Part shown: positions 1 to 64,000 of the stretch, piece after piece | How positions within the stretch are numbered: position 1 is the first letter of the stretch | Layout: every line of letters begins with the position of its first letter | Assembly: GCF_003018255.1 (NCBI RefSeq) | Contig: NZ_CP027440.1 | Reading direction: 5' to 3' (one strand) | DNA length: 64,000 nucleotides | Origin: Escherichia coli | GTDB taxonomy: Bacteria > Pseudomonadota > Gammaproteobacteria > Enterobacterales > Enterobacteriaceae | Notes under the pieces: model-generated | What the model was told of the DNA's origin: nothing | The model's database searches: none | What the model saw: the letters and a program-made list of their open reading frames with translations, nothing else | Made by a program: the position numbers and the translations under genes

Positions 1-15518: not shown

Positions 15519-16072
15519 CAGCGGCCTCCTGGAGACAGCGGATTTGCCAGCCAGTCACCGTAGGCTCTGGCGTGACTCGCCAGCTCCTGTGCGCTTTGCC
15601 GTCTCGCCCAGTAAATAATGATGGGACTCAACCAATGCATCCGGCACATGCCCGCCGCTAGTTCAAAGGGGCGCAGAACATCGCTCATCGGGTAGCGATT
15701 CAAGGCGTCATAACGGTAAGCACTTTCCGGCTCGCCGGTGGTAATCACGCTACGCCAGTACTTTCCCGCCAGTTGGTTTCCTCCCGGCCCGCTGGCAAAA
15801 CCACGGCTTAATACCCGGTCCAGCCACTCTTTCAGTAGCGCCGGGCAGCTATAGGTATAAAGAGGATGCTGAAAGACAATCACCTCGTGCTCGCGCAGTA
15901 ATGCCTGCTCACGGGGGATATCAATAAAAAAATCCGGATAGTGCGCATAAAGGTCGTGCACGGTAACATTGCTGAGCTGCGTGGCCGGTTTAAGCAGTAC
16001 CCGGTTTGCCACCGAGTCCTGAGATTCCGGATGGGCATACAGCAGCAAAACTTTCGCTGGCTGAGACATCAT
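15518..16072 (-). CDS. kefG: KefB ancillary flavodoxin-like quinone-oxidoreductase-family protein
   Basis: 184-aa [27 protein letters not shown]... Confidence 0.9.
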
Positions 16073-16199
16073 CCCCCTCCCGGTATGGTTTTTGTGTATA
16101 GTCGCTGTTTTGGGCTACCATTGCGCCCGGTGCGGCAGCTCGCCCATACATTACATTATCATAATGATAAGTTAACATAGTCTGAACATACGGCGCCTT

Positions 16200-18113
16200 A
16201 TGATTGTTTTCTCCTCGTTACAAATTCGTCGCGGCGTGCGCGTCCTGCTGGATAATGCCACCGCCACCATCAACCCCGGGCAGAAAGTCGGCCTGGTGGG
16301 TAAAAACGGCTGTGGTAAATCTACCCTGCTGGCATTGCTGAAAAATGAAATCAGCGCCGACGGCGGCAGCTACACCTTTCCGGGAAGCTGGCAACTGGCG
16401 TGGGTGAATCAGGAAACACCAGCGCTACCGCAAGCGGCGCTGGAATATGTCATTGACGGCGACCGTGAATATCGTCAACTGGAAGCGCAGCTACACGACG
16501 CCAACGAACGTAACGACGGGCACGCCATCGCCACTATTCATGGCAAGCTGGATGCTATCGACGCATGGAGTATTCGCTCCCGTGCCGCCAGCCTGCTGCA
16601 CGGCCTCGGTTTCAGCAATGAACAACTGGAGCGCCCGGTAAGTGATTTCTCCGGTGGCTGGCGTATGCGTCTTAACCTTGCCCAGGCGCTGATTTGCCGT
16701 TCAGACTTGCTGCTGCTCGATGAACCGACTAACCACCTCGATCTCGATGCCGTTATCTGGCTGGAAAAATGGCTGAAGAGCTATCAGGGCACGCTGATCC
16801 TGATCTCTCACGACCGCGACTTCCTCGATCCGATCGTTGATAAAATTATTCATATCGAACAACAAAGCATGTTCGAGTACACCGGCAACTACAGTTCGTT
16901 TGAAGTACAGCGCGCCACCCGTCTGGCGCAGCAACAAGCGATGTATGAAAGCCAGCAGGAACGCGTGGCGCATCTGCAAAGTTATATCGACCGTTTCCGT
17001 GCCAAAGCCACCAAAGCGAAGCAGGCCCAGAGCCGTATTAAGATGCTGGAGCGTATGGAGCTGATTGCCCCGGCGCACGTCGACAACCCGTTCCGCTTTA
17101 GCTTCCGCGCGCCGGAAAGCCTGCCTAATCCGTTATTAAAGATGGAAAAAGTCAGCGCAGGCTATGGTGATCGCATTATTCTCGACTCGATTAAACTGAA
17201 TCTGGTCCCCGGCTCGCGCATTGGTCTGCTAGGCCGTAACGGCGCGGGTAAATCGACATTAATCAAACTGTTAGCCGGCGAACTTGCGCCAGTCAGCGGT
17301 GAAATTGGTCTGGCGAAAGGGATCAAGCTCGGCTACTTCGCCCAGCATCAACTGGAATACCTGCGCGCCGACGAATCGCCTATTCAACATCTGGCACGTT
17401 TAGCGCCGCAGGAGCTGGAGCAAAAACTGCGTGACTACCTCGGCGGCTTTGGTTTCCAGGGCGATAAAGTAACCGAAGAAACACGCCGCTTCTCCGGTGG
17501 GGAAAAAGCCCGCCTGGTGCTGGCATTAATTGTCTGGCAGCGTCCGAATCTGCTGCTGCTCGACGAACCGACCAACCACCTTGACCTCGACATGCGTCAG
17601 GCACTCACCGAAGCATTAATCGAGTTCGAAGGTGCGCTGGTTGTCGTCTCGCACGACCGTCATTTGCTGCGTTCCACCACTGACGATCTCTACCTGGTTC
17701 ACGATCGTAAAGTCGAACCGTTCGACGGCGATCTGGAAGATTATCAACAGTGGTTGAGCGACGTACAAAAGCAGGAAAACCAGACCGACGAAGCGCCAAA
17801 AGAGAACGCGAACAGCGCCCAGGCACGTAAAGATCAGAAGCGTCGGGAAGCGGAGCTGCGTGCGCAAACCCAGCCACTGCGTAAAGAGATTGCCCGTCTG
17901 GAAAAAGAGATGGAGAAGCTGAACGCGCAACTGGCGCAGGCGGAAGAGAAACTCGGCGACAGCGAACTGTATGACCAGAGCCGTAAAGCGGAGTTGACCG
18001 CCTGCCTGCAACAGCAAGCCAGCGCCAAATCCGGCCTGGAAGAGTGCGAAATGGCGTGGCTGGAAGCCCAGGAGCAGCTTGAGCAGATGCTGCTGGAAGG
18101 GCAAAGCAACTGA
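16200..18113 (+). CDS. yheS: ABC-F family ATPase (two ABC domains, no TMD)
   Basis: 637-aa with two Walker A motifs (GKNGCGKST, GRNGAGKST) and two LSGG signatures plus charged coiled-coil tail. Confidence 0.95.
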   Translation: MIVFSSLQIRRGVRVLLDNATATINPGQKVGLVGKNGCGKSTLLALLKNEISADGGSYTFPGSWQLAWVNQETPALPQAALEYVIDGDREYRQLEAQLHDANERNDGHAIATIHGKLDAIDAWSIRSRAASLLHGLGFSNEQLERPVSDFSGGWRMRLNLAQALICRSDLLLLDEPTNHLDLDAVIWLEKWLKSYQGTLILISHDRDFLDPIVDKIIHIEQQSMFEYTGNYSSFEVQRATRLAQQQAMYESQQERVAHLQSYIDRFRAKATKAKQAQSRIKMLERMELIAPAHVDNPFRFSFRAPESLPNPLLKMEKVSAGYGDRIILDSIKLNLVPGSRIGLLGRNGAGKSTLIKLLAGELAPVSGEIGLAKGIKLGYFAQHQLEYLRADESPIQHLARLAPQELEQKLRDYLGGFGFQGDKVTEETRRFSGGEKARLVLALIVWQRPNLLLLDEPTNHLDLDMRQALTEALIEFEGALVVVSHDRHLLRSTTDDLYLVHDRKVEPFDGDLEDYQQWLSDVQKQENQTDEAPKENANSAQARKDQKRREAELRAQTQPLRKEIARLEKEMEKLNAQLAQAEEKLGDSELYDQSRKAELTACLQQQASAKSGLEECEMAWLEAQEQLEQMLLEGQSN

Positions 18114-19135
18114 TGGCGCAGATAACGACGACCGATGCCAATGAATTCAGCAGCAGTGCTGAATTCACCCCTATGCGCGGCTTTAGCAATTGTCATCTAC
18201 AAACCATGCTGCCGCGTCTGTTTCGTCGCAAGGTGAAATTCACCCCGCACTGGCAGCGACTGGAGTTGCCCGACGGCGATTTTGTCGATCTCGCATGGAG
18301 TGAAGACCCTGCCCAGGCGAACCATAAACCGCGTTTAGTGGTGTTTCACGGGCTGGAGGGCAGCCTCAATAGCCCTTACGCCCACGGTCTGGTCGAGGCG
18401 GCGCAAAAACGCGGCTGGCTGGGCGTGGTGATGCATTTTCGCGGATGCAGCGGTGAACCAAACCGTATGCACCGCATTTACCATTCGGGCGAAACCGAAG
18501 ACGCCAGCTGGTTTTTACGCTGGCTGCAGCGCGAATTTGGACATGCGCCAACGGCTGCCGTCGGCTATTCGCTCGGCGGTAATATGCTCGCCTGTTTGCT
18601 GGCAAAAGAAGGTAATAACCTCCCGATTGATGCAGCGGTAATTGTCTCCGCGCCATTTATGCTGGAAGCCTGTAGTTATCATATGGAAAAGGGCTTTTCC
18701 CGCGTTTATCAGCGTTACTTGCTGAACCTGTTAAAAGCCAATGCCGCGCGCAAGCTGGCAGCCTACCCCGGAACACTGCCGATTAATCTCGCGCAGTTAA
18801 AATCGGTACGTCGCATCCGTGAATTTGACGATCTGATCACCGCCAGAATTCACGGCTACGCTGACGCTATCGACTATTATCGTCAGTGTAGCGCCATGCC
18901 GATGCTGAACCGGATCGCCAAACCGACGCTGATTATTCACGCCAAAGACGATCCGTTTATGGATCATCAGGTGATCCCGAAACCGGAAAGTCTCCCCCCG
19001 CAGGTGGAGTATCAACTGACTGAACATGGCGGTCATGTTGGCTTTATTGGCGGTACATTACTTCATCCGCAAATGTGGCTGGAGTCACGCATTCCTGACT
19101 GGTTAACAACGTATCTGGAGGCGAAATCATGTTGA
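18113..19135 (+). CDS. yheT: Alpha/beta-hydrolase-fold protein
   Basis: 340-aa with GYSLGGN nucleophile elbow; start overlaps yheS stop. Confidence 0.9.
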
Positions 19136-19347
19136 TTCCGTGGCAAGACCTCTCCCCCGAAACGCTGGAAAATTTAATTGAAAGCTTTGTGTTACGTGAA
19201 GGCACCGATTATGGTGAACATGAGCGTACACTTGAACAGAAAGTCGCCGACGTCAAACGCCAGCTACAGTGCGGAGAAGCGGTGCTGGTATGGTCGGAGC
19301 TGCACGAAACGGTCAATATCATGCCGCGCGGTCAGTTTCGCGAATAA
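19129..19347 (+). CDS. yheU: UPF0270 small protein YheU
   Basis: 72-aa [30 protein letters not shown]...; overlaps yheT 3' end by 7 nt. Confidence 0.85.
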
Positions 19348-19400
19348 CCTGCAACCGTCGGCGGACGAGATAATAATGATAGCTAAGTCATGGAGTTACT

Positions 19401-20270
19401 ATGTCTGCCAAACATCCGGTCATTGCGGTAACAGGATCCAGCGGCGCGGGGACCACCACCACCAGCCTCGCGTTTCGTAAAATATTCGCGCAGTTAAATC
19501 TGCATGCAGCCGAGGTGGAAGGCGATAGTTTTCACCGTTACACCCGCCCGGAAATGGACATGGCGATCCGCAAAGCGCGCGACGCCGGGCGGCATATCAG
19601 CTACTTCGGCCCCGAAGCGAACGACTTTGGCCTGCTGGAACAAACCTTCATTGAATATGGTCAGAGCGGCAAAGGGAAATCTCGCAAATATCTGCATACG
19701 TACGACGAAGCCGTACCGTGGAATCAGGTGCCGGGAACATTCACCCCATGGCAACCTTTACCGGAACCCACTGATGTACTGTTTTATGAAGGGCTACACG
19801 GCGGCGTAGTCACGCCACAGCATAACGTTGCGCAGCATGTGGACTTACTGGTCGGCGTGGTGCCTATCGTTAACCTTGAGTGGATTCAAAAACTGATCCG
19901 CGACACCAGCGAGCGCGGGCACTCACGAGAAGCCGTGATGGACTCGGTAGTGCGTTCAATGGAAGACTATATCAACTACATCACACCGCAGTTTTCCCGC
20001 ACCCATCTTAACTTCCAGCGCGTTCCCACCGTCGACACTTCAAACCCGTTCGCGGCAAAAGGTATCCCGTCGCTGGATGAAAGCTTTGTGGTGATCCATT
20101 TTCGTAATCTGGAAGGGATCGATTTCCCCTGGCTGCTGGCGATGTTGCAAGGCTCATTCATTTCCCACATCAATACGTTAGTGGTGCCCGGCGGCAAAAT
20201 GGGTCTGGCAATGGAATTAATTATGCTGCCGCTGGTGCAACGATTGATGGAAGGAAAGAAAATCGAGTAA
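19401..20270 (+). CDS. prkB: Phosphoribulokinase-homolog
   Basis: 289-aa with P-loop AVTGSSGAGTTT; PRK/uridine kinase family. Confidence 0.9.
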   Translation: MSAKHPVIAVTGSSGAGTTTTSLAFRKIFAQLNLHAAEVEGDSFHRYTRPEMDMAIRKARDAGRHISYFGPEANDFGLLEQTFIEYGQSGKGKSRKYLHTYDEAVPWNQVPGTFTPWQPLPEPTDVLFYEGLHGGVVTPQHNVAQHVDLLVGVVPIVNLEWIQKLIRDTSERGHSREAVMDSVVRSMEDYINYITPQFSRTHLNFQRVPTVDTSNPFAAKGIPSLDESFVVIHFRNLEGIDFPWLLAMLQGSFISHINTLVVPGGKMGLAMELIMLPLVQRLMEGKKIE

Positions 20271-20293
20271 CTTTGCTATTACGCCGGATAAAA

Positions 20294-20315
20294 TACTATC
20301 CGGCTTCACAACGGG
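20294..20315. terminator. Hairpin between convergent prkB and yhfA
   Basis: gccggata-aaatac-tatccggc inverted repeat; no clear U-tract. Confidence 0.35.
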
Positions 20316-20324
20316 ATAGTTAAA

Positions 20325-20729
20325 TCACGCGGCAACCACTTCATATGAGTGAGTAATATTCACCGCTTTTTCCAGCATCAACGCCACTGAACAATATTTC
20401 TCCGCAGAGAGATCAACCGCACGCGCAACCGCTGCGTCTTTCAGGTCGCGACCGGTGACGATAAAATGCAGATTAATGTGCGTAAACAGGCGTGGTGCCT
20501 CTTCGCGGCGTTCAGAGGTCAATTTTACTTCACAATCGACCACATCCTGACGCCCTTTTTGCAGAATAGAAACCACATCGATGGCACTGCAACCACCCGC
20601 CGCCATCAACACCATTTCCATCGGACTTGGTGCTTTATCGCCTGAGTTGCCGTCCATTAAAATCTGGTGACCAGAGGCGGATTCGCCCAGAAAAGTTAAC
20701 CCTTCGACCCACTTCACTCGCGCTTGCAT
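20325..20729 (-). CDS. yhfA: OsmC-family protein
   Basis: 134-aa MQARVKWVEGLTFLGESASGHQILMDG... Confidence 0.9.
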   Translation of the reverse strand: MQARVKWVEGLTFLGESASGHQILMDGNSGDKAPSPMEMVLMAAGGCSAIDVVSILQKGRQDVVDCEVKLTSERREEAPRLFTHINLHFIVTGRDLKDAAVARAVDLSAEKYCSVALMLEKAVNITHSYEVVAA

Positions 20730-20902
20730 TTTTGCTACTCCACTGCGTCAATTTTCCTGACAGAGTACGCGTACTAACCAAATCGCGCAACGGAAGGCGA
20801 CCTGGGTCATGCTGAAGCGAGACACCAGGAGACACAAAGCGAAAGCTATGCTAAAACAGTCAGGATGCTACAGTAATACATTGATGTACTGCATGTATGC
20901 AA

Positions 20903-20924
20903 AGGACGTCACATTACCGTGCAG
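20903..20924. promoter_or_regulatory. Candidate CRP autoregulatory site in crp leader
   Basis: aaggacgtcacattaccgtgcag contains GTCACA half-site; assignment from memory of the crp promoter, weak by sequence alone. Confidence 0.3.
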
Positions 20925-21030
20925 TACAGTTGATAGCCCCTTCCCAGGTAGCGGGAAGCATATTTCGGCAATCCAGAGACAGCGGCGTTATCTGGCTCTG
21001 GAGAAAGCTTATAACAGAGGATAACCGCGC

Positions 21031-21663
21031 ATGGTGCTTGGCAAACCGCAAACAGACCCGACTCTCGAATGGTTCTTGTCTCATTGCCACATTCATAAGT
21101 ACCCATCCAAGAGCACGCTTATTCACCAGGGTGAAAAAGCGGAAACGCTGTACTACATCGTTAAAGGCTCTGTGGCAGTGCTGATCAAAGACGAAGAGGG
21201 TAAAGAAATGATCCTCTCCTATCTGAATCAGGGTGATTTTATTGGCGAACTGGGCCTGTTTGAAGAGGGCCAGGAACGTAGCGCATGGGTACGTGCGAAA
21301 ACCGCCTGTGAAGTGGCTGAAATTTCGTACAAAAAATTTCGCCAATTGATTCAGGTAAACCCGGACATTCTGATGCGTCTGTCTGCACAGATGGCGCGTC
21401 GTCTGCAAGTCACTTCAGAGAAAGTGGGCAACCTGGCGTTCCTCGACGTGACGGGCCGCATTGCACAGACTCTGCTGAATCTGGCAAAACAACCGGATGC
21501 TATGACTCACCCGGACGGTATGCAAATCAAAATTACCCGTCAGGAAATCGGTCAGATTGTCGGCTGTTCTCGTGAAACAGTGGGGCGCATTCTGAAGATG
21601 CTGGAAGATCAGAACCTGATCTCCGCACACGGTAAAACCATCGTCGTTTACGGCACTCGTTAA
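21031..21663 (+). CDS. crp: cAMP receptor protein
   Basis: 210-aa [80 protein letters not shown]... Confidence 0.99.
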
Positions 21664-21674
21664 TCCTGTCAGAG

Positions 21675-21707
21675 TGGCGCGTTACTGAGTAGCGCGCCAT
21701 TTTGTTT
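21675..21707 (+). terminator. crp intrinsic terminator
   Basis: tggcgcg-ttactgagtag-cgcgcca followed by ttttgttt. Confidence 0.55.
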
Positions 21708-21713
21708 CCCCCG

Positions 21714-23804
21714 ATGTGGCGCAGACTGATTTATCACCCCGATATCAACTATGCACTTCGACAAACGCTGGTGCTATGTTTGCCCGTGGCCGTTGGGTTA
21801 ATGCTTGGCGAATTACGATTCGGCCTGCTCTTCTCCCTCGTTCCTGCCTGTTGCAATATTGCGGGCCTTGATACGCCTCATAAACGTTTTTTCAAACGCT
21901 TAATCATTGGTGCGTCGCTGTTTGCCACCTGTAGCTTGCTGACACAGCTACTACTGGCAAAAGATGTTCCTCTGCCCTTTTTGCTGACCGGATTAACGCT
22001 GGTACTTGGCGTCACTGCTGAGCTGGGGCCATTGCACGCAAAATTGCTTCCCGCATCGCTGCTCGCCGCCATTTTTACCCTCAGTCTGGCGGGATACATG
22101 CCGGTCTGGGAACCGTTGCTCATCTATGCGCTGGGCACTTTGTGGTACGGATTGTTTAACTGGTTTTGGTTCTGGATCTGGCGCGAACAACCGCTACGCG
22201 AGTCACTAAGTCTGCTGTACCGTGAACTGGCAGATTACTGTGAAGCCAAATACAGCCTGCTTACCCAGCACACCGACCCTGAAAAAGCGCTGCCGCCGCT
22301 GCTGGTGCGCCAGCAAAAAGCGGTCGATTTAATTACCCAGTGCTATCAGCAAATGCATATGCTTTCCGCGCAAAATAATACCGATTACAAGCGGATGCTG
22401 CGTATTTTCCAGGAGGCGCTGGATTTGCAGGAACATATTTCGGTCAGTTTGCATCAGCCGGAAGAGGTGCAAAAGCTGGTCGAGCGTAGCCATGCGGAAG
22501 AAGTTATCCGCTGGAATGCGCAAACCGTCGCCGCTCGCCTGCGCGTGCTGGCTGATGACATTCTTTACCATCGCCTGCCAACGCGTTTTACGATGGAAAA
22601 GCAAATTGGCGCACTGGAAAAAATCGCCCGCCAACACCCGGATAATCCGGTTGGGCAATTCTGCTACTGGCATTTCAGCCGCATTGCCCGCGTGCTGCGC
22701 ACCCAAAAACCGCTCTATGCCCGTGACTTACTGGCCGATAAACAGCGGCGAATGCCGTTACTTCCGGCGCTGAAAAGTTATCTGTCACTAAAGTCTCCGG
22801 CGCTACGCAATGCCGGACGACTCAGTGTGATGTTAAGCGTTGCCAGCCTGATGGGCACCGCACTGCATCTGCCGAAGTCGTACTGGATCCTGATGACGGT
22901 ATTGCTGGTGACGCAAAATGGCTATGGCGCAACCCGTCTGAGGATTGTGAATCGCTCCGTGGGAACCGTGGTCGGGTTAATCATTGCGGGCGTGGCGCTG
23001 CACTTTAAAATTCCCGAAGGTTACACCCTGACCTTGATGCTGATTACCACCCTCGCCAGCTACCTGATATTGCGCAAAAACTACGGCTGGGCGACGGTCG
23101 GTTTTACCATTACCGCAGTGTATACCCTGCAACTGTTGTGGCTGAACGGTGAGCAGTACATCCTTCCACGTCTTATCGATACCATTATTGGTTGTTTAAT
23201 TGCTTTCGGCGGTACTGTCTGGCTGTGGCCGCAGTGGCAGAGCGGGTTATTGCGTAAGAACGCCCATGACGCTTTAGAAGCCTATCAGGACGCGATTCGC
23301 TTGATTCTGAGCGAGGACCCGCAACCAACGCCACTGGCCTGGCAGCGAATGCGGGTGAATCAGGCGCATAACACTCTGTATAACTCATTGAATCAGGCGA
23401 TGCAGGAACCGGCATTCAACAGCCATTATCTGGCAGATATGAAACTGTGGGTAACGCACAGTCAGTTTATAGTTGAACATATCAATGCCATGACCACGCT
23501 GGCACGGGAACACCGGGCATTGCCACCTGAACTGGCGCAAGAATATTTACAGTCTTGTGAAATCGCCATTCAGCGTTGTCAGCAGCGACTGGAGTATGAC
23601 GAACCGGGTAGTTCTGGCGATGCCAATATCATGGATGCGCCGGAGATGCAGCCGCACGAAGGCGCGGCAGGTACGCTGGAGCAGCATTTACAGCGGGTTA
23701 TTGGTCATCTGAACACCATGCACACCATTTCGTCGATGGCATGGCGTCAGCGACCGCATCACGGGATTTGGCTGAGTCGCAAGTTGCGGGATTCGAAGGC
23801 GTAA
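21714..23804 (+). CDS. yhfK: Inner membrane protein YhfK (YccS/YhfK family)
   Basis: About 696-aa polytopic membrane protein; ATG at 21714 (MWRRLIYHPDIN...) preferred over the TTG at 21702 used by the ORF track because the crp terminator T-tract runs to about 21707. Confidence 0.85.
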   Translation: MWRRLIYHPDINYALRQTLVLCLPVAVGLMLGELRFGLLFSLVPACCNIAGLDTPHKRFFKRLIIGASLFATCSLLTQLLLAKDVPLPFLLTGLTLVLGVTAELGPLHAKLLPASLLAAIFTLSLAGYMPVWEPLLIYALGTLWYGLFNWFWFWIWREQPLRESLSLLYRELADYCEAKYSLLTQHTDPEKALPPLLVRQQKAVDLITQCYQQMHMLSAQNNTDYKRMLRIFQEALDLQEHISVSLHQPEEVQKLVERSHAEEVIRWNAQTVAARLRVLADDILYHRLPTRFTMEKQIGALEKIARQHPDNPVGQFCYWHFSRIARVLRTQKPLYARDLLADKQRRMPLLPALKSYLSLKSPALRNAGRLSVMLSVASLMGTALHLPKSYWILMTVLLVTQNGYGATRLRIVNRSVGTVVGLIIAGVALHFKIPEGYTLTLMLITTLASYLILRKNYGWATVGFTITAVYTLQLLWLNGEQYILPRLIDTIIGCLIAFGGTVWLWPQWQSGLLRKNAHDALEAYQDAIRLILSEDPQPTPLAWQRMRVNQAHNTLYNSLNQAMQEPAFNSHYLADMKLWVTHSQFIVEHINAMTTLAREHRALPPELAQEYLQSCEIAIQRCQQRLEYDEPGSSGDANIMDAPEMQPHEGAAGTLEQHLQRVIGHLNTMHTISSMAWRQRPHHGIWLSRKLRDSKA

Positions 23805-23818
23805 TGCAGGCTAAACCA

Positions 23819-23866
23819 TCGGATACAGCGTTCACGCCGCATCCGACATCTTTGGCCTGATGCGTC

Positions 23867-23869
<3 letters not shown>
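23819..23869. repeat. Degenerate REP-like palindromic element between convergent yhfK and argD
   Basis: cggatacagcgttcacgccgcatccg...gcctgatgcgtcttat resembles the REP core GCGTTCACGCCGCATCCGGC. Confidence 0.4.
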
Positions 23870-25105
<1,236 letters not shown>

Positions 25106-25120
25106 TTACGCATAAACCAA

Positions 25121-25159
25121 TGTGAAATTATAATCACAAAATATGCATAAAAAATCACT
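25121..25159. promoter_or_regulatory. Tandem ARG boxes (ArgR operator) upstream of argD
   Basis: tgtgaaattataatcaca + aaa + tatgcataaaaaatcact: two 18-bp near-palindromes separated by 3 bp, matching the ARG-box pattern TnTGAATwwwwATTCAnw at most positions. Confidence 0.55.
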
Positions 25160-25175
25160 TAATAGCAATCAGAAA

Positions 25176-25739
25176 TCAGCGATGCAGGAAATTAGCCAGC
25201 AGTTGATGTCCTTGTTCGCTGAGAATACTTTCTGGATGGAACTGCACGCCTTCCAGATCCCACTGGCGATGGCGAATCCCCATAATCTCGCGGGTTTCGC
25301 TCCAGGCCGTCACTTCAAAGCACGCTGGTAATGAGTCAGGTTCCACCACCAGCGAATGGTAGCGTGTCACGGTAAGTGGATTTGCCAGCCCCCGAAATAC
25401 GCCCACACCGTTATGTATAATCGGCGAGGTTTTGCCGTGCATGACCTTTGCGGCGCGCACAACTTTGCCGCCAAATGCCTGCGCCATTGCCTGATGACCG
25501 AGGCAGACGCCAAGAATCGGCAAGCACCCGGCATAGTTGCGAATAACGTCAAGGGAGATCCCGGCTTCATCTGGCGTACAGGGTCCGGGTGAGATGACAA
25601 TTTTTTGTGGTTTAAGGGCGTCGATATCCGCCAGCGTCAACGCATCGTTGCGCTTAACCAGCACATCCGCCCCCAGTTCACAAAAGTACTGGTAGAGGTT
25701 CCAGGTAAAAGAATCGTAGTTATCAATAAGCAGGATCAT
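25176..25739 (-). CDS. pabA: Aminodeoxychorismate synthase glutamine amidotransferase subunit
   Basis: 187-aa [26 protein letters not shown]...; class I GATase with Cys-His. Confidence 0.96.
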
Positions 25740-25770
25740 GGCGGCTCCGGTACGAAAGAACCGCGCTATT

Positions 25771-26373
25771 TTACTCAGATTCCCCGGCTTCGCTTACCAC
25801 TTTGCTAAATATCATCTGCAGCGCGGTGAGATCCCCCATTGCCCCACTCTGATTTGCCTGATTCCAGGCCTCTTTTTCGATACCCTGCCAGCTCAGTTGG
25901 TAGCCCGCATGAATCGCCAGCTGCTCGAAGAAGATCCGCTGTGCCAGTCCGCTTCCCACACGGAAGGGATGCAGCACGTTGATTTCACAATAGTAATGCG
26001 CCAGCCGCTCGACGAACTTCGCTTTCTCCAGGCCAACCAGATAACCTTCTTCCTCCAGATCCTGCATCAGGGCATTGCCCTCTTTTTCGATATAAGCAAA
26101 GTGGCAGAACGGCGTATCACCCTGATAAATATCAACTTCACGCAGTTGCCCCGCCCAGTCGAAAATATCCTGATACAGCTGGCGATGGATAGTGCGCAAA
26201 TGCGGTAAACCGCGCACCAGCGGACCAAGCTCAATGGTCGCAGCACGTAGCGCCGTCATTTCGTAAGCGGCCTGTTCCAGCCGCTGTTGCTGGCGGATGT
26301 TCAGCCGGTTACGCATGATATCAAGGCCAGGATAAAGATACGGATCGCGCCCTTCGCCGAATTTATCGCTCAT
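25771..26373 (-). CDS. fic: Fic-domain protein
   Basis: 200-aa with [12 protein letters not shown] at residues 135-146; start ATG overlaps yhfG stop. Confidence 0.9.
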
Positions 26374-26530
26374 AGTGCCTCCTCAGCTCTTCAAGGCGCG
26401 CTAAAGCCTCTGCGGCAGTAAGAGTGACTAAAGGCATCTCGACGCCTTCAAGACGGCGACTGGCCTGGAAATTACGATTACGCTGAAGCTCCCAGAGACG
26501 GGACTTTTGCTTATCGGTGAGTTTCTTCAC
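26363..26530 (-). CDS. yhfG: Small protein YhfG (candidate Fic antitoxin-like partner)
   Basis: Absent from the ORF track: GTG start at 26528-26530, 55 codons ([55 protein letters not shown]), TAA at 26363-26365; overlaps fic start by 11 nt. Confidence 0.75.
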
Positions 26531-26603
26531 TTGATGCCTCCCTGAACGTGTCCATTTGCCACAAGTATAAGCGGCAAATCCGGGTTACGCCGGGAGAGCA
26601 GAA

Positions 26604-26625
26604 GCGCGGGCAAGATTGCCCGCGC
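26604..26625 (-). terminator. Hairpin downstream of ppiA
   Basis: gcgcgggc-aagatt-gcccgcgc, 8-bp GC stem; flanking tract only moderately T/C-rich on minus strand. Confidence 0.4.
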
Positions 26626-26634
26626 GAGAAATCA

Positions 26635-27216
<582 letters not shown>

Positions 27217-27339
27217 TTAACAAACAGAGCAGAAAAAAAGCAAGTGAAGAGATTCTAAATAGCCTTCAAGAACAAGGCCATCCCTTTACCTAATTTTACG
27301 TATCTGAAATATATGTAACCTGACGATCACTTTTTATTC

Positions 27340-27355
27340 TGTGATCAAAATCACC
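27340..27355. promoter_or_regulatory. CRP-like site in ppiA/tsgA divergent intergenic region
   Basis: tgtga-tcaaaa-tcacc fits TGTGA-N6-TCACA at 9 of 10 positions; second copy of aaaatcacct at 27407-27416. Confidence 0.45.
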
Positions 27356-27477
27356 TCTTAAAATGCAATTTAGCAACCGATTGCAATAAAACATTTAATC
27401 AGATCACAAAATCACCTAAAATCGCCCGCTCGCGGCATAGCCCGCTATGCCATTTTATTTTTGAACGCAGGCCAATC

Positions 27478-28659
27478 ATGACTAACAGCAATCGCATCAA
27501 GCTCACATGGATTAGCTTTCTCTCCTACGCACTGACTGGTGCGTTGGTTATTGTCACCGGGATGGTGATGGGAAATATCGCCGATTATTTCAATCTGCCT
27601 GTTTCCAGTATGAGTAACACCTTCACCTTCCTCAACGCCGGCATTTTAATCTCTATCTTCCTCAACGCCTGGCTGATGGAAATCGTCCCGTTGAAAACGC
27701 AGTTACGTTTTGGCTTTCTCCTGATGGTGCTGGCGGTTGCCGGTTTGATGTTCAGCCACAGCCTGGCGCTGTTCTCGGCGGCGATGTTCATTCTCGGAGT
27801 GGTCAGCGGCATCACCATGTCGATTGGTACATTCCTGATAACACAAATGTATGAAGGGCGTCAGCGCGGTTCCCGCCTGTTATTTACCGACTCCTTCTTC
27901 AGTATGGCCGGGATGATTTTCCCAATGATCGCCGCGTTTCTACTGGCGCGCAGCATTGAGTGGTACTGGGTTTATGCCTGCATCGGGTTGGTGTATGTCG
28001 CTATTTTTATTCTGACCTTCGGCTGTGAGTTCCCGGCGCTGGGCAAACATGCGCCAAAAACGGATGCTCCGGTAGAGAAAGAAAAGTGGGGGATCGGCGT
28101 GCTGTTTCTCTCCATTGCGGCACTGTGCTACATCCTCGGTCAGTTAGGTTTTATCTCCTGGGTGCCGGAGTATGCCAAAGGCCTGGGCATGAGCCTGAAC
28201 GACGCGGGCACGCTGGTGAGTAACTTCTGGATGTCATATATGGTCGGCATGTGGGCGTTCAGCTTTATTCTTCGCTTCTTTGATTTGCAACGTATTCTGA
28301 CCGTACTGGCTGGTCTGGCTGCGATTCTGATGTACGTCTTTAACACCGGAACACCAGCACATATGGCGTGGTCAATTCTCGCTCTGGGCTTCTTCTCCAG
28401 CGCGATCTATACCACCATCATCACCCTGGGTTCACAGCAAACCAAAGTACCGTCGCCAAAACTGGTTAACTTTGTCCTGACCTGCGGGACCATCGGTACT
28501 ATGTTGACCTTTGTGGTTACCGGCCCGATTGTTGAACATAGCGGTCCGCAGGCGGCACTGCTTACAGCAAACGGTCTGTACGCTGTCGTCTTTGTGATGT
28601 GCTTCCTGTTAGGTTTCGTCAGCCGTCACCGTCAGCATAACACCCTGACCTCTCATTAA
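27478..28659 (+). CDS. tsgA: MFS-type transporter TsgA
   Basis: 393-aa, about 12 predicted TM segments. Confidence 0.9.
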
Positions 28660-28819
28660 TTGCTCATGCCGGGCGGCGCTATCGTCGTCCGGCCTTTTCC
28701 TCTCTTACCCTGCTACGTGCATCTATTTCTATAAACCCGTTCAATTTGTCTGTTTTTTGCACAAACATGAAATGTCAGACAATTCCGTGACTTAAGAAAA
28801 TTTATACAAATCAGCAATA

Positions 28820-28835
28820 TACCCCTTAAGGAGTA
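28820..28835 (+). promoter_or_regulatory. NarL/NarP 7-2-7 heptamer pair at nirB promoter
   Basis: tacccct-ta-aggagta inverted heptamers centred 28 bp upstream of the FNR box. Confidence 0.5.
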
Positions 28836-28848
28836 TATAAAGGTGAAT

Positions 28849-28862
28849 TTGATTTACATCAA
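28849..28862 (+). promoter_or_regulatory. FNR box of nirB promoter
   Basis: ttgat-ttac-atcaa is a perfect FNR consensus, about 59-72 bp upstream of nirB ATG. Confidence 0.7.
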
Positions 28863-28920
28863 TAAGCGGGGTTGCTGAATCGTTAAGGTAGGCGGTAATA
28901 GAAAAGAAATCGAGGCAAAA

Positions 28921-31464
28921 ATGAGCAAAGTCAGACTCGCAATTATCGGTAACGGTATGGTCGGCCATCGCTTTATCGAAGATCTTCTTGATAAATCTGA
29001 TGCGGCCAACTTTGATATTACCGTTTTCTGTGAAGAACCGCGCATCGCTTATGACCGCGTACACCTCTCGTCTTACTTCTCTCACCACACCGCCGAAGAG
29101 CTGTCGCTGGTGCGCGAAGGCTTCTACGAGAAACACGGCATCAAAGTTCTGGTCGGCGAACGCGCTATCACCATCAACCGTCAGGAGAAGGTGATTCACT
29201 CCAGCGCCGGGCGCACCGTTTTTTATGACAAGCTGATCATGGCGACCGGTTCCTACCCGTGGATCCCGCCAATCAAAGGTTCTGATACTCAGGACTGCTT
29301 TGTCTATCGCACCATTGAAGACCTCAACGCCATTGAATCCTGCGCCCGTCGCAGCAAACGCGGTGCCGTTGTTGGTGGCGGCCTGTTAGGTCTGGAAGCC
29401 GCTGGCGCGCTGAAAAACTTAGGTATTGAAACCCACGTTATCGAATTTGCCCCTATGCTGATGGCGGAACAGCTTGATCAGATGGGTGGCGAGCAGCTGC
29501 GTCGCAAAATCGAAAGTATGGGCGTGCGCGTTCACACCAGCAAAAACACCCTTGAGATTGTGCAGGAAGGTGTCGAAGCGCGTAAAACCATGCGTTTTGC
29601 CGACGGCAGCGAACTGGAAGTCGACTTTATCGTCTTCTCTACCGGTATCCGTCCGCGCGATAAGCTGGCAACCCAGTGTGGTCTGGACGTTGCTCCGCGT
29701 GGGGGTATCGTCATAAATGATTCCTGCCAGACTTCCGATCCGGATATCTACGCCATCGGTGAATGCGCAAGCTGGAACAACCGTGTATTTGGTCTGGTAG
29801 CACCAGGCTACAAAATGGCGCAGGTCGCCGTTGACCATATTCTTGGTAGCGAAAACGCCTTTGAAGGTGCAGACCTTAGCGCCAAGCTGAAACTGCTGGG
29901 CGTAGACGTAGGCGGTATTGGTGATGCGCACGGTCGCACGCCTGGCGCACGTAGCTACGTTTACCTCGACGAAAGCAAAGAGATCTACAAACGCCTGATT
30001 GTCAGCGAAGACAACAAAACCCTGCTCGGTGCGGTACTGGTGGGCGATACCAGCGACTACGGCAACCTGCTGCAACTGGTGCTGAACGCTATCGAACTGC
30101 CGGAAAACCCGGATTCTCTGATTCTGCCGGCGCACTCAGGTAGCGGTAAGCCGTCTATCGGTGTTGATAAACTGCCGGACAGCGCGCAAATCTGCTCCTG
30201 CTTCGACGTCACCAAAGGCGATCTGATTGCAGCTATCAACAAAGGCTGCCACACCGTTGCGGCGCTGAAAGCTGAAACCAAAGCGGGTACTGGCTGCGGT
30301 GGCTGTATCCCGCTGGTCACTCAGGTACTGAACGCGGAACTGGCGAAACAGGGCATCGAAGTTAACAACAACCTGTGCGAACACTTTGCTTATTCGCGTC
30401 AGGAACTGTTCCATTTGATCCGCGTTGAAGGCATTAAAACCTTCGAAGAACTGCTGGCGAAACACGGCAAAGGCTACGGTTGTGAAGTTTGTAAACCGAC
30501 CGTCGGTTCGCTGCTGGCCTCCTGCTGGAACGAATACATTCTGAAGCCGGAACATACTCCGCTGCAGGATTCAAACGACAACTTCCTCGCTAACATCCAG
30601 AAAGACGGCACCTACTCGGTGATCCCGCGTTCTCCGGGCGGTGAAATCACCCCGGAAGGGCTGATGGCAGTAGGTCGTATCGCGCGTGAATTTAATCTCT
30701 ACACCAAAATCACCGGCTCTCAGCGCCTGGCGATGTTTGGCGCACAGAAAGACGATCTGCCGGAAATCTGGCGTCAGCTGATTGAAGCCGGCTTCGAAAC
30801 CGGTCATGCCTATGCGAAAGCACTGCGTATGGCGAAAACCTGCGTGGGTAGCACCTGGTGCCGCTACGGCGTTGGCGACAGCGTCGGCCTCGGCGTGGAA
30901 CTGGAAAACCGCTACAAAGGCATCCGTACGCCGCACAAAATGAAGTTCGGTGTCTCTGGCTGTACCCGTGAATGTTCAGAAGCTCAGGGTAAAGACGTGG
31001 GTATCATCGCCACCGAAAAAGGCTGGAACCTGTATGTTTGCGGTAACGGCGGCATGAAACCGCGTCATGCGAATCTGTTGGCAGCGGATATCGATCGCGA
31101 AACGCTGATCAAATATCTCGACCGCTTCATGATGTTCTACATCCGTACCGCCGACAAACTGACGCGTACCGCGCCGTGGTTAGAAAACCTCGAAGGTGGC
31201 ATCGATTACCTGAAAGCGGTGATCATTGACGACAAACTGGGGCTGAACGCACATCTGGAAGAAGAGATGGCGCGCCTGCGTGAAGCGGTAGTGTGTGAGT
31301 GGACTGAAACGGTCAATACCCCGTCTGCGCAGACTCGCTTCAAACACTTCATCAACAGCGATAAGCGTGACCCGAACGTGCAGATGGTGCCAGAGCGCGA
31401 ACAGCACCGTCCGGCAACGCCGTATGAACGTATCCCGGTAACTCTGGTGGAGGACAACGCATGA
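28921..31464 (+). CDS. nirB: NADH-dependent nitrite reductase large subunit
   Basis: 847-aa with N-terminal FAD/NAD Rossmann (RLAIIGNGMVGHRF), BFD-like [2Fe-2S] and siroheme/4Fe-4S domains. Confidence 0.98.
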   Translation: MSKVRLAIIGNGMVGHRFIEDLLDKSDAANFDITVFCEEPRIAYDRVHLSSYFSHHTAEELSLVREGFYEKHGIKVLVGERAITINRQEKVIHSSAGRTVFYDKLIMATGSYPWIPPIKGSDTQDCFVYRTIEDLNAIESCARRSKRGAVVGGGLLGLEAAGALKNLGIETHVIEFAPMLMAEQLDQMGGEQLRRKIESMGVRVHTSKNTLEIVQEGVEARKTMRFADGSELEVDFIVFSTGIRPRDKLATQCGLDVAPRGGIVINDSCQTSDPDIYAIGECASWNNRVFGLVAPGYKMAQVAVDHILGSENAFEGADLSAKLKLLGVDVGGIGDAHGRTPGARSYVYLDESKEIYKRLIVSEDNKTLLGAVLVGDTSDYGNLLQLVLNAIELPENPDSLILPAHSGSGKPSIGVDKLPDSAQICSCFDVTKGDLIAAINKGCHTVAALKAETKAGTGCGGCIPLVTQVLNAELAKQGIEVNNNLCEHFAYSRQELFHLIRVEGIKTFEELLAKHGKGYGCEVCKPTVGSLLASCWNEYILKPEHTPLQDSNDNFLANIQKDGTYSVIPRSPGGEITPEGLMAVGRIAREFNLYTKITGSQRLAMFGAQKDDLPEIWRQLIEAGFETGHAYAKALRMAKTCVGSTWCRYGVGDSVGLGVELENRYKGIRTPHKMKFGVSGCTRECSEAQGKDVGIIATEKGWNLYVCGNGGMKPRHANLLAADIDRETLIKYLDRFMMFYIRTADKLTRTAPWLENLEGGIDYLKAVIIDDKLGLNAHLEEEMARLREAVVCEWTETVNTPSAQTRFKHFINSDKRDPNVQMVPEREQHRPATPYERIPVTLVEDNA

Positions 31465-31787
31465 GCCAGTGGAAAGACATCTGCAAAATCGATGACATCC
31501 TGCCTGAAACCGGCGTCTGCGCGCTGTTAGGTGACGAACAAGTAGCAATTTTCCGCCCGTATCACAGCGATCAGGTGTTTGCGATCAGCAACATCGATCC
31601 GTTCTTCGAGTCCAGCGTGCTGTCACGCGGGCTGATTGCGGAACACCAGGGCGAGCTGTGGGTCGCCAGCCCGCTGAAAAAACAGCGTTTTCGCTTAAGT
31701 GATGGCTTGTGCATGGAAGACGAACAGTTTTCCGTCAAACATTACGAAGCACGAGTGAAAGACGGCGTGGTGCAGCTGCGCGGTTAA
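31461..31787 (+). CDS. nirD: Nitrite reductase small subunit
   Basis: 108-aa Rieske-like; ATGA overlap with nirB stop. Confidence 0.95.
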   Translation: MSQWKDICKIDDILPETGVCALLGDEQVAIFRPYHSDQVFAISNIDPFFESSVLSRGLIAEHQGELWVASPLKKQRFRLSDGLCMEDEQFSVKHYEARVKDGVVQLRG

Positions 31788-31797
31788 TGTTTTAACG

Positions 31798-31822
31798 GGA
31801 GGCGCAATGCCTCCCCTTTTTG
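31798..31822 (+). terminator. Intrinsic terminator/attenuator after nirD
   Basis: gggaggc-gcaat-gcctccc followed by ttttt. Confidence 0.6.
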
Positions 31823-31913
31823 CATGGTCCTGTAATGACCTTCGGTATATTGCAGGACATTTTTTAAACTTTTTGTTTTATTTTTTTGTTTTTATTTTTT
31901 AAAGGATAATCAA

Positions 31914-32720
31914 ATGTTTACAGACACTATTAATAAGTGTGCGGCTAACGCTGCGCGCATTGCACGCCTGTCGGCAAATAACCCGCTCGGCTTTTGGGTC
32001 AGCTCCGCCATGGCGGGCGCGTATGTGGGTCTTGGGATCATCCTGATTTTCACGCTCGGTAATTTGCTCGACCCGTCCGTACGTCCTCTGGTGATGGGCG
32101 CGACCTTTGGTATCGCCTTAACGCTGGTCATTATTGCTGGTTCTGAACTGTTCACCGGACACACCATGTTCCTCACCTTTGGAGTGAAAGCGGGCACTAT
32201 CAGCCACGGGCAAATGTGGGCAATCCTGCCGCAAACCTGGCTGGGTAACCTGGTTGGTTCCGTCTTTGTTGCCATGCTCTATAGCTGGGGCGGCGGTAGC
32301 CTGCTGCCGGTAGATACCAGCATCGTTCACTCCGTCGCGCTGGCTAAAACCACTGCACCGGCAATGGTACTGTTCTTCAAAGGTGCATTGTGTAACTGGC
32401 TGGTTTGCCTGGCTATCTGGATGGCGCTGCGCACTGAAGGGGCGGCGAAATTTATCGCTATCTGGTGGTGTCTGCTGGCATTTATCGCGTCCGGCTACGA
32501 GCACTCCATCGCTAACATGACGCTGTTCGCCCTCTCCTGGTTTGGCAACCACAGCGAAGCCTACACGCTGGCGGGTATTGGTCATAACCTGCTGTGGGTG
32601 ACGCTGGGTAATACTTTATCAGGTGCCGTATTCATGGGATTGGGTTATTGGTATGCTACGCCGAAAGCGAATCGTCCGGTTGCGGACAAATTTAATCAAA
32701 CTGAAACAGCTGCCGGTTAA
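31914..32720 (+). CDS. nirC: Nitrite transporter (formate/nitrite transporter family)
   Basis: 268-aa polytopic membrane protein; FNT-family fold by memory. Confidence 0.95.
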   Translation: MFTDTINKCAANAARIARLSANNPLGFWVSSAMAGAYVGLGIILIFTLGNLLDPSVRPLVMGATFGIALTLVIIAGSELFTGHTMFLTFGVKAGTISHGQMWAILPQTWLGNLVGSVFVAMLYSWGGGSLLPVDTSIVHSVALAKTTAPAMVLFFKGALCNWLVCLAIWMALRTEGAAKFIAIWWCLLAFIASGYEHSIANMTLFALSWFGNHSEAYTLAGIGHNLLWVTLGNTLSGAVFMGLGYWYATPKANRPVADKFNQTETAAG

Positions 32721-32738
32721 TTACTAAGGGGTTTTTAC

Positions 32739-34112
32739 GTGGATCATTTGCCTATATTTTGCCAATTACGCGATCGCGACTGTCTGATTGTCGGCGGTGG
32801 TGATGTCGCGGAACGCAAAGCAAGGTTACTGTTAGACGCAGGCGCTCGCTTAACGGTGAATGCATTAGCGTTTATTCCACAGTTCACCGCATGGGCAGAT
32901 GCAGGCATGTTAACCCTCGTCGAAGGGCCATTTGATGAAAGCCTTCTCGACACCTGCTGGCTGGCGATTGCTGCGACGGATGATGACGCGCTTAACCAGC
33001 GCGTCAGTGAAGCCGCTGAAGCTCGTCGCATCTTCTGTAACGTGGTCGATGCGCCGAAAGCCGCCAGCTTTATTATGCCGTCAATTATTGACCGCTCACC
33101 GCTAATGGTCGCGGTCTCCTCTGGCGGCACCTCTCCGGTTCTGGCGCGCCTGTTGCGCGAAAAACTCGAATCACTGCTGCCGCTGCATCTGGGCCAGGTA
33201 GCGAAATACGCCGGGCAATTACGCGGGCGAGTGAAACAACAGTTCGCCACGATGGGTGAGCGTCGCCGTTTCTGGGAGAAATTGTTCGTTAACGACCGCC
33301 TGGCGCAGTCGCTGGCAAACAACGATCAGAAAGCCATTACTGAAACCACCGAACAGTTAATCAACGAACCGCTCGACCATCGCGGTGAAGTGGTGCTGGT
33401 TGGTGCAGGTCCGGGCGATGCCGGGCTGCTGACACTGAAAGGTCTGCAACAAATTCAGCAGGCAGATGTGGTGGTCTACGACCGTCTGGTTTCTGACGAT
33501 ATTATGAATCTGGTACGCCGCGATGCTGATCGCGTTTTCGTCGGCAAACGCGCGGGATACCACTGCGTACCGCAGGAAGAGATAAACCAGATCCTGCTAC
33601 GGGAAGCGCAAAAAGGCAAACGCGTGGTGCGGCTGAAAGGCGGCGATCCGTTTATTTTTGGCCGTGGTGGCGAAGAGCTGGAAACACTGTGCAACGCGGG
33701 TATTCCGTTCTCGGTGGTTCCGGGTATTACCGCAGCTTCTGGTTGCTCTGCCTATTCGGGTATTCCGCTCACGCATCGCGATTATGCCCAGAGCGTACGC
33801 TTAATTACCGGACACTTAAAAACCGGTGGCGAACTGGACTGGGAAAACCTGGCGGCAGAAAAACAGACGCTGGTGTTCTATATGGGGTTGAATCAGGCCG
33901 CGACTATTCAGCAAAAGCTGATTGAACACGGTATGCCTGGCGAAATGCCGGTGGCAATTGTCGAAAACGGAACGGCAGTCACGCAGCGCGTGATTGACGG
34001 TACACTCTCGCAGCTGGGCGAACTGGCGCAGCAAATGAACAGTCCATCGCTAATTATTATTGGTCGGGTTGTTGGCCTGCGCGATAAATTGAACTGGTTC
34101 TCCAACCATTAA
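32739..34112 (+). CDS. cysG: Siroheme synthase (multifunctional)
   Basis: 457-aa: N-terminal dehydrogenase/ferrochelatase part and C-terminal SAM methyltransferase part ([18 protein letters not shown]). Confidence 0.97.
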
Positions 34113-34120
34113 TTTAACCC

Positions 34121-34146
34121 GGGCCAGAGAATTCTGGCCTTCTTAA
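34121..34146 (+). terminator. Hairpin after cysG
   Basis: ggccag-agaatt-ctggcc followed by ttcttaat. Confidence 0.45.
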
Positions 34147-34358
34147 TGACTCTTTTTATATATTCAGCAAATAAAACATAACCCCTTAATAAATATTATC
34201 TGCTAATGGGTTATATTCACCGTTACAGCGACTTACAAAATTAAGCCATTCACTCACTGACGCTAATTAAATATTCCTGTATCGTTCTTAATGAGCAGTC
34301 CGCTTATATTCATATAAACAATAAATATTAACCAATATATAATACATAGGGAATGTAA

Positions 34359-34526
34359 ATGAACAAATTTATTGAAGTTACACTGGTAGGTGCGGTACTG
34401 GCTACGTTAACTGCATGTACTGGTCATATTGAAAACCGTGATAAAAACTGCTCTTACGACTACCTGCTGCACCCGGCAATTTCTATTTCTAAAATCATTG
34501 GCGGTTGCGGTCCTACTGCACAGTAA
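34359..34526 (+). CDS. yhfL: Small lipoprotein YhfL
   Basis: Absent from the ORF track (55 aa): MNKFIEVTLVGAVLATLTACTGHIENRDKNCSYDYLLHPAISISKIIGGCGPTAQ with lipobox LTAC. Confidence 0.75.
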   Translation: MNKFIEVTLVGAVLATLTACTGHIENRDKNCSYDYLLHPAISISKIIGGCGPTAQ

Positions 34527-34566
34527 GTCTCTGACTGAAAGCGGCTAACACCGGTTTAATTGCCTG

Positions 34567-34600
34567 ACGCCCTCGGGGTTACCCGAGGGCGTATTTATTT
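34567..34600 (+). terminator. Intrinsic terminator after yhfL
   Basis: gccctcggg-gtta-cccgagggc followed by gtatttatttctg. Confidence 0.6.
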
Positions 34601-34632
34601 CTGCATTCTTTTCGAAAACATCATGCACAAGA

Positions 34633-35718
34633 TTAAATACTGGCAATACTCTCACGCAAAATCCGCAGCACCGTCTCTTCACCGCTGCGATTTGGGTTAA
34701 TACGAATCGCGTAATGTTCGAGTTGCGGATTCGCCTGGCGAAACGTTCCGGAAAGTCGATAAAAAAGTGGCGGAATTTCATATTTCGACTCTGCACCAAC
34801 CGGGTAAGGCAAGGCACCGCGCTTTTGCGCCTCTTCCAGCACTCTGGCGGCAATCGGCTGATGAAACTCGACAATCAACACTTTCGACTGCGCATTGGCA
34901 ATCACCGCGCTTTTCACTTCCGCCACTGCGCCACCGTTAAGTAAAGCCAGCAACCGTTCAGATACCCCCGCCTGCACCGCGTGCATCACTGGCGCAAACA
35001 CCAGCCCACGCAAGACTTCCAACGCCTGAGCGCCCTGAATCTGGCTGCCGCCGGAGTAGAGCGTGGCGCGAATACGGTTAATAACATCAGCATCGCCTAC
35101 CACCGCGCCAACACCCTCTGGCCCAAATAGCTTGAAGCAGGAAAATGTCGAGACATTCGCCCCGCATTCACAGCCGATTCGCGCTACCTTCATCACCGCA
35201 TAGTTGTCATCGGTTAACGCTGGAACACCTGCCGCGCGCAACGTTGCTAGCACGTCTGCCAGCACATAGCGGTCCTGCGGCTGCTGGCGCGTATGCTGCA
35301 CCAGCGCCGCATCCGGTTGTTGCGCTTCAATGATTTGTTTAAGCGCCGACAGATCATTGAAATCAGCCGTAATGAGCGTTAGCCCCATCTGCTCAATAAT
35401 AACCCGTGTCGTCGGGTAAACAGGCGCGTCATGCACCAGAAGACGCTGCCCCGGTATGAGCAAAGCTGCCAGCGCCGCACGGATCGCGCCAGTACCCGCG
35501 CCCTGTACCAGCGCCGCGGCCTGTGAGTGAAACGCGTCAGCCAGCACCTGTTCCACACGCTGGGTAATGCGCGGTTGATTCAGTCCCGGCGTTAATCCCA
35601 AATCACCGCAGGTAAGAAATTCGCTACCAGGAAAATGGCGGCAAATCGTGTCCACCAGCGCAAACTGCTTTTGCTGCGCCTCAATAATCGTCAGGCTTTG
35701 CAGAGGAAACGTCTTCAT
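34633..35718 (-). CDS. yhfS: Uncharacterised putative PLP-dependent enzyme YhfS
   Basis: 361-aa soluble protein; last gene of the yhfZ-to-yhfS minus-strand cluster; fold assignment from memory, not sequence-proven. Confidence 0.85.
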   Translation of the reverse strand: MKTFPLQSLTIIEAQQKQFALVDTICRHFPGSEFLTCGDLGLTPGLNQPRITQRVEQVLADAFHSQAAALVQGAGTGAIRAALAALLIPGQRLLVHDAPVYPTTRVIIEQMGLTLITADFNDLSALKQIIEAQQPDAALVQHTRQQPQDRYVLADVLATLRAAGVPALTDDNYAVMKVARIGCECGANVSTFSCFKLFGPEGVGAVVGDADVINRIRATLYSGGSQIQGAQALEVLRGLVFAPVMHAVQAGVSERLLALLNGGAVAEVKSAVIANAQSKVLIVEFHQPIAARVLEEAQKRGALPYPVGAESKYEIPPLFYRLSGTFRQANPQLEHYAIRINPNRSGEETVLRILRESIASI

Positions 35719-35729
35719 AGGTGCCTTCC

Positions 35730-37034
35730 TTAAGCCGGAACGAACAGGCCAAGCCAGTAAAGAACATTCAGCAGAATACCGGTGATCATTACTGCCACGA
35801 CCGGTGCCGCCATTTTCTGTACCGGACGGCCCAGGGATTCGTTGAGGAAGTAAATGGCAACTGCGATAGAAAATCCGGTATAACCCGCCATTTTAATTGC
35901 TGCGAAAATCGAACCGACCAGCAACGCCACTTCCATCAGCATATTCATGGCGTTACGGATGTTATCCGACGCATTACGCACCGACGGGTAGCGCCCCAGC
36001 CATTTGCCGATCGAACGAAGCAGCAGGACTTCCGCCGAAATAACCACTGCGCCTAATACCGCTGCAACCATCGGATTCGGCGAGAGATAGCCCACCGCAT
36101 AAACAAAGGTAAAGCCCGCAACTGCATACACACCCGTTGCTAACGCGGTGGTGGCAATCAACGGCACAAACCCCAGTCCGCGCATGAATTCTGCCAGAGC
36201 CGCCTGATTAATCAGCGTTTGCGATTGTTCCGGCGTTACGCCTGCGGAATATGCTTTCTCCAGTGTGAAGATCGAAACTTCGCTACCAGCAAAAATCTTC
36301 ATGCTGGCAACGGCGGCAATCAGCGCCCCGACAATAGCGATATACGGTAAGTTTTTGATAATCCGTGACGTGCGTTCTTCAAACACCGACATACCGCTGG
36401 CATCGATATCATTTTCATCACGATGACGCAGGTCATGAGTTATTGCGATCCCCAGCAGCATCACCATGCCAATAAAGATTTCGATGGATTCAGGGTTAAG
36501 ATGTGGGAAATAGCGCACGACGACCACACGGGTCATCAGTACCACCACGGCGGCGATCAGACTTTGCTTCCAGCCAAACTGGTAGAAAATCGCCACCAAC
36601 GGGAACAGTGCAAAAGCTGAAACCACCGGCGAGCTTAATTCCCCCAGGCTACCTAATACATCCACCGGTAGCGCGGTCAGCAGCTGGTTTACCGGTAACA
36701 GGCAAGTAAGGATCAACACGCCCCAGATAGCGCCAAGACCAAACGCCATCAGGCTGTTTATCGCCAGTACGCCGAGGATATCGGTAGGAAGAAAGAGTAA
36801 CCATGCGTTGAGCAGTCCGGTTTTCAGGGTAAAAGAGATCCCCACCGAAGCCACAAAACCAATGCTCAGACCAAAAGCGATACTCCCCGCCTCGCGACGG
36901 TTCATATAGCCTTCAATCAGTTGCGGCAGGATCGGGCGGATACCGTCATGAAAAACGGCCGCCGAGCGATGCGCCAGAAGCGATGTCATACCCGTCAGGC
37001 ACGCCACCACGATAATCTGAATATACAGATCCAT
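35730..37034 (-). CDS. yhfT: Uncharacterised polytopic inner-membrane protein (putative transporter) YhfT
   Basis: 434-aa, highly hydrophobic with multiple predicted TM helices. Confidence 0.85.
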   Translation of the reverse strand: MDLYIQIIVVACLTGMTSLLAHRSAAVFHDGIRPILPQLIEGYMNRREAGSIAFGLSIGFVASVGISFTLKTGLLNAWLLFLPTDILGVLAINSLMAFGLGAIWGVLILTCLLPVNQLLTALPVDVLGSLGELSSPVVSAFALFPLVAIFYQFGWKQSLIAAVVVLMTRVVVVRYFPHLNPESIEIFIGMVMLLGIAITHDLRHRDENDIDASGMSVFEERTSRIIKNLPYIAIVGALIAAVASMKIFAGSEVSIFTLEKAYSAGVTPEQSQTLINQAALAEFMRGLGFVPLIATTALATGVYAVAGFTFVYAVGYLSPNPMVAAVLGAVVISAEVLLLRSIGKWLGRYPSVRNASDNIRNAMNMLMEVALLVGSIFAAIKMAGYTGFSIAVAIYFLNESLGRPVQKMAAPVVAVMITGILLNVLYWLGLFVPA

Positions 37035-37045
37035 AGTCGTGCCTT

Positions 37046-37399
37046 TTATTTCAGATGGTTAATCAGCATCGGAATCGCGTGTTCGACGTGCTCAACGGAA
37101 AGCCCAAACGCCACTTTCCCTTCGGCGATCATTTTGGCGATATGTTCGTCTTTCGCTTTAATGCCTGGTTTGGCAATGGTGCAACTTTTGTTATAGCCAA
37201 TCACCGCGATGGCAATCGACAATGCCGCGCCCGCACCGGTATTACACGCGCCGATGTAGTAATCCAGTTGCCCGGATTTGACTTTCATTGCCGCTTCCAT
37301 GTCGTTGTGAATGAAAACTTCAAAACAGCCAGGAGCCGTCGCTTCAATGGTTTTTTTAATCTGCTCACGCTGTAAGCCTGCAACACCAATCTTTTTCAT
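37046..37399 (-). CDS. yhfU: Uncharacterised protein YhfU
   Basis: ATG at 37397-37399 (MKKIGVAGLQREQIKK..., 117 aa) with AGGA SD; the longer 130-aa ORF would overlap php by 29 nt. Confidence 0.8.
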   Translation of the reverse strand: MKKIGVAGLQREQIKKTIEATAPGCFEVFIHNDMEAAMKVKSGQLDYYIGACNTGAGAALSIAIAVIGYNKSCTIAKPGIKAKDEHIAKMIAEGKVAFGLSVEHVEHAIPMLINHLK

Positions 37400-37409
37400 G
37401 AGTCTGTCC

Positions 37410-38288
37410 TTATTGGAAAAATTGAGAGGGAGTTTCACGTAACATCACATCCACATCGGCCTGACTGAATCCTGACTGGCGCAATTGCGGAATAAAGGTG
37501 GTCAATAAATAGTCATAGCCATAACCACCGTTGGCTTTTAAATGGGAGCGGCGCGTAATATCCATCGACAGCATGACGCGGTTAAGCAAACCTCGGTCAC
37601 GTAGCGCGTGGAGCATCGCAATGCGCTTTTCGTCCGGGTAGTAACTGTTCTTACCGATGGTGTCGAACTGCACATACGCGCCGAGATCGATCATCTTCAC
37701 AATGTTGTCGAGGTTGTCTTTCAGATCGCAGTGACCAACGGTGACGCGCGAAAGATCAACTCCGTGGGCTTGCAGTAGCGCCAGTTGTTCCAGCCCCATG
37801 GTGCTAAAAGAGGTATGCGTGGAGATCGGGCGTCCGGTCTGGTTATGCGCCAGCGCGGCGGCAATAAATACCTTCTCTTCCAGCGGCGTGATTTTTCCTT
37901 CGCTGGAGCCTATCTCCGCGATGATCCCGGCTTTCAGCTCCGTGCCATCGATACCCTGTTCAATTTCATCGACCATCTCTTGCGCCAGTTCCTGCACGCT
38001 GCGGGTCGCCACATGTTCCGGGAAAAACGCGTCCTGGTAATAACCGGTACAGGCCACCACGTTGATCCCGGTTTCGCGCATTACATCGAGCATAAATTGC
38101 GCATTGCGCCCCATGTAACGGTTGGTCATCTCAATCACATTACGCACGCCCTGGGCCATCAGGTCGTTCATCTCCTGGCAAATGAACGCATACTGATCAA
38201 GGCGGCAGTCCACGTTGTTTTTAAAGCCGGAGAGATCAATATGCAGATGCTCATGGGCGAGGGTGTAGCCCGTCGGATCAAAACTCAT
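37410..38288 (-). CDS. php: Phosphotriesterase homology protein (amidohydrolase superfamily)
   Basis: 292-aa [23 protein letters not shown]... with HxH metal motif. Confidence 0.9.
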
Positions 38289-39511
38289 AGGGTGTCTCCT
38301 GCAAACCGGAGGGAGGAAAGAAAAGAGCGACCATTTTGTGGCGGTGGCGCGCGGAAAAATTCACATACGGTAGCCCCCACATCAGAAAGCGTGGTGAGCA
38401 CACCAAGCTGCGTAGCGACCATCCCTTGCTGATAAACCAGCACTGGCACCACTTCGCGGGTATGGTGGCTGTGACCAATGGTCGGATCGTTACCGTGATC
38501 CGCCATCACGACCAGGCAATCATCTGGCTGCATCGCCTCAATAAGCCGGGCAAGGTTACGGTCAACGACCTGCAAACGTTCCGCATAACGTGCGACGTCT
38601 TCTGCATGACCAGCGAGGTCGGTTTCCTGGATATTGGTACAAATAAACGCCGTCGGATGGGTGTTAAATTCGTTGAAGGTGATATCCATAATCCGCTGGC
38701 TATCCACCAGGTTTTGCCAGCTCACGCCATAAGGATTACTGGCAATATCCGCCACTTTCCCCACCAGCACGGTTGGTACGCCCACTTCATACAGTTTTTG
38801 TGGCACCTGCACTTTTTCATCGACGCCGTAGCCCATATGCACGACCTGGAAGCCGTTGTCATAAGCGCCAGAACGCGGCGCATTGATGCCAATAAAGCGC
38901 CCTTCTTTGCTTTCTGCGGCATCGAGGATGCGCTGGCTGTCGGTTAACAGGCCACCAAATGTAATGACCCGACCGACCTGTACCTGCTCACGCACGATAC
39001 GACCAATTTTGATTGCGTCGTCAAAAGAGATCACAGAGAGATTGGCGGTGATGTTATAGACCTGACCTAAATCCGCCTCGAGATTATCGCCAATCGCAAC
39101 CGCCTGATTGACCCACAGAAATTGCAGATCATCGCCACGGCGCTCCACCTGCCAGTCAGCGTTAAGTAATGCTTGCTCAACACGGTCAATCACATCGCGA
39201 AAGGGCATCCGTAGCGGCGGTAACGGGCGCGTGCCTAAAATTTCCTGATGCCCCATAAAGGTATCGCCACCTTCATGTTGCAGCTCTGCCACGCCCCAGG
39301 TTGCGGAGTCTGACGGCTGCATATCTCCAGGCGCATAACCTAATGCGTTGATTAGCCCCATTTTCTCCAGCATTGGTAGCTGCAAATGCGGCAACTGGCT
39401 CAGGATGTGACCACAGGTATTTGCCCCGGCATCCTGCGGACGCACCAACGTGACATCTTTCATTGCCCCTACGCCAAAGCTATCAATCACTAACACCACA
39501 AATCGCGCCAT
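38285..39511 (-). CDS. yhfW: Uncharacterised phosphopentomutase-like / metalloenzyme-superfamily protein YhfW
   Basis: 408-aa [17 protein letters not shown]... and ...[21 protein letters not shown] (DeoB-like metal site); 4-nt overlap with php. Confidence 0.85.
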
Positions 39512-40674
39512 TACGCCCCCAGAGAGTTTCCAAGACTGTCATAACGACCGACGATTTCTGGTTCGCCACGGTGAATACCGGACAGCAACACCACATCGCT
39601 ACGGGTGACAAAAATCTGCGTGCGAAAACAGAGCACTACTGCACTGCTTACCGGAAACTCGCCTGCCAGCGGCAGGGTGTAGTCGATACTGCTGTCATCC
39701 ACAGTTTTGAGATTGGTTTCAGTAATCTTTTGATTTTCTGGCGTAAACACCAGCGCATGTTGCGCGTGACCACGACGGTAGTAACCGCCGCCGTAGCAGT
39801 AGCTGTCGCCACGAAAATGATGGGAGATTTCACTTAACCAGAGCATCGCGATACGTTCAGGCTGATCGCCCTGCTGGTTTGCCGGAATCGTCCCCGTCAG
39901 CGCATGACCGGGTTCGGCATGAGTCACACCGTATTCCGCCAGCAATGGCAGCGAAGTGCAGCTGGTCGCAGAAGGTGCGTTCAGTTGCTCAATCGCAATA
40001 CCAGATTTCGCCAGTTGATCCCGTGCCTGTATCAGCGTGTGAAGATTCGGTGTCGGCAAAACTTTCCCGGCAGCCTCATCCCAAAGCAGGCAAGGGAAAT
40101 GGGTTAGTCCGGCTAAATGCAGCCCCGGCAGTTTCTTAATATCAGCAACCACCTCGTGCAGCGAATGCTGTACAAAACCGCTCTCCTGCCCCGGATAAAG
40201 AAAATCATCGTCGCTATAAACTTTGAGCAGCACAGACTGCACACGTCCGGCCTTCACCGCTGCTGCAGAAACTTCCCGCGCTTTATCGAGAGTAAACACG
40301 GTGATGACGTCAGTTCCCTGTGCAACGGCGTCAGAAACCTGGTGACAAGGGATTTGCACCAGATGCCCCTGATGCGCCAACGGCAGACCGGCGCGGCGCA
40401 TGACCCGCGCCTCTTTGTAATCCACCGCCACAATGCCGCTGTAGCCCAGTGCCAGAAGTTTTTCCGCCAGCCACGGATTACGGCCAAACTGCTTGGTCAT
40501 CAGATACAGTTCAATGCCGTAAAGTCGCGCCGTCTCAATCAGCCGCTTACCGTTTTCCAGTATCTGATCCACATCGATCACCCAGCTGTCCGGGGCGATC
40601 TTGCCCTGCTGCCACAAACTTAGTGCGGCGGAAATCAGCGCCGGGTTCTGGCGTTTCAATGCTTCTACAAACAT
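39511..40674 (-). CDS. yhfX: Uncharacterised alanine-racemase-fold PLP-binding protein YhfX
   Basis: 387-aa; fold-type III PLP barrel by memory ([13 protein letters not shown]); 1-nt overlap with yhfW. Confidence 0.85.
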
Positions 40675-40757
40675 CTTGTTGCCTCGTTTCTGTTCCTTGA
40701 ATTAAATATTCATTTTTCTGAATATTTAGATTATGCGACGTGGATTTGTCGGGAGCT

Positions 40758-41120
40758 TCAAACCTCTTCGTTAGCAGCCATCCATAATCCATAAAGATTA
40801 GCCAGCAAATAGCCTTCTTCACACGGCTTAACTTCCAGTGCGAATTCCTTCAACAACACCTGATGCAATTGCACAACGGCTTGCCAGTGGCTGGATTGCG
40901 CCAGCTCTGCCAGCAATTCGTCATCCAGCGGCTCTATTTCTTCACCACGGCGACTGCGCATCAGTGCGCTCGCCATATGTGTCATCGCCATCATTCCTTG
41001 CTCGCTGCGCACCGGTAGATGACACTCTGTTTCCAGTACGTTGACGACCTGCATCATGCCTTTGCAGATGTCCTTATCAATAACGCCTGCCTCACAAAGC
41101 AGGTTGAGTCTGGTTTCCAT
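40758..41120 (-). CDS. yhfY: Uncharacterised small protein YhfY
   Basis: ATG at 41118-41120 (METRLNLLCEAGVIDKD..., 120 aa); the 160-aa ORF-track version would overlap yhfZ. Confidence 0.75.
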   Translation of the reverse strand: METRLNLLCEAGVIDKDICKGMMQVVNVLETECHLPVRSEQGMMAMTHMASALMRSRRGEEIEPLDDELLAELAQSSHWQAVVQLHQVLLKEFALEVKPCEEGYLLANLYGLWMAANEEV

Positions 41121-41136
41121 TTCAGATGCCTTTCGT

Positions 41137-42042
41137 TTAATAACTCGGTTCCTGTTCCCCACTGACCACTCGTTGTTGATGGGCAAGCAGGGCCTGTTTA
41201 TCAACAACTGCACGCAGCAATTGTTGCATTGGGTAATCATCGACTCGCGTCAAAACTACGGCTTCGGTGGCCTGTAAAAATCGCGGATCGTCTGTGAGCG
41301 GCGTCGCTTCTAATCCCAGCATGGTCAGTTCGTTTTCCGCCACCACGTTCCAGATCACCGCATCAACATCGCCTTTAACAATGCGTTGTAAACTCTCGTG
41401 ATAAGAGAGATCGACTCGTTCCACATCACTATCGCCAAAAAAGACATCGGTCATGATTTTCTGATCCGCCGAACGGTTATCCAGCCCCACGCGATTCACG
41501 TTTGCGGACTCGCCTTTACGGCAAATCAACTGGTGCTCGCCAACGTAGGTGTGCGGCCCCAACTCCAGCGCGAGGCATAACCCTTTTTGCGTGAGATAAC
41601 TTTCCGCCGCCAGTCGGGAAACAACCGCCATGTCATACACGCCGTTAAGTAAACACTCCACGCGAATATCCGCGCCGCGCATGTGCGCATAGTAAAAAGG
41701 AATACCATCAAACTGAGCTTTCAATCCGCTCGCCAGGCCTTCGTACAAACGGGTATAGGGCAAGGGCATCGCGCACACCACATTGTTGATATCCACATGA
41801 CTCAGCAATGCTTTGTTATCCATTTCCACCAGATAACTGCCATTACGCCCACGGCGTTCTATCCGTATCGCTCCGCTTGATTCCAGCGTTTTCAACGCGG
41901 CCTGCGTCAGGCCAACGGATGAACGGCATTCAGTTGCCAGTTCATCTATGGTTTTCAGTCGATTACCGCACTTTTCACCCAACAAATAACGGGCCAGTGT
42001 CGTGATGACGACGCCTTCTTTTTTGATAAACGTTCGACGCAT
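41137..42042 (-). CDS. yhfZ: Putative HTH transcriptional regulator YhfZ
   Basis: 301-aa with N-terminal winged-helix-like segment (LARYLLGEKCGNRLKTIDELATECRSSVGLTQAALKTLESSGAIRIERRGRNGSYL). Confidence 0.8.
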   Translation of the reverse strand: MRRTFIKKEGVVITTLARYLLGEKCGNRLKTIDELATECRSSVGLTQAALKTLESSGAIRIERRGRNGSYLVEMDNKALLSHVDINNVVCAMPLPYTRLYEGLASGLKAQFDGIPFYYAHMRGADIRVECLLNGVYDMAVVSRLAAESYLTQKGLCLALELGPHTYVGEHQLICRKGESANVNRVGLDNRSADQKIMTDVFFGDSDVERVDLSYHESLQRIVKGDVDAVIWNVVAENELTMLGLEATPLTDDPRFLQATEAVVLTRVDDYPMQQLLRAVVDKQALLAHQQRVVSGEQEPSY

Positions 42043-42160
42043 AATAAATTTTCAGTAAATTGAATATTTATATCTTCAGGAATTTGAAGATAAGGCGCAA
42101 CAGCGAGATGTGGAAACGGCGAGGCACTTCACATTTTTTCGGATTATTGCAAATGAGGAT

Positions 42161-42186
42161 AAAAAAACCGGGTTTCCCCGGTTTCA
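42161..42186 (-). terminator. Intrinsic terminator downstream of trpS
   Basis: Minus strand reads ccgggg-aaa-cccgg followed by ttttttt. Confidence 0.55.
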
Positions 42187-42208
42187 GAGTGATGATAAAA
42201 GCAAAATT

Positions 42209-42299
42209 GCCTGATGCGCTACGCTTATCAGGCCTACATTTCCTTGCAATATGTGCATTACTTTGTAGGCCGGATAAGGCGTTCACGCCGCATCCGGCA
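42209..42299. repeat. BIME: two inverted REP elements
   Basis: gcctgatgcgctacgcttatcaggcctac (42209-42237) and gtaggccggataaggcgttcacgccgcatccggca (42265-42299). Confidence 0.8.
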
Positions 42300-42331
42300 T
42301 GAACAAAGCGCAATTTGCCAGCAATAGTGAA

Positions 42332-43336
42332 TTACGGCTTCGCCACAAAACCAATCGCTTCGTACACCGCTTTCAGCGTACGAGAAGCGTGTGCACTGGC
42401 TTTTTCCGCGCCATCTTTCATCACCTGTTGCAGGAAGGCTTCGTCATTGCGGAAACGGTGATAGCGTTCCTGCAATTCAGTCAGCATACCGGAAACGGCA
42501 TCAGCCACTTCGCCTTTCAGATGACCATACATCTTGCCTTCGAACTGTTTTTCCAGTTCCGGGATGCTCTGGCCCGTTACCGCAGAAAGGATATCCAGCA
42601 GGTTGGAAACGCCCGCTTTGTTCTGCACATCGTAGCGAACTACCGGCGGCTCGTCGGAGTCAGTGACCGCACGTTTGATTTTCTTCACTACCGATTTCGG
42701 ATCTTCCAGCAGGCCGATAACGTTATTGCGGTTATCGTCAGACTTGGACATCTTTTTGGTCGGCTCCAGCAGCGACATTACGCGCGCGCCAGATTTCGGA
42801 ATAAACGGCTCCGGCACTTTAAAGATCTCGCCATACAGCGCGTTGAAACGCTGGGCGATATCGCGGCTCAGTTCCAGGTGCTGTTTCTGGTCTTCACCGA
42901 CCGGTACCAGATTAGTTTGATACAGCAGGATGTCCGCAGCCATCAGCACCGGATAGTCAAACAGACCAGCATTGATGTTCTCGGCATAACGCGCAGATTT
43001 ATCTTTAAACTGCGTCATGCGGCTCAGTTCGCCGAAGTAGGTATAGCAGTTCAGTGCCCAGCCTAACTGTGCATGTTCCGGCACGTGGGACTGAACAAAA
43101 ATGGTGCTTTTCTCAGGATCGATACCACAAGCCAGATACAAGGCCAGCGTATCCAGCGTCGCTTTACGCAGCTTCTGTGCATCCTGGCGCACGGTGATCG
43201 CGTGTTGGTCAACGATACAGTAAATGCAATGATAGTCATCCTGCATGTTTACCCACTGACGCAGCGCACCCATGTAGTTACCAATGGTCAATTCACCTGA
43301 GGGCTGTGCGCCACTAAAAACGATGGGCTTAGTCAT
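42332..43336 (-). CDS. trpS: Tryptophan--tRNA ligase
   Basis: 334-aa class I aaRS with TIGN (HIGH-type) and KMSKS motifs. Confidence 0.97.
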
Positions 43337-44087
43337 TTTTCGATTCCTGATTTTCGCTATGCGGAAGCCCTAATGCGGGCAGAAGGTCATTTATAGACTG
43401 ATAAATTACATCAGGCTGGCTGAGATCGATAGCCTCGCCGTAGTTATATCCGTAGGTTAAGCCAACTGATGGGCAACCTGCCGCTTTTGCTGCCTGAATA
43501 TCATTGCGTGAGTCGCCAACAAACAGCATCTGTTGTGGGGCAATTCCCATCCGCTCAGCCACCAGTAACAGCGGGTCCGGATGCGGTTTTTTGTTTTGCA
43601 CATCATCACCGCCGATAACCACGCTGAAGTATTTGGCGATATCTAAGGCTTCGAGCAGCGGCGCGACGAACGGCGTCGGTTTGTTGGTGACCAGGCCTAG
43701 CGGCAGGCCTTTAGCCTGCAATGCGCCCAGCGTATCGGCAACGTGCGGGAACAAAAACGTCCCCTCTTCGGCAACCTCGCCATAGTAGCGATCGAACAGT
43801 TTACGCAGAATACGTACCTGTTCTTCTGCCGGAATGTCGTCATCAACGGGCGGTTTACCCATTGTTTTACGCAGAGTCGCACGTTCCTGACGCGCCCAGG
43901 TCAATGCGCGCTCCATCAGAATATCTGCGCCGTTACCAATCCAGGTAATAACGCGTTCTTCACCTGCGACAGGCAACTCCAGCGCATACAGCGCCATATC
44001 TACCGCAGCAGCAAGACCGGGTGCACTGTCAACCAGCGTACCGTCGAGATCAAAAGCGACGCCGCGAATATCTTCAAACTTATTCAT
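43329..44087 (-). CDS. gph: Phosphoglycolate phosphatase (HAD superfamily)
   Basis: 252-aa with [10 protein letters not shown] motif; overlaps trpS start by 8 nt. Confidence 0.93.
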
Positions 44088-44757
44088 GACTTACCTTTGC
44101 CAGTTCACTGCGCATTTCATCAATGACTTTTTTGTAGTCTGGCTGGTCGAAGATTGCCGAACCAGCAACAAACATATCCGCGCCCGCCGCAGCGATTTCG
44201 CCAATGTTGTTCACCTTCACGCCACCGTCCACTTCCAATCGAATGTCAAAGCCAGACTCGTCGATACGACGACGTACTTCGCGCAGTTTATCCAGTGTTT
44301 GAGGAATGAAAGACTGACCGCCGAAACCAGGATTGACGGACATCAGCAGGATCACATCCAGCTTATCCATCACGTAATCCAGATAACTCAGAGGTGTCGC
44401 CGGGTTAAATACCAGACCCGCTTTACAGCCATTTTCTTTAATCAGTTGCAGCGTGCGGTCAACATGCTCGGAGGCTTCTGGATGAAAGGTAATGATGCTG
44501 GCACCAGCGGCAGCGAAATCAGGCACAATGCGATCGACGGGTTTCACCATCAGGTGTACGTCGATAGGGGCGGTAATGCCGTAGTTACGCAAGGATTTCA
44601 GCACCATTGGCCCAATAGTCAGATTGGGAACATAGTGGTTATCCATGACGTCAAAATGCACGACATCAGCGCCAGCTGCCAGGGCTTTTGCGGTATCTTC
44701 ACCCAGGCGGGCAAAATCAGCCGACAGAATTGAGGGGGCAATCAAATACTGTTTCAT
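44080..44757 (-). CDS. rpe: Ribulose-phosphate 3-epimerase
   Basis: 225-aa [22 protein letters not shown]...; overlaps gph start. Confidence 0.96.
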
Positions 44758-44774
44758 CCGCTTCTCCTTGAGAA

Positions 44775-45611
44775 TTATTTTTTCGCGGGTGAAACGACTC
44801 CTGGTTTGTACAAAGCCAGCAGTTCGTCCACCTTTTTACGTGTGCCGCCGTTGCTGCTTATACTGCGTCGAACTTTGACGACATGCAATTTTGCGCGCTG
44901 ATACCACTCACGCGTTAACATCGTATCGTGATTGGAGATCAGCACTGGAATATGGCGATCAACCAGACCTTCGGCGATCTCCGCCAGATGCGCTTGTTGT
45001 TCAAGCGTAAAACTGTTTGTGTGATACGCCGTAAAGTTGGCGGTCGCAGACAGCGGCGCATAAGGCGGATCGCAATAGACGACGGATGCATCATCTGCGC
45101 GCGCCATGCTATCGGCGTAAGACTCACAGTAGAAAAAGGCATTCTGCGCTTTTTCAGCGAAGTGATACAACTCTGCTTCCGGGAAATAGGGTTTTTTGTA
45201 GCGGCCAAACGGCACGTTAAACTCACCGCGCAGATTGTAACGACACAGACCGTTGTAACCGTAGCGGTTCAAATATAAAAACAGTACCGCCCGACGGAAC
45301 GGATCCTGGCTTTTGTTGAACTCTTCGCGGAACTGATAGTAAACCTCGGCGCAATTTGTTTCGGGAACAAACAGCTCGCGTGCGGCCTGTACGTACTCAT
45401 CAGTACGCATCTTCACAATGTTATAGAGACTGATCAGGTCGCTATTGATATCGGCAAGGATATAACGAGAAAAGTCGGTGTTGAGAAACACCGACCCGGC
45501 ACCTACAAAAGGCTCAACCAGACATTCGCCCTTGGGCAAATGCCGTTTAATATCATCAAGCAGGGGATACTTGCCCCCTGCCCACTTCAAAAAAGCGCGA
45601 TTTTTCTTCAT
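44775..45611 (-). CDS. dam: DNA adenine methyltransferase (GATC)
   Basis: 278-aa with DPPY catalytic motif ([10 protein letters not shown]). Confidence 0.96.
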
Positions 45612-45717
45612 GCTGACTAACTAATTACACCTTCTCCGGCTGTGGAGAAAGCTCCGACAGCATCCAGCGCTTCAGGCAACTCCCGCGATGATAAACCATT
45701 GCGGGAGATAACCTTGA

Positions 45718-47004
45718 TTACTTCAGATCGGCCTGTACCTGACGCAGCGGTTTCGCCCACGGGTTTTTGGCCTGGACATCGGCTGGCAATGTAGATACCG
45801 CTTTTTTCGCCTCTTCTTTCGAAGCGTACACGCCAGAAACCAGGACATACCACGGCTGACCATTACGCGTCGTTTCATAGACAACGTAGTTTTTCAGATT
45901 CTCTTTCTTCGCCCAACCGTTCAGGTTGTCGTAGTTAGAGGAACTGCTCAGCTGCAGAGTGTAATGGCTGGACGGTGCCGATTTCAACGAACCAACATTA
46001 CCTGCGGTCTTCCCTCCAGCGGCTGGTGTTGCCGTGGTTTGCGCCGGGGATGCCGTCTGTACTGGAGCCGTAGTCGCCGTCTCTTTTGGTGCTGGCGTAG
46101 AAGTCGCAGCCGGTGCCTTCGTGCTTGCCACAGGAGCAGCTGGTTCAGTACGCTTCGGCGTCTGTGCTACCGGCTTCGGCTCCGTTTTCACGGTTGCTTG
46201 CGGTTTTTTCGGTTCAATCACCGCCTGCTGGCGAGCTGGACGCGTAGTGGCCGGACGTTCAGCGGTTTGCGTTTTCGCCGTGTCACGCGATGCATTGCCA
46301 TTGCGAACAGGCGCGACCGTCGCGGGTTCAGTCGGCAACGTGGAATTGACCGCCACATTATTCAACTGTTGCTGATTTTGTGGCTGGGTCAGCGCATTGT
46401 TCAGGTCACCCTGCACTTCAACACGTTGTTGACCATCCGTTGCCGCCGGGGTTTGCCCTTGAGTCGGCGTAGAAGAGATCGGCGGCAGAGAAACATCCTG
46501 CTGAGTATTTTCCGCAGACGTGGTTCCCGGCGCTGGCTGCACGCCATTCGCCTGATCGGTCGCATTGCCAGCAAGATCAATACTCTTCTCGCCAGACGCG
46601 GTTTGATCGCTGGAAGAGGTCGAGGGGGCTTTTAGCGCAGAACCGATACCGATGATCAACAGCAGGAGAACCAGAATGCCGACGCCCATCATCATATACT
46701 GACGAGAAGCGGGTTTACTGGCTGCTTTTTTGCGCTTACGTGGACGACGCTCTACGCGCTCTTCATCCACGGTTTCATCTTCGGATTCGTCAATTTCTTC
46801 TTCGAGTTCCGGTTCCTCATTGCGCTCTTTTTGCGCACGAGTCGGACGGCGATCGTCAGTGTCATCAAGTTCAATATCATCAAAATTGATCTGCGGTTCG
46901 CCACGTTCAGTACGCTCAGAACGTTCAGAAGATTGACGAGAACGACCAGTACGACGATCGCTGGGATCGGGTTTCAGCTCGTCTTCTGGTTTGAATTCAT
47001 CCAT
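45718..47004 (-). CDS. damX: Cell division protein DamX (SPOR domain)
   Basis: 428-aa: charged N-terminus, one TM helix, long P/T/A/Q-rich low-complexity region, C-terminal SPOR-like domain. Confidence 0.9.
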
Positions 47005-47095
47005 TTAACACCCCACTAAAAGGTTAATGCTTACCACGTTGCAATTAACCTGAAGCTAATAGACCGCTTGATAAGCGGCCTGACCTTTCTTGTTG

Positions 47096-48184
47096 TTACG
47101 CTGATTGACAATCGGCAATGGCGTTAAGAACAAGCTCGTGCGAAACGCCGCTGCGAACTTCACTCTTACCAATTGCCAACGGAAGAATTAAGCGCATCTC
47201 TCCCGCAAGGACTTTCTTGTCACGCAGCATATGCGGTAAATACGCCTGCGCAGACATTTCGCGCGGCCCATTGACCGGTAACCCAGCCCGCGTGAGCAGG
47301 GTTATAATACGCTGCGTTTCGGCAGAACTAAACTGCCCGAGACGTTCCGACGTCCGCGCCGCCATCACCATACCCGCAGCAACCGCTTCACCGTGTAACC
47401 AATTGCCATACCCCATTTCAGCTTCAATGGCATGACCAAAGGTGTGTCCCAGATTCAGTAAAGCACGTAACCCGGTTTCGCGCTCGTCGGCGGCGACAAC
47501 TTCTGCCTTCAGTTCACAACAACGGCGAATACAGTACGCCATTGCCGGACCGTCCAGACGCAACAACGCATCCAGATTCTCTTCCAGCCAGTTGAAAAAC
47601 GCACCGTCAAGAATAATGCCGTATTTGATGACTTCTGCCAGCCCCGACGCTAACTCACGCGGGGGAAGCGTTTTCAGACAGTCGAGATCCACCACCACTG
47701 AAGCAGGCTGGTAGAACGCGCCAATCATGTTTTTACCGAGGGGATGGTTGACCGCAGTTTTGCCGCCAACGGAGGAATCGACCTGCGACAGCAATGTCGT
47801 CGGGACTTGAATGAAACGTACACCGCGCTGATAACTCGCCGCCGCAAAGCCGGTCAGATCGCCCACTACGCCGCCGCCAAGCGCCACCAGCGTAGTATCG
47901 CGACCATGCGGCTTTTGTAACAACGCCGTAAAGACGGTATCGAGTACAGCCAGGCTTTTATACTGCTCGCCGTCAGGGAGGATAACGCTATCGACGTTAA
48001 CACCCGCCTGTTCAAGTACGCCGCGGACCTTATCGAGATACAGGGGAGCCAGGGTTTCGTTGGTAACCAACATGACCTGCTCGCCCGATTTCAGCGGTAA
48101 GAATGAAGCTGGTTCATTAAACAAACCAGATGCGATGGTAATTGGGTAACTACGTTCCCCGAGAGTAACGACAATCCTCTCCAT
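47096..48184 (-). CDS. aroB: 3-dehydroquinate synthase
   Basis: 362-aa [24 protein letters not shown]... Confidence 0.96.
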
Positions 48185-48240
48185 AACGCGACATCCACCT
48201 TAATTACTGTACCCGCAGACGAGTGTATATAAAGCCAGAA

Positions 48241-48762
48241 TTAGTTGCTTTCCAGCATGTGAATAATCTGGTTTGCAACCACTTTAGCGCTTTGATCATC
48301 AGTACGAATGGTCACGTCGGCAATCTCTTCATACAGCGGATTGCGTTCATTGGCCAACGCTTCCAGAACTTCACGCGGCGGTGTTTCAACGTGCAGCAAC
48401 GGGCGTTTTTTATCACGCTGCGTGCGTGCAAGTTGCTTTTCGATGGTCGTTTCAAGATAAACGACAACGCCACGAGCGGAAAGACGGTTACGCGTTTCAC
48501 GGGATTTCACAGAGCCGCCGCCAGTAGCCAGCACAATACCCTGTTTCTCGGTCAACTCATTGATGACCTTTTCTTCGCGATCGCGGAAGCCTTCTTCGCC
48601 TTCTAAATCGAAAACCCAGCCCACATCAGCTCCGGTTCGTTTCTCAATCTCTTGATCGGAATCGTAAAATTCCATATTGAGTTGTTGAGCTAACTGGCGC
48701 CCAATAGTGCTTTTTCCGGCACCCATAGGCCCAACCAGAAAGATATTGCGTTTCTCTGCCAT
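48241..48762 (-). CDS. aroK: Shikimate kinase I
   Basis: ATG at 48760-48762 ([25 protein letters not shown]..., 173 aa); the ORF-track 240-aa version is an upstream extension. Confidence 0.95.
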
Positions 48763-49162
48763 TTTTTCGGTACTACTAAGACTATTCGTTAATGATAAAC
48801 CCGCTTCGCTCAGAGAGCGCCGCAGGACATGAACTGAAACCTCATAAGATATTGCGAGAGTCAGACTGAAAATTATCTCAATACTCCAGCGGGTTTGGCA
48901 ACTGAATAAATCACCCATCCCTCTGCATATCTGGTCGCTGCAAGCGCGCTGCCTTGCTACCACCGCTCTGGCGATTAATCACCGGGTAAGATTAGCGTAA
49001 AAAAGACAGCAAAATGCCGCCTGAATGATAAATCATCATCATGGAACGCAGGCAGCGAAGAGCACCAACTCTCAAATCGGTACTCCTTGTATGCTAAATA
49101 CCTGCGCGCGTCAAATAGATGAAACACGTTCAGCGTAAAAACATTACCGCTTTTACGGCTGT

Positions 49163-50401
49163 TTACTCACTGGAAACCAGTCGTGGCGTGATAAACACCA
49201 CTAACTCGCGTCGTTCATCTTCTTTTCCGTCATGACGAAATAATTGCCCGAACCAGGGAATGTCGCCAAGCAACGGTACGCTATCCTGACCCGATTTATT
49301 TTTACGGGTAAAAATGCCGCCCAGCGCCAACGTTTCTCCGCTTTTGACCTCGACCTGCGTTTCGATCTCCTGCTTATCAATCGCCAACACTTCGCCATCG
49401 GCCTGCTGTAGCACCTGCCCCGGAACGTTCTGGCTGATGTGTAATTTCAGCCGGATGCGACCTTTTTGTAACACCGTGGGCGTAACTTCCATCCCCAGGA
49501 CGGCCTCTTTAAATTCCACCGACGTCGCGCCACTTTCCCCGCTGGAAACCTGATATGGAATTTCGCTCCCCTGTTTAATGCTGGCAGGCTGAAGATGTGA
49601 GGCCAGCAGACGCGGACTGGCGATAATATCCAGCTGCTGTTTTTGTTCGAGCGCGGAAAGCTCAAGATCCAGTAAACGTCCGTTGATGCGTCCAATGTTA
49701 AAACCGACATGCGTTGTCGCCGTCGCTACGGAGAGGTCGCTGCCAAGCGTGGTGACTTGCCCAACGCCACCAGCTTGCTGCGCATCAGCCAACGTCCATT
49801 TCACGCCTAACTCACGCAAACTTTTTTCATTAATGGTGACAATATGCGCCGACAGCTCAACCTGCCCGACCGGCAGATCCATTTGCGCTACCCACTGTTC
49901 AAGCGCGCTTAACGCCGTTTTGTTATCTCGCAGCAAAAGGCGATTGGTGCGTTTATCGACGGTCATACTCCCTTTGGCACTCAGTAGCTTCTCCCCGGCT
50001 TTCGCCAGTTCTCCCGCGTCGGCGTATTGCAGGGTTATACTGCGATTTTCCAGCGGCAGATTTGCCTGCGCCCGCGCCTGCTCCGCCTCCTGACGGGCGA
50101 TATTGTCATTCTGCCAGGCAACGGAATGCACCGAGAGAATGTTGCCCTCCTGGCGCGTTATCAATCCGGCGCTTTTCACTACAGTTTGTAGTGCCTGCTT
50201 CCAGGGAACGTCAGTTAAATGTAACGACACCGTACCGCTGACGTCTGGCGAAACCACCAGGTTCAACTTCTCCTGTTCAGCCAGCGCCTGCAACACCTGA
50301 GCTACCGGAACGTCATCCACCATCAGCGTCACTTTTTGCGGCTTTGCCGCCTGTACGCCGGGTATAAGCATCAACAGTAGTGCGGCTATCCATTGCTTCA
50401 T
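49163..50401 (-). CDS. hofQ: Secretin (PilQ/ComE-like) of DNA-uptake/type IV pilus machinery
   Basis: 412-aa with signal peptide MKQWIAALLLMLIPGVQA and C-terminal secretin domain. Confidence 0.9.
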   Translation of the reverse strand: MKQWIAALLLMLIPGVQAAKPQKVTLMVDDVPVAQVLQALAEQEKLNLVVSPDVSGTVSLHLTDVPWKQALQTVVKSAGLITRQEGNILSVHSVAWQNDNIARQEAEQARAQANLPLENRSITLQYADAGELAKAGEKLLSAKGSMTVDKRTNRLLLRDNKTALSALEQWVAQMDLPVGQVELSAHIVTINEKSLRELGVKWTLADAQQAGGVGQVTTLGSDLSVATATTHVGFNIGRINGRLLDLELSALEQKQQLDIIASPRLLASHLQPASIKQGSEIPYQVSSGESGATSVEFKEAVLGMEVTPTVLQKGRIRLKLHISQNVPGQVLQQADGEVLAIDKQEIETQVEVKSGETLALGGIFTRKNKSGQDSVPLLGDIPWFGQLFRHDGKEDERRELVVFITPRLVSSE

Positions 50402-50717
50402 TTGTATCTCCTTGCCGTTGCCACAACCAGTGTGGCGGTTCGCAGTTTGTCCCGGTTCCCAGCGTTAGTGCGTCTGGCGTCAGCTGTAAAATTGTCCAGC
50501 CGTTTTCCAGCACGTCGTTTTGCTGCACCCGTCGCCATTTTTTTTGCCCGTCTTTTATTACACCGATGATGCGCTCACCTCGCCCTACCATCCCCTGATA
50601 GCGCCACTGGCTAAGTTCGCTAATCCGGCATAGATCTTCCGGCGGTTTAAAAGGGTCACGCATACCGGTTAAAAGGCACAATGTAATACCTGCCAACAAC
50701 CAGCGTTTAACCCTCAT
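50313..50717 (-). CDS. hofP: PilP-like pilus assembly protein
   Basis: Start taken at ATG 50715-50717 (MRVKRWLLAG..., 134 aa); 3' end overlaps hofQ 5' end by 89 nt. Confidence 0.7.
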   Translation of the reverse strand: MRVKRWLLAGITLCLLTGMRDPFKPPEDLCRISELSQWRYQGMVGRGERIIGVIKDGQKKWRRVQQNDVLENGWTILQLTPDALTLGTGTNCEPPHWLWQRQGDTNEAMDSRTTVDAYTRRTGGKAAKSDADGG

Positions 50718-51147
50718 GCGGCGTCTCCAGTTGTAGCGTGAACAAAAGGTCATCACCTTCCACGCTTAACGAAAAACGGCTCACGCTGACGTTGCGCTCT
50801 GCCAGCCGTGTAAATGCCGACGGCACTGCTTCCCACAGCGTTTTCAACGCCAACTCACCTCCCTGCGCGGATGGATGCCAGTAAACCAGTTGCGCGCCGG
50901 ATAACTGAAAATCCAGTGGCGAAAAGGGCAGCGTTTTTTCCTCGCTGAAGGGAGTGGTGTCAACCAGGCGATACAGTGCGGCCCACTGCTGGTGATGACT
51001 TGCCCGTAGTCGAATTAATGCGTCGCTCTCTTCATGGTGTGTCGATGACAGAAAAATGAGCGTAACTAACATCAGCAACCAGACTGCCCAGCAAAGCTGG
51101 CGGAGGCGGGGTGATGTGGCGAACCACCAGTCAAAGAGCATGTCCAT
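50707..51147 (-). CDS. hofO: PilO-like pilus assembly protein
   Basis: 146-aa with single N-terminal TM helix. Confidence 0.8.
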   Translation of the reverse strand: MDMLFDWWFATSPRLRQLCWAVWLLMLVTLIFLSSTHHEESDALIRLRASHHQQWAALYRLVDTTPFSEEKTLPFSPLDFQLSGAQLVYWHPSAQGGELALKTLWEAVPSAFTRLAERNVSVSRFSLSVEGDDLLFTLQLETPHEG

Positions 51148-51670
51148 CGCTAACCTTCCTTGTTAACTGATACTCAAATTGCCAGCGTCCCTGCGCATCC
51201 TGCTGCGTGGCCCCCCGCTGATTGAGATGAAAAGATGCATCCTGGCGGAGTGACGTTTCCAGCGCGTTTAACGCGGTAATGCTTGTTGTCAGCCCCTTGA
51301 TCTCCAGCGTACCTTGCTGCCAGCTTATCGTTGTCAGCCAGGCATGTTCGGGTAAAAGCGCCGCCAGTGCTTCCAGCGCAGATTGCCAGTCACGGGTAAA
51401 TTGTCGCTGGAGCTGCCTTTGCAAACGCTGTTCGCGTAACTGCTGGCGTTCCAGCAAACGTGGTTTCGTTATCTGTAAGCTGCGGGCGAGTTGTTGTTCC
51501 GCCTGAAGCAAAACGGTGTCTACGCGTGCTTCGGCGTTGCTTGTCAGACGCAGTATTAGCGTTATCCCGACAGCCAGCAGCAGAGGCGCAACGAACATCA
51601 GCAACCAGAAACGCAGAAAAGCGGTCCGGCGTTGCTGTCGCCAGGGCAAAAAATTAATTGGCGGGTTCAT
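51131..51670 (-). CDS. hofN: PilN-like pilus assembly protein
   Basis: 179-aa with N-terminal TM helix and coiled-coil. Confidence 0.8.
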   Translation of the reverse strand: MNPPINFLPWRQQRRTAFLRFWLLMFVAPLLLAVGITLILRLTSNAEARVDTVLLQAEQQLARSLQITKPRLLERQQLREQRLQRQLQRQFTRDWQSALEALAALLPEHAWLTTISWQQGTLEIKGLTTSITALNALETSLRQDASFHLNQRGATQQDAQGRWQFEYQLTRKVSDGHAL

Positions 51671-52449
51671 CAGTACGCCTTCCCTAGCGCCAGCCCCAGC
51701 GCGATGGCAAAGTCTCCACCTGGCGGCGGTAGCGGCGGCTGACGAACAGAAACCGCCTCCCAGGGATCAAATCCGCCTTCGCCACATATCGCGACGCTTT
51801 CGGGATCAACGGATAACGCTGCCGCCAGCTCCTTCGCGCTAGTCATCCCCACCGCCAGTTTGCGCCCCCAGCGATAGCGCGTCGCCCACAGCCACTGTTC
51901 GTTATCACGCCAGGCCAGACATTGCTGATGAGAAGGTAAAAAAGGCAGGAATCGCTGTAATGCACTGGCATCCGGGGTGATCGCGCTAACATGAACACGC
52001 AACCTTTCTGCCAGAGTAAGCAGCGTTGCCAACTCTTTGCTTTGCGCGGCAGTCACGTTATAGGCGGGACTGAGTGAGTCTTCGCTGTAATCGAAGCGCA
52101 GGGAGTCCGGATCCATATCCAGCTCGCGGGCCATCGTCCCGGACAGCCAGGCCGTTTGCTCCCGCTCACCAAGGGACATCGACGGACGTGGAAATGACCG
52201 CTGTAATGTGCGACTGGCGGGAAACGCCAACATAATGTGATGACGCTGCGGCAGTTCGCGACTCCACGGTAACAACGTTTTAGCCAGCCGCTGCACATCA
52301 ACAATCCGCCCATCTTTGATAATGTCGTTCTCCAGCGGCAACCGCCACCAGCGTTGCAAAAAGCATTCTTTTGTGCCCCGCACGATCGCAACCGCTACCG
52401 CTTCTTGCTGTTGTAAATGCAAACCAATTTGCCAGATCTTAAATGCCAT
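51670..52449 (-). CDS. hofM: PilM-like (actin-like ATPase fold) pilus assembly protein
   Basis: Start taken at ATG 52447-52449 (MAFKIWQIGLHL..., 259 aa). Confidence 0.82.
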   Translation of the reverse strand: MAFKIWQIGLHLQQQEAVAVAIVRGTKECFLQRWWRLPLENDIIKDGRIVDVQRLAKTLLPWSRELPQRHHIMLAFPASRTLQRSFPRPSMSLGEREQTAWLSGTMARELDMDPDSLRFDYSEDSLSPAYNVTAAQSKELATLLTLAERLRVHVSAITPDASALQRFLPFLPSHQQCLAWRDNEQWLWATRYRWGRKLAVGMTSAKELAAALSVDPESVAICGEGGFDPWEAVSVRQPPLPPPGGDFAIALGLALGKAY

Positions 52450-52568
52450 TGTGATGATCTCCTTATCACCCGTCACTCTGACGGGTATATCAATGCGTCT
52501 GGCTTGCCTTTATACTACCGCGCGTTTGTTTATAAACTGCCCAAATGAAACTAAATGGGAAATTTCCA

Positions 52569-55121
52569 GTGAAGTTCGTAAAGTATTTTTTGATCCTTGC
52601 AGTCTGTTGCATTCTGCTGGGAGCAGGCTCGATTTATGGCCTATACCGCTACATCGAGCCACAACTGCCGGATGTGGCGACATTAAAAGATGTTCGCCTG
52701 CAAATTCCGATGCAGATTTACAGCGCCGATGGCGAGCTGATTGCTCAATACGGTGAGAAACGTCGTATTCCGGTTACGTTGGATCAAATCCCGCCGGAGA
52801 TGGTGAAAGCCTTTATCGCGACGGAAGACAGCCGCTTCTACGAGCATCACGGCGTTGACCCGGTGGGGATCTTCCGTGCGGCAAGTGTGGCGCTGTTCTC
52901 CGGCCACGCGTCACAAGGGGCGAGTACCATTACCCAGCAGCTGGCGAGAAACTTCTTCCTCAGTCCAGAACGCACGCTGATGCGTAAGATTAAGGAAGTC
53001 TTCCTCGCGATTCGCATTGAACAGTTGCTGACGAAAGACGAGATCCTCGAGCTTTATCTGAACAAGATTTACCTCGGTTACCGCGCCTATGGTGTCGGTG
53101 CTGCGGCACAAGTCTATTTCGGTAAAACGGTCGACCAACTGACGCTGAACGAAATGGCGGTGATAGCCGGGCTGCCGAAAGCGCCTTCCACCTTTAATCC
53201 GCTCTACTCAATGGATCGTGCCGTCGCGCGGCGTAACGTCGTACTGTCGCGGATGCTGGATGAAGGGTATATCACCCAACAACAGTTCGATCAGACACGC
53301 ACTGAGGCGATTAACGCTAACTATCACGCGCCGGAGATTGCTTTCTCTGCGCCGTACCTGAGCGAAATGGTGCGCCAGGAGATGTATAACCGTTATGGCG
53401 AAAGTGCCTATGAAGACGGTTATCGCATTTACACCACCATCACCCGCAAAGTGCAGCAGGCCGCACAGCAGGCGGTACGTAATAACGTGCTGGACTACGA
53501 CATGCGCCACGGCTATCGCGGCCCGGCAAATGTGCTGTGGAAAGTGGGCGAGTCGGCGTGGGATAACAACAAGATTACCGATACGCTGAAGGCGCTGCCG
53601 ACCTATGGTCCGCTGCTGCCTGCCGCAGTCACCAGCGCCAATCCTCAGGAAGCGACGGCGATGCTGGCGGACGGGTCGACCGTCGCATTGAGTATGGAAG
53701 GCGTTCGCTGGGCGCGTCCTTACCGTTCGGATACTCAGCAGGGACCGACGCCGCGTAAAGTGACCGATGTTCTGCAAACGGGTCAGCAAATCTGGGTTCG
53801 TCAGGTTGGCGATGCATGGTGGCTGGCGCAAGTGCCGGAAGTGAACTCGGCGCTGGTGTCGATCAATCCGCAAAACGGTGCCGTTATGGCGCTGGTCGGT
53901 GGCTTTGATTTCAATCAGAGCAAGTTTAACCGCGCCACCCAGGCACTGCGTCAGGTAGGTTCCAACATCAAACCGTTCCTCTACACCGCGGCGATGGATA
54001 AAGGTCTGACGCTGGCAAGTATGTTGAACGATGTGCCAATTTCCCGCTGGGATGCAGGTGCCGGTTCTGACTGGCAGCCGAAGAACTCACCACCGCAGTA
54101 TGCCGGTCCAATTCGCTTACGTCAGGGACTGGGCCAGTCGAAAAACGTGGTGATGGTACGCGCAATGCGGGCGATGGGCGTCGACTACGCTGCAGAATAT
54201 CTGCAACGCTTCGGCTTCCCGGCGCAAAACATTGTCCACACCGAATCGCTGGCGCTGGGTTCAGCGTCATTCACCCCAATGCAGGTGGCGCGCGGCTACG
54301 CGGTCATGGCGAACGGCGGCTTCCTGGTGGACCCGTGGTTTATCAGCAAAATTGAAAACGATCAGGGCGGCGTGATTTTCGAAGCGAAACCGAAAGTAGC
54401 CTGCCCGGAATGCGATATTCCGGTGATTTACGGTGATACGCAGAAATCGAACGTGCTGGAAAATAACGATGTTGAAGATGTCGCTATCTCCCGCGAGCAG
54501 CAGAATGTTTCTGTACCAATGCCGCAGCTGGAGCAGGCAAATCAGGCGTTAGTGGCGAAGACCGGCGCGCAGGAATACGCACCGCACGTCATCAACACTC
54601 CGCTGGCATTCCTGATTAAGAGTGCCTTGAACACCAATATTTTTGGTGAACCCGGCTGGCAGGGTACTGGCTGGCGAGCAGGTCGTGATTTACAACGGCA
54701 TGATATAGGCGGAAAAACGGGTACCACTAACAGTTCGAAAGATGCGTGGTTCTCGGGTTACGGTCCGGGCGTTGTGACCTCGGTCTGGATTGGCTTTGAT
54801 GATCACCGTCGTAATCTCGGTCATACAACAGCTTCCGGAGCGATTAAAGATCAGATCTCAGGTTACGAAGGCGGTGCCAAGAGTGCCCAACCTGCATGGG
54901 ACGCTTATATGAAAGCCGTTCTTGAAGGTGTGCCGGAGCAGCCGCTGACGCCGCCGCCGGGTATTGTGACGGTGAATATCGATCGCAGCACCGGGCAGTT
55001 AGCTAATGGTGGCAACAGCCGCGAAGAGTATTTCATCGAAGGTACGCAGCCGACACAACAGGCGGTGCACGAGGTGGGAACGACCATTATCGATAATGGC
55101 GAGGCACAGGAATTGTTCTGA
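52569..55121 (+). CDS. mrcA: Penicillin-binding protein 1A (bifunctional transglycosylase/transpeptidase)
   Basis: GT51 motifs (IATEDSRFYEHHGVD) and transpeptidase SxxK/KTG (GSNIKP..., KTGTT); GTG at 52569 gives the 850-aa form; in-frame ATG at 52545 is an alternative. Confidence 0.95.
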   Translation: MKFVKYFLILAVCCILLGAGSIYGLYRYIEPQLPDVATLKDVRLQIPMQIYSADGELIAQYGEKRRIPVTLDQIPPEMVKAFIATEDSRFYEHHGVDPVGIFRAASVALFSGHASQGASTITQQLARNFFLSPERTLMRKIKEVFLAIRIEQLLTKDEILELYLNKIYLGYRAYGVGAAAQVYFGKTVDQLTLNEMAVIAGLPKAPSTFNPLYSMDRAVARRNVVLSRMLDEGYITQQQFDQTRTEAINANYHAPEIAFSAPYLSEMVRQEMYNRYGESAYEDGYRIYTTITRKVQQAAQQAVRNNVLDYDMRHGYRGPANVLWKVGESAWDNNKITDTLKALPTYGPLLPAAVTSANPQEATAMLADGSTVALSMEGVRWARPYRSDTQQGPTPRKVTDVLQTGQQIWVRQVGDAWWLAQVPEVNSALVSINPQNGAVMALVGGFDFNQSKFNRATQALRQVGSNIKPFLYTAAMDKGLTLASMLNDVPISRWDAGAGSDWQPKNSPPQYAGPIRLRQGLGQSKNVVMVRAMRAMGVDYAAEYLQRFGFPAQNIVHTESLALGSASFTPMQVARGYAVMANGGFLVDPWFISKIENDQGGVIFEAKPKVACPECDIPVIYGDTQKSNVLENNDVEDVAISREQQNVSVPMPQLEQANQALVAKTGAQEYAPHVINTPLAFLIKSALNTNIFGEPGWQGTGWRAGRDLQRHDIGGKTGTTNSSKDAWFSGYGPGVVTSVWIGFDDHRRNLGHTTASGAIKDQISGYEGGAKSAQPAWDAYMKAVLEGVPEQPLTPPPGIVTVNIDRSTGQLANGGNSREEYFIEGTQPTQQAVHEVGTTIIDNGEAQELF

Positions 55122-55124
55122 TTA

Positions 55125-55146
55125 AAAAGGCGCTTCAGCGCCTTTT
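55125..55146. terminator. Bidirectional terminator between mrcA and nudE
   Basis: aaaaaggcgc-ttca-gcgccttttt. Confidence 0.65.
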
Positions 55147-55288
55147 TAAGTTTGCTGACAAAGTGCACTTTGTTTATACCGGATACGGCGTGAACACTTT
55201 ACCCGTCTAAAAACATCTAGAAAAATCAATATATTGCAGGAGCCACACAGGCCTGATAAGCATTATGCATCAGGCAAACTTCACGCAT

Positions 55289-55849
55289 TTACAACCGCCC
55301 CTGCCCCTTCAACCATTCGCGCACGAGGAAAAGCGCGCTGACATTACGCGCTTCGTTGAAGTCAGGGTCTTCCAGCAAATCCATCATATGCGCCAGCGGC
55401 CAGCGCACCTGTGGTAGCGGCTCTGGCTCATCGCCTTCCAGCGATTCCGGGTAGAGATCTTGCGCTACCACGATATTCATTTTGCTGGAAAAGTAAGACG
55501 GTGCCATGCTGAGCTTCTTCAAAAAAGTCAGATCGTTCGCACCAAATCCCACCTCTTCTTTTAGCTCGCGGTTCGCGGCTTCGAAGACGCTTTCACCCGG
55601 ATCAATTAATCCTTTCGAAAAACCTAATTCGTAGGATTCAGTTCCCACTGCGTATTCGCGGATCAGGATCAGGTGATCGTCCACAATCGGCACAATCATC
55701 ACTGCTTCCCGGTTGGTTGGACGCATTCGTTCATAAACACGCCGCACGCCATTGCTGAACTCCAGATCCACGCTTTCGACGGTAAACAGTCGGGAACGGG
55801 CTACAGTTTCAACATTCAGAATGGTGGGTTTTTGTAATGATTTGCTCAT
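55289..55849 (-). CDS. nudE: ADP-sugar diphosphatase (Nudix)
   Basis: 186-aa with Nudix box (GLIDPGESVFEAANRELKEEVG). Confidence 0.9.
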   Translation of the reverse strand: MSKSLQKPTILNVETVARSRLFTVESVDLEFSNGVRRVYERMRPTNREAVMIVPIVDDHLILIREYAVGTESYELGFSKGLIDPGESVFEAANRELKEEVGFGANDLTFLKKLSMAPSYFSSKMNIVVAQDLYPESLEGDEPEPLPQVRWPLAHMMDLLEDPDFNEARNVSALFLVREWLKGQGRL

Positions 55850-56168
55850 CGTGGGATCTATGCTGTGAAATCAGCGGTTATTGTGCGATATCGGACACGC
55901 TTTCGGCAATGTGAATTGCATGTTATTTACATTTATGTAACTTAATAAATAATCGTCCTCAAATCAAATTAAAAGTCAATAGGTTGAAATAACTCCAGGA
56001 ATTTGCTGATATTCCGCCTTCAGAGGGTTTGCTATGATCAGCGGTTACTGTGATGTGCTTAATGATGCTCAAGTTAAACTCCACGCTTGCCGATAGCCAA
56101 CCGCAGAATCATGTTTTGTGTCCGGTGCGACTGACCACGCCTGACAGACTAAGTAAGATGGGGAAAGC

Positions 56169-58304
56169 ATGAGCACCATTGTGATTTTTTTAGCTGCTTT
56201 GCTGGCCTGCTCACTACTTGCGGGATGGCTGATAAAAGTGCGATCCAGACGGCGTCAGCTGCCCTGGACCAACGCCTTCGCGGATGCGCAAACGCGTAAA
56301 CTCACACCTGAAGAACGTAGCGCCGTTGAAAATTATCTTGAGAGCCTGACGCAGGTATTACAGGTGCCTGGCCCAACGGGAGCCAGCGCGGCACCGATTT
56401 CTCTGGCGCTGAATGCCGAAAGCAACAACGTCATGATGCTAACACACGCTATCACGCGTTACGGCATCTCTACCGACGATCCGAATAAATGGCGTTACTA
56501 CCTCGATTCGGTAGAAGTCCACCTGCCCCCTTTCTGGGAGCAGTACATCAACGATGAGAATACCGTTGAACTGATTCATACCGATTCGCTGCCGCTGGTT
56601 ATTTCACTCAACGGTCATACGCTGCAGGAGTACATGCAGGAAACTCGCGGCTATGCCTTGCAACCTGTTCCGTCAACACAGGCGTCGATTCGCGGGGAAG
56701 AGAGTGAGCAAATCGAGCTACTCAATATTCGCAAAGAAACGCACGAAGAGTATGCGCTAAGTCGTCCGCGCGGGCTGCGCGAAGCGTTGCTGATTGTCGC
56801 CTCCTTCCTGATGTTCTTTTTCTGCCTGATTACCCCGGATGTATTTGTTCCGTGGCTGGCAGGCGGCGCGTTACTGCTGCTGGGCGCAGGTCTGTGGGGG
56901 CTATTCGCGCCCCCGGCAAAATCCTCCCTGCGGGAAATTCATTGTCTGCGCGGTACACCCCGTCGTTGGGGATTGTTTGGCGAAAACGATCAGGAACAGA
57001 TCAACAATATTTCACTCGGTATTATCGACCTGGTCTACCCCGCACACTGGCAGCCCTACATTGCTCATGATCTCGGCCAACAAACCGATATCGATATCTA
57101 TCTCGACCGCCACGTAGTGCGTCAGGGGCGATATCTTTCGCTGCATGATGAAGTAAAAAACTTTCCGTTACAGCACTGGCTGCGCAGTACGATTATCGCT
57201 GCGGGTTCGCTGCTGGTGCTGTTTATGCTGTTATTCTGGATCCCGCTGGATATGCCGCTGAAATTCACTCTCTCATGGATGAAAGGCGCGCAGACCATTG
57301 AAGCCACCAGCGTGAAACAACTGGCTGACGCTGGCGTACGGGTTGGCGATACATTGCGTATTAGCGGTACGGGAATGTGTAATATTCGCACTTCCGGTAC
57401 CTGGAGCGCGAAAACCAACTCACCTTTTTTACCGTTTGACTGCTCGCAGATCATCTGGAATGACGCCCGCTCATTGCCATTACCAGAATCTGAATTGGTC
57501 AACAAAGCGACGGCATTGACCGAAGCAGTTAATCGCCAGCTGCACCCTAAACCGGAAGATGAATCTCGCGTCAGCGCCTCATTACGTTCAGCAATTCAAA
57601 AATCCGGCATGGTATTGCTTGATGATTTTGGCGACATAGTACTGAAGACAGCGGATCTGTGTTCTGCCAAAGATGACTGTGTGCGACTGAAAAATGCGCT
57701 GGTCAATCTCGGCAACAGTAAAGACTGGGACGCGCTGGTAAAACGCGCCAACGCCGGGAAACTCGATGGCGTGAATGTGTTATTACGCCCGGTGAGTGCG
57801 GAATCGCTGGATAACCTGGTGGCAACCTCCACCGCGCCGTTTATCACGCATGAAACGGCGCGAGCGGCACAATCACTAAACAGTCCGGCCCCCGGCGGAT
57901 TCCTGATTGTCAGCGACGAAGGCAGCGATTTTGTTGATCAGCCCTGGCCTTCGGCATCACTTTACGACTACCCGCCGCAAGAACAGTGGAACGCTTTCCA
58001 GAAACTGGCACAAATGCTGATGCATACGCCGTTTAACGCCGAGGGTATCGTCACAAAAATCTTCACTGACGCCAATGGTACGCAGCATATAGGCCTTCAT
58101 CCGATCCCGGATCGTTCCGGCCTGTGGCGCTATCTCAGCACCACGCTGCTGCTACTGACGATGCTGGGTAGCGCCATTTATAATGGCGTACAGGCCTGGC
58201 GGCGTTACCAGCGTCATCGTACTCGCATGATGAAGATTCAGGCCTATTATGAAAGCTGCCTGAACCCACAACTGATCACCCCTTCAGAAAGCCTTATCGA
58301 ATAA
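56169..58304 (+). CDS. igaA: Inner-membrane Rcs-phosphorelay attenuator IgaA/YrfF
   Basis: 711-aa with several TM segments and large periplasmic region. Confidence 0.9.
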   Translation: MSTIVIFLAALLACSLLAGWLIKVRSRRRQLPWTNAFADAQTRKLTPEERSAVENYLESLTQVLQVPGPTGASAAPISLALNAESNNVMMLTHAITRYGISTDDPNKWRYYLDSVEVHLPPFWEQYINDENTVELIHTDSLPLVISLNGHTLQEYMQETRGYALQPVPSTQASIRGEESEQIELLNIRKETHEEYALSRPRGLREALLIVASFLMFFFCLITPDVFVPWLAGGALLLLGAGLWGLFAPPAKSSLREIHCLRGTPRRWGLFGENDQEQINNISLGIIDLVYPAHWQPYIAHDLGQQTDIDIYLDRHVVRQGRYLSLHDEVKNFPLQHWLRSTIIAAGSLLVLFMLLFWIPLDMPLKFTLSWMKGAQTIEATSVKQLADAGVRVGDTLRISGTGMCNIRTSGTWSAKTNSPFLPFDCSQIIWNDARSLPLPESELVNKATALTEAVNRQLHPKPEDESRVSASLRSAIQKSGMVLLDDFGDIVLKTADLCSAKDDCVRLKNALVNLGNSKDWDALVKRANAGKLDGVNVLLRPVSAESLDNLVATSTAPFITHETARAAQSLNSPAPGGFLIVSDEGSDFVDQPWPSASLYDYPPQEQWNAFQKLAQMLMHTPFNAEGIVTKIFTDANGTQHIGLHPIPDRSGLWRYLSTTLLLLTMLGSAIYNGVQAWRRYQRHRTRMMKIQAYYESCLNPQLITPSESLIE

Positions 58305-58368
58305 CACGTTTGCGCGGCAGGTTATGCTACCCTGTCGCGCAAATTGCTTCACTCTGGAGATTTCCCTC

Positions 58369-59037
58369 ATGCATATCAACATTGCCTGGCAGGACGTAGA
58401 TACCGTTCTGCTGGATATGGACGGCACGTTGCTCGACCTCGCCTTCGATAACTATTTCTGGCAAAAGCTGGTGCCTGAAACATGGGGCGCGAAAAACGGG
58501 GTTACGCCACAGGAAGCGATGGAATATATGCGCCAGCAATATCACGACGTACAGCATACGCTAAACTGGTACTGTCTTGATTACTGGAGTGAGCAACTGG
58601 GTCTGGATATCTGTGCGATGACCACCGAGATGGGACCGCGCGCCGTACTGCGTGAAGATACCATTCCGTTTCTTGAGGCACTGAAAGCCAGCGGTAAGCA
58701 GCGAATTTTGCTCACCAATGCGCATCCGCACAACCTGGCGGTAAAACTTGAGCATACCGGTCTGGACGCACACCTTGATTTATTACTTTCCACCCACACA
58801 TTTGGTTATCCGAAAGAGGATCAGCGGTTATGGCATGCGGTGGCCGAAGCTACGGGTCTGAAAGCTGAAAGAACGCTGTTTATTGATGACAGCGAAGCGA
58901 TTCTCGATGCTGCCGCGCAATTTGGTATTCGTTACTGCCTCGGCGTGACTAATCCTGACTCCGGGATTGCCGAGAAACAGTATCAACGCCATCCGTCACT
59001 GAATGACTACCGCCGCCTGATCCCCTCGCTAATGTGA
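58369..59037 (+). CDS. yrfG: HAD-family nucleotidase YrfG
   Basis: Start taken at MHINIAWQDVDTVLLDMDGTLLDL (DxDGT HAD motif), 222 aa; ORF track begins 15 codons upstream. Confidence 0.85.
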   Translation: MHINIAWQDVDTVLLDMDGTLLDLAFDNYFWQKLVPETWGAKNGVTPQEAMEYMRQQYHDVQHTLNWYCLDYWSEQLGLDICAMTTEMGPRAVLREDTIPFLEALKASGKQRILLTNAHPHNLAVKLEHTGLDAHLDLLLSTHTFGYPKEDQRLWHAVAEATGLKAERTLFIDDSEAILDAAAQFGIRYCLGVTNPDSGIAEKQYQRHPSLNDYRRLIPSLM

Positions 59038-59047
59038 AGGAGACGCC

Positions 59048-59449
59048 ATGAAAGAAAAACCTGCTGTTGAGGTTCGACTGGATAAATGGCTATGGGCTGC
59101 CCGTTTTTATAAAACCCGCGCGCTGGCCCGTGAAATGATTGAAGGCGGTAAGGTGCATTACAACGGGCAGCGCAGCAAGCCGAGCAAAATCGTCGAGCTG
59201 AATGCCACGCTCACTCTGCGCCAGGGAAATGACGAACGCACGGTGATTGTAAAGGCGATTACTGAACAGCGTCGCCCCGCCAGCGAGGCAGCCTTGCTGT
59301 ATGAAGAGACTGCGGAAAGTGTAGAGAAACGCGAAAAAATGGCGCTGGCACGTAAACTTAATGCCTTAACCATGCCGCACCCGGACCGACGCCCGGACAA
59401 AAAAGAGCGCCGCGACCTGTTACGATTTAAACACGGCGACAGTGAATAA
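59048..59449 (+). CDS. hslR: Ribosome-associated heat shock protein Hsp15 (S4 domain)
   Basis: 133-aa MKEKPAVEVRLDKWLWAARFYKTRALAREMIEGGKVHYNGQR... Confidence 0.92.
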   Translation: MKEKPAVEVRLDKWLWAARFYKTRALAREMIEGGKVHYNGQRSKPSKIVELNATLTLRQGNDERTVIVKAITEQRRPASEAALLYEETAESVEKREKMALARKLNALTMPHPDRRPDKKERRDLLRFKHGDSE

Positions 59450-59467
59450 CTGTCACCTGCAAGAGAG

Positions 59468-60352
59468 ATGATTATGCCGCAACATGACCAATTACATCGC
59501 TATCTGTTTGAAAACTTTGCCGTTCGCGGCGAACTGGTAACCGTTTCGGAAACCCTGCAACAGATCCTTGAGAACCACGATTATCCGCAGCCCGTTAAAA
59601 ACGTGCTGGCAGAACTGCTGGTTGCGACCAGCCTGTTAACCGCTACGCTGAAGTTTGATGGTGATATCACCGTACAGCTGCAAGGCGACGGTCCGATGAA
59701 TCTGGCGGTTATTAACGGTAACAACAACCAGCAGATGCGCGGTGTGGCGCGCGTGCAGGGCGAAATTCCAGAAAATGCCGACCTGAAAACGCTGGTCGGC
59801 AATGGTTACGTGGTGATCACCATCACCCCGAGCGAAGGTGAACGCTATCAGGGCGTGGTGGGTCTGGAAGGTGATACTCTGGCGGCCTGCCTGGAAGATT
59901 ACTTTATGCGTTCTGAACAGCTGCCGACGCGCCTGTTTATTCGCACCGGCGACGTAGACGGCAAACCGGCTGCAGGCGGTATGTTGTTGCAGGTAATGCC
60001 TGCGCAAAATGCCCAGCAGGACGACTTTGACCACCTGGCGACGCTAACCGAAACCATCAAAACCGAAGAACTGTTGACCTTACCGGCAAACGAAGTGTTG
60101 TGGCGTTTGTATCACGAAGAAGAGGTGACGGTTTATGATCCGCAGGATGTGGAGTTCAAATGCACCTGCTCGCGTGAACGTTGCGCCGACGCGCTAAAAA
60201 CGCTGCCGGATGAAGAAGTCGATAGCATCCTGGCGGAAGATGGCGAAATTGACATGCATTGTGATTACTGCGGTAACCACTATCTGTTCAATGCGATGGA
60301 TATTGCTGAAATCCGCAACAACGCGTCTCCGGCAGATCCGCAAGTTCATTAA
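59468..60352 (+). CDS. hslO: Redox-regulated chaperone Hsp33
   Basis: 294-aa with C-terminal zinc centre CTCSRERC...CDYCGNHY. Confidence 0.95.
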
Positions 60353-60361
60353 TGAGTATGT

Positions 60362-60390
60362 CCGGCAGAGAGGGCTCTGCCGGATTTTAC
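60362..60390 (+). terminator. hslO intrinsic terminator
   Basis: ccggcagag-aggg-ctctgccgg followed by attttac. Confidence 0.55.
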
Positions 60391-60399
60391 GACGTAATG

Positions 60400-60423
60400 G
60401 CCTGATGCGCTTATCAGACCTAC
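60400..60423. repeat. REP-like element
   Basis: gcctgatgcgcttatcagacctac between convergent hslO and yhgE. Confidence 0.5.
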
Positions 60424-60489
60424 GGATTCAATGCAATTTATCGCAGGTAAGATAATGTGCCGAATCCAATAAAAATCAGATATGCGCTG

Positions 60490-64000: not shown

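Follow-up and report, generated by a model that had tools for sequence, protein, structure and literature searches.

Tandem ARG boxes between pabA and argD as the very probable ArgR operator of the Escherichia coli argD promoter

The DNA analysed here is a 64-kb stretch of the Escherichia coli genome (contig NZ_CP027440.1; hereafter the window), in which argD lies within the local gene order crp - yhfK - argD - pabA - fic - yhfG - ppiA, as given by the RefSeq annotation of an identical genome. argD, the gene for acetylornithine/succinyldiaminopimelate transaminase, occupies positions 23867-25090 on the minus strand (NCBIfam NF003468, 785 bits; RefSeq annotation), and its upstream neighbour pabA is found on the same strand at 25176-25739 (NCBIfam NF005946, 415 bits; RefSeq annotation). 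Because both genes are transcribed from the minus strand, the 85-bp intergenic region that separates them (25091-25175) constitutes the argD upstream region and is likewise read on that strand. A 501-bp query around the tandem boxes described below is present in 5425 of 5426 complete E. coli genomes and is 100% identical in several of them. At the protein level, ArgD of the window strain ends in ...AKVIGGK (407 aa), where its K-12 counterpart ends in ...AKVVGA (406 aa), the two being otherwise identical at 402 of 407 positions. The argD start is in addition overlapped, in a different frame, by a 17-codon ORF (25042-25095, minus strand) that begins 5 nt upstream of the argD ATG and whose K-12 counterpart is annotated as yrfJ (b4820); given its location directly downstream of the boxes, this yrfJ-like ORF is predicted to be co-regulated by ArgR.

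The intergenic region harbours a 39-bp segment, 25121-25159, which reads on the plus strand as TGTGAAATTATAATCACA (25121-25138), aaa and TATGCATAAAAAATCACT (25142-25159), and on the argD strand as AGTGATTTTTTATGCATA ttt TGTGATTATAATTTCACA, spanning positions -69 to -31 from the argD ATG. The sequence-only reading of this DNA had proposed two ARG-box-like elements, 3 bp apart, between pabA and argD and 30-70 bp upstream of the latter, and the segment is in all these respects exactly as described; as argD lies on the minus strand, the box that was then listed first is the promoter-proximal one. Both the distal, promoter-upstream box AGTGATTTTTTATGCATA (25142-25159, minus strand), which lies 17 bp from the pabA stop codon, and the proximal box TGTGATTATAATTTCACA (25121-25138, minus strand) depart from the degenerate ARG-box consensus WNTGAATWWWWATTCANW at 2 of their 18 positions, in agreement with the earlier statement that each matches the pattern at most positions, and the 3-bp spacer between them (25139-25141, minus strand; TTT on the argD strand) sets their centres 21 bp apart. 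The same reading had called both elements palindromes, a term that suits the proximal box, where 12 of 18 positions are self-complementary and a TGTGA-N8-TCACA symmetry is also present, but that is generous for the distal one, where only 6 of 18 are.

Within the 64-kb window, these two boxes are the only matches to the consensus with at most 2 mismatches. A single box of that quality is expected 0.59 times per window and is hence not rare alone; it is the tandem arrangement, and not the single box, that is the remarkable part and that lies well beyond chance. None of 1000 dinucleotide-shuffled versions of the window yielded a tandem with a 2-3 bp spacer and a summed mismatch of 4, the lowest sum being 6, and under an AT-rich Markov null a pair of equal quality arose once per 5 Mb. 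A 2-3 bp spacer between boxes is also the defining geometry of ArgR operators (PMC4381063; PMC6245113).

For a quantitative comparison, we built an ArgR position weight matrix (PWM) from the box pairs in the K-12 control regions of carAB, argF, argA, argG, argR, argECBH and argI (seven operators), leaving argD out of the training set to avoid circularity. When the window is scanned with this matrix, a check that the sequence-only reading had itself put forward, the distal box scores 15.0 bits and is the top single box in the 64 kb, while the proximal box reaches 8.4 bits, which alone is at chance level. As a tandem the argD pair totals 23.3 bits; the runner-up in the window has 14.7, and none of 200 null windows exceeded 21.5. 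The proximal box is not significant alone; the evidence for an operator resides in the score of the distal box together with the fixed spacing.

Known operators, each scored with itself left out of the matrix, range from 21.3 to 38.4 bits, and the argD tandem falls inside this range at its weak end, the two lowest PWM scores among the arg operators being those of argD and argR. The autoregulatory operator of argR is likewise weak (21.3 bits) and confers weak repression (Kr 25.7; PMC3658269), but differs from that of argD in its 2-bp spacer, in a second box that is strongly degenerate, at 5 mismatches, and in that it controls the repressor gene itself. The argI and argF operators share with argD the two 18-bp boxes, the 3-bp spacer and the position, at about -66 to -28 from the ATG; moreover, the first box of argI has a TTGCAA immediately adjoining it, a layout similar to that of argD, and in both argI and argF an A/T-rich hexamer, TATAAA, is found at the box junction. 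Their match to the consensus is nevertheless closer (summed mismatch 2 vs 4; PWM 38 vs 23.3 bits) and their repression tighter, with Kr values of 0.6 and 1.43 vs 5.25 for argD (PMC3658269). On this scale, in which argA is set to 1, the argD promoter is the second weakest after argR (PMC3658269), and the poorer consensus match of its operator relative to those of argI, argF and argG fits the comparatively weak repression measured.

In K-12 MG1655, the argD operator (3,490,211-3,490,249, NC_000913.3) occupies the same locus with the same architecture and is identical to that of the window at 38 of 39 bases. The one difference falls at position 25134 in the proximal box, where the window has TGTGA and K-12 TGTGG, giving the window box one mismatch fewer and a PWM score of 8.4 vs 4.8 bits. 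As a single-copy element, the 39-mer is present in 5425 of 5426 complete E. coli genomes, and about 3874 of the 5425 match the version of the window at 99% identity or above; the K-12 reference appears to carry a minority, weaker proximal-box allele, the window allele being the commoner one. Taken as a whole, the argD control region differs from that of K-12 by four single bases, at 25116, 25134, 25160 and 25164.

To follow the operator beyond E. coli, we assembled a comparative set of one genome per species with ArgD, which returned 80 loci. A box pair with a 3-bp spacer is found upstream of argD in 75 of 75 Enterobacterales and Orbales loci, with a summed mismatch of 1-7 and, in most of them, at about -70 to -31 from argD; the argD upstream regions of six distant outgroups (~63% ArgD identity) were scanned as well and are without a box pair. 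In the 62 loci anchored on the operator, the information content per column averages 1.73 bits in the distal box, 1.92 in the spacer and 1.49 in the proximal box, and amounts to 0.23 bits in the 35 nt of leader that follow. The distal box is nearly invariant in 59-62 species, and the T residues of the spacer are invariant or nearly so. Across 59 species, variation in the operator falls on the N positions and the outer W positions of its two boxes, with the TGA/TCA cores essentially invariant: in the proximal box TGA is retained in 57 of 59 species and TCA in 58, the outer TG and CA being variable. Conservation of the interior W positions and of the spacer in the same 59 species exceeds what ArgR alone would require, which suggests that part of the footprint reflects an overlapping promoter rather than the repressor.

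A different arrangement is seen in several Orbales loci (L055, L058, L059, L068, L070, L071 and L075, from Gilliamella and Schmidhempelia), where another ARG pair is located at about -95 to -57 from argD. This pair is much nearer the consensus, as in AATGAATTTTAATTCAAA tat AATGAATAATTATTTACT, with 0+1 mismatches, and its presence in Gilliamella and relatives points to operator turnover with regulation retained.

The sole conserved island upstream of the distal box is a TTGC tetranucleotide (1.8-1.9 bits per column) in otherwise unconserved sequence. In 60 of 62 loci it holds a fixed position, 9-6 nt before the distal box, so that the hexamer containing it is separated from that box by 3 nt. 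We propose that this hexamer, TTGCTA in the window (25163-25168, minus strand) and TTGCCA in K-12 (the difference at 25164), is the -35 element, and that it is paired across 17 bp with a candidate -10 hexamer, CATATT (25140-25145, minus strand), whose columns are invariant and which straddles the junction between distal box and spacer. Transcription is then predicted to initiate inside the proximal box. An alternative -10 candidate read from the sequence, TATAAT (25127-25132, minus strand), lies inside the proximal box; it is TATATT in most other species and comes without a usable -35. The hexamers and the resulting start site, and hence the exact steric relation between promoter and operator, are thus predictions, but with either -10 candidate the operator would overlap the core promoter. 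A consensus promoter and terminator scan of 24900-25400 reported nothing in that interval: TTGCTA-17-CATATT, at 8 of 12 in the window allele, falls short of the cut-off of 9 used for promoters.

Altogether, we consider it close to certain that ArgR regulates the E. coli argD promoter through the 39-bp segment at 25121-25159 as its operator, and we propose that the operator acts by exclusion of RNA polymerase. In the mechanism we propose, abundant L-arginine would lead one arginine-loaded ArgR hexamer to bind both ARG boxes cooperatively, with the 21 bp between their centres corresponding to two helical turns and presenting both boxes on one face of the helix. Bound in this manner, the repressor would sit across the proposed sigma-70 promoter (-35 TTGCTA, 17 bp, -10 CATATT), on an operator predicted to extend over its spacer, its -10 element and its start region; ArgR and RNA polymerase would be mutually exclusive at the argD promoter, and argD transcription would drop. 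Such a geometry, in which one arginine-loaded hexamer engages a pair of 18-bp boxes, spaced by 3 bp and presented on the same face of the helix, and excludes RNA polymerase, has been described for ArgR (PMC6245113; PMC4381063), although Cho et al. also argue that ArgR action is not always simple exclusion (PMC4381063).

Published work on K-12 supplies the binding and reporter evidence that the sequence-only reading had named as a means of verification: in ChIP-exo, ArgR gives a triple peak pair in vivo at the argD promoter (PMC4381063), and arginine at 0.06-6 mM represses a PargD-GFP reporter, an effect that an ArgR decoy relieves (PMC7826281). Together with the tandem statistics, the footprint across ~75 species and the promoter measurements (PMC3658269), these data support the earlier suggestion that argD is repressed by ArgR. 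The sequence, its significance, the conservation pattern and the conserved -35 derive from the present analysis, while ArgR occupancy, arginine repression and the hexamer and one-face geometry are drawn from the literature on K-12, whose proximal box carries one base change relative to that of the window.

The argD operator is an ordinary, already known and well-documented site. Its two ARG boxes have reportedly been in the literature since about 1990, in a study by Heimberg et al. in Gene, are said to be included in the 1994 review by Maas and are presumably entered in RegulonDB. As a long-studied part of the arginine regulon, the site has little significance beyond its correct annotation, and what is added here is modest: a significance test of the tandem pair, the recognition of the K-12 allele as a weaker, minority one, the rejection of a CRP reading, and a footprint across ~75 species in which ArgR-specific and promoter-specific columns are told apart and the -35 is placed at TTGC.

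Among other explanations, the proximal box could be, instead or in addition, a cAMP-CRP site that ties argD to carbon status. The sequence-only reading had remarked on a resemblance to a CRP half-site pair with a spacing of 8 instead of 6, and the motif TGTGA-N8-TCACA is literally present there, with arms that are perfect and shared with those of CRP sites (TGTGA-N6-TCACA), and is unique in the window. A class of CRP sites with 8-bp spacers was reportedly proposed by Barber, Zhurkin and Adhya in 1993, and the perfect-arm allele of the window is the majority allele in E. coli. If in this majority allele the proximal box doubled as such a site, with cAMP-CRP and ArgR competing at the argD promoter, a gene that also serves lysine/diaminopimelate synthesis would be tied to carbon status in a manner missed by K-12 studies. 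We nevertheless judge both the site and the competition to be very unlikely, as about two TGTGA-N8-TCACA matches with at most 1 mismatch are expected by chance per window, and at the canonical 6-bp spacing the best match of the region has 2 mismatches, a class that occurs at chance frequency (26 found, 25.8 expected). K-12 itself has TGTGG. Of the 59 species, 30 retain TGTGA and 14 retain TCACA, and the full CRP-like motif is confined to the 10 with both arms, since an ARG box leaves the outer TG and CA free to vary. In addition, argD, pabA and yhfK are absent from the main text of a CRP genomic SELEX study (PMC3105977), a weak negative that extends to that main text. With a spacing of 8 bp, where a canonical CRP site has 6, and with poorly conserved arms, the proximal box was rejected as a CRP site.

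Two features of the surrounding map touch on CRP in their own right. The crp gene itself, at about 21000-21650 on the plus strand, lies about 3.4 kb from the CRP-like symmetry, a map coincidence and not regulatory evidence. In the ppiA-tsgA intergenic region, a canonical 6-bp-spaced CRP-like site with 1 mismatch, TGTGATCAAAATCACC, is found at 27340-27355, and a second similar repeat, GATCACAAAATCACC, follows ~50 bp beyond it at about 27393-27408; ppiA is reportedly CRP-regulated.

A second explanation would reduce the conserved block to a core promoter flanked by AT-rich sequence, its resemblance to ARG boxes being incidental. Both -10 candidates and the spacer do lie inside the block, and its interior W positions are conserved beyond what the ARG consensus demands. 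However, a promoter needs no more than its two hexamers, and the invariant TGA/TCA cores (columns 3-5, 24-26 and 35-37) fall outside them; the pair outscores every null window on a matrix trained on other operators; in Orbales the sequence has been replaced by the different, better-matching ARG pair upstream of argD; and published measurements on the argD promoter show both ArgR occupancy and repression by arginine (PMC4381063; PMC3658269; PMC7826281). We therefore regard a promoter-only origin of the block as extremely improbable. There is, finally, next to no likelihood that the inverted repeat functions at the RNA level, whether as a terminator of pabA or as an argD leader structure: the predicted fold does contain a 5-bp hairpin of UGUGA and UCACA, but its folding energy is ordinary (z = -1.45, with 16 of 200 shuffles folding as well), the terminator scan of 24900-25400 is without a terminator-like site, a search of Rfam with E values up to 1 is negative, and the stem arms coincide with columns that vary across species with no compensatory pattern evident.

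Returning to the ArgR operator, a putative third ARG-like box, GCTGATTTCTGATTGCTA (25163-25180, minus strand), is located 3 bp upstream of the distal box, where it overlaps the proposed -35 and the pabA stop codon. Two observations prompted its consideration, namely that ArgR gives a triple ChIP-exo peak pair at argD and that the best tandem of three species lies further upstream: in Shimwellia and two Enterobacter species (L031, L009 and L067), the equivalent third box has 3-5 mismatches, and the best tandem is shifted one box upstream. With 6 mismatches, the E. coli sequence is not distinguishable from background, and we rejected it as a third box. The sequence may be connected with the triple peak pair, but Cho et al. 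interpret multiple ChIP-exo peaks as binding modes and not as extra boxes (PMC4381063).

Elsewhere in the window, two weak ARG-like tandems with a 2-bp spacer and 3+4 mismatches are found in AT-rich DNA at 40697-40734 and 42039-42076, one between yhfY and yhfX and the other at the trpS-yhfZ boundary. With PWM scores of 14.7 and 14.6 bits, against 21.5 bits for the highest-scoring null window, both are probably chance occurrences.

Follow-up and report, generated by a model that had tools for sequence, protein, structure and literature searches.

In this work, we analyzed an overlapping pair of genes within a 64-kb stretch of DNA (hereafter the window) and found it to be the known chromosomal yhfG-fic (ecficA-ecficT) pair of Escherichia coli, already published in detail. 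Our preferred reading, to which we assign a probability of about 0.87, is that of a class I Fic pair which has been domesticated and is inherited vertically, and in which a co-expressed YhfG clamps a Fic that is probably not an AMPylating toxin and more likely has some other substrate. According to this reading, yhfG and fic would be transcribed together from a sigma-38 (stationary-phase) promoter just upstream of yhfG, and yhfG would be translated from a GTG codon placed behind a strong GGGAGG Shine-Dalgarno sequence. The AGGAGG and the ATG of fic both fall within the last six codons of yhfG, and since ribosomes ending yhfG would thereby reach the fic start, both proteins would be made together. 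YhfG then wraps Fic in a 1:1 complex, with Glu28 placed against Arg146 and filling the nucleotide gamma-phosphate site, as published crystal structures show. The Fic loop has lost three residues required for ATP-dependent AMPylation and has kept the catalytic His135 together with Arg146; thus, Fic more likely acts on another substrate, and YhfG would be both its obligate partner and its regulator. Earlier publications already cover the two genes with their overlap, as well as the complex that the proteins form and its inhibitory glutamate, and every standard annotation contains both genes; the original prediction, made from the sequence alone, recovered a genuine small-protein/enzyme module that goes unseen behind a 60-aa ORF filter.

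Both genes are encoded on the minus strand. The yhfG (ecficA) CDS spans 26363-26530 and has 55 codons, with a GTG start at 26530 and a TAA stop at 26365-26363, so that the GTG-initiated 55-codon ORF of the original prediction is indeed there; the fic (ecficT) CDS spans 25771-26373 and has 200 codons, with its ATG start at 26373. The predicted overlap is likewise present: the 11 nt at 26363-26373 (minus strand, ATGAGCGATAA), from the fic ATG to the yhfG TAA, are common to both ORFs, and fic is read in the +1 frame relative to yhfG. The GTG at 26530 is the first start-capable codon past the upstream in-frame stop, and the sole other in-frame start, Met32, lies downstream of the functional (inhibition) motif. 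The small ORF had been described as missing from the ORF track, which the default cut-off of 60 aa explains: at this cut-off, nothing is listed between 26374 and 26634. A 55-codon ORF is not meaningful by itself, with 62 ORFs of 30 aa or longer overlapping the 5.5 kb around yhfG-fic; it is the conservation of yhfG across species that raises it above chance level. The annotated gene order at the locus is ppiA, yhfG, fic and pabA, and the RefSeq records of strain 2014C-3338 and K-12 MG1655 (b3362/b3361 in the latter) carry this overlapping CDS pair as well, K-12 with an 11-nt overlap identical to that of the window.

The gene names given in the original prediction agree with the RefSeq annotation, with the NCBIfam equivalogs and with the chains of PDB entries 5JFF and 5JFZ. 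YhfG matches the equivalog model NF007573 over residues 1-55 of 55 (128.4 bits against a cut-off of 77) and Pfam PF10832 (1.8e-24), whereas Fic matches NF007672 over residues 1-200 of 200 (430.3 bits against a cut-off of 181) and the Pfam Fic/DOC family PF02661 (1.5e-13). YhfG is identical to chain B of 5JFF at 54 of 55 residues, Fic matches chain A of 5JFZ/5JFF with E = 3.6e-134, and overall YhfG and Fic are 98-99% identical to chains B and A; Fic also matches the solved FIC structures of VbhT and Fic-1. The features by which a class I FicTA pair is recognized were all found, namely a FIC-domain protein, an [S/T]xxxE[G/N] motif carried by a separate small protein encoded immediately upstream, and a 1:1 complex with a Glu-R2 contact, both proteins being chains of the same PDB entries (stoichiometry and salt bridge as given in PMC5033356). 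Of the features of type II toxin-antitoxin systems, the pair has the two-gene operon and the small protein partner that binds Fic (complex in PDB), but not the mobility, which is typical of these systems though not strictly defining: it occupies a fixed position between ppiA and pabA and has no genuine plasmid copies.

We compared the locus across 80 enterobacterial species, sampling one genome per species (Fic 64-99% identity) and reading the small ORF at each locus in the fixed E. coli frame. In 79 of the 80 species, the small ORF closes with a TAA that reaches exactly 11 nt into fic, Shimwellia being the exception, and the letters of the overlap are nearly invariant. All 79 have a start-capable codon, either GTG (36 species), ATG at the same codon (25) or ATG one codon upstream (18); in Enterobacter soli, the codon just before the GTG is a stop. 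The inhibition motif of YhfG is similarly well preserved, with S24 in 79/79, E28 in 78/79, G or N at position 29 in 76/79 and the full motif in 75/79. Column entropies by codon position (25.9/24.6/63.4) and median dN/dS values relative to E. coli (0.088 for yhfG and 0.085 for fic, approximate figures because dS is saturated for distant pairs) complete the picture: yhfG is a genuine protein-coding gene under constraint, and it starts at the GTG. The order ppiA-yhfG-fic-pabA is syntenic in nearly all 80 species. A plasmid search returned eight matches, among which there was no genuine plasmid copy and no evidence of mobility; they consisted of chromosome-sized "plasmid" records, large Klebsiella records and mislabelled records, and included an 11-kb record from Klebsiella oxytoca that shares 98% identity with E. 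coli, as well as an 82-bp Acidovorax match. Inheritance of yhfG-fic is vertical and syntenic. In E. albertii NBRC 107761, codon 13 of yhfG is changed from TGG (W13) to TGA while fic is intact, and strain TW07627 shows the same arrangement, which indicates that either the loss of YhfG is tolerated or UGA read-through rescues it.

The yhfG Shine-Dalgarno sequence GGGAGG lies at 26537-26542 (minus strand), 6 nt before the GTG, and is found upstream of the yhfG start in 12 of 14 sampled species, the other two having GGAGG and TGAGG. The fic Shine-Dalgarno sequence AGGAGG (26378-26383, minus strand) corresponds to yhfG codons 50-51, 4 nt before the ATG; its purine-rich AGG/GGG core is kept across species, and the AGGAGG of the window as opposed to the AGGAGT of K-12 is due to YhfG having R51 in the former and S51 in the latter. 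R51 is the majority state, present in 58 of the 79 species. This gene anatomy makes translational coupling of yhfG and fic plausible.

Regarding transcription, the "fic promoter" has been reported as strictly sigma-38-dependent (PMC3089606). The primers used for the promoter fragment in that study map to 26460-26478 and 26719-26736, so that the sigma-38 promoter lies upstream of yhfG and not of fic. From the stated ends of the fragment, we place the probable transcription start at about 26557-26558, some 27 nt ahead of the yhfG GTG and with a TATACT sequence just upstream of it (26564-26569, minus strand). A sigma-70 consensus scan of 25000-27400 gave no candidate in the ppiA-yhfG spacer, and the number of candidates was no higher than in shuffled sequence; this empty scan fits a sigma-38 promoter without a -35 element, although by itself it is uninformative. 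Just past the ppiA stop, a GC-rich hairpin (26604-26625, minus strand; -25.8 kcal/mol, z = -3.4) with a weak T-tail is probably the ppiA terminator, parting ppiA from the yhfG-fic unit, even though a consensus terminator scan did not call it. Downstream, a 31-nt spacer (25740-25770, minus strand) separates fic from pabA, which directly follows at 25176-25739; across the 80 species, the distance from fic to pabA is mostly about 31-36 nt. A literature search for a link between fic and pabA or folate returned matches concerned only with the "fractional inhibitory concentration". With gathering thresholds, Rfam gave no match anywhere in the 64-kb window, and hence no known leader or sRNA is involved. 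We also considered an RNA structure that would mask the fic ribosome-binding site and so enforce coupling, and rejected it, as the 106-nt junction folds no better than shuffled sequence (z = 0.21).

The prediction that Fic and YhfG form a toxin-antitoxin pair dates from 2009 (PMC2701414), and in 2016 Stanger, Harms, Dehio and Schirmer renamed YhfG as EcFicA and Fic as EcFicT, which are chains B and A, respectively, of PDB 5JFF and 5JFZ (PMC5033356). These authors described a stable 1:1 complex by SEC-MALLS with a Tm of 63 C, which dropped by 10 C with YhfG E28G, and a salt bridge, also seen in VbhA-VbhT, between Glu28 of YhfG and R2 (Arg146) of the Fic motif (PMC5033356). In the window, the codons of the corresponding inhibition motif, S24-R-R-L-E28-G29, are read from the sequence at 26444-26461 (minus strand), the role of E28 being taken from the same study (PMC5033356). 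The idea that a small partner holds Fic is thus borne out by the published complex, motif and salt bridge to R2 (PDB 5JFF/5JFZ; PMC5033356). The co-purification suggested as a check in the original prediction had already been carried out. Neither auto- nor target adenylylation by E. coli Fic was found, even with YhfG E28G, and the authors concluded that EcFicT has evolved from AMP transferases towards an unknown substrate (PMC5033356). The term "inhibitor" of Fic activity, when applied to YhfG, would accordingly be one derived from homology and geometry.

The degenerate signature motif of Fic, from H135 to R146, is encoded at 25936-25971 (minus strand), and both of these residues are kept in 80/80 species. 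Compared with the canonical AMP transferase signature HxFx(D/E)GNGRxxR, E. coli Fic replaces D/E by V, N by S and R1 by L; in an ungapped comparison with the active Pseudomonas AMPylase Fic-1 (8WT0), the same three changes read E139V, N141S and R143L, with H135 and R146 retained. Given the loss of these three AMPylation residues, E. coli Fic is probably not a toxin that AMPylates gyrase and topoisomerase IV. Besides, position 143 is hydrophobic in 72 of the 80 species and covaries perfectly with two other positions: the eight deep-branching species have R143/E36/F67, whereas the other 72 combine a hydrophobic residue at 143 with non-E36 and Y67. These covarying positions agree with published specificity positions.

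Several known systems help to place the pair. The EcFicA/EcFicT pair of K-12 (5JFF, 5JFZ) is the same locus, from which the YhfG of the window differs in having R51 instead of S51. VbhA/VbhT of Bartonella schoenbuchensis (3SHG, 3ZC7, 3ZCB) is likewise of class I, with an [S/T]xxxE[G/N] antitoxin encoded upstream, a Glu-R2 salt bridge and the same fold, and E. coli Fic matches the VbhT Fic domain with E = 6e-33. However, the VbhT motif is the canonical HPFREGNGRTLR, and VbhT arrests growth and AMPylates both GyrB and ParE, while E. coli Fic has V139, S141 and L143 and its AMPylation was not detected; moreover, VbhT resides on a plasmid and is associated with a type IV secretion system, in contrast to the chromosomal, vertically inherited pair of E. 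coli. The closest solved active homologue is AntF/Fic-1 of Pseudomonas bijieensis 2P24 (8WT0; PMC13327609; E = 2e-49), which aligns without gaps over 196 residues, shares the numbering of H135 and R146 and of S24 and E28 in the antitoxin, and has its antitoxin gene upstream in the same operon. Fic-1, with E139, N141 and R143, AMPylates Tyr111 of GyrB and, once bound to AntF, forms a deAMPylating complex, whereas E. coli Fic is without E29, E36 and E139. The class II and III Fic proteins (FICD/HYPE, EfFic, NmFic) follow the same inhibitory glutamate logic, and in class II the glutamate also aids deAMPylation, but their inhibitory helix is intramolecular, while in E. coli it is supplied by a separate 55-aa protein from an overlapping upstream gene. 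Finally, the type II module Phd/Doc resembles YhfG-Fic in that a Fido-fold toxin is held by a small partner encoded upstream. Doc, however, has another motif and is an EF-Tu kinase, Phd binds DNA and as an antitoxin bears no relation to YhfG, and the module resides on phage P1 and is mobile.

The fic-1 mutant has been known for more than 40 years, and Fic is the founding protein of the Fic family. The historical fic-1 allele (G55R) maps to the Gly55 codon at 26209-26211 (minus strand), a residue found in 80/80 species, and it causes filamentation, while delta-fic strains are viable (PMC5033356). These phenotypes bear on the reading of the pair as a conventional FicTA toxin-antitoxin system, in which free Fic would AMPylate GyrB and ParE like VbhT, YeFicT and Fic-1, and YhfG would be degraded under stress. 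The filamentation caused by G55R and the architecture shared with vbhA-vbhT and antF-fic-1 (small upstream gene, inhibition motif, 1:1 complex) favor it, as does the statement in a review that ectopic EcFicT strongly inhibits E. coli growth (PMC10886550), which conflicts with the no-activity statement of PMC5033356; a toxicity test appears to have been made, and the accounts of it are inconsistent. Nevertheless, we regard this reading as highly improbable: three positions depart from the canonical motif, one of them being R1, the binder of the ATP beta-phosphate; adenylylation was not seen even with YhfG E28G (PMC5033356); the score against the equivalog of VbhT-type adenylyltransferase toxins (NF045983) is 138.4 bits, far below the cut-off of 800; delta-fic strains are viable; at least two E. 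albertii strains carry a yhfG nonsense codon next to an intact fic; and the pair is inherited vertically in a syntenic setting, genuine plasmid copies being absent. The toxin-antitoxin likeness advanced in the original prediction thus holds for the architecture and has the precedent of 2009 (PMC2701414), but is doubtful for the toxin side, with its degenerate motif and the adenylylation not found, and the toxin-antitoxin label is a weak one for yhfG-fic. A defensive role fares no better. Many toxin-antitoxin pairs function in phage defence, and Fic matches the PADLOC candidate defence system PDC-S04 (model PDLC04838, 3.9e-75), which could suggest an abortive-infection module with Fic freed on infection; yet YhfG matches no PADLOC model, the catalytic motif of Fic is degenerate, and the pair sits at a fixed site in a neighbourhood of core metabolism, among ppiA, pabA, argD and crp, in about 80 species and in 5425 genomes of E. 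coli, a pattern contrary to that of variable defence islands; all this makes the proposal scarcely credible. As to the 55-codon ORF being a chance ORF or an untranslated fic leader, one might invoke the abundance of short ORFs around it and its GTG start, but the codon-position entropy, a dN/dS of 0.09, a start position conserved through GTG/ATG switching, the conserved Shine-Dalgarno sequence, the invariant S24 and near-invariant E28 and the solved structure of YhfG bound to Fic leave it practically no chance; the conservation and the crystal structure refute it.

A different departure from the preferred reading is that the YhfG-Fic complex would be an active holoenzyme, for instance a deAMPylase working through His135 and Glu28 after forward AMPylation was lost. 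The homologous Fic-1-AntF complex of Pseudomonas does deAMPylate, and in it E139A and R143A of Fic-1 abolish AMPylation and spare deAMPylation, while H135A and AntF E28G abolish deAMPylation (PMC13327609). E. coli Fic, which aligns ungapped to Fic-1, is naturally substituted at exactly 139 and 143; the residues H135 and R146 of Fic (80/80) and S24 (79/79) and E28 (78/79) of YhfG are conserved; and purifying selection (dN/dS 0.09) together with vertical inheritance would suit a housekeeping subunit better than the antidote of a dead toxin. On the other hand, the acidic-cleft residues E29, E36 and E139, three of the four in Fic-1-AntF, are Q29, A36 and V139 in E. coli Fic, N141S falls outside the scope of the Fic-1 study, and no AMPylated substrate is known in E. 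coli. In addition, the stability of the complex accounts just as well for the conservation of E28, given the 10 C drop in Tm with E28G, and E. albertii tolerates a nonsense codon in yhfG. Altogether, we consider a deAMPylase role unlikely. Were it true, an activity would at last be assigned to the founding member of the Fic family, and it is tempting to speculate that the pair could provide chromosomal immunity or repair against incoming FicT-type toxins. The species comparison and the 2026 Fic-1-AntF deAMPylase result point to a concrete and cheap test of the role of Fic.

With regard to its genomic setting, the domesticated class I pair that we favor belongs to the common chromosomal stock of the species. 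Of 5426 complete E. coli genomes, 5425 contain a match to a 1-kb region of the locus, in almost all cases a single one on the chromosome. Within the locus, 15 coding differences separate the window from K-12, 14 synonymous and one non-synonymous, and the ppiA-yhfG spacer with its promoter region is 100% identical. The amino acid sequence of Fic is identical to that of MG1655, and YhfG is identical at 54 of 55 residues, the difference being R51S (R in the window, S in K-12). The window as a whole is E. coli core chromosome, with ordinary core genes from gspM to pckA, and is collinear with E. coli 2014C-3338 at 98.46% identity; as the two are not identical over their full length, the gene map alone was transferred from that strain. 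The gene gspO, an annotated pseudogene in 2014C-3338, is intact in the window.

A natural variant of the yhfG-fic pair among the loci of the 80-species enterobacterial scan lies in Escherichia albertii. In strain NBRC 107761, yhfG codon 13 is changed from TGG to TGA (L005:2379-2381, in the coordinates of that scan locus), beside an intact fic of 94% identity. An identical codon 13 stop had been recorded in strain TW07627 (PMC5033356 S4 Fig) and, because both strains carry it, the stop looks species-wide. The E. albertii yhfG TGA is a natural "antitoxin knockout", unless read-through of UGA by tRNA-Trp restores YhfG.

Other loci of the scan vary in the inhibition motif, in the Fic residues or at the junction of the two genes. 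In Trabulsiella spp. (L039, L046, L081) YhfG has SRRLER as its inhibition motif; Arg takes the place of Gly29 and does not fit the [S/T]xxxE[G/N] consensus, while Ser24 and Glu28 are retained. Eight deep-branching species (L080, L077-L079, L059, L065, L066, L070) have Arg143, E36 and F67 preserved in Fic; they may retain AMPylation and would be good comparators. One of them, Edaphovirga cremea (L080), combines a fully canonical Fic signature, HPFRDGNGRAQR, with an Asp at the YhfG position corresponding to Glu28. Another, Shimwellia pseudoproteus (L079), holds the sole locus of the 80 lacking the 11-nt TAA overlap at the yhfG-fic junction; here a TGA ends the small ORF, near an apparently different fic start. 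As regards the activity of the E. coli protein, a 2024 review describes a strong inhibitory effect of ectopic EcFicT on how E. coli grows (PMC10886550), and the original authors of the structural paper could not demonstrate EcFicT adenylylation, even with a mutated inhibition motif (PMC5033356).

Within E. coli, the pair differs between the window and K-12 at 15 coding positions, of which only the change at yhfG codon 51 (window 26378-26380) is non-synonymous. This codon, located within the fic Shine-Dalgarno sequence, is AGG (Arg51) in the window, giving AGGAGG, whereas in K-12 it is AGT (Ser51), giving AGGAGT. Arg51 is the majority state (58 of 79 species), and the Arg51/Ser51 difference could shift the Fic:YhfG ratio between strains. 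Among the PADLOC models, Fic (window 25771-26373) matched the candidate phage-defence models PDC-S04 (3.9e-75), and none matched YhfG. Despite the match of Fic, the locus is core and syntenic, with housekeeping genes around it.

Further observations concern other parts of the window. The K-12 annotation includes yrfJ (b4820), a gene for a 17-aa small protein that overlaps the argD start, and its position corresponds to window ~25040-25095 on the minus strand, in the argD start region. A 108-bp repeat (3910-4017 and 4213-4320, ~84% identity, 303 bp apart) lies, judged by its position, within chiA and is probably a duplicated domain. Finally, gspO (445-1122, plus strand) is an intact ORF of 225 codons in the window, and the annotation of the otherwise closely matching strain 2014C-3338 marks it as a pseudogene containing an internal stop.

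Follow-up and report, generated by a model that had tools for sequence, protein, structure and literature searches.

The open reading frame under study is the chromosomal fic gene of Escherichia coli, which encodes EcFicT, the founding Fic protein, and it lies next to the gene of its antitoxin-like partner YhfG/EcFicA (Table 1). The gene order across the window, i.e., the whole stretch of 64,000 nucleotides that was analysed (contig NZ_CP027440.1), is yhfK-argD-pabA-fic-yhfG-ppiA-tsgA-nirB on the E. coli chromosome. The fic product matches the Pfam Fic family (PF02661; E=1.5e-13, residues 58-152) and belongs to the Fic/DOC superfamily. The NCBIfam equivalog NF007672 (PRK10347, putative AMP-protein transferase Fic) was matched over residues 1-200 of 200 with a score of 430.3 bits (cut-off, 181). 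The VbhT and NmFic equivalogs of NCBIfam remained below their cut-offs for this protein, with scores of 138 vs 800 and 66 vs 230, respectively. Chain A of the solved structures PDB 5JFF and 5JFZ ("Probable adenosine monophosphate-protein transferase fic") is ~99% identical to the fic product (E about 1e-134), and the only differences from chain A of 5JFZ (E=3.6e-134) are S2G and R27H. The Fic protein of the window presents no amino acid differences from that of K-12 MG1655, and 13 synonymous and 0 non-synonymous differences separate the two genes. A region of 901 bp around fic, annotated fic/yhfG, is present in 5425 of the 5426 complete E. coli genomes, where it is almost always found on the chromosome and in a single copy. 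A natural disruption of fic was observed in NZ_LR882057. Finally, an Rfam scan at gathering thresholds and a tRNA scan of the whole window identified no RNA genes, and thus no RNA element associated with the fic locus.

Table 1. Features of the fic locus, with positions in the window.
Feature	Position	Strand	Basis or remark
pabA	25176..25739	-	Starts 31 nt downstream of fic, same strand; context, outside the module
fic (ecficT)	25771..26373	-	200-aa class I Fic toxin-like protein; ORF, Pfam Fic, NF007672, PDB 5JFF/5JFZ
Degenerate Fic signature motif	25936..25971	-	Residues 135-146 of the fic ORF; Val139 (D/E position), Ser141 (Asn position), Leu143 (first Arg, R1)
Codon of His135, retained general-base histidine, first of the motif	25969..25971	-	His kept in 122/122 EcFicT-like and 124/125 canonical homologues
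Codon of Gly55	26209..26211	-	Mutated in the classical fic-1 allele (G55R); wild type in the window
Overlap of yhfG stop and fic start, ATGAGCGATAA	26363..26373	-	11 nt; ORF coordinates and sequence
yhfG (ecficA)	26363..26530	-	55-aa FicA antitoxin, GTG start; ORF, PDB 5JFF chain B, NF007573
Inhibitory-helix motif SRRLEG (Ser24...Glu28-Gly29)	26444..26461	-	Fits [S/T]xxxE[G/N]; translation, YhfG residues 24-29
TATACT hexamer, candidate -10	26564..26569	-	34 nt upstream of the yhfG GTG

YhfG aligns to chain B of PDB 5JFF with E=3.9e-30 and also matches NCBIfam NF007573; the Pfam family PF10832 (YhfG) was found on yhfG orthologues. The protein differs from its K-12 counterpart at one residue (R51S). 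As in class I FicTA modules, the antitoxin is a small separate ORF located upstream of fic and contains the motif [S/T]xxxE[G/N]. This motif is retained as SR[RL]LEG in the antitoxins of Salmonella, Klebsiella, and Leclercia, and the same 11-nt overlap between yhfG and fic is found in these three genera. A Shine-Dalgarno-like run (GAGGAGG) is located just upstream of the overlap. Together, the overlap and this run suggest that yhfG and fic may be translationally coupled. The two proteins are about 98-99% identical to their counterparts (chains A and B) in the solved 5JFF/5JFZ complexes, and R146 is present. In these structures, EcFicA is wrapped around the FIC fold of EcFicT in a 1:1 complex with a salt bridge between Glu28 and Arg146 (PMC5033356).

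The sequences flanking the module offer some indications on its expression. TATACT is tabulated in PMC5650638, citing Utsumi 1993, as the -10 element of an RpoS-dependent fic promoter, and the hexamer found upstream of yhfG is, from its position, a candidate for this element. A GC-rich hairpin (GCGCGGGCAA-TC-TTGCCCGCGC) follows the stop codon of ppiA. Scanning the surroundings of the operon for promoter and terminator consensus sequences yielded counts near shuffle expectation.

The signature motif of EcFicT

A sequence-only reading of this DNA had claimed that the Fic signature presents Val at the acidic position, Ser at the Asn position, and Leu at the position of the first Arg. Reverse-complement translation of the motif reproduced all three residues exactly; the plus strand encodes an unrelated peptide and the frame of the motif is that of the minus strand. 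Relative to the complete signature HxFx[D/E]GNGRxxR, EcFicT therefore departs from the motif of canonical AMPylators at three positions, and the retained motif residues are His135, Phe137, Gly140, Gly142, and Arg146 (the second Arg, R2). An alignment with characterised Fic AMPylators had been proposed as a check, and comparing the motif with that of Pseudomonas Fic-1 (8WT0; HPFREGNGRAQR) confirmed that it is non-canonical.

The possibility of a sequencing error in this block of codons, which had also been raised, was ruled out. The same 12 residues are specified by the gene of K-12 MG1655 and by an E. coli allele that diverges by 6%, and synonymous differences among E. coli alleles fall in the codons of Arg138, Ser141, Gly142, and Leu143. 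The corresponding motifs of the orthologues are HPFRLGSGLAQR in Salmonella, HPFRLGNGMAQR in Klebsiella, and HPFRIGNGIAQR in Leclercia. The non-canonical residue classes are thus kept, through synonymous or conservative changes, in three E. coli alleles and in three other genera.

The degenerate motif and its interpretation were already published in 2016 for exactly this protein, and the observation is therefore correct but already known. Stanger, Harms, Dehio & Schirmer (PLoS One 2016) described the structures of EcFicT/EcFicA and called the motif "somewhat degenerated" (PMC5033356). In their work, auto- or target-AMPylation was undetectable for EcFicT, even with the E28G variant of EcFicA. 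The Leu at R1 was the change that "appears most relevant", given that R1 serves to bind ATP at its beta-phosphate, and the Mg2+-coordinating D/E was found to be replaced by a hydrophobic residue. Based on the structure, these authors argued that ATP is most likely unable to bind EcFicT and that the anion nest could still accommodate a diphosphate. They also described a hydrophobic groove that is conserved among EcFicT-like proteins, with A36, F71, and V139 as its lining and Y67 and T40 at its border, and which may hold "a yet unidentified substrate" (PMC5033356). Finally, they reported that the fic knock-out is viable and that fic-1 (G55R) acts as a gain of function (PMC5033356).

From three substitutions at nucleotide-binding positions, the sequence-only reading had further proposed that this Fic may not perform standard AMPylation and could bind a different substrate or act non-catalytically. 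The 2016 study concludes likewise (PMC5033356), and this part of the proposal stands. The number of disabling substitutions, however, was overestimated. The replacement of Asn by Ser was judged to be structurally tolerated, as either residue can form a hydrogen bond with the main chain of Phe137 and roughly half of those sequences that are EcFicT-like keep Asn (PMC5033356). Our own counts at position 141 of the EcFicT-like sequences were 46 Asn vs 75 Ser. Since Asn and Ser are structurally interchangeable, effectively two substitutions would be disabling rather than three.

Conservation and inheritance of the module

The canonical signature was found in none of the 120 best representatives of 90%-identity clusters, which are 79-100% identical to the query. 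Across these sequences, position 5 of the motif is V, L, I, or F, position 7 is S or N (C in one case), and position 9 is L, M, or I. We then considered 50%-identity representatives, for which an exhaustive HMMER search yielded 5205 homologues. A motif-like segment was present in 119 of the top representatives, and 112 of these carried the canonical motif. Six of the seven non-canonical sequences are close relatives of EcFicT or fragments of such relatives, and the remaining one (P0236) is a distant homologue of 511 aa with 36% identity and the motif HPFRRGNGLAIR. Three apparently motif-less sequences (P0125, P0127, and P0129) were left out, as they look error-ridden or frameshifted and are not likely to be true variants.

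A total of 248 homologues were aligned and split by the residue found at R1, which was hydrophobic in 122 sequences and Arg in 125. In the hydrophobic-R1 group, H135, F137, G140, G142, and R146 are each conserved in 122/122 sequences, and the pocket is characterized by A36 (117/122), T40 (121/122), Y67 (120/122), and F71 (120/122). The Arg-R1 group (n=125) presents E36 in 120 sequences, F67 in 122, Y71 in 113, E/D139 in 123, and N141 in 123. At the level of sequence, this alignment reproduces the specificity-determining positions of PMC5033356; the hydrophobic-R1 group corresponds approximately to a single clade, so that the co-variation represents one evolutionary event and not repeated independent evidence. 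The protein of the window carries A36, T40, Y67, and F71, which constitute the pocket of the EcFicT-like subgroup 3 of Stanger et al. 2016, and its residues L143 at R1 and V139 at the D/E position are the hydrophobic residues of the same subgroup.

The position of the locus is likewise that of subgroup 3. The synteny ppiA-yhfG-fic-pabA-argD is held in Salmonella, Klebsiella, and Leclercia, and vertical inheritance of the EcFicT-like locus between ppiA and pabA has been described for Enterobacteriaceae (PMC5033356). Comparing fic to its orthologues in these three genera, we estimated pN at 0.085-0.126 and pS at 0.65-0.70, with dN/dS of 0.05-0.09. For the same genera, dN/dS was 0.06-0.085 for the neighbouring gene pabA and 0.045-0.09 for yhfG; all these dN/dS values are approximate, as synonymous sites are saturated between genera (dS>1). 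A decaying gene or pseudogene can be ruled out from the similarity of the dN/dS of fic to that of pabA, from the 0 non-synonymous against 13 synonymous differences from K-12, and from the near-universal presence of the region in E. coli genomes.

We also considered whether the EcFicT clade represents a mobile or plasmid-borne toxin-antitoxin module, which was rejected based on the matches in a plasmid collection. The matches of at least 99% identity are mislabelled chromosome-sized records or an 11-kb piece of an E. coli chromosome of the K-12 type that is entered as a plasmid of Klebsiella oxytoca. Three Klebsiella records of the collection match at about 69-71% identity; one of them is chromosome-sized (5.4 Mb) and the two others are 0.69-0.79 Mb long. 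All other plasmid homologues are below 60% identity, and those of Acinetobacter plasmids, which lead this list, are at 48% or less. The model PDLC04838 of the PADLOC candidate system PDC-S04 matches at 250 bits; the gene itself is core, syntenic, and chromosomal. EcFicT is an Enterobacteriaceae-specific, vertically inherited offshoot of the class I FicT AMP-transferases.

Related Fic systems

The K-12 pair EcFicT/EcFicA (5JFF, 5JFZ; PMC5033356) presents the same genes, signature motif, antitoxin motif, and genomic position as the pair of the window. The differences amount to strain-level polymorphism, the PDB constructs carrying G2 and H27 where the window encodes S2 and R27. VbhT/VbhA of Bartonella schoenbuchensis (3SHG, 3ZC7, 3ZCB) likewise belongs to the class I FicTA modules. 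It shares the fold of EcFicT/EcFicA, and its antitoxin, a small protein encoded upstream, forms a Glu-R2 salt bridge; VbhT aligns to EcFicT over residues 5-185 with E=6e-33. In contrast to EcFicT, which has Val, Ser, and Leu at the three positions and for which AMPylation is undetected, VbhT carries the canonical HxFx[D/E]GNGRxxR and AMPylates gyrase and topo IV. VbhT-like modules also move horizontally, unlike the syntenic, vertically inherited EcFicT.

The closest solved canonical relative is Fic-1/AntF of Pseudomonas bijieensis 2P24 (8WT0; PMC13327609), which aligns over its full length with 170.9 bits. This complex resembles EcFicT/EcFicA in its architecture and in the Ser24 and Glu28 of the antitoxin, with an RMSD of 0.9 A to 5JFF (PMC13327609). 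Fic-1 differs from EcFicT by its canonical motif and by its activities, as it AMPylates GyrB at Tyr111 and deAMPylates as a complex (PMC13327609).

Other Fic proteins provide precedents for a change of function. In the kinase Doc and the phosphocholine transferase AnkX, changes in the motif and pocket redirect Fic chemistry to another donor or group. Their motifs and pockets differ from those of EcFicT, and the donors they use have been established (inverted ATP and CDP-choline, respectively). Neither of them is known to combine a hydrophobic R1 with a hydrophobic D/E position. The BepC-type Bartonella effectors (4WGJ) possess a homologous FIC domain (E=1.6e-13) with another residue at the D/E position, which is Lys in the case of 4WGJ. 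Unlike EcFicT, these proteins retain R1, carry a BID domain, and are type IV secretion effectors targeted to the host. Their mode of action is reportedly non-catalytic.

Possible functions of EcFicT

These results indicate that EcFicT is very probably not a canonical AMPylator. The residue that would hold the beta-phosphate of ATP (R1) is lost to Leu143 and the acidic Mg2+ ligand to Val139; with both gone, EcFicT would not be a conventional ATP-dependent AMPylator. The residues that are kept include the general base His135, the anion nest of Gly140 and Gly142, and Arg146 (R2). EcFicA would then be the off-switch, its Glu28 plugging Arg146 through the salt bridge, and the pocket appears to have been remodelled in a coordinated manner, with A36, T40, Y67, and F71 fixed. 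The conservation under purifying selection of the catalytic His, the anion nest, R2, and the active-site inhibitor, in combination with the remodelled pocket, makes it most economical to view EcFicT as a Fic protein that may still be catalytic but whose donor would no longer be Mg-ATP, gated by EcFicA. We give this scenario of a lineage-specific repurposed enzyme an even chance. The literature counts against it, as EcFicT has never been shown to be catalytically active or to have a donor substrate or a target, and a paper of June 2026 on Fic-1-AntF describes its biochemical mechanism as one that "remains elusive" (PMC13327609). Moreover, the conservation of His135 and Arg146 could stem from structural roles or from antitoxin binding instead of catalysis.

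Alternatively, EcFicT might be a pseudoenzyme in which the FIC fold was retained for binding or scaffolding without catalysis, for instance to sequester a target protein or a small ligand, and in which EcFicA modulates that binding. Two residues that bind phosphate and metal are lost in EcFicT, and years of literature since the discovery of the chemistry of the family have passed without enzymatic activity being assigned to it. Many conserved surface patches and clade-specific positions are found on the flap and the back face (PMC5033356), as might be expected of a binding module. A precedent would be BepC (PDB 4WGJ), whose non-canonical motif has a Lys in place of D/E. This effector recruits GEF-H1 and is not known to act through a modification. 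However, His135, Gly140, Gly142, and Arg146 are invariant in all 122 EcFicT-like sequences, whereas pseudoenzymes usually drift at positions of this kind, and EcFicA keeps the Ser24 and Glu28 that plug the active site, an inhibitor that is sensible mainly if there is an activity to inhibit. The invariant catalytic His and the Glu of the antitoxin would speak for a changed catalytic role more than for one that involves no catalysis at all, and we consider the pseudoenzyme unlikely. A residual AMPylation activity appears considerably less probable still. EcFicT would then continue to AMPylate type IIA topoisomerases, weakly or conditionally, with substitutions that reduce activity without abolishing it. 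In this direction, conservation extends to the adenine pocket and to the Asn that precedes the motif (PMC5033356), and fic-1 causes filamentation, a phenotype that is also given by gyrase-targeting FicT toxins. Two reviews further report that EcFicT inhibits the growth of E. coli or AMPylates gyrase/topo IV, but the primary authors' own statement contradicts them (PMC5033356), and our judgement of this conflict is drawn solely from that statement in the 2016 paper. Binding of ATP is improbable from the structure (PMC5033356) and Arg is found at R1 in 0 of the 122 EcFicT-like sequences, both of which argue against this possibility.

The comparison to Fic-1-AntF raises another alternative, namely that EcFicT-EcFicA is a dedicated deAMPylase-type hydrolase that clears AMP, or a similar group, from gyrase and topo IV after the action of incoming FicT toxins. 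Fic-1-AntF indeed deAMPylates its target in a manner dependent on Glu28 of AntF (PMC13327609), and EcFicA has the equivalent Ser24 and Glu28. R1 might be dispensable for such a reaction, given that an AMP-Tyr substrate has no beta- and gamma-phosphates, and a role of this kind would be in line with a complex that is very stable (Tm of 63 C) and a locus that is core and vertically inherited. The active site, in contrast, does not fit well. The acidic cleft that is reported to be essential in Fic-1 is formed by E29, E36, and E139 together with E28 of AntF (PMC13327609), and the positions of the first three are occupied by Q29, A36, and V139 in EcFicT, such that 3 of the 4 acidic residues are absent. 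In addition, deAMPylation by Fic-1-AntF requires a divalent metal, and the metal ligand of the motif is Val in EcFicT. We regard such a dedicated deAMPylase as improbable, to the same degree as the weak AMPylator.

Returning to EcFicT as a repurposed enzyme, we can only tentatively propose what it might do. Its clade could perform a chemistry that is new to Fic proteins, in which a partly hydrophobic phosphodiester donor other than a nucleoside triphosphate would be used on a stationary-phase target, or EcFicT-EcFicA could serve solely as an eraser of foreign FicT marks. This proposal appears rather doubtful, if somewhat less so than the pseudoenzyme. The adjacency of pabA and the old association of fic with PABA and folate would fit a novel phosphodiester-donor chemistry.

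The deviation of the motif was documented, structurally explained, and phylogenetically analysed in 2016, and its recovery here adds nothing new beyond a correct reading of the sequence. The idea of a different substrate is also present in the literature; only a specific chemistry would be new, if true. The residual interest lies in the function of EcFicT, which is beyond the reach of sequence analysis and for which the degenerate motif constitutes the main clue. EcFicT is the namesake of the Fic family, and the fic-1 mutant was described more than 40 years ago. A new chemistry or a role as an eraser, if true, would at last assign a function to the protein with which the family began.

Divergence of fic within E. 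coli

A fic allele with only 90-95% DNA identity to that of the window was found in 740 of the 5425 E. coli genomes. Its representative, carried by comparison contig L005, differs from the window gene at 38 of 603 nucleotides, and these differences lead to eight amino-acid changes, four of which (G110K, V113T, G114S, and A118D) cluster at residues 110-118. The neighboring ppiA and yhfG genes of this contig differ from those of the window by approximately 1% or less, and the Fic motif is the same in both alleles. This pattern looks like that of an imported or recombinant allele or, alternatively, of a surface patch that evolves rapidly at a local scale.

Features of the fic locus in the window and in the comparison records
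Feature	Record	Coordinates	Length	Description
fic (EcFicT)	NZ_CP027440.1 (window)	25771-26373 (-)		reference for comparison
Divergent fic allele	L005, NZ_CP019012.1	1501-2103		compared with window 25771-26373
Fused yhfG-fic ORF	L004, Logan ERR4228981 contig (2717 bp)	1011-1613	200 aa	in-frame fusion
YhfG-Fic fusion	P0001, Logan assembly		252 aa	read-through of the 11-nt overlap (...EELRVTMSDKF...)
YhfG-Fic fusion	P0005, Logan assembly		233 aa	internal in-frame deletion
Truncated fic	L007, NZ_LR882057.1	2997-3335		broiler isolate
K-12-type fic region	L008, NZ_CP069919.1		11338 bp	linear; 'Klebsiella oxytoca plasmid unnamed8'

Fusions of yhfG and fic and doubtful records

The interval between ppiA and pabA of the L004 contig holds a single ORF rather than separate yhfG and fic genes. 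A deletion of approximately 157 nt joins codons 1-29 of yhfG in frame with fic from about codon 33, and the inhibitory motif is disrupted at the fusion junction, where SSRLDI stands in place of SRRLEG. The Fic motif of the fused protein is HPFFVGSGRAQR: the arginine is retained at the position of the first Arg of the canonical motif, and the Val and Ser substitutions are already present. The fused Fic may therefore represent an intermediate or an antitoxin-less variant, although this fusion is known from one contig of one sample and could be an assembly artefact. Full YhfG-Fic fusions, with both PF10832 and PF02661 present, were also encountered among the homologues predicted from Logan assemblies. 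The read-through of P0001 is as would be produced by a frameshift in or near the 11-nt overlap; this fusion and that of P0005 probably reflect either rare variants or errors in the reads or assemblies.

The contig deposited as a Klebsiella oxytoca plasmid (L008) is a segment of E. coli K-12-type chromosome (nirD-nirB-tsgA-ppiA-yhfG-fic-pabA-argD-yhfK-crp), and its WP protein accessions are identical to those of K-12. Almost certainly, this record represents a contaminant contig and not a plasmid. The homologue P0129 (212 aa, 48% identity) has lost the catalytic His and presents pervasive C, F, L, V, W, and Y replacements throughout, as expected of heavily damaged or chemically converted reads and not of a genuine variant, and it was therefore left out of the motif statistics.

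Reported activity and defence-family match of EcFicT

Two reviews present EcFicT either as an enzyme that AMPylates gyrase/topo IV or as one that strongly inhibits growth (table of PMC8097203; section 4.2 of PMC10886550), both citing Harms et al. 2015. In contrast, the 2016 paper with Harms as co-author (PMC5033356) states that neither auto- nor target-adenylylation by EcFicT was demonstrable. It is probable that the claim made in the reviews is an error propagated through the secondary literature.

The EcFicT protein matches PADLOC PDC-S04, a candidate single-gene defence family (model PDLC04838, 250 bits). This match is at the level of the Fic family, and the core, syntenic location of fic in the window does not resemble that of a defence island. 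Across the whole 64-kb window (1-64000), Rfam gave no match at its gathering thresholds, and neither tRNA nor tmRNA genes were detected.

Natural disruption of fic

In the broiler isolate, an inserted element displaces yhfG and the N-terminal part of fic (about 88 codons), and the other half of the gene is located elsewhere in NZ_LR882057.1. The element encodes a large protein with a transposase domain, an HTH protein, and a DNA-binding protein. This genome is a natural fic knock-out, which is consistent with fic being dispensable.

Follow-up and report, generated by a model that had tools for sequence, protein, structure and literature searches.

At deoP2, udp, nupG, cdd, tsx, rpoH, and cytR, tandem CRP sites about 52-53 bp apart flank CytR octamers of the TGCAA/TTGCA type, and repression works through anti-activation (PMC3454398). 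The comparative study of these promoters describes a compact arrangement: the CytR operator is a pair of octamers, with either a few bases or roughly one helical turn (10-11 bp) separating them; it lies between two CRP sites that are 10-40 bp apart; and one of these CRP sites is no more than 5 nt from an octamer (PMC3454398). The ppiA gene figures there as an experimentally proven member of the CytR regulon, with a CRP-CytR-CytR-CRP cassette that served as a training case for the CytR matrix (PMC3454398). The same study describes the ppiA cassette as matching one characterised in E. coli in 1994 (Norregaard-Madsen, as cited there). The title of the 1994 paper (Mol Microbiol 14:989) announces four ppiA promoters, of which three are under cAMP-CRP activation and CytR repression. 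The same work is cited for CytR-dependent repression of ppiA that cytidine relieves, and for cooperative binding of CytR and CRP there.

A second regulatory input comes from the Cpx system, and ppiA is a founding member of the Cpx regulon. The CpxR-activated genes degP, dsbA, cpxP, and ppiA have in common a GTAAA-N5-GTAAA box, located at ppiA about 80 nt upstream of the ATG, as in Yersinia. The orthologous box approximately 80 nt upstream of Yersinia ppiA has been both footprinted with CpxR~P and mutated (PMC3158067). A regulator table for ppiA lists CpxR, CRP, and CytR, together with four promoters.

The region analysed here is almost certainly the known cAMP-CRP/CytR control region of E. coli ppiA, with two CRP sites flanking a CytR site. 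It is the same locus as the ppiA (rot) region of Norregaard-Madsen 1994, with a CytR operator enclosed by two CRP sites and a candidate -10 element for each of four promoters. The original prediction, made from the DNA letters, had proposed several overlapping regulator sites, CRP and CytR among them; this is the published ppiA architecture. The four motifs it pointed out are all present where it placed them. That architecture is already known, having been described in 1994 and again by comparative genomics in 2012. It represents textbook combinatorial control (CRP activation, CytR anti-activation) and matters little for discovery. It does illustrate that a sequence-only reading can recover a real multi-regulator promoter, and the analysis separates functional motifs from incidental repeats. 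CRP site quality, conservation, and spacing were computed here; in vivo CRP binding and CytR/CRP control are taken from papers; and the choice of each -10 element, like the assignment of CRP sites to class I or II, is what we infer.

Within its family, the ppiA arrangement has features of its own. The ppiA octamers are 10 bp apart, unlike those of deoP2, which are separated by 2-3 bp. Unlike deoP2 and the other CytR-regulated promoters named above, ppiA has several overlapping promoters served by two CRP dimers, plus an extra Cpx-dependent promoter. Moreover, its product has no role in nucleoside metabolism.

The analysis covered a window of 64 kb (64,000 nucleotides) of E. coli chromosomal DNA. 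A 401-bp query spanning the feature matched 5425 of 5426 complete E. coli genomes, with ppiA and tsgA annotated in all, and K-12 is 99.3% identical across these 401 bp. The two flanking genes are the following.

26635-27207, minus strand: ppiA (periplasmic peptidyl-prolyl isomerase A), the regulated gene; a 190-aa ORF, named from the RefSeq annotation of the identical K-12 region.
27478-28659, plus strand: tsgA (MFS transporter), divergent from ppiA; a 393-aa ORF, named from RefSeq annotation.

ORFs and RefSeq annotation thus bear out both the ppiA/tsgA assignment and the 270-bp divergent region given by the original prediction. This intergenic region is 31% G+C and contains three substitutions relative to K-12, one of which makes the left half of CRP site 1 consensus. 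The K-12 gene order is argD-pabA-fic-yhfG-ppiA on one strand and tsgA-nirB on the opposite strand. On the minus strand, yhfG (ORF 26363-26530) and fic (ORF 25771-26373) have 11 nt of reading frame in common, 26363-26373, which we take to be the tight coupling expected of the known YhfG/Fic pair. An Rfam scan of 27100-27600 returned no RNA family, even at E <= 1.

The cassette itself comprises three elements, none with an assigned strand.

27340-27355, no strand (centre 27347.5): CRP site 1, TGTGATCAAAATCACC; top CRP weight-matrix score in the window.
27362-27387, no strand: CytR operator, formed by the inverted octamers AATGCAAT (27362-27369) and ATTGCAAT (27380-27387) with 10 bp between them; octamer-pair match.
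27393-27408, no strand (centre 27400.5): CRP site 2, ATTTAATCAGATCACA; 8.1 bits, runner-up in the intergenic region.

CRP site 1 has one mismatch to TGTGA-N6-TCACA, matching at nine of the ten core positions, and so qualifies by the consensus. Consensus counting alone is unremarkable, with three one-mismatch CRP matches in 64 kb against 1.8 expected. A symmetric CRP weight matrix told more than the count: built from 106 published ETEC H10407 ChIP-seq CRP sites, with the ppiA site omitted, it gives CRP site 1 a score of 16.3 bits, rank 1 of the approximately 64,000 window positions, where about 0.07 would be expected per 64 kb. This score falls at the 85th percentile among the 106 ChIP-bound sites. 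The matrix scan that the original prediction had proposed thereby singles out the palindrome it had called near-consensus, and published binding agrees. For ppiA/tsgA, the ETEC H10407 CRP ChIP-seq gives GGTGATTTTGATCACG, which is the reverse complement of CGTGATCAAAATCACC, the K-12 allele of CRP site 1. Genomic SELEX also recovered ppiA among known CRP targets.

The two alleles differ at the first base of the site. Position 27340 is T in the window and C in K-12, ETEC H10407, and E. albertii; the T converts the left half from CGTGA to consensus TGTGA and raises the score from 14.4 to 16.3 bits. Only 211 of 5274 matched E. coli genomes agree with the window throughout the 60 bp surrounding this position (27311-27370). 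The T is probably a minority allele, and it brings CRP site 1 closer to consensus. Elsewhere in the window, the CRP matrix also matches at 62356-62371, 62459-62474, and 59812-59827 (TGCGATTCCACTCACA, CGTGACAGGAATCACG, and GGTGATCACCATCACC), with 12.6-12.9 bits; two of these matches are about 100 bp apart.

CRP site 2 is much the weaker. It matches seven of ten consensus positions, and its left half, ATTTA, only two of five; its 8.1 bits correspond to the 10th percentile of ChIP-bound sites, with about 3.7e-4 as good expected per position. It is the sole other intergenic 16-mer to score above 3 bits. The literature searched offered no separate binding evidence for this second site. The centres of the two sites are exactly 53 bp apart. 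The 1994 study reportedly placed the CRP sites 53 bp apart, with one CRP complex serving a class II as well as a class I promoter, in agreement with the spacing measured here. The literature search found no text stating a 53-bp spacing at ppiA.

Between the CRP sites lies the inverted repeat TGCAAT-N10-ATTGCA (27364-27385) noted in the original prediction, a pattern that alone would be expected 0.4 times per window. The CytR scan proposed at the same time yields a single octamer-pair match, and it is here: AATGCAAT-N10-ATTGCAAT is the only 64-kb match to AATGCAAC-N10-GTTGCATT at three or fewer mismatches, with 3 in 16 positions. The gap between the CRP sites (27356-27392) is 37 bp, within the 10-40 bp of CytR cassettes. 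The right octamer ends at 27387 and CRP site 2 starts at 27393, leaving 5 nt and so falling within the 5-nt limit; the gap on the left is 6 nt. The ppiA locus shows all three cassette properties described in PMC3454398 (the CRP gap, an octamer pair with appropriate spacing, and proximity of a CRP site to an octamer), which identifies the TGCAAT inverted repeat as the CytR operator. An alternative pairing within the operator that uses the inner AGCAAC (27372-27377) is possible.

Comparison across genera separates these elements from their surroundings. The ppiA loci were sampled as one genome per species, and the alignment comprises 18 Enterobacteriaceae from 18 genera. Roughly 24 genera retain the divergent ppiA-tsgA layout, their intergenic regions measuring about 260-285 bp. 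Conservation in the 18-genus alignment is as follows.

27340-27355, no strand: CRP site 1; half-sites 0.83, N6 spacer 0.54.
27393-27408, no strand: CRP site 2; half-sites 0.84-0.87, N6 spacer 0.48.
27412-27417, plus strand: TCACCT, the tail of a second decamer copy; 0.48.
27325-27330, no strand: an extra GATCAC; 0.39.
Whole intergenic region: mean 0.63.

The TCAC of CRP site 2 (27404-27407) is invariant in the 18 genera, and the alignment has essentially no indels between the two CRP sites. An ortholog of CRP site 1 scoring 12-21 bits is present in about 20 genera, including Erwinia and Pantoea; the original prediction had named lack of conservation in related genomes as evidence that would count against it, and the site is kept. 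In almost all genera, again including Erwinia and Pantoea, the best element within +40 to +69 of CRP site 1 is at +52 or +53. The CytR octamers are averagely conserved (0.5-0.6), and TG(C/T)AA keeps a constant distance from CRP site 1 in about 14 of the 18 genera. This agrees with the published observation that the ppiA CytR sites are recognisable in close relatives only (PMC3454398).

Not all of the repeated words in this region proved to be functional units. Three were considered.

27347-27356, plus strand: decamer AAAATCACCT, copy 1; made up of the right half of CRP site 1 and one further base.
27408-27417, plus strand: decamer AAAATCACCT, copy 2; immediately 3' of CRP site 2, with an Escherichia-specific TCACCT part.
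27325-27330, no strand: extra GATCAC, the left arm of an inverted repeat; probably no separate site.

The decamer recurs as the original prediction observed, with exactly two copies in 64 kb, 61 bp apart, against a chance expectation of 0.12. As a functional unit it fails in its second copy: the tail TCACCT is conserved below the intergenic mean (0.48 against 0.63), and 27412-27417 differs in Citrobacter, Enterobacter, and other genera. The GATCAC...GTGATC inverted repeat is likewise present, formed by 27325-27330 and 27341-27346, with a third GATCAC at 27402-27407; its left arm is conserved still less (0.39 against 0.63) and, like that tail, is Escherichia-specific, and the repeat is not a functional unit either. 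Within 27320-27420, GATCAC/GTGATC occurs three times against 0.06 expected, and ATCAC/GTGAT five times against 0.28 expected. The true recurring unit is the CRP half-site ATCAC, which belongs to a second, weak CRP site with its centre 53 bp off, not 61. The decamer repeat is accounted for by two identically oriented CRP right half-sites (ATCAC) together with flanking bases specific to Escherichia, and the GATCAC words are CRP half-sites that also contain Dam (GATC) sites.

Two further candidates for CRP sites were rejected. Decamer copy 2 was considered as the true second site, in a 61-bp register; AGATC-N6-TCACC is not CRP-like, its TCACC (27412-27416) is unconserved, and the 53-bp register is conserved. 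GATCAC 27325 was considered as a third site; no 16-mer covering it scores above 3 bits, and its conservation is the 0.39 given above.

Three Dam sites, at 27325, 27343, and 27402, lie within 80 bp, and all are in GATCAC/GTGATC words. Dam-dependent protein occupancy of GATC sequences upstream of ppiA has been described (PMC11741368), and the same paper, citing Hale et al., mentions that one Dam site near ppiA stays stably unmethylated. There is a Dam site within the CRP half-site TGTGATC, which ties the GATCAC motifs to this reported Dam phenomenon.

How might the cassette control ppiA transcription? A strict sigma-70 consensus scan called no promoter in the region, so the ppiA promoters were deduced from -10-like hexamers together with CRP geometry. 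Such a blank is expected for activator-dependent promoters, and the -10 assignments stay provisional. Five elements on the ppiA strand enter the model.

27367-27372, minus strand: candidate -10 TAAATT for the furthest upstream of the ppiA promoters; start predicted at about 27360, placing CRP site 2 at about -40.5.
27308-27313, minus strand: candidate -10 TATATT (or the overlapping TACATA) of ppiA; start predicted at about 27301-27306, placing CRP sites 1 and 2 at about -41.5 to -46.5 and about -94.5 to -99.5, respectively.
27293-27298, minus strand: candidate -10 TAAAAT of ppiA; predicted start about 27286, placing CRP site 1 at about -61.5, a class I position.
27252-27257, minus strand: candidate -10 TAGAAT for the promoter nearest ppiA; start predicted at about 27245, placing the CpxR box centre at about -47.
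27285-27299, minus strand: CpxR box GTAAAATTAGGTAAA (GTAAA-N5-GTAAA), an exact match that precedes the ppiA ATG by 78-92 nt, where chance would give 0.07 per 64 kb.

In the geometry scan, the first two of the four hexamers stand at class II distances, the third at a class I distance, and the fourth at a distance compatible with CpxR. By position, this layout fits three CRP-dependent promoters plus one that would be independent. The arrangement of two CRP sites at the TATATT candidate resembles that of deoP2, where CRP binds at -40.5 and -93.5. The alignment shows a conserved ATGTAAC block by the TATATT/TACATA candidate. The block GATTCTAAA is nearly invariant, and ATTCTA is approximately 0.95 conserved; the proximal TAGAAT promoter is expected to be CRP-independent and CpxR-dependent.

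The CpxR box lies beyond the coordinates of the feature under study, on its ppiA side and downstream of the CRP/CytR cassette. Both of its TTTAC pentamers are invariant in the 18 genera. The window holds one other exact GTAAA-N5-GTAAA match, GTAAACAGCCGTAAA, at 49152-49166 on the minus strand.

These elements suggest a model in which two CRP dimers, bound 53 bp apart, would activate the three upstream minus-strand promoters of ppiA, which overlap one another. CRP at site 2 would act as class II activator (about -40.5) of the most upstream promoter; at site 1, CRP would serve one promoter as class II activator (about -41.5) and the next from a class I position (about -61.5). CytR on 27362-27387 would contact both flanking CRP dimers cooperatively and cancel activation, its placement between the dimers allowing it to cover all three upstream promoters. 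Cytidine would relieve this repression. The fourth, proximal promoter (TAGAAT, 27252-27257) would be served by the CpxR box at 27285-27299.

Might other regulators, or none, account for the same palindromes? The inner 14-mer of CRP site 1, GTGATCAAAATCAC, is a predicted FNR site under an FNR ChIP-seq peak, and if 27341-27354 were an FNR site or one shared by CRP and FNR, ppiA/tsgA would be linked to anaerobiosis beside the FNR-dependent nirB operon. This is unlikely. The half-sites are GTGA/TCAC, of the CRP type, and not the TTGA/TCAA of FNR: the site reads GTGAT-N4-ATCAC, a departure from the FNR consensus TTGAT-N4-ATCAA. The FNR type is displayed in the same window by the nirB site TTGATTTACATCAA (28849-28862), which is the well-known FNR site of the nir promoter. 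The FNR ChIP-seq paper reports no FNR-dependent change in ppiA expression under its conditions, and its main table keeps FNR and CRP sites distinct, whereas the site predicted in its supplement is the CRP site 1 core. As a separate observation, TTTGATTTACATCAAT, upstream of nirB at 28848-28863, contains TTGATTTACATCAA and is the sixth-best CRP-matrix match. A second proposal concerns the centre of the cassette, where AGCAACCGATTGCA (27372-27385), a CG-centred palindrome typical of LacI-family boxes, is nested in the CytR operator and might be an operator for another member of that family, such as PurR, rather than for CytR alone. PurR ChIP-chip assigned a bound region to ppiA/tsgA, with no motif reported, and AGCAACCGATTGCA resembles listed PurR sites such as GCGTAACCGATTGCAT (PMC3159470); a weak in-silico GalR match has been placed in ppiA-tsgA as well. 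Against this, a manual count finds only 10 of 16 positions in agreement with the PurR consensus, the PurR ChIP signal (1.08) is among the weaker in its list, the inner AGCAAC is poorly conserved (0.42), and the GalR score ranks close to the lowest in its own list. This proposal is quite improbable.

The most sceptical reading takes all the motifs as functionless chance repeats in AT-rich intergenic DNA. Base composition (31% G+C), the three consensus matches where 1.8 are expected, the expectation of 0.4 TGCAAT-N10-ATTGCA per window, and the lack of conservation in two of the four repeats all lend it some colour. It has next to no probability for the region as a whole: CRP site 1 ranks first by weight matrix where 0.07 is expected, half-sites and spacing are conserved across genera, and both in vivo CRP binding and CRP/CytR regulation are published. 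For both CRP sites and the CytR operator, chance is already refuted; it is the best reading for the second decamer copy and GATCAC 27325 alone.

One further reading would add to the published CRP-CytR-CRP control of ppiA without replacing it, and it concerns the divergent gene. One candidate promoter overlaps CRP site 2.

27394-27422, plus strand: candidate tsgA sigma-70 promoter; -35 TTTAAT (27394-27399), 17-bp spacer, -10 TAAAAT (27417-27422); start predicted at about 27429.

It is possible, though on balance doubtful, that the cassette is bidirectional and controls this divergent tsgA promoter in addition to ppiA. CRP at site 2, or the whole CRP-CytR-CRP complex (about -28.5), would then block RNA polymerase, and CRP site 1, about -81.5 from the tsgA start, would occupy a class I position. 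Several observations are consistent with such a promoter. TAAAAT is the most conserved intergenic hexamer (0.98), and 14 loci carry TTTAAW-N17-TAAAAT in the orthologous position. In CRP site 2, the left half ATTTA departs from consensus yet equals the consensus right half in conservation (0.84 and 0.87), which suggests a second constraint, for example a -35 element; weak as it is, CRP site 2 could be conserved for this other reason, as the candidate tsgA -35 coincides with it. In the SELEX study, ppiA belongs to those known targets that have a predicted CRP target as their divergent neighbour, and tsgA appears in the expression table of the FNR paper with a value of 2.38. On the other side, the strict promoter scan left the candidate uncalled, and its -35 matches only three of six positions; the literature searched yielded gene lists and unrelated TSGA10 papers, with no tsgA start site or regulator data; and CRP at -28.5 and at -81.5 would be opposite in effect, making the net outcome unpredictable. 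The further idea that the cassette may also govern tsgA such that the orphan MFS transporter TsgA would be an unrecognised member of the CRP/CytR nucleoside regulon seems rather unlikely. The PurR ChIP signal at the ppiA/tsgA region hints at a purine or nucleoside connection. If true, control of tsgA would explain why a cassette of the nucleoside-transport type precedes a prolyl isomerase gene.

Downstream of the candidate tsgA promoter, one more element stands out.

27434-27461, plus strand: hairpin GGCATAGC-CC-GCTATGCC (27434-27451) followed by ATTTTATTTTT, in the putative tsgA leader; terminator-like match.

The case for a strong conserved RNA structure in the hairpin is weak: the consensus has only four pairs, and the folding z-score of -0.7 is not unusual. 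Three of the four consensus pairs show compensatory changes among 17 sequences, and the hairpin might serve for attenuation or as a stem-loop that stabilises the 5' end.

What the first reader, a model, noticed from the sequence alone, without database searches (positions are those of the whole stretch)
28820..28862. nirB promoter: perfect FNR box with NarL/NarP 7-2-7 site 28 bp upstream
ttgatttacatcaa is an exact FNR consensus. tacccct-ta-aggagta lies three helical turns upstream. Spacing to the nirB ATG fits a class II FNR promoter with an upstream nitrate/nitrite response-regulator site.
Basis: partly seen in the sequence, partly recalled or inferred. Interest (0 to 1): 0.3.

Follow-up and report, generated by a model that had tools for sequence, protein, structure and literature searches.

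The report
Known E. coli nirB (nir) promoter

Summary
TTGATTTACATCAA (28849-28862) is the only exact FNR consensus in the 64 kb window. TACCCCTTAAGGAGTA (28820-28835) is the only match to the NarL/NarP 7-2-7 consensus. Their centres are 28 bp apart.

The window is E. coli chromosome, and the sites lie in the tsgA-nirB intergenic region upstream of nirBDC-cysG. Using the published start point, 24 nt before the ATG at 28921 (so 28897), the FNR site is centred at -41.5 and the NarL/NarP site at -69.5. The -10 hexamer TAAGGT falls at -13..-8. These are the published positions for the E. coli K-12 nir promoter.

From about -122 to the ATG the window differs from K-12 by one base: C instead of A at 28825 (-72), inside the upstream heptamer. 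Both bases fit the TACYYMT consensus. The C form is the commoner one (3809 of 5425 complete genomes, against 1199 for K-12's A).

The same two-site arrangement occurs upstream of nirB in 83 species-representative genomes of many Enterobacterales genera.

28 bp is about 2.7 helical turns, not three. NarL is reported to act here by displacing IHF (anti-repression), not as a classic co-activator.

Verdict: already known, low interest.

The parts
28820..28835 (.). NarL/NarP 7-2-7 site TACCCCT-TA-AGGAGTA, centred at -69.5
   Evidence: Only match to TACYYMTNNAKRRGTA in the window, none in 100 shuffles. Both heptamers fit TACYYMT (consensus quoted in PMC4886647). NarL is reported at -69.5 at the nir promoter (PMC10853779).
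28817..28838 (.). Extended palindrome ATATACCCCTTAAGGAGTATAT around the 7-2-7 site
   Evidence: Inverted-repeat finder: 14-nt overlapping arms, 93% complementary. Over 28816-28839, 20 of 24 positions are self-complementary, against 18 of 24 for the K-12 allele. [quoted passage not shown]
28825..28825 (+). Natural polymorphism at -72 in the upstream heptamer: C here, A in K-12
   Evidence: Alignment with six E. coli strains. The 65-nt core with C is identical in 3809 of 5425 complete genomes; the K-12 form is identical in 1199. Both bases fit the M position of TACYYMT.
28849..28862 (.). FNR box TTGATTTACATCAA, centred at -41.5 (class II position)
   Evidence: Only exact consensus in the window. 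The nirBDC-cysG FNR site is listed at -41.5 with a ChIP peak in PMC3688515. Consensus and class II definition are quoted in PMC4886647.
28884..28889 (+). -10 hexamer TAAGGT (-13 to -8). No recognisable -35: AATAAG at 28861-28866 matches TTGACA at 1 of 6 positions.
   Evidence: TAAGGT is named as the essential -10 hexamer of the nirB promoter in PMC4216584. It is conserved in 62 of 81 orthologous promoters from other species. The sigma-70 consensus scan finds no promoter here, as expected for an activator-dependent promoter.
28897..28897 (+). Inferred transcription start (+1), 24 nt upstream of the ATG
   Evidence: Not mapped here. It is inferred from the published K-12 start point, 23 or 24 nt before the ATG (PMC4216584 citing Jayaraman et al. 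1987), and from sequence identity to K-12.
28809..28821 (+). IHF-like core AATCAGCAATATA in the region of the reported IHF I site (-88); overlaps the NarL site by 2 bp
   Evidence: Relaxed match to WATCARNNNNNTR; the strict consensus WATCARNNNNTTR does not match. AAATCA at 28808-28813 is among the most conserved unconstrained columns across 79 distinct orthologous promoters. IHF at -88 clashing with NarL at -69.5 is stated in PMC10853779. Binding was not tested.
28874..28889 (+). Cra (FruR)-like operator GCTGAATCGTTAAGGT overlapping the -10 hexamer
   Evidence: Seen directly in the sequence and conserved across species. FruR is listed as a negative regulator of nirB in PMC3686733. The operator assignment and its position (about -16) rest on my recollection of Tyson et al. 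1997 and were not tested.
28912..28915 (+). Shine-Dalgarno GAGG, 5 nt before the nirB ATG
   Evidence: Seen in the sequence; conserved across species.
28921..34112 (+). Regulated operon: nirB 28921-31464, nirD 31461-31787, nirC 31914-32720, cysG 32739-34112
   Evidence: ORF list, RefSeq annotation of the matching region, Pfam domains of NirB.
28668..28693 (+). Terminator-like hairpin of the upstream gene tsgA; marks the upstream edge of the nir regulatory region
   Evidence: Terminator scan: 11-pair stem with 9 GC pairs, followed by a T-rich tail.

Best explanation
This is the promoter of the E. coli nirBDC-cysG operon (pnir), a class II FNR-dependent promoter. Without oxygen, dimeric [4Fe-4S] FNR binds the perfect TTGAT-N4-ATCAA box centred at -41.5. 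There it overlaps the missing -35 element and recruits RNA polymerase to the weak -10 hexamer TAAGGT. Transcription starts about 24 nt before the nirB ATG. With nitrate or nitrite, phosphorylated NarL or NarP binds the 7-2-7 inverted heptamers centred at -69.5. According to the published model, this displaces IHF from an overlapping site at -88 and relieves the repression that IHF and Fis place on FNR-dependent activation. The regulator therefore acts as an anti-repressor rather than a direct activator. Shown here: the motifs, their uniqueness in the window, their spacing, the gene context, near-identity to K-12, and conservation across species. Taken from the literature: the start point, protein binding, and the anti-repression mechanism.
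For: The motifs are unique and exact. The intergenic region matches nirB upstream DNA in 5425 of 5426 complete E. coli genomes. The gene order is tsgA | nirB nirD nirC cysG. From about -122 to the ATG there is one difference from K-12. The geometry of -41.5 and -69.5 with TAAGGT at -13..-8 follows from the published start 23-24 nt before the ATG and agrees with published positions. NarL displacing IHF at -88 and relieving Fis/IHF repression is stated in PMC3688515 and PMC10853779. Dependence on NarXL/NarQP for nitrite and nitrate induction of pnirB::lacZ is reported in PMC1802743. A genome-wide pattern scan found the same 7-2-7 + 13 bp + FNR box arrangement in 87 species representatives, about 0.5 expected by chance by my calculation. 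Of these, 83 are 54-60 nt upstream of a nirB homologue. Columns the pattern did not constrain are also conserved: the -10 hexamer, the AAATCA block at -89..-84, and the Shine-Dalgarno region.
Against: Nothing in the data contradicts it. The start point, protein binding and induction were not measured for this strain. The primary footprinting papers were not readable here, so positions of the Fis sites and the second IHF site come from memory only. The cross-species scan selected for the two motifs at fixed spacing, so it shows how widespread the arrangement is, not how often it is absent.
Confidence: 0.96

Rival explanations
1. The 7-2-7 site works as a conventional upstream activator site: NarL or NarP bound at -69.5 contacts the RNA polymerase alpha C-terminal domain or FNR directly, rather than acting through IHF displacement.
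For: NarL activates directly by recruiting RNA polymerase at the yeaR and ogt promoters (PMC10853779), so direct activation is within its repertoire.
Against: The same paper and PMC3688515 describe the nir promoter as a distinct anti-repression case. The 28-bp offset from FNR is about 2.7 helical turns, so the two dimers are not on the same face. The IHF-like core overlaps the upstream heptamer by 2 bp and is conserved, which fits a competition mechanism.
Confidence: 0.08
2. The single-base difference from K-12 at -72 (C for A in the upstream heptamer) changes NarL/NarP affinity or IHF competition, so this strain's nir promoter responds differently to nitrite and nitrate than the K-12 model promoter.
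For: The change lies inside the binding site and raises dyad symmetry from 18 to 20 of 24 positions. It splits E. coli into a major C group (3809 genomes) and a minor A group that includes K-12 (1199 genomes).
Against: Both bases fit the consensus position M of TACYYMT. Both occur freely at this position among orthologous promoters of other genera, which suggests near-neutrality.
Confidence: 0.15
3. The motifs are chance matches with no regulatory role, or the palindrome is a site for another CRP/FNR-family protein such as CRP.
For: An exact FNR consensus appeared at least once in 9 of 100 shuffles of the window.
Against: The joint occurrence, at the right distance from nirB and with a 7-2-7 site that never appeared in shuffles, is conserved upstream of nirB in 83 species. 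FNR occupancy at nirB in vivo is published. The half-sites are TTGAT, the FNR type, not the CRP-type TGTGA.
Confidence: 0.01

Closest known systems
Escherichia coli K-12 nir operon promoter (pnir / PnirB)
   Same: Same locus and gene order. Same FNR box sequence, same spacing, same -10 hexamer and leader. Identical sequence from about -122 to the ATG except one base. FNR at -41.5 and NarL/NarP at -69.5, as published.
   Different: C instead of A at -72 (window 28825) and G instead of A at -123 (window 28774), plus several substitutions further upstream near the tsgA terminator. The C allele is the commoner form in E. coli.
E. coli nrf operon promoter (pnrf)
   Same: Also FNR-dependent at -41.5 and further induced by NarL/NarP in response to nitrite, with FNR-dependent transcription suppressed by nucleoid-associated proteins (PMC5434802 abstract).
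   Different: [quoted passage not shown]
NarL-only promoters yeaR and ogt
   Same: Use the same 7-2-7 NarL target (PMC10853779).
   Different: There the sites are at -43.5 (yeaR) or at -44.5 and -77.5 (ogt), and NarL recruits RNA polymerase directly without FNR. At nir the site is at -69.5 and NarL acts as an anti-repressor.

Membership tests
E. coli nir operon promoter (class II FNR-dependent promoter) | FNR site matching TTGAT-N4-ATCAA | tested here: met
   10 of 10 consensus positions at 28849-28862; the only such site in the window.
E. coli nir operon promoter (class II FNR-dependent promoter) | FNR site centred at -41.5 relative to the transcription start | tested here: met
   Centre 28855.5. 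The published start 24 nt before the ATG (28897) gives -41.5. The start point itself was not mapped in this strain.
E. coli nir operon promoter (class II FNR-dependent promoter) | -10 hexamer TAAGGT and no functional -35 | tested here: met
   TAAGGT at 28884-28889. No sigma-70 consensus promoter detected.
E. coli nir operon promoter (class II FNR-dependent promoter) | Located upstream of nirBDC-cysG, downstream of tsgA | tested here: met
   ORFs and RefSeq annotation; NirB Pfam domains.
E. coli nir operon promoter (class II FNR-dependent promoter) | Anaerobic, FNR-dependent transcription in vivo | not testable with these tools
   Known for K-12; needs reporter or RNA measurements in this strain.
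NarL/NarP 7-2-7 response element | Two inverted heptamers matching TACYYMT, separated by 2 bp | tested here: met
   TACCCCT on the + strand and TACTCCT on the - strand, 2-bp spacer. Consensus quoted; 7-2-7 definition.
NarL/NarP 7-2-7 response element | Centred at -69.5 at pnir, overlapping or abutting the IHF I site at -88 | tested here: met
   Centre 28827.5, which is -69.5. An IHF-like core at 28809-28821 overlaps it by 2 bp. The IHF core is only a relaxed consensus match.
NarL/NarP 7-2-7 response element | Binding of phosphorylated NarL/NarP, and nitrate/nitrite induction that depends on the site | not testable with these tools
   Published for K-12; not measured for the C allele at -72.

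The most novel reading that the evidence does not exclude
The laboratory model of this promoter (K-12) carries the minority A allele at -72 in the upstream NarL/NarP heptamer, while about 70% of complete E. coli genomes, including this window, carry C. The C allele makes the site more symmetrical. If C measurably strengthens NarL/NarP binding or IHF displacement, most natural E. coli would induce nitrite reductase differently from the K-12 paradigm.
Probability: 0.12. Interest if true: 0.25.

Novelty: already known. Interest (0 to 1): 0.05.

Why it matters
It matters little as a discovery. The nir promoter has been dissected since 1987 and is a textbook case of co-dependence on FNR and NarL/NarP, and a common anaerobic expression tool. 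Two small additions come out of it. K-12 carries the minority allele inside the NarL heptamer. The exact two-site arrangement is conserved at fixed spacing upstream of nirB across many Enterobacterales genera.

Tried and rejected
1. The sigma-70 consensus scan of 28600-28960 found no promoter. This is expected for an activator-dependent promoter and does not count against it.

2. An Rfam scan of the whole window at gathering thresholds found nothing, so no known RNA element is involved in the leader.

3. I tried to read the primary papers: Browning et al. 2008 (DOI and PMC2580697), Wang and Gunsalus 2000 (PMC94705) and Jayaraman et al. 1989 (PMC331540). None are held. Positions of the Fis sites, the second IHF site and the Cra operator therefore rest on memory and are marked as such.

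4. I first assumed the window came from strain CFSAN061763, whose intergenic region is 100% identical. This was wrong. The rest of the window is only about 98.2% identical, and the first 5 kb differs in gene content.

5. A strict IHF consensus (WATCARNNNNTTR) does not match near -88; only a relaxed form does.

6. The cross-species scan returned no Escherichia, Shigella, Klebsiella or Salmonella enterica subsp. enterica records, although the E. coli sequence fits the pattern. I cannot tell whether this reflects how the collection is built, so I draw no conclusion from the absences.

Full report
**The observation**

Reading 28500-29200 shows TACCCCTTAAGGAGTA at 28820-28835 and TTGATTTACATCAA at 28849-28862, so the coordinates given bracket both motifs exactly. 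TTGAT-N4-ATCAA occurs once in the 64 kb window on either strand, with 0.09 expected from dinucleotide-preserving shuffles. Allowing one mismatch adds only four sites, all elsewhere. The 7-2-7 consensus TACYYMT-NN-AKRRGTA also occurs once, and never in 100 shuffles. The site is the core of a 22-nt palindrome at 28817-28838. The centres are 28855.5 and 28827.5, which is 28 bp apart, with 13 bp between the motif edges.

**Where it is**

The 266-bp intergenic region matches 5425 of 5426 complete E. coli genomes. In every chromosomal match listed it runs into the start of the gene annotated nirB. The ORFs and the RefSeq annotation of an identical region give:
- ppiA (minus strand)
- tsgA, 27478-28659
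- the intergenic region
- nirB, 28921-31464
- nirD, 31461-31787
- nirC, 31914-32720
- cysG, 32739-34112

The 847-aa product has the flavin oxidoreductase, BFD-like [2Fe-2S] and nitrite/sulphite reductase domains expected of NirB. A terminator-like hairpin at 28668-28693 closes tsgA.

**Geometry**

The published K-12 start point is 23 or 24 nt before the ATG, and the essential -10 hexamer is TAAGGT (PMC4216584, citing Jayaraman et al. 1987 and 1989). With +1 at 28897:
- TAAGGT (28884-28889) lies at -13 to -8
- the FNR box is centred at -41.5
- the 7-2-7 site is centred at -69.5

These are the published positions. PMC3688515 lists the nirBDC-cysG FNR site at -41.5 with a ChIP peak, and PMC10853779 places NarL at -69.5. 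The -35 position (AATAAG at 28861-28866) matches TTGACA at one of six bases, and a sigma-70 consensus scan finds no promoter. That is typical of a class II activator-dependent promoter. The class II definition and the FNR consensus are quoted in PMC4886647.

**Comparison with K-12 and other E. coli**

I aligned the region with six strains. From about -122 to the ATG, the only difference from a K-12-type genome is C instead of A at 28825 (-72), inside the upstream heptamer. A second difference, G for A, lies at 28774 (-123), and a few more lie near the tsgA terminator. Both TACCCCT and K-12's TACCCAT fit TACYYMT. The C allele raises the self-complementarity of the extended site from 18 to 20 of 24 positions. 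The 65-nt core (28816-28880) with C is identical in 3809 of 5425 genomes, and the K-12 version in 1199. K-12 therefore carries the minority allele. In the rows sampled from best to weakest, no genome fell below 98.4% identity over this core.

**Conservation across genera**

I scanned one genome per bacterial species for TACYYNT-NN-ANRRGTA, then 13 bases, then TTGAT-N4-ATCAA. This gave 87 loci. By my calculation from the 40 bits specified and about 6e11 positions, roughly 0.5 would be expected by chance.

In 82 loci a NirB homologue starts 54-60 nt after the FNR box (59 nt in 63 loci, as in the window). One further locus is a nirB promoter cut off by the end of the stored DNA. The genera include Citrobacter, Kluyvera, Buttiauxella, Pantoea, Erwinia, Cedecea, Enterobacter, Kosakonia, Atlantibacter, Franconibacter, Raoultella, Pectobacterium and Salmonella (subsp. 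arizonae).

An anchored column profile of 79 distinct sequences shows conservation in columns the pattern did not constrain:
- TAAGGT in 62 of 81 loci
- the bases around it (GCTGAATCG...)
- an AAATCA block at 28808-28813 (-89 to -84)
- the Shine-Dalgarno GAGG

Position 6 of the upstream heptamer is freely A or C among these species. The scan selected for the motifs, so it shows breadth, not frequency.

**Mechanism**

This part is taken from the literature, not tested here. FNR is essential for activity. NarL or NarP is needed for nitrite and nitrate induction, and in a narXL narQ narP strain pnirB::lacZ is very low under all three anaerobic growth conditions tested (PMC1802743). At this promoter NarL displaces IHF from a site at -88 that clashes with the -69.5 site, which relieves repression by IHF and Fis and lets FNR activate (PMC3688515; PMC10853779). 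In the window, an IHF-like core AATCAGCAATATA at 28809-28821 overlaps the upstream heptamer by 2 bp. Together with the conserved AAATCA block, this fits the competition model, although only a relaxed IHF consensus matches. FruR (Cra) is listed as a negative regulator of nirB (PMC3686733). The sequence GCTGAATCGTTAAGGT at 28874-28889, overlapping the -10 hexamer, looks like its operator; that assignment rests on my recollection of Tyson et al. 1997.

**Rivals**

- Direct activation by NarL, as at yeaR and ogt, is possible in principle. It is contradicted by the published description of nir and by the out-of-phase spacing.
- Chance, or a CRP site, is excluded by the conservation and by the TTGAT-type half-sites.
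- The only open question with any novelty is whether the -72 polymorphism has a functional effect. The evidence here points to near-neutrality.

**Verdict**

The observation and the interpretation are both correct. The element is the well-known E. coli nir operon promoter. Novelty: already known. Interest: low.

Noticed in passing
L024:6223-6265 and L061:5483-5525 (Shewanella waksmanii, S. benthica): The same 7-2-7 + 13 bp + FNR-type box arrangement lies 91 nt upstream of an OmpW-family outer membrane protein gene (Pfam PF03922, E = 1.3e-64). In E. coli, ompW is FNR- and NarL-regulated but through differently placed sites. Shewanella may have a nir-like promoter layout at ompW.
   Followed up: partly
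L062:419-461 and L083:4527-4569 (- strand) (Porticoccus MAGs): The combined pattern also matches in two Porticoccus contigs, with no ORF of at least 80 aa starting within 400 nt downstream and no NirB hit. This may be a chance or coding-region match. The two contigs are nearly identical around the match.
   Followed up: no
window 34113-34700 (between yhfL and yhfS): The fructoselysine operon frlABCDR, which lies between yhfL and yhfS in K-12, is absent here and in strain CFSAN061763. This is a presence/absence difference among E. coli lineages.
   Followed up: partly
window 1-5003: The window starts in gspM-gspO, then bfr, bfd, chiA and tufA. Strain CFSAN061763, whose nir promoter is identical, lacks chiA and the other gsp genes here and keeps only a prepilin peptidase gene next to rpsJ. 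The window is therefore from a different strain, about 98.2% identical over 5004-64000.
   Followed up: partly
window 42184-42330: About 130 nt is present here but absent from CFSAN061763. It contains REP-like palindromes (gcctgatgcgctacgcttatcaggcctac and gtaggccggataaggcgttcacgccgcatccggca), typical of a BIME/REP intergenic element.
   Followed up: partly
window 31788-31913 (nirD-nirC spacer): In Salmonella this spacer is reported to hold an operon-internal terminator and an RNase E processing region, with a target site for the small RNA NarS that selectively represses nirC (PMC7038943). I did not examine it in this window.
   Followed up: no
NZ_AP027687.1 (114,901-bp plasmid record), 30279-30330: A plasmid record carries a 52-nt match to the nirB leader and start (query positions 215-266) without the promoter. 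A different search also found one plasmid copy of the 65-nt promoter core. These are possibly misassigned contigs or captured chromosomal fragments.
   Followed up: no
window 1-64000: Rfam at gathering thresholds reports no RNA family anywhere in the window, although it includes ribosomal-protein and tufA/fusA operon regions.
   Followed up: no
Genome-contig scan: No Escherichia, Shigella, Klebsiella or Salmonella enterica subsp. enterica record was returned, although the E. coli sequence fits the pattern. I cannot tell whether the collection omits them or their promoters differ.
   Followed up: no

Follow-up and report, generated by a model that had tools for sequence, protein, structure and literature searches.

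The convergent yhfL-yhfS junction

The 64-kb stretch of Escherichia coli DNA analysed here (the window) carries yhfL and yhfS in convergent orientation on either side of a short intergenic junction, followed by the remainder of the yhfS-yhfZ cassette and by trpS. The features on which the analysis is based are the following:

34359-34526, + strand: yhfL, ORF including its TAA, encoding a 55-aa DUF4223 lipoprotein; left flank of the junction
34527-34632, no strand: convergent yhfL/yhfS intergenic junction of 106 bp, the unoccupied frl site; found uninterrupted in 2,105 of the 5,426 complete E. coli genomes
34567-34602, + strand: intrinsic terminator of yhfL, with an 11-bp stem, a 4-nt loop and a T-rich tail
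34603-34631, no strand: probable ancestral spacer of 29 bp, GCATTCTTTTCGAAAACATCATGCACAAG, at the place where a 5,242-bp frl segment stands in frl+ strains
34633-35718, - strand: yhfS, ORF of 361 codons including the stop, encoding a PLP-dependent aminotransferase-fold protein; right flank of the junction
34633-42042, - strand: yhfS-yhfT-yhfU-php-yhfW-yhfX-yhfY-yhfZ cassette, ORFs collinear with those of K-12
42332-43336, - strand: trpS, conserved right anchor of the variable interval

The two flanking ORFs are annotated as yhfL and yhfS in matching RefSeq E. coli records. A preliminary description of this DNA had placed a gap of about 106 bp between both genes and a terminator hairpin past the yhfL stop codon. 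The coordinates of the gap proved exact (34527-34632), and the hairpin was located at 34567-34592, with 9 G-C pairs in its stem and the tail ATTTATTTCT. The fold of the 106-nt junction gave a z value of -3.3. A G+C-rich hairpin followed by a T run, as expected of an intrinsic terminator, was found at 34567-34602 on the + strand only, that is, for yhfL, and the - strand of the junction showed no terminator-like site for yhfS. The yhfL terminator is kept in frl- and frl+ alleles, as well as in E. albertii and E. whittamii.

The absence of a scar such as direct repeats, IS ends or a tRNA at the junction, also proposed in that description, was borne out by the searches. No direct or inverted repeats flanking the window junction were detected except for the terminator stem, no tRNA genes were present between positions 30000 and 40000 of the window, and no Rfam family scored above chance near the junction. 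A match to SgrS at 34188-34268 was discarded as a chance hit (12.7 bits and E = 0.66, with a gathering score of 37). Searches with FrlA, FrlB, FrlC, FrlD and FrlR by tblastn revealed no Frl homologues in the 64-kb window (best E = 0.04), and frl remnants, sought in the junction and in the rest of the window by tblastn and sensitive blastn, were not found either.

Breakpoints of the frl segment and outgroup junctions

The annotated gene order in K-12 strain MG1655 is nirB-nirD-nirC-cysG-yhfL-frlA-frlB-frlC-frlD-frlR-yhfS-yhfT-yhfU-php-yhfW-yhfX, in agreement with the preliminary description, which had placed frlABCDR between yhfL and yhfS in K-12. Alignment of the window with the corresponding K-12 segment (L001) resulted in two collinear blocks, with window positions 29910-34602 matching L001 1-4692 and positions 34632-48698 matching L001 from 9935 onward. 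Between these blocks, 29 bp of the window (34603-34631) stand against 5,242 bp in K-12 (NC_000913.3 3,499,692-3,504,933), and frl is absent from the junction, as had been described. On the left, homology to K-12 stops at the end of the terminator tail, at the last T (34602); on the right, it is back one base ahead of the yhfS stop codon. Nucleotide identity to K-12 is 94.5% over yhfL and the sequence that follows it as far as 34602.

Identity between the window and K-12 was 90-96% across positions 34500-41999, corresponding to yhfS-yhfZ, with minima of 90.4% at 40000-40499 and 92.2% at 35000-35499. Further out, identity values were 97-99% in nirB-cysG and at least 99% in trpS-dam (range given for these outer parts, 97.5-99.6%). 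The yhfS-yhfZ cassette is thus unusually divergent within the species.

The K-12 insert starts with approximately 215 bp of upstream sequence that include the frl promoter/operator region, continues with frlABCDR and ends with approximately 150 bp containing a REP-type palindrome and a second G+C-rich palindromic repeat downstream of frlR (L001 9790-9925). REP copies were also observed between yhfZ and trpS, both in the window (42208-42300) and in K-12, and no support was found for a role of REP/BIME-type palindromes in the rearrangements of the locus. The insert encodes only frlABCDR, with no integrase, transposase or IS ends. No target duplications, att-type direct repeats or terminal inverted repeats were found either at the window junction or at the ends of the K-12 insert (L001 4693/9934), and composition gave no sign of foreign origin, the frl genes having 50-58% GC vs 51-59% for the flanks.

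The 29-bp spacer has no recognizable counterpart within the K-12 frl interval: the best local alignment between both scored 20, a chance value when compared with shuffled sequences (19.6 ± 2.5). The first 15 nt or so of the K-12 insert are weakly similar to the spacer, so the insertion point is uncertain by about 15 nt. As the occupied allele contains no counterpart of the spacer, deleting frl could not have created this sequence.

To place the junction in a wider context, the neighbourhood of yhfL was scanned in one genome per species, mapped with K-12 proteins. Among the matches listed, which did not include E. fergusonii, E. marmotae or E. ruysiae, yhfL was followed directly by yhfS, without frl, in E. 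albertii, in E. whittamii and in a further Escherichia species-level genome (L027), with gaps of 108-115 nt. The same adjacency without frl was observed in four Citrobacter genomes, in Superficieibacter electus and in Enterobacter sp. ENT03. In other Enterobacter, and in Leclercia, Lelliottia, Pseudocitrobacter, Buttiauxella, Hafnia and C. youngae, yhfL converges straight on trpS, which is likely the basal layout. Sequences similar to yhfL (56-73% identity) also appeared on short contigs of metagenome-assembled genomes labelled Bacillota and Rickettsiales (L043 and L047); enterobacterial contamination of the bins is the most likely origin of these contigs.

Within Escherichia, the junction can be aligned base by base, including the 29-bp spacer, and its divergence rises with species distance. 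All frl- E. coli examined have a homologous spacer, and so do E. albertii, E. whittamii and L027. By its adjacency of yhfL and yhfS without frl, and by its homology to frl- strains and outgroups, the window carries an frl-negative, empty-site allele. As for the frl+ strains, the left breakpoint is common to K-12, E69 and O157:H7, and the right breakpoint to K-12 and E69. These shared breakpoints therefore argue for one insertion event.

Alleles of the junction in E. coli and their history

The frequency of the alternative arrangements was determined in 5,426 complete RefSeq E. coli genomes. A short contiguous yhfL-yhfS junction was present in 2,105 of them. The frlABCD genes were found in 3,300, always at 95% identity to K-12 or higher and in no case on a plasmid. 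Both sets add up to 5,405 of the 5,426 genomes; as these counts do not disprove an overlap between them, the contiguity of yhfL and frlA was used instead, and this junction, diagnostic of the canonical site, was seen in 3,293 of the 3,300 frl+ genomes. The K-12-type contiguous frlR-yhfS junction occurred in 2,943 genomes. Accordingly, frl away from its canonical site is essentially unknown in E. coli, and its presence elsewhere in the source genome, of which the 64-kb window was searched, is very unlikely given these species-wide counts. The short junction is the arrangement neither of K-12, whose site is occupied, nor of most E. coli. The presence/absence polymorphism postulated from the window is therefore real, with the refinement that it probably reflects an empty ancestral site and not a deletion.

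In approximately 350 frl+ genomes, the locus has a third arrangement, without yhfS-yhfZ and with frlR next to trpS. In O157:H7 ATCC 43888 (L006 9150-15622) and in SCU-316 (L050), for instance, yhfL-frlABCDR are followed directly by trpS. Loss of yhfS-yhfZ in O157-type strains through recombination between REP copies was considered and found unsupported, as the sequences part just past the repeat and rejoin at the trpS stop codon. The frlD gene of ATCC 43888 has an internal stop and is annotated as a pseudogene. Some other frl+ strains, such as 3359 and NT1F10, carry IS1 inside frlA or between yhfL and frlA; these insertions represent independent events of inactivation or regulatory change at the frl operon.

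The lineage of the window is rare among complete genomes. Identity of at least 99% over 22 kb (24000-46000) was reached by only 8 records, the best of them at 99.2% (JNE23-011 and JNE112863), most others being at about 98%; the best matches over this region are contiguous and frl-. A junction segment of 181 nt is identical in strain WP4-S18-ESBL-07 and near-identical in DG341-1. UTI89 and JJ1887 carry the same short junction, the sequence of the window being 93% identical to that of UTI89. This value and the best 22-kb matches, at 99.2%, set the window apart from typical B2 sequences; the Clermont markers used to type phylogroups lie outside the window.

A different empty allele was found in strain PEC178 (L049 1501-2860), whose left (244 nt) and right (466 nt) flanks are 100% identical to those of K-12 and enclose the ancestral spacer GCATTCTTTTCGAAAACATCATTCACAAG. 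The occupied K-12 allele and the empty PEC178 allele thus differ only by 5,242 bp vs 29 bp. The PEC178-type allele matched at 100% in at least 60 other genomes, many of which probably have B1-type STEC or livestock serotypes. Its existence implies that the frl polymorphism segregates outside B2-like groups too. The frl copies themselves diverge by 2-3% among E. coli, which suggests an old insertion; a single event of that age can hardly account for the complete identity of the flanks between K-12 and PEC178, unless homologous recombination later transferred one allele to the flank haplotype of the other. The simplest reading of these sequences is that either allele may have passed between backgrounds by homologous recombination in the flanks. 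Because of this identity, the history of the locus in phylogroups A and B1 is not simply vertical. Didelot et al. 2012 (PMC3505186) listed frl among the genes convergently common to EHEC lineages and absent from other B1 strains. Recombination in the flanks fits this remark, and also the raised divergence around the junction and in yhfS-yhfZ.

We estimate at about 85% the probability that the 106-bp junction of the window is the ancestral, never-occupied site, that a sub-lineage of E. coli acquired frl by a single insertion, and that the lineage of the window inherited the empty site vertically. Whereas the breakpoints, their sharing among frl+ strains, the spacer of the outgroups and the allele frequencies are direct observations, we infer the single origin and the vertical inheritance in this lineage. 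The polarity was deduced from outgroup comparison. Since the junction would be an ancestral unoccupied site, a scar is not expected in it. The opposite view, that this lineage lost frl by spontaneous deletion and that the junction is the resulting scar, could appeal to frl being the majority state in sequenced E. coli (3,300/5,426) and to the decay that the operon does undergo, as illustrated by the frlD pseudogene of ATCC 43888 and by IS1 in or near frlA. A deletion, however, would join sequences of the occupied allele, and the junction is not built only from such ends: it contains a 29-bp spacer that is missing there and that is homologous to the spacers of E. albertii, E. whittamii and L027. 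Furthermore, all frl- junctions examined have the same architecture, and we consider secondary loss very improbable. An assembly artefact or misjoin collapsing the frl region is next to inconceivable, given that 2,105 complete genomes carry this junction, as do three other Escherichia species-level genomes.

It is also conceivable, although rather unlikely, that the lineage of the window descends from an frl+ ancestor and regained the empty allele from an frl- donor through homologous recombination in its flanks. In that case, the site would still be empty and of ancestral type, but the history of the lineage would be one of gain followed by loss. Such an exchange would be in line with the finding of the empty allele on two very different flank haplotypes, one of them identical to that of K-12, with the peak of divergence from K-12 near the junction and in yhfS-Z (90-96% vs 97.5-99.6%), as in a recombination-prone region, and with the convergent distribution of frl in EHEC and its absence from other B1 strains (Didelot et al. 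2012, PMC3505186). On the other hand, the flanks of the window are of the same type as those of other frl- strains outside A/B1 (WP4-S18-ESBL-07 and DG341-1), its best 22-kb matches are contiguous and frl-, and nothing in its lineage calls for an earlier frl+ state.

According to the preferred reading, a self-contained frl cassette, with its own promoter/operator, frlABCDR and trailing REP-type repeats, would have entered the yhfL-yhfS site once, replacing the 29-bp spacer that separates the yhfL terminator from the yhfS stop codon. The route of entry was probably illegitimate recombination or import from an enterobacterial donor. Homologous recombination in the flanks may later have spread the cassette and occasionally swapped either allele, and the lineage of the window would have kept the empty site by vertical descent from the Escherichia ancestor.

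The cysG-yhfL-trpS interval and fructoselysine use

The frl cassette is not the only variable element of this region. The yhfS-yhfZ cassette, too, varies as a block between yhfL and trpS: some genera of the Enterobacteriaceae have it and others do not, and it is absent in O157:H7. Four states of the cysG-yhfL-trpS interval were observed, with neither of the two cassettes, with yhfS-Z alone, with frl alone, or with the two together. In Citrobacter freundii M-21 (L045 4951-10165), frlABCDR lies between cysG and yhfL, upstream of the latter, and yhfL converges on trpS. A promoter/operator block is shared by the frl operons of E. coli and C. freundii M-21, with 84% identity over 55 nt. C. freundii M-21 was discarded as a recent donor, as nucleotide identity is only about 77%, the ordinary divergence between these genera, and the cassette stands on the other side of yhfL. 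It shows, nevertheless, that in a second genus this cassette has entered this neighbourhood as well, although at another position. Other inserts were observed in Superficieibacter (L016 and L017) and Intestinirhabdus alba (L010), with 6.1-7.5 kb between cysG and yhfL and, in one case among these genomes, 3.5 kb between yhfL and trpS; in the Superficieibacter genome L017, only a yhfZ-like gene is kept beside trpS.

These data indicate that the cysG-yhfL-trpS interval is a hotspot for metabolic cassettes in several genera. Chromosomal integration hotspots, reportedly described in E. coli by Touchon and colleagues in 2009, are places where accessory blocks recur between the same core genes. As in such chromosomal hotspots, frl, yhfS-Z and other inserts of 3.5-7.5 kb occupy the same interval in different lineages; unlike them, the boundaries here are devoid of tRNA, integrase, IS, direct repeats and GC deviation. 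In a similar way, the yhfL-yhfS site resembles the attachment site of a genomic island or prophage in offering occupied and empty alternatives at a fixed chromosomal position, but differs from a classical genomic island in that tRNA, integrase/transposase, IS ends, repeats and GC deviation were all tested for and are lacking. The REP-type repeats at the right end of frl could hint at a REP/RAYT-linked insertion mechanism. A broader proposal would be that of an old cross-genus hotspot in which cassettes are swapped without mobile machinery, with boundaries at terminators and stop codons, and in which flank recombination under diet-dependent selection keeps the frl alleles polymorphic, even in B1-like backgrounds; we regard this proposal as speculative and doubtful.

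The absence of frl observed here is a common and already published strain difference. The Frl pathway was defined by Wiame et al. 2002 and by Wiame and Van Schaftingen 2004, as these works are cited in PMC5996543 and PMC3505186. Fang et al. 2018 (PMC5996543) reported frl to be absent from B2/ExPEC strains, which were predicted to be unable to use fructoselysine and psicoselysine, and a 2025 preprint (10.1101/2025.09.14.675865) considers the lack of degradation of both compounds a hallmark of B2. The frl genes and the yhfL/frlA intergenic region are, in addition, recurrent adaptive targets in the mouse gut. The polymorphism described here involves the same locus and the same gene set as that of B2/ExPEC strains; the published work dealt with gene content and predicted growth, whereas the present analysis deals with the sequence of the junction. 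What is new with regard to the literature compared is the polarity, with an empty site that is probably ancestral and is common to sister species, together with the exact breakpoints, the empty allele on K-12-type flanks and the four states of the interval.

The frl operon allows E. coli to use the Amadori products of heated food as nutrients, and few metabolic differences between B2/ExPEC-type strains and other E. coli are as consistent as its absence. The source strain of the window, to be annotated as frl-negative at the canonical locus, would be unable to take up or degrade fructoselysine or psicoselysine via the Frl pathway. The polarity proposed here is a modest refinement of a known polymorphism; an ancestral empty site would reverse its usual wording, in that A/B1/E-type strains would have gained the pathway, instead of B2 strains having dispensed with it.

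Follow-up and report, generated by a model that had tools for sequence, protein, structure and literature searches.

Probable dual coding at the composition level in the conserved 89-nt overlap between Escherichia coli hofP and hofQ

The E. coli gene hofP runs 89 nt into its downstream neighbour hofQ on the same strand, through the codons of the HofQ signal peptide, and hofQ synonymous third bases in this stretch avoid the nucleotides that would place Cys or Tyr codons in hofP. The explanation that we favour, and consider probable, is that the overlap has a passive length, that the resulting HofP tail is made, that its composition is policed through hofQ synonymous sites and that hofQ is initiated de novo. 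Within the literature searched, the selection signature appears to be unreported, and no paper was found discussing the hofP tail or the hofP/hofQ overlap.

The hofMNOPQ operon

We analysed a window of 64,000 nt from the E. coli chromosome. It contains hofMNOPQ, a well-known DNA-uptake and type IV pilus operon, with the following features:

51670..52449, minus strand, hofM: opens the operon and encodes a PilM-like protein of 259 aa, 'DNA utilization protein HofM' in RefSeq; AAGGAG lies 5′ of the ATG
51131..51670, minus strand, hofN: 179 aa, PilN-like; its ATG has one base in common with the hofM stop (TGATG)
50707..51147, minus strand, hofO: 146 aa, overlapping hofN by 17 nt; present in the open reading frame list and in RefSeq
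50313..50717, minus strand, hofP: 134 aa, ATG start; shares 11 nt with hofO and 89 nt with hofQ
49163..50401, minus strand, hofQ: 412 aa, outer-membrane secretin
52600..52725, minus strand, yrfD (hofM) promoter fragment bound by CRP (PMC1635313); the published primers map exactly, inside the mrcA coding sequence
49146..49159, minus strand, candidate terminator-like hairpin and T-run just 3′ of the hofQ stop; weak consensus match

The original prediction placed five co-directional genes at these coordinates, and both the open reading frame list and the RefSeq gene ends agree. Its overlaps of 1 nt (hofM/hofN), 17 nt (hofN/hofO) and 89 nt (hofP/hofQ, 50313-50401) match RefSeq exactly; the 11-nt hofO/hofP overlap is an addition. 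RefSeq carries the same gene ends and the 89-nt overlap in the source strain and in K-12 MC1061, and as the locus and its overlap are already annotated as a matter of course, genome annotation stays as it is. The 3.5 kb hof stretch is 100% identical to that of E. coli JNE23-011 and shows 97-98% identity in 5,425 of 5,426 complete E. coli genomes. The order M-N-O-P-Q, ending in the secretin and flanked by mrcA and aroK, recurs in all fetched loci. Terminator-like sites in the hof region are no more numerous than in shuffled sequence, leaving the hairpin after hofQ as a candidate only.

Published work identifies hofMNOPQ as an operon induced by Sxy through CRP-S sites and assigns it a role in uptake. 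The operon is Sxy/CRP-induced, with yrfD (hofM) rising 16-fold in a CRP-dependent manner, and is barely expressed under laboratory conditions (PMC1635313); hofQ is required for Sxy-dependent DNA uptake and transformation (PMC3330819). Scanning upstream of hofM for the strict CRP-S consensus (TGCGA-N6-TCGCA) gave only weak matches with 3 mismatches each, at 52699-52714 and 52618-52633, which lie at the ends of the published fragment; for the promoter we rely on that EMSA fragment.

The gene identities proposed in the original prediction held for the PilN, HofP and secretin families and were weak for HofM, whose sole Pfam match, T2SSL, scores 17.1 bits, below the 25.5 cut-off. HofM has no NCBIfam match, and its orthologues elsewhere match PilM_2 in precomputed assignments. 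HofN matches Pfam PilN (PF05137) at 37.7 bits (cut-off 22.8), HofO matches PF25319 (HofO, EspM-like domain) at 89 bits and HofP matches the Pfam HofP family. HofQ carries the Pfam domains Secretin, Secretin_N and STN, matches the NCBIfam HofQ model NF007851 end to end (856 bits, 1-412 of 412) and scores 449 bits against PilQ TIGR02515 (cut-off 284). The closest known systems are the PilMNOPQ alignment subcomplex and secretin of the type IVa pilus (Pseudomonas, Neisseria, Myxococcus) and ComABCDE of Haemophilus influenzae. Compared with these, HofP is short and has a Pfam family of its own, and HofM falls under the Pfam PilM thresholds here; unlike its PilMNOPQ counterpart, HofP in most Enterobacteriaceae is predicted to bear a disordered tail encoded within hofQ. 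No lipobox Cys is conserved across HofP orthologues, so HofP is probably not a lipoprotein, in contrast to PilP.

Both gene ends at the hofP/hofQ junction are correctly called

Four features define the junction:

50313..50401, minus strand, doubly coding stretch of 89 nt: hofQ codons 1-30 (signal peptide and V-D-D motif), with the hofP frame one base earlier
50313..50315, minus strand, hofP stop TGA, made from the hofQ Asp29-Asp30 codons (GAT GAC); same position in most loci
50408..50413, minus strand, hofQ Shine-Dalgarno site AAGGAG, with a 6-nt spacer to the ATG at 50399-50401; inside hofP codons 102-104
50316..50408, minus strand, codes for the C-terminal tail of HofP (residues 104-134, with disorder predicted); begins at the hofQ Shine-Dalgarno site

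According to a widely cited survey, no co-directional overlap longer than 60 bp was real, and those beyond this limit were essentially all mis-annotations (PMC2478687). Applied here, that verdict would mean that hofQ truly starts 3′ of the hofP stop, for example at Met27 or Val28, where ATG and GTG codons lie in frame, or that a sequencing frameshift or recoding brings hofP to an earlier end. Starting hofQ at codon 27 or 28 would, however, delete the signal peptide that a secretin needs, whereas the annotated start is preceded by AAGGAG and the HofQ model matches from residue 1. The original prediction had described a convincing signal peptide at this start, and the N-terminus, MKQWIAALLLMLIPGVQA/AK, is indeed signal-peptide-like; the start and signal peptide are kept in all orthologues, and a Shine-Dalgarno-like motif precedes every orthologous hofQ start. 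Neither a frameshift nor an alternative stop that would end hofP before hofQ was found, and the hofP frame is open all the way to its annotated stop. Across 5,425 complete genomes the sequence is identical or nearly so, and HofP orthologues are equally extended. We therefore regard an annotation artefact as extremely improbable.

The overlap is conserved but the tail sequence is not

Among 68 related loci collected, 56 of the 61 that could be scored retain an overlap of 56-140 nt. Long overlaps occur in Escherichia, Salmonella, Citrobacter, Enterobacter, Lelliottia, Trabulsiella, Klebsiella and Cronobacter, and also in Pantoea latae; compared with 89 nt in E. coli, most genera have 80-98 nt, and in many genera HofP is typically 124-138 aa long. 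In orthologous loci the hofP frame always runs one base ahead of the hofQ frame over the signal-peptide codons, usually ending at the TGA built by the hofQ Asp-Asp codons. In locus L028 these codons read GAC GAC, and hofP extends 140 nt into hofQ. Seven lineages have an overlap of only 4-8 nt or none, and several relatives have ATGA at the junction. Leclercia, Mixta calida, Duffyella, one Pantoea lineage and others lack the tail, which therefore cannot be essential. Conservation of the tail, which the original prediction had proposed as a check, thus extends to the overlap itself and not to the amino-acid sequence, which varies across relatives and has been lost several times. Some E. coli HofP database entries have odd lengths (78-223 aa); they resemble artefacts of assembly or frameshifting, or different choices of start, and carry no information here.

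HofP consists of a signal peptide (residues 1-19), a PilP/GspC-type beta domain (about 20-103) and the tail. In its AF2 model the core is predicted with confidence, whereas pLDDT stays below 55 in the tail. The predicted fold matches PilP and the GspC HR domain; HR beta domains of the PilP type are partners of the N0 domain of secretins. Two cysteines, C30 and C92, are invariant among 81 HofP sequences. The tails are rich in Gly, Ala, Arg and Asp and contain neither Cys nor Trp. We considered a basic, possibly DNA-binding tail, as Lys is enriched over Glu at some sites, and rejected it: the mean net charge is about 0 in 21 representatives.

Overlap length follows from signal-peptide codons

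When hofQ codons were resampled synonymously, the median first stop in the hofP frame fell at the observed codon. The mean probability that the frame stays open at least as far as observed was 0.55, and P for an open frame of 29 codons was about 0.55-0.66, so that the presence of the overlap does not in itself exceed what chance would give. A stop can arise in the hofP frame only where a hofQ codon ends in T and the next one is AGN or encodes Lys, Asn, Asp or Glu, and signal peptides hold almost none of these before the cleavage site, hence the long overlap. Its length is therefore passive, being the neutral prediction once the hofP frame passes the hofQ ATG, and needs no special explanation. 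What lies beyond chance in the overlap is its conservation and its base composition.

hofQ synonymous sites in the overlap avoid specific hofP codons

Third bases of hofQ codons are first bases of hofP codons. Over hofQ codons 2-28, T at these positions occurs at 0.23 of expectation, compared with 0.72-1.4 in every other 27-codon stretch of hofQ, and A and G are enriched. Expected codon frequencies were derived from hofQ itself and not from genome-wide tables, and the count left out positions where T would create a stop; the depletion thus persists with stop-risk positions excluded, and we rejected stop avoidance as its sole source. The bias follows the residue encoded in the hofP frame: across the tails we observed 0 Cys codons against 80.2 expected, 4 Tyr codons against 42.2 and 32 TCN-Ser codons against 64.8, whereas Phe (8 against 10.9) was near expectation. 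In the same frame 3′ of the hofP stop, Cys and Tyr reach 0.86 and 0.99 of expectation. The loci are phylogenetically related, so that nominal P values overstate their independence; after reducing redundancy to 19 representatives with signal peptides at most 50% identical, T at third positions still occurred 21 times against 78.3 expected and Cys 0 times against 27.6, with all 19 below expectation. Synonymous diversity at conserved four-fold sites was 0.34 in the overlap and 0.55 elsewhere, which is suggestive but, with six sites only, too small to stand alone. The original prediction had proposed looking for synonymous-site constraint here, and these results point to it: hofQ synonymous sites appear to be constrained according to the hofP-frame residue.

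These counts bear directly on whether the overlap is purely passive, with the hofP frame merely staying open over the signal-peptide codons and the tail being neutral junk that is ignored or made too rarely to matter. Such a reading suits a length that neutral resampling reproduces, a tail that lacks conservation, has predicted disorder and has been lost repeatedly, and an operon that is poorly expressed (PMC1635313). It leaves unexplained, however, the overlap-specific loss of T at third positions and the depletion of Cys (0 against 80) and Tyr (4 against 42) while Phe stays near expectation, and the controls from the same loci and from short-overlap lineages are near 1. We consider it quite unlikely.

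The bias could instead reflect a nucleotide-level need of hofQ unrelated to the HofP protein, such as its translation initiation region, mRNA stability or signal-peptide codon choice. Gene 5′ ends and signal-peptide regions have unusual codon usage; the rare codon ATA encodes HofQ Ile5 in 45 of 47 loci, and the A and G enrichment of the third positions would also fit. Yet T ratios are 0.79-0.96 in matched hydrophobic segments of the same loci (the HofN, HofO and MrcA membrane segments and the signal peptide of HofP itself). In the lineages with a short overlap, the same hofQ codons contain 36 T-initial hofP-frame codons against 40.6 expected, 7 Cys against 10.1 and 8 stops against 8.0, a control of seven loci and 189 codons in which one locus (L061) is also low in third-position T. 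A general effect of the 5′ end or signal peptide was rejected on these grounds. Nor does RNA structure account for the synonymous constraint: the single-sequence fold gave z = -0.34, and the 14-species consensus showed almost no structure or covariation at the junction. Because the depletion tracks the resulting hofP residue and not T alone, we judge a nucleotide-level origin improbable.

A probably tolerated tail and probable independent initiation of hofQ

The original prediction had left two options, a shorter true hofP or constrained dual coding. A shorter hofP finds no earlier stop or frameshift to end it; dual coding is favoured by this, by the frame being kept in 56 of 61 loci and by the residue-specific constraint in the hofP frame that the synonymous sites of hofQ carry within the overlap. 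In the explanation we prefer, HofP would be a periplasmic protein of the PilP type, folded up to about residue 103, where its reading frame has no stop. The hofP frame would continue across the hofQ Shine-Dalgarno site, start codon and signal-peptide codons to the TGA supplied by the conserved Asp-Asp codons, and the tail of about 30 residues would be translated as a disordered stretch whose sequence can vary freely. Through the third bases of hofQ, selection would keep it without stops, Cys and aromatics, which would amount to dual coding at the level of composition.

Judged from its predicted disorder, lack of conservation and loss in several lineages, the tail is most likely translated and tolerated, and not essential. 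An unconserved tail that several lineages lack makes the constraint look like one that keeps the tail harmless, and not one that keeps a function; the invariance of C30 and C92 offers a rationale for keeping further Cys out of a periplasmic tail.

The hofP/hofQ junction resembles the 4-nt and 1-nt termination-reinitiation overlaps (ATGA and TGATG) in joining adjacent genes of one operon whose products are parts of one complex, and the hofM/hofN junction is of this type. Unlike these, the E. coli hofP stop lies 89 nt 3′ of the hofQ start. Reinitiation in E. coli is strongly distance-dependent (Huber et al. 2023; PMC10666635), and as this distance is too great for local reinitiation, hofQ is probably initiated de novo and dependent on its own strong Shine-Dalgarno site. 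Alternatively, the tail may be a disordered extension under selection that overprints the HofQ signal sequence, and translating it may set the HofP:HofQ ratio by unfolding or occluding the hofQ ribosome-binding site. We hold this to be unlikely; if true, hofP/hofQ would count as a bona fide functional overlap of co-directional genes, far beyond the survey's 60-bp limit.

Like the real overlaps of that survey (PMC2478687), the hofP/hofQ overlap involves genes on the same strand, is kept in different enterobacterial genera at a length typical of each genus, and is judged real from the agreement of orthologues. It differs in being longer, beyond 60 bp, and in that the overlapped downstream part is a signal peptide and the constraint falls on composition and not on sequence. 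It thus provides a clear and easily tested case in E. coli of same-strand genes with a conserved overlap of about 90 nt, despite that limit. Two points are general: signal-peptide codons leave almost no room for stops in the minus-one frame, explaining why such read-throughs grow long, and a non-conserved overprinted tail can measurably mark the synonymous sites of the overlapped gene through exclusion of Cys, Tyr and stop codons. In practice, HofP changes too when hofQ codons 1-30 are deleted or synonymously recoded, examples being the Keio hofQ allele and codon-optimised constructs.

Organization of the hof operon

The window derives from an E. coli chromosome; its 3.5 kb around the hof operon matches strain JNE23-011 at 100% identity and 5,425 of 5,426 complete E. 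coli genomes at 97–98%. Five minus-strand open reading frames (ORFs) fill 49163-52449.

Genes of the hof operon
51670-52449, minus strand, hofM (ORF and RefSeq gene)
51131-51670, minus strand, hofN (ORF and RefSeq gene)
50707-51147, minus strand, hofO (ORF and RefSeq gene)
50313-50717, minus strand, hofP (ORF and RefSeq gene)
49163-50401, minus strand, hofQ (ORF and RefSeq gene)

RefSeq gene ends are identical in the source strain and K-12 MC1061 and give overlaps of 1, 17, 11 and 89 nt at the M/N, N/O, O/P and P/Q junctions, bearing out the original prediction of co-directional genes with 1-, 17- and 89-nt overlaps; it lacked only the 11-nt hofO/hofP overlap. The PilM-, PilN-, PilO- and PilP-like and secretin identities that it proposed hold in part. 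HofN matches Pfam PilN, HofO and HofP match their own Pfam families (HofP end to end), and HofQ matches Secretin, Secretin_N and STN, with the NCBIfam HofQ model spanning its full length (1-412 of 412) and the PilQ match clearing its cut-off by a wide margin. HofM has only a sub-threshold T2SSL match, and PilM_2 matches appear in its orthologues at other loci. At 48241-48963, a mechanical ORF list gives a 240-aa GTG-started ORF enclosing aroK; the RefSeq gene there is the 173-aa AroK alone, and the extra upstream part is therefore probably non-coding.

Gene ends and overlap length

In a large survey, co-directional overlaps of >60 bp were usually mis-calls (PMC2478687). AAGGAG lies upstream of the hofQ ATG (50399-50401) at a spacing of 6 nt, and the encoded N-terminus is a classical signal peptide (MKQWIAALLLMLIPGVQA/AK), as originally noted. 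Shine–Dalgarno (SD)-like motifs, start codons (ATG, but GTG at five loci) and signal peptides occur in all hofQ orthologues examined. A hofQ start at codon 27 or 28 was rejected, as it would delete the signal peptide needed by the secretin. A shorter true hofP, the first alternative originally offered, finds no in-frame stop ahead of 50313-50315. With the hofQ start supported and the hofP frame open, the overlap is not explicable as a gene-end mis-call.

The length of the overlap follows from the reading frames. A hofP-frame stop requires a T-ending hofQ codon and then one beginning AA, AG or GA, encoding Lys, Asn, AGN-Ser/Arg, Asp or Glu. Signal-peptide n- and h-regions have almost none of these codons, and therefore the first real stop chances come past the cleavage site. 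When hofQ synonymous codons were resampled with its own codon usage as a neutral model, the first stop had its median at the observed codon, and the frame stayed open at least as far with a mean probability of 0.55; thus overlap length needs no selective explanation.

Conservation across relatives

A HofP-alignment scan with one genome per species yielded 54 loci, and exact-protein look-ups added 11 from Klebsiella, Cronobacter, Pantoea, Mixta, Duffyella and other Enterobacterales. The hofP gene ends 56–140 nt inside hofQ in 56 of 61 scored loci, usually at 89, 92 or 98 nt; hofP codon position 1 coincides with hofQ position 3 in all of these. The stop is usually a TGA from the conserved hofQ Val-Asp-Asp/Glu codons where the mature protein begins. 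In Enterobacter sp. ENT03 (locus L028:3317-3456) this TGA is absent because Asp-Asp is coded GAC GAC, and the overlap, the longest seen at 140 nt, ends at TAA.

Exceptions include an ATGA 4-nt overlap in Leclercia, one Duffyella-like locus and three further lineages, an 8-nt overlap in one Pantoea lineage, and a hofP stop just ahead of the hofQ ATG in Mixta calida. Erwiniaceae (loci L060, L062, L065 and L067) hold both states, long in Pantoea latae (74 nt) and short or absent in M. calida, Duffyella gerundensis and a Pantoea multigeneris-like locus; the state has therefore switched more than once. Between close relatives the toggle is an indel altering the SD-to-ATG spacer by a non-multiple of three (counted after GGA, 8 nt in locus L061, 10 nt in L043 and 7 nt in E. 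coli). In E. albertii NBRC 107761 (L044:3001-3102) hofP has an in-frame TAA ~34 codons in and is probably a pseudogene, with hofQ intact. The hofQ of Citrobacter koseri NCTC10786 (L008, ~3390-3544) appears disrupted or affected by an assembly error, with homology from residue 76 only and no in-frame start upstream.

A dual-coding footprint

Synonymous sites favour the constrained dual coding originally proposed. Relative to expectations from hofQ codon usage, T at third positions of hofQ codons 2-28, the first positions of hofP codons, occurs at 0.23 of expectation (stop-creating positions excluded), versus 0.72–1.40 in every other 27-codon hofQ window and 0.79–0.96 in matched hydrophobic N-terminal segments of the same loci (the HofP signal peptide and HofN, HofO and MrcA membrane segments). 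In the frame of the HofP C-terminal tail, observed versus expected codons are 0 versus 80.2 for Cys, 4 versus 42.2 for Tyr, 32 versus 64.8 for TCN-Ser and 8 versus 10.9 for Phe; in the same frame downstream of the hofP stop, Cys (0.86) and Tyr (0.99) are near expectation. Across 19 loci with signal peptides ≤50% identical, third-position T numbers 21 versus 78.3 expected and Cys 0 versus 27.6, with 19/19 under expectation (sign test 4e-6, ignoring the phylogenetic kinship of the loci). By contrast, seven lineages without the long overlap, a small control set, are neutral for the same frame and codons (T-initial 36 versus 40.6, Cys 7 versus 10.1, stops 8 versus 8.0). No conserved RNA structure was found across the hofP/hofQ junction.

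Of 47 loci with Ile at HofQ position 5 (50387-50389), 45 use the rare codon ATA, which is read as Ser in the hofP frame; ATT there would encode Cys, and ATC would encode Arg. Codon 12 of hofQ (50366-50368) is CTT in the source strain versus CTG in K-12, a change that is silent in hofQ but makes HofP residue 119 Tyr instead of Asp; the 56 tails contain only four Tyr, this one included.

The HofP tail

HofP was modelled with AlphaFold from an alignment of 81 sequences. Residues 20-103 form a confident core (pLDDT 80–94), and the tail (104-134, pLDDT <55) is of low confidence and predicted to be disordered. Tails span 18–46 residues, are Gly/Ala/Arg/Asp-rich, lack Cys and Trp and have a net charge of ~0. 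The tail conservation originally suggested as a check is absent apart from two parts of fixed sequence, a ‘NEAMDS’ stretch corresponding to the hofQ MKQWI start region and a C-terminal end set by the hofQ VTLVVDD motif; the rest of the sequence is not conserved and the tail has been lost several times. HofP Cys is invariant at C30 and C92, and we infer that adding a Cys to a disordered tail in the periplasm could plausibly do harm. The most economical reading of these sequences is that the tail would be a translated, tolerated by-product kept harmless by selection. A positive function for the tail is less likely.

Translation, regulation and novelty

The short overlaps at the M/N, N/O and O/P junctions would be compatible with coupled translation. 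Because hofP terminates 89 nt downstream of the hofQ start and E. coli reinitiation drops steeply with distance (PMC10666635), hofQ is probably initiated de novo at its own strong SD; ribosomes translating hofP would pass over that site.

The hof locus, gene names and overlap are already in RefSeq, and the feature is thus known. We found no paper in the searchable literature library describing the comparative result, a conserved ~90-nt co-directional overlap with a dual-coding footprint, which appears undescribed; the case is a clean one of modest weight for overlapping-gene research and is minor for pilus biology.

The yrfD(hofM)-hofQ operon shows weak CRP binding and 16-fold induction by Sxy (PMC1635313), and Sxy-dependent DNA uptake needs hofQ (PMC3330819). 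The published CRP-binding hofM promoter fragment (PMC1635313) maps to 52600-52725, entirely inside the coding region of the divergent gene mrcA (plus strand, start 52545), so that regulatory sites of the operon share sequence with the first 60 mrcA codons. CRP-S-like matches in the fragment are weak and lie only at its two ends.
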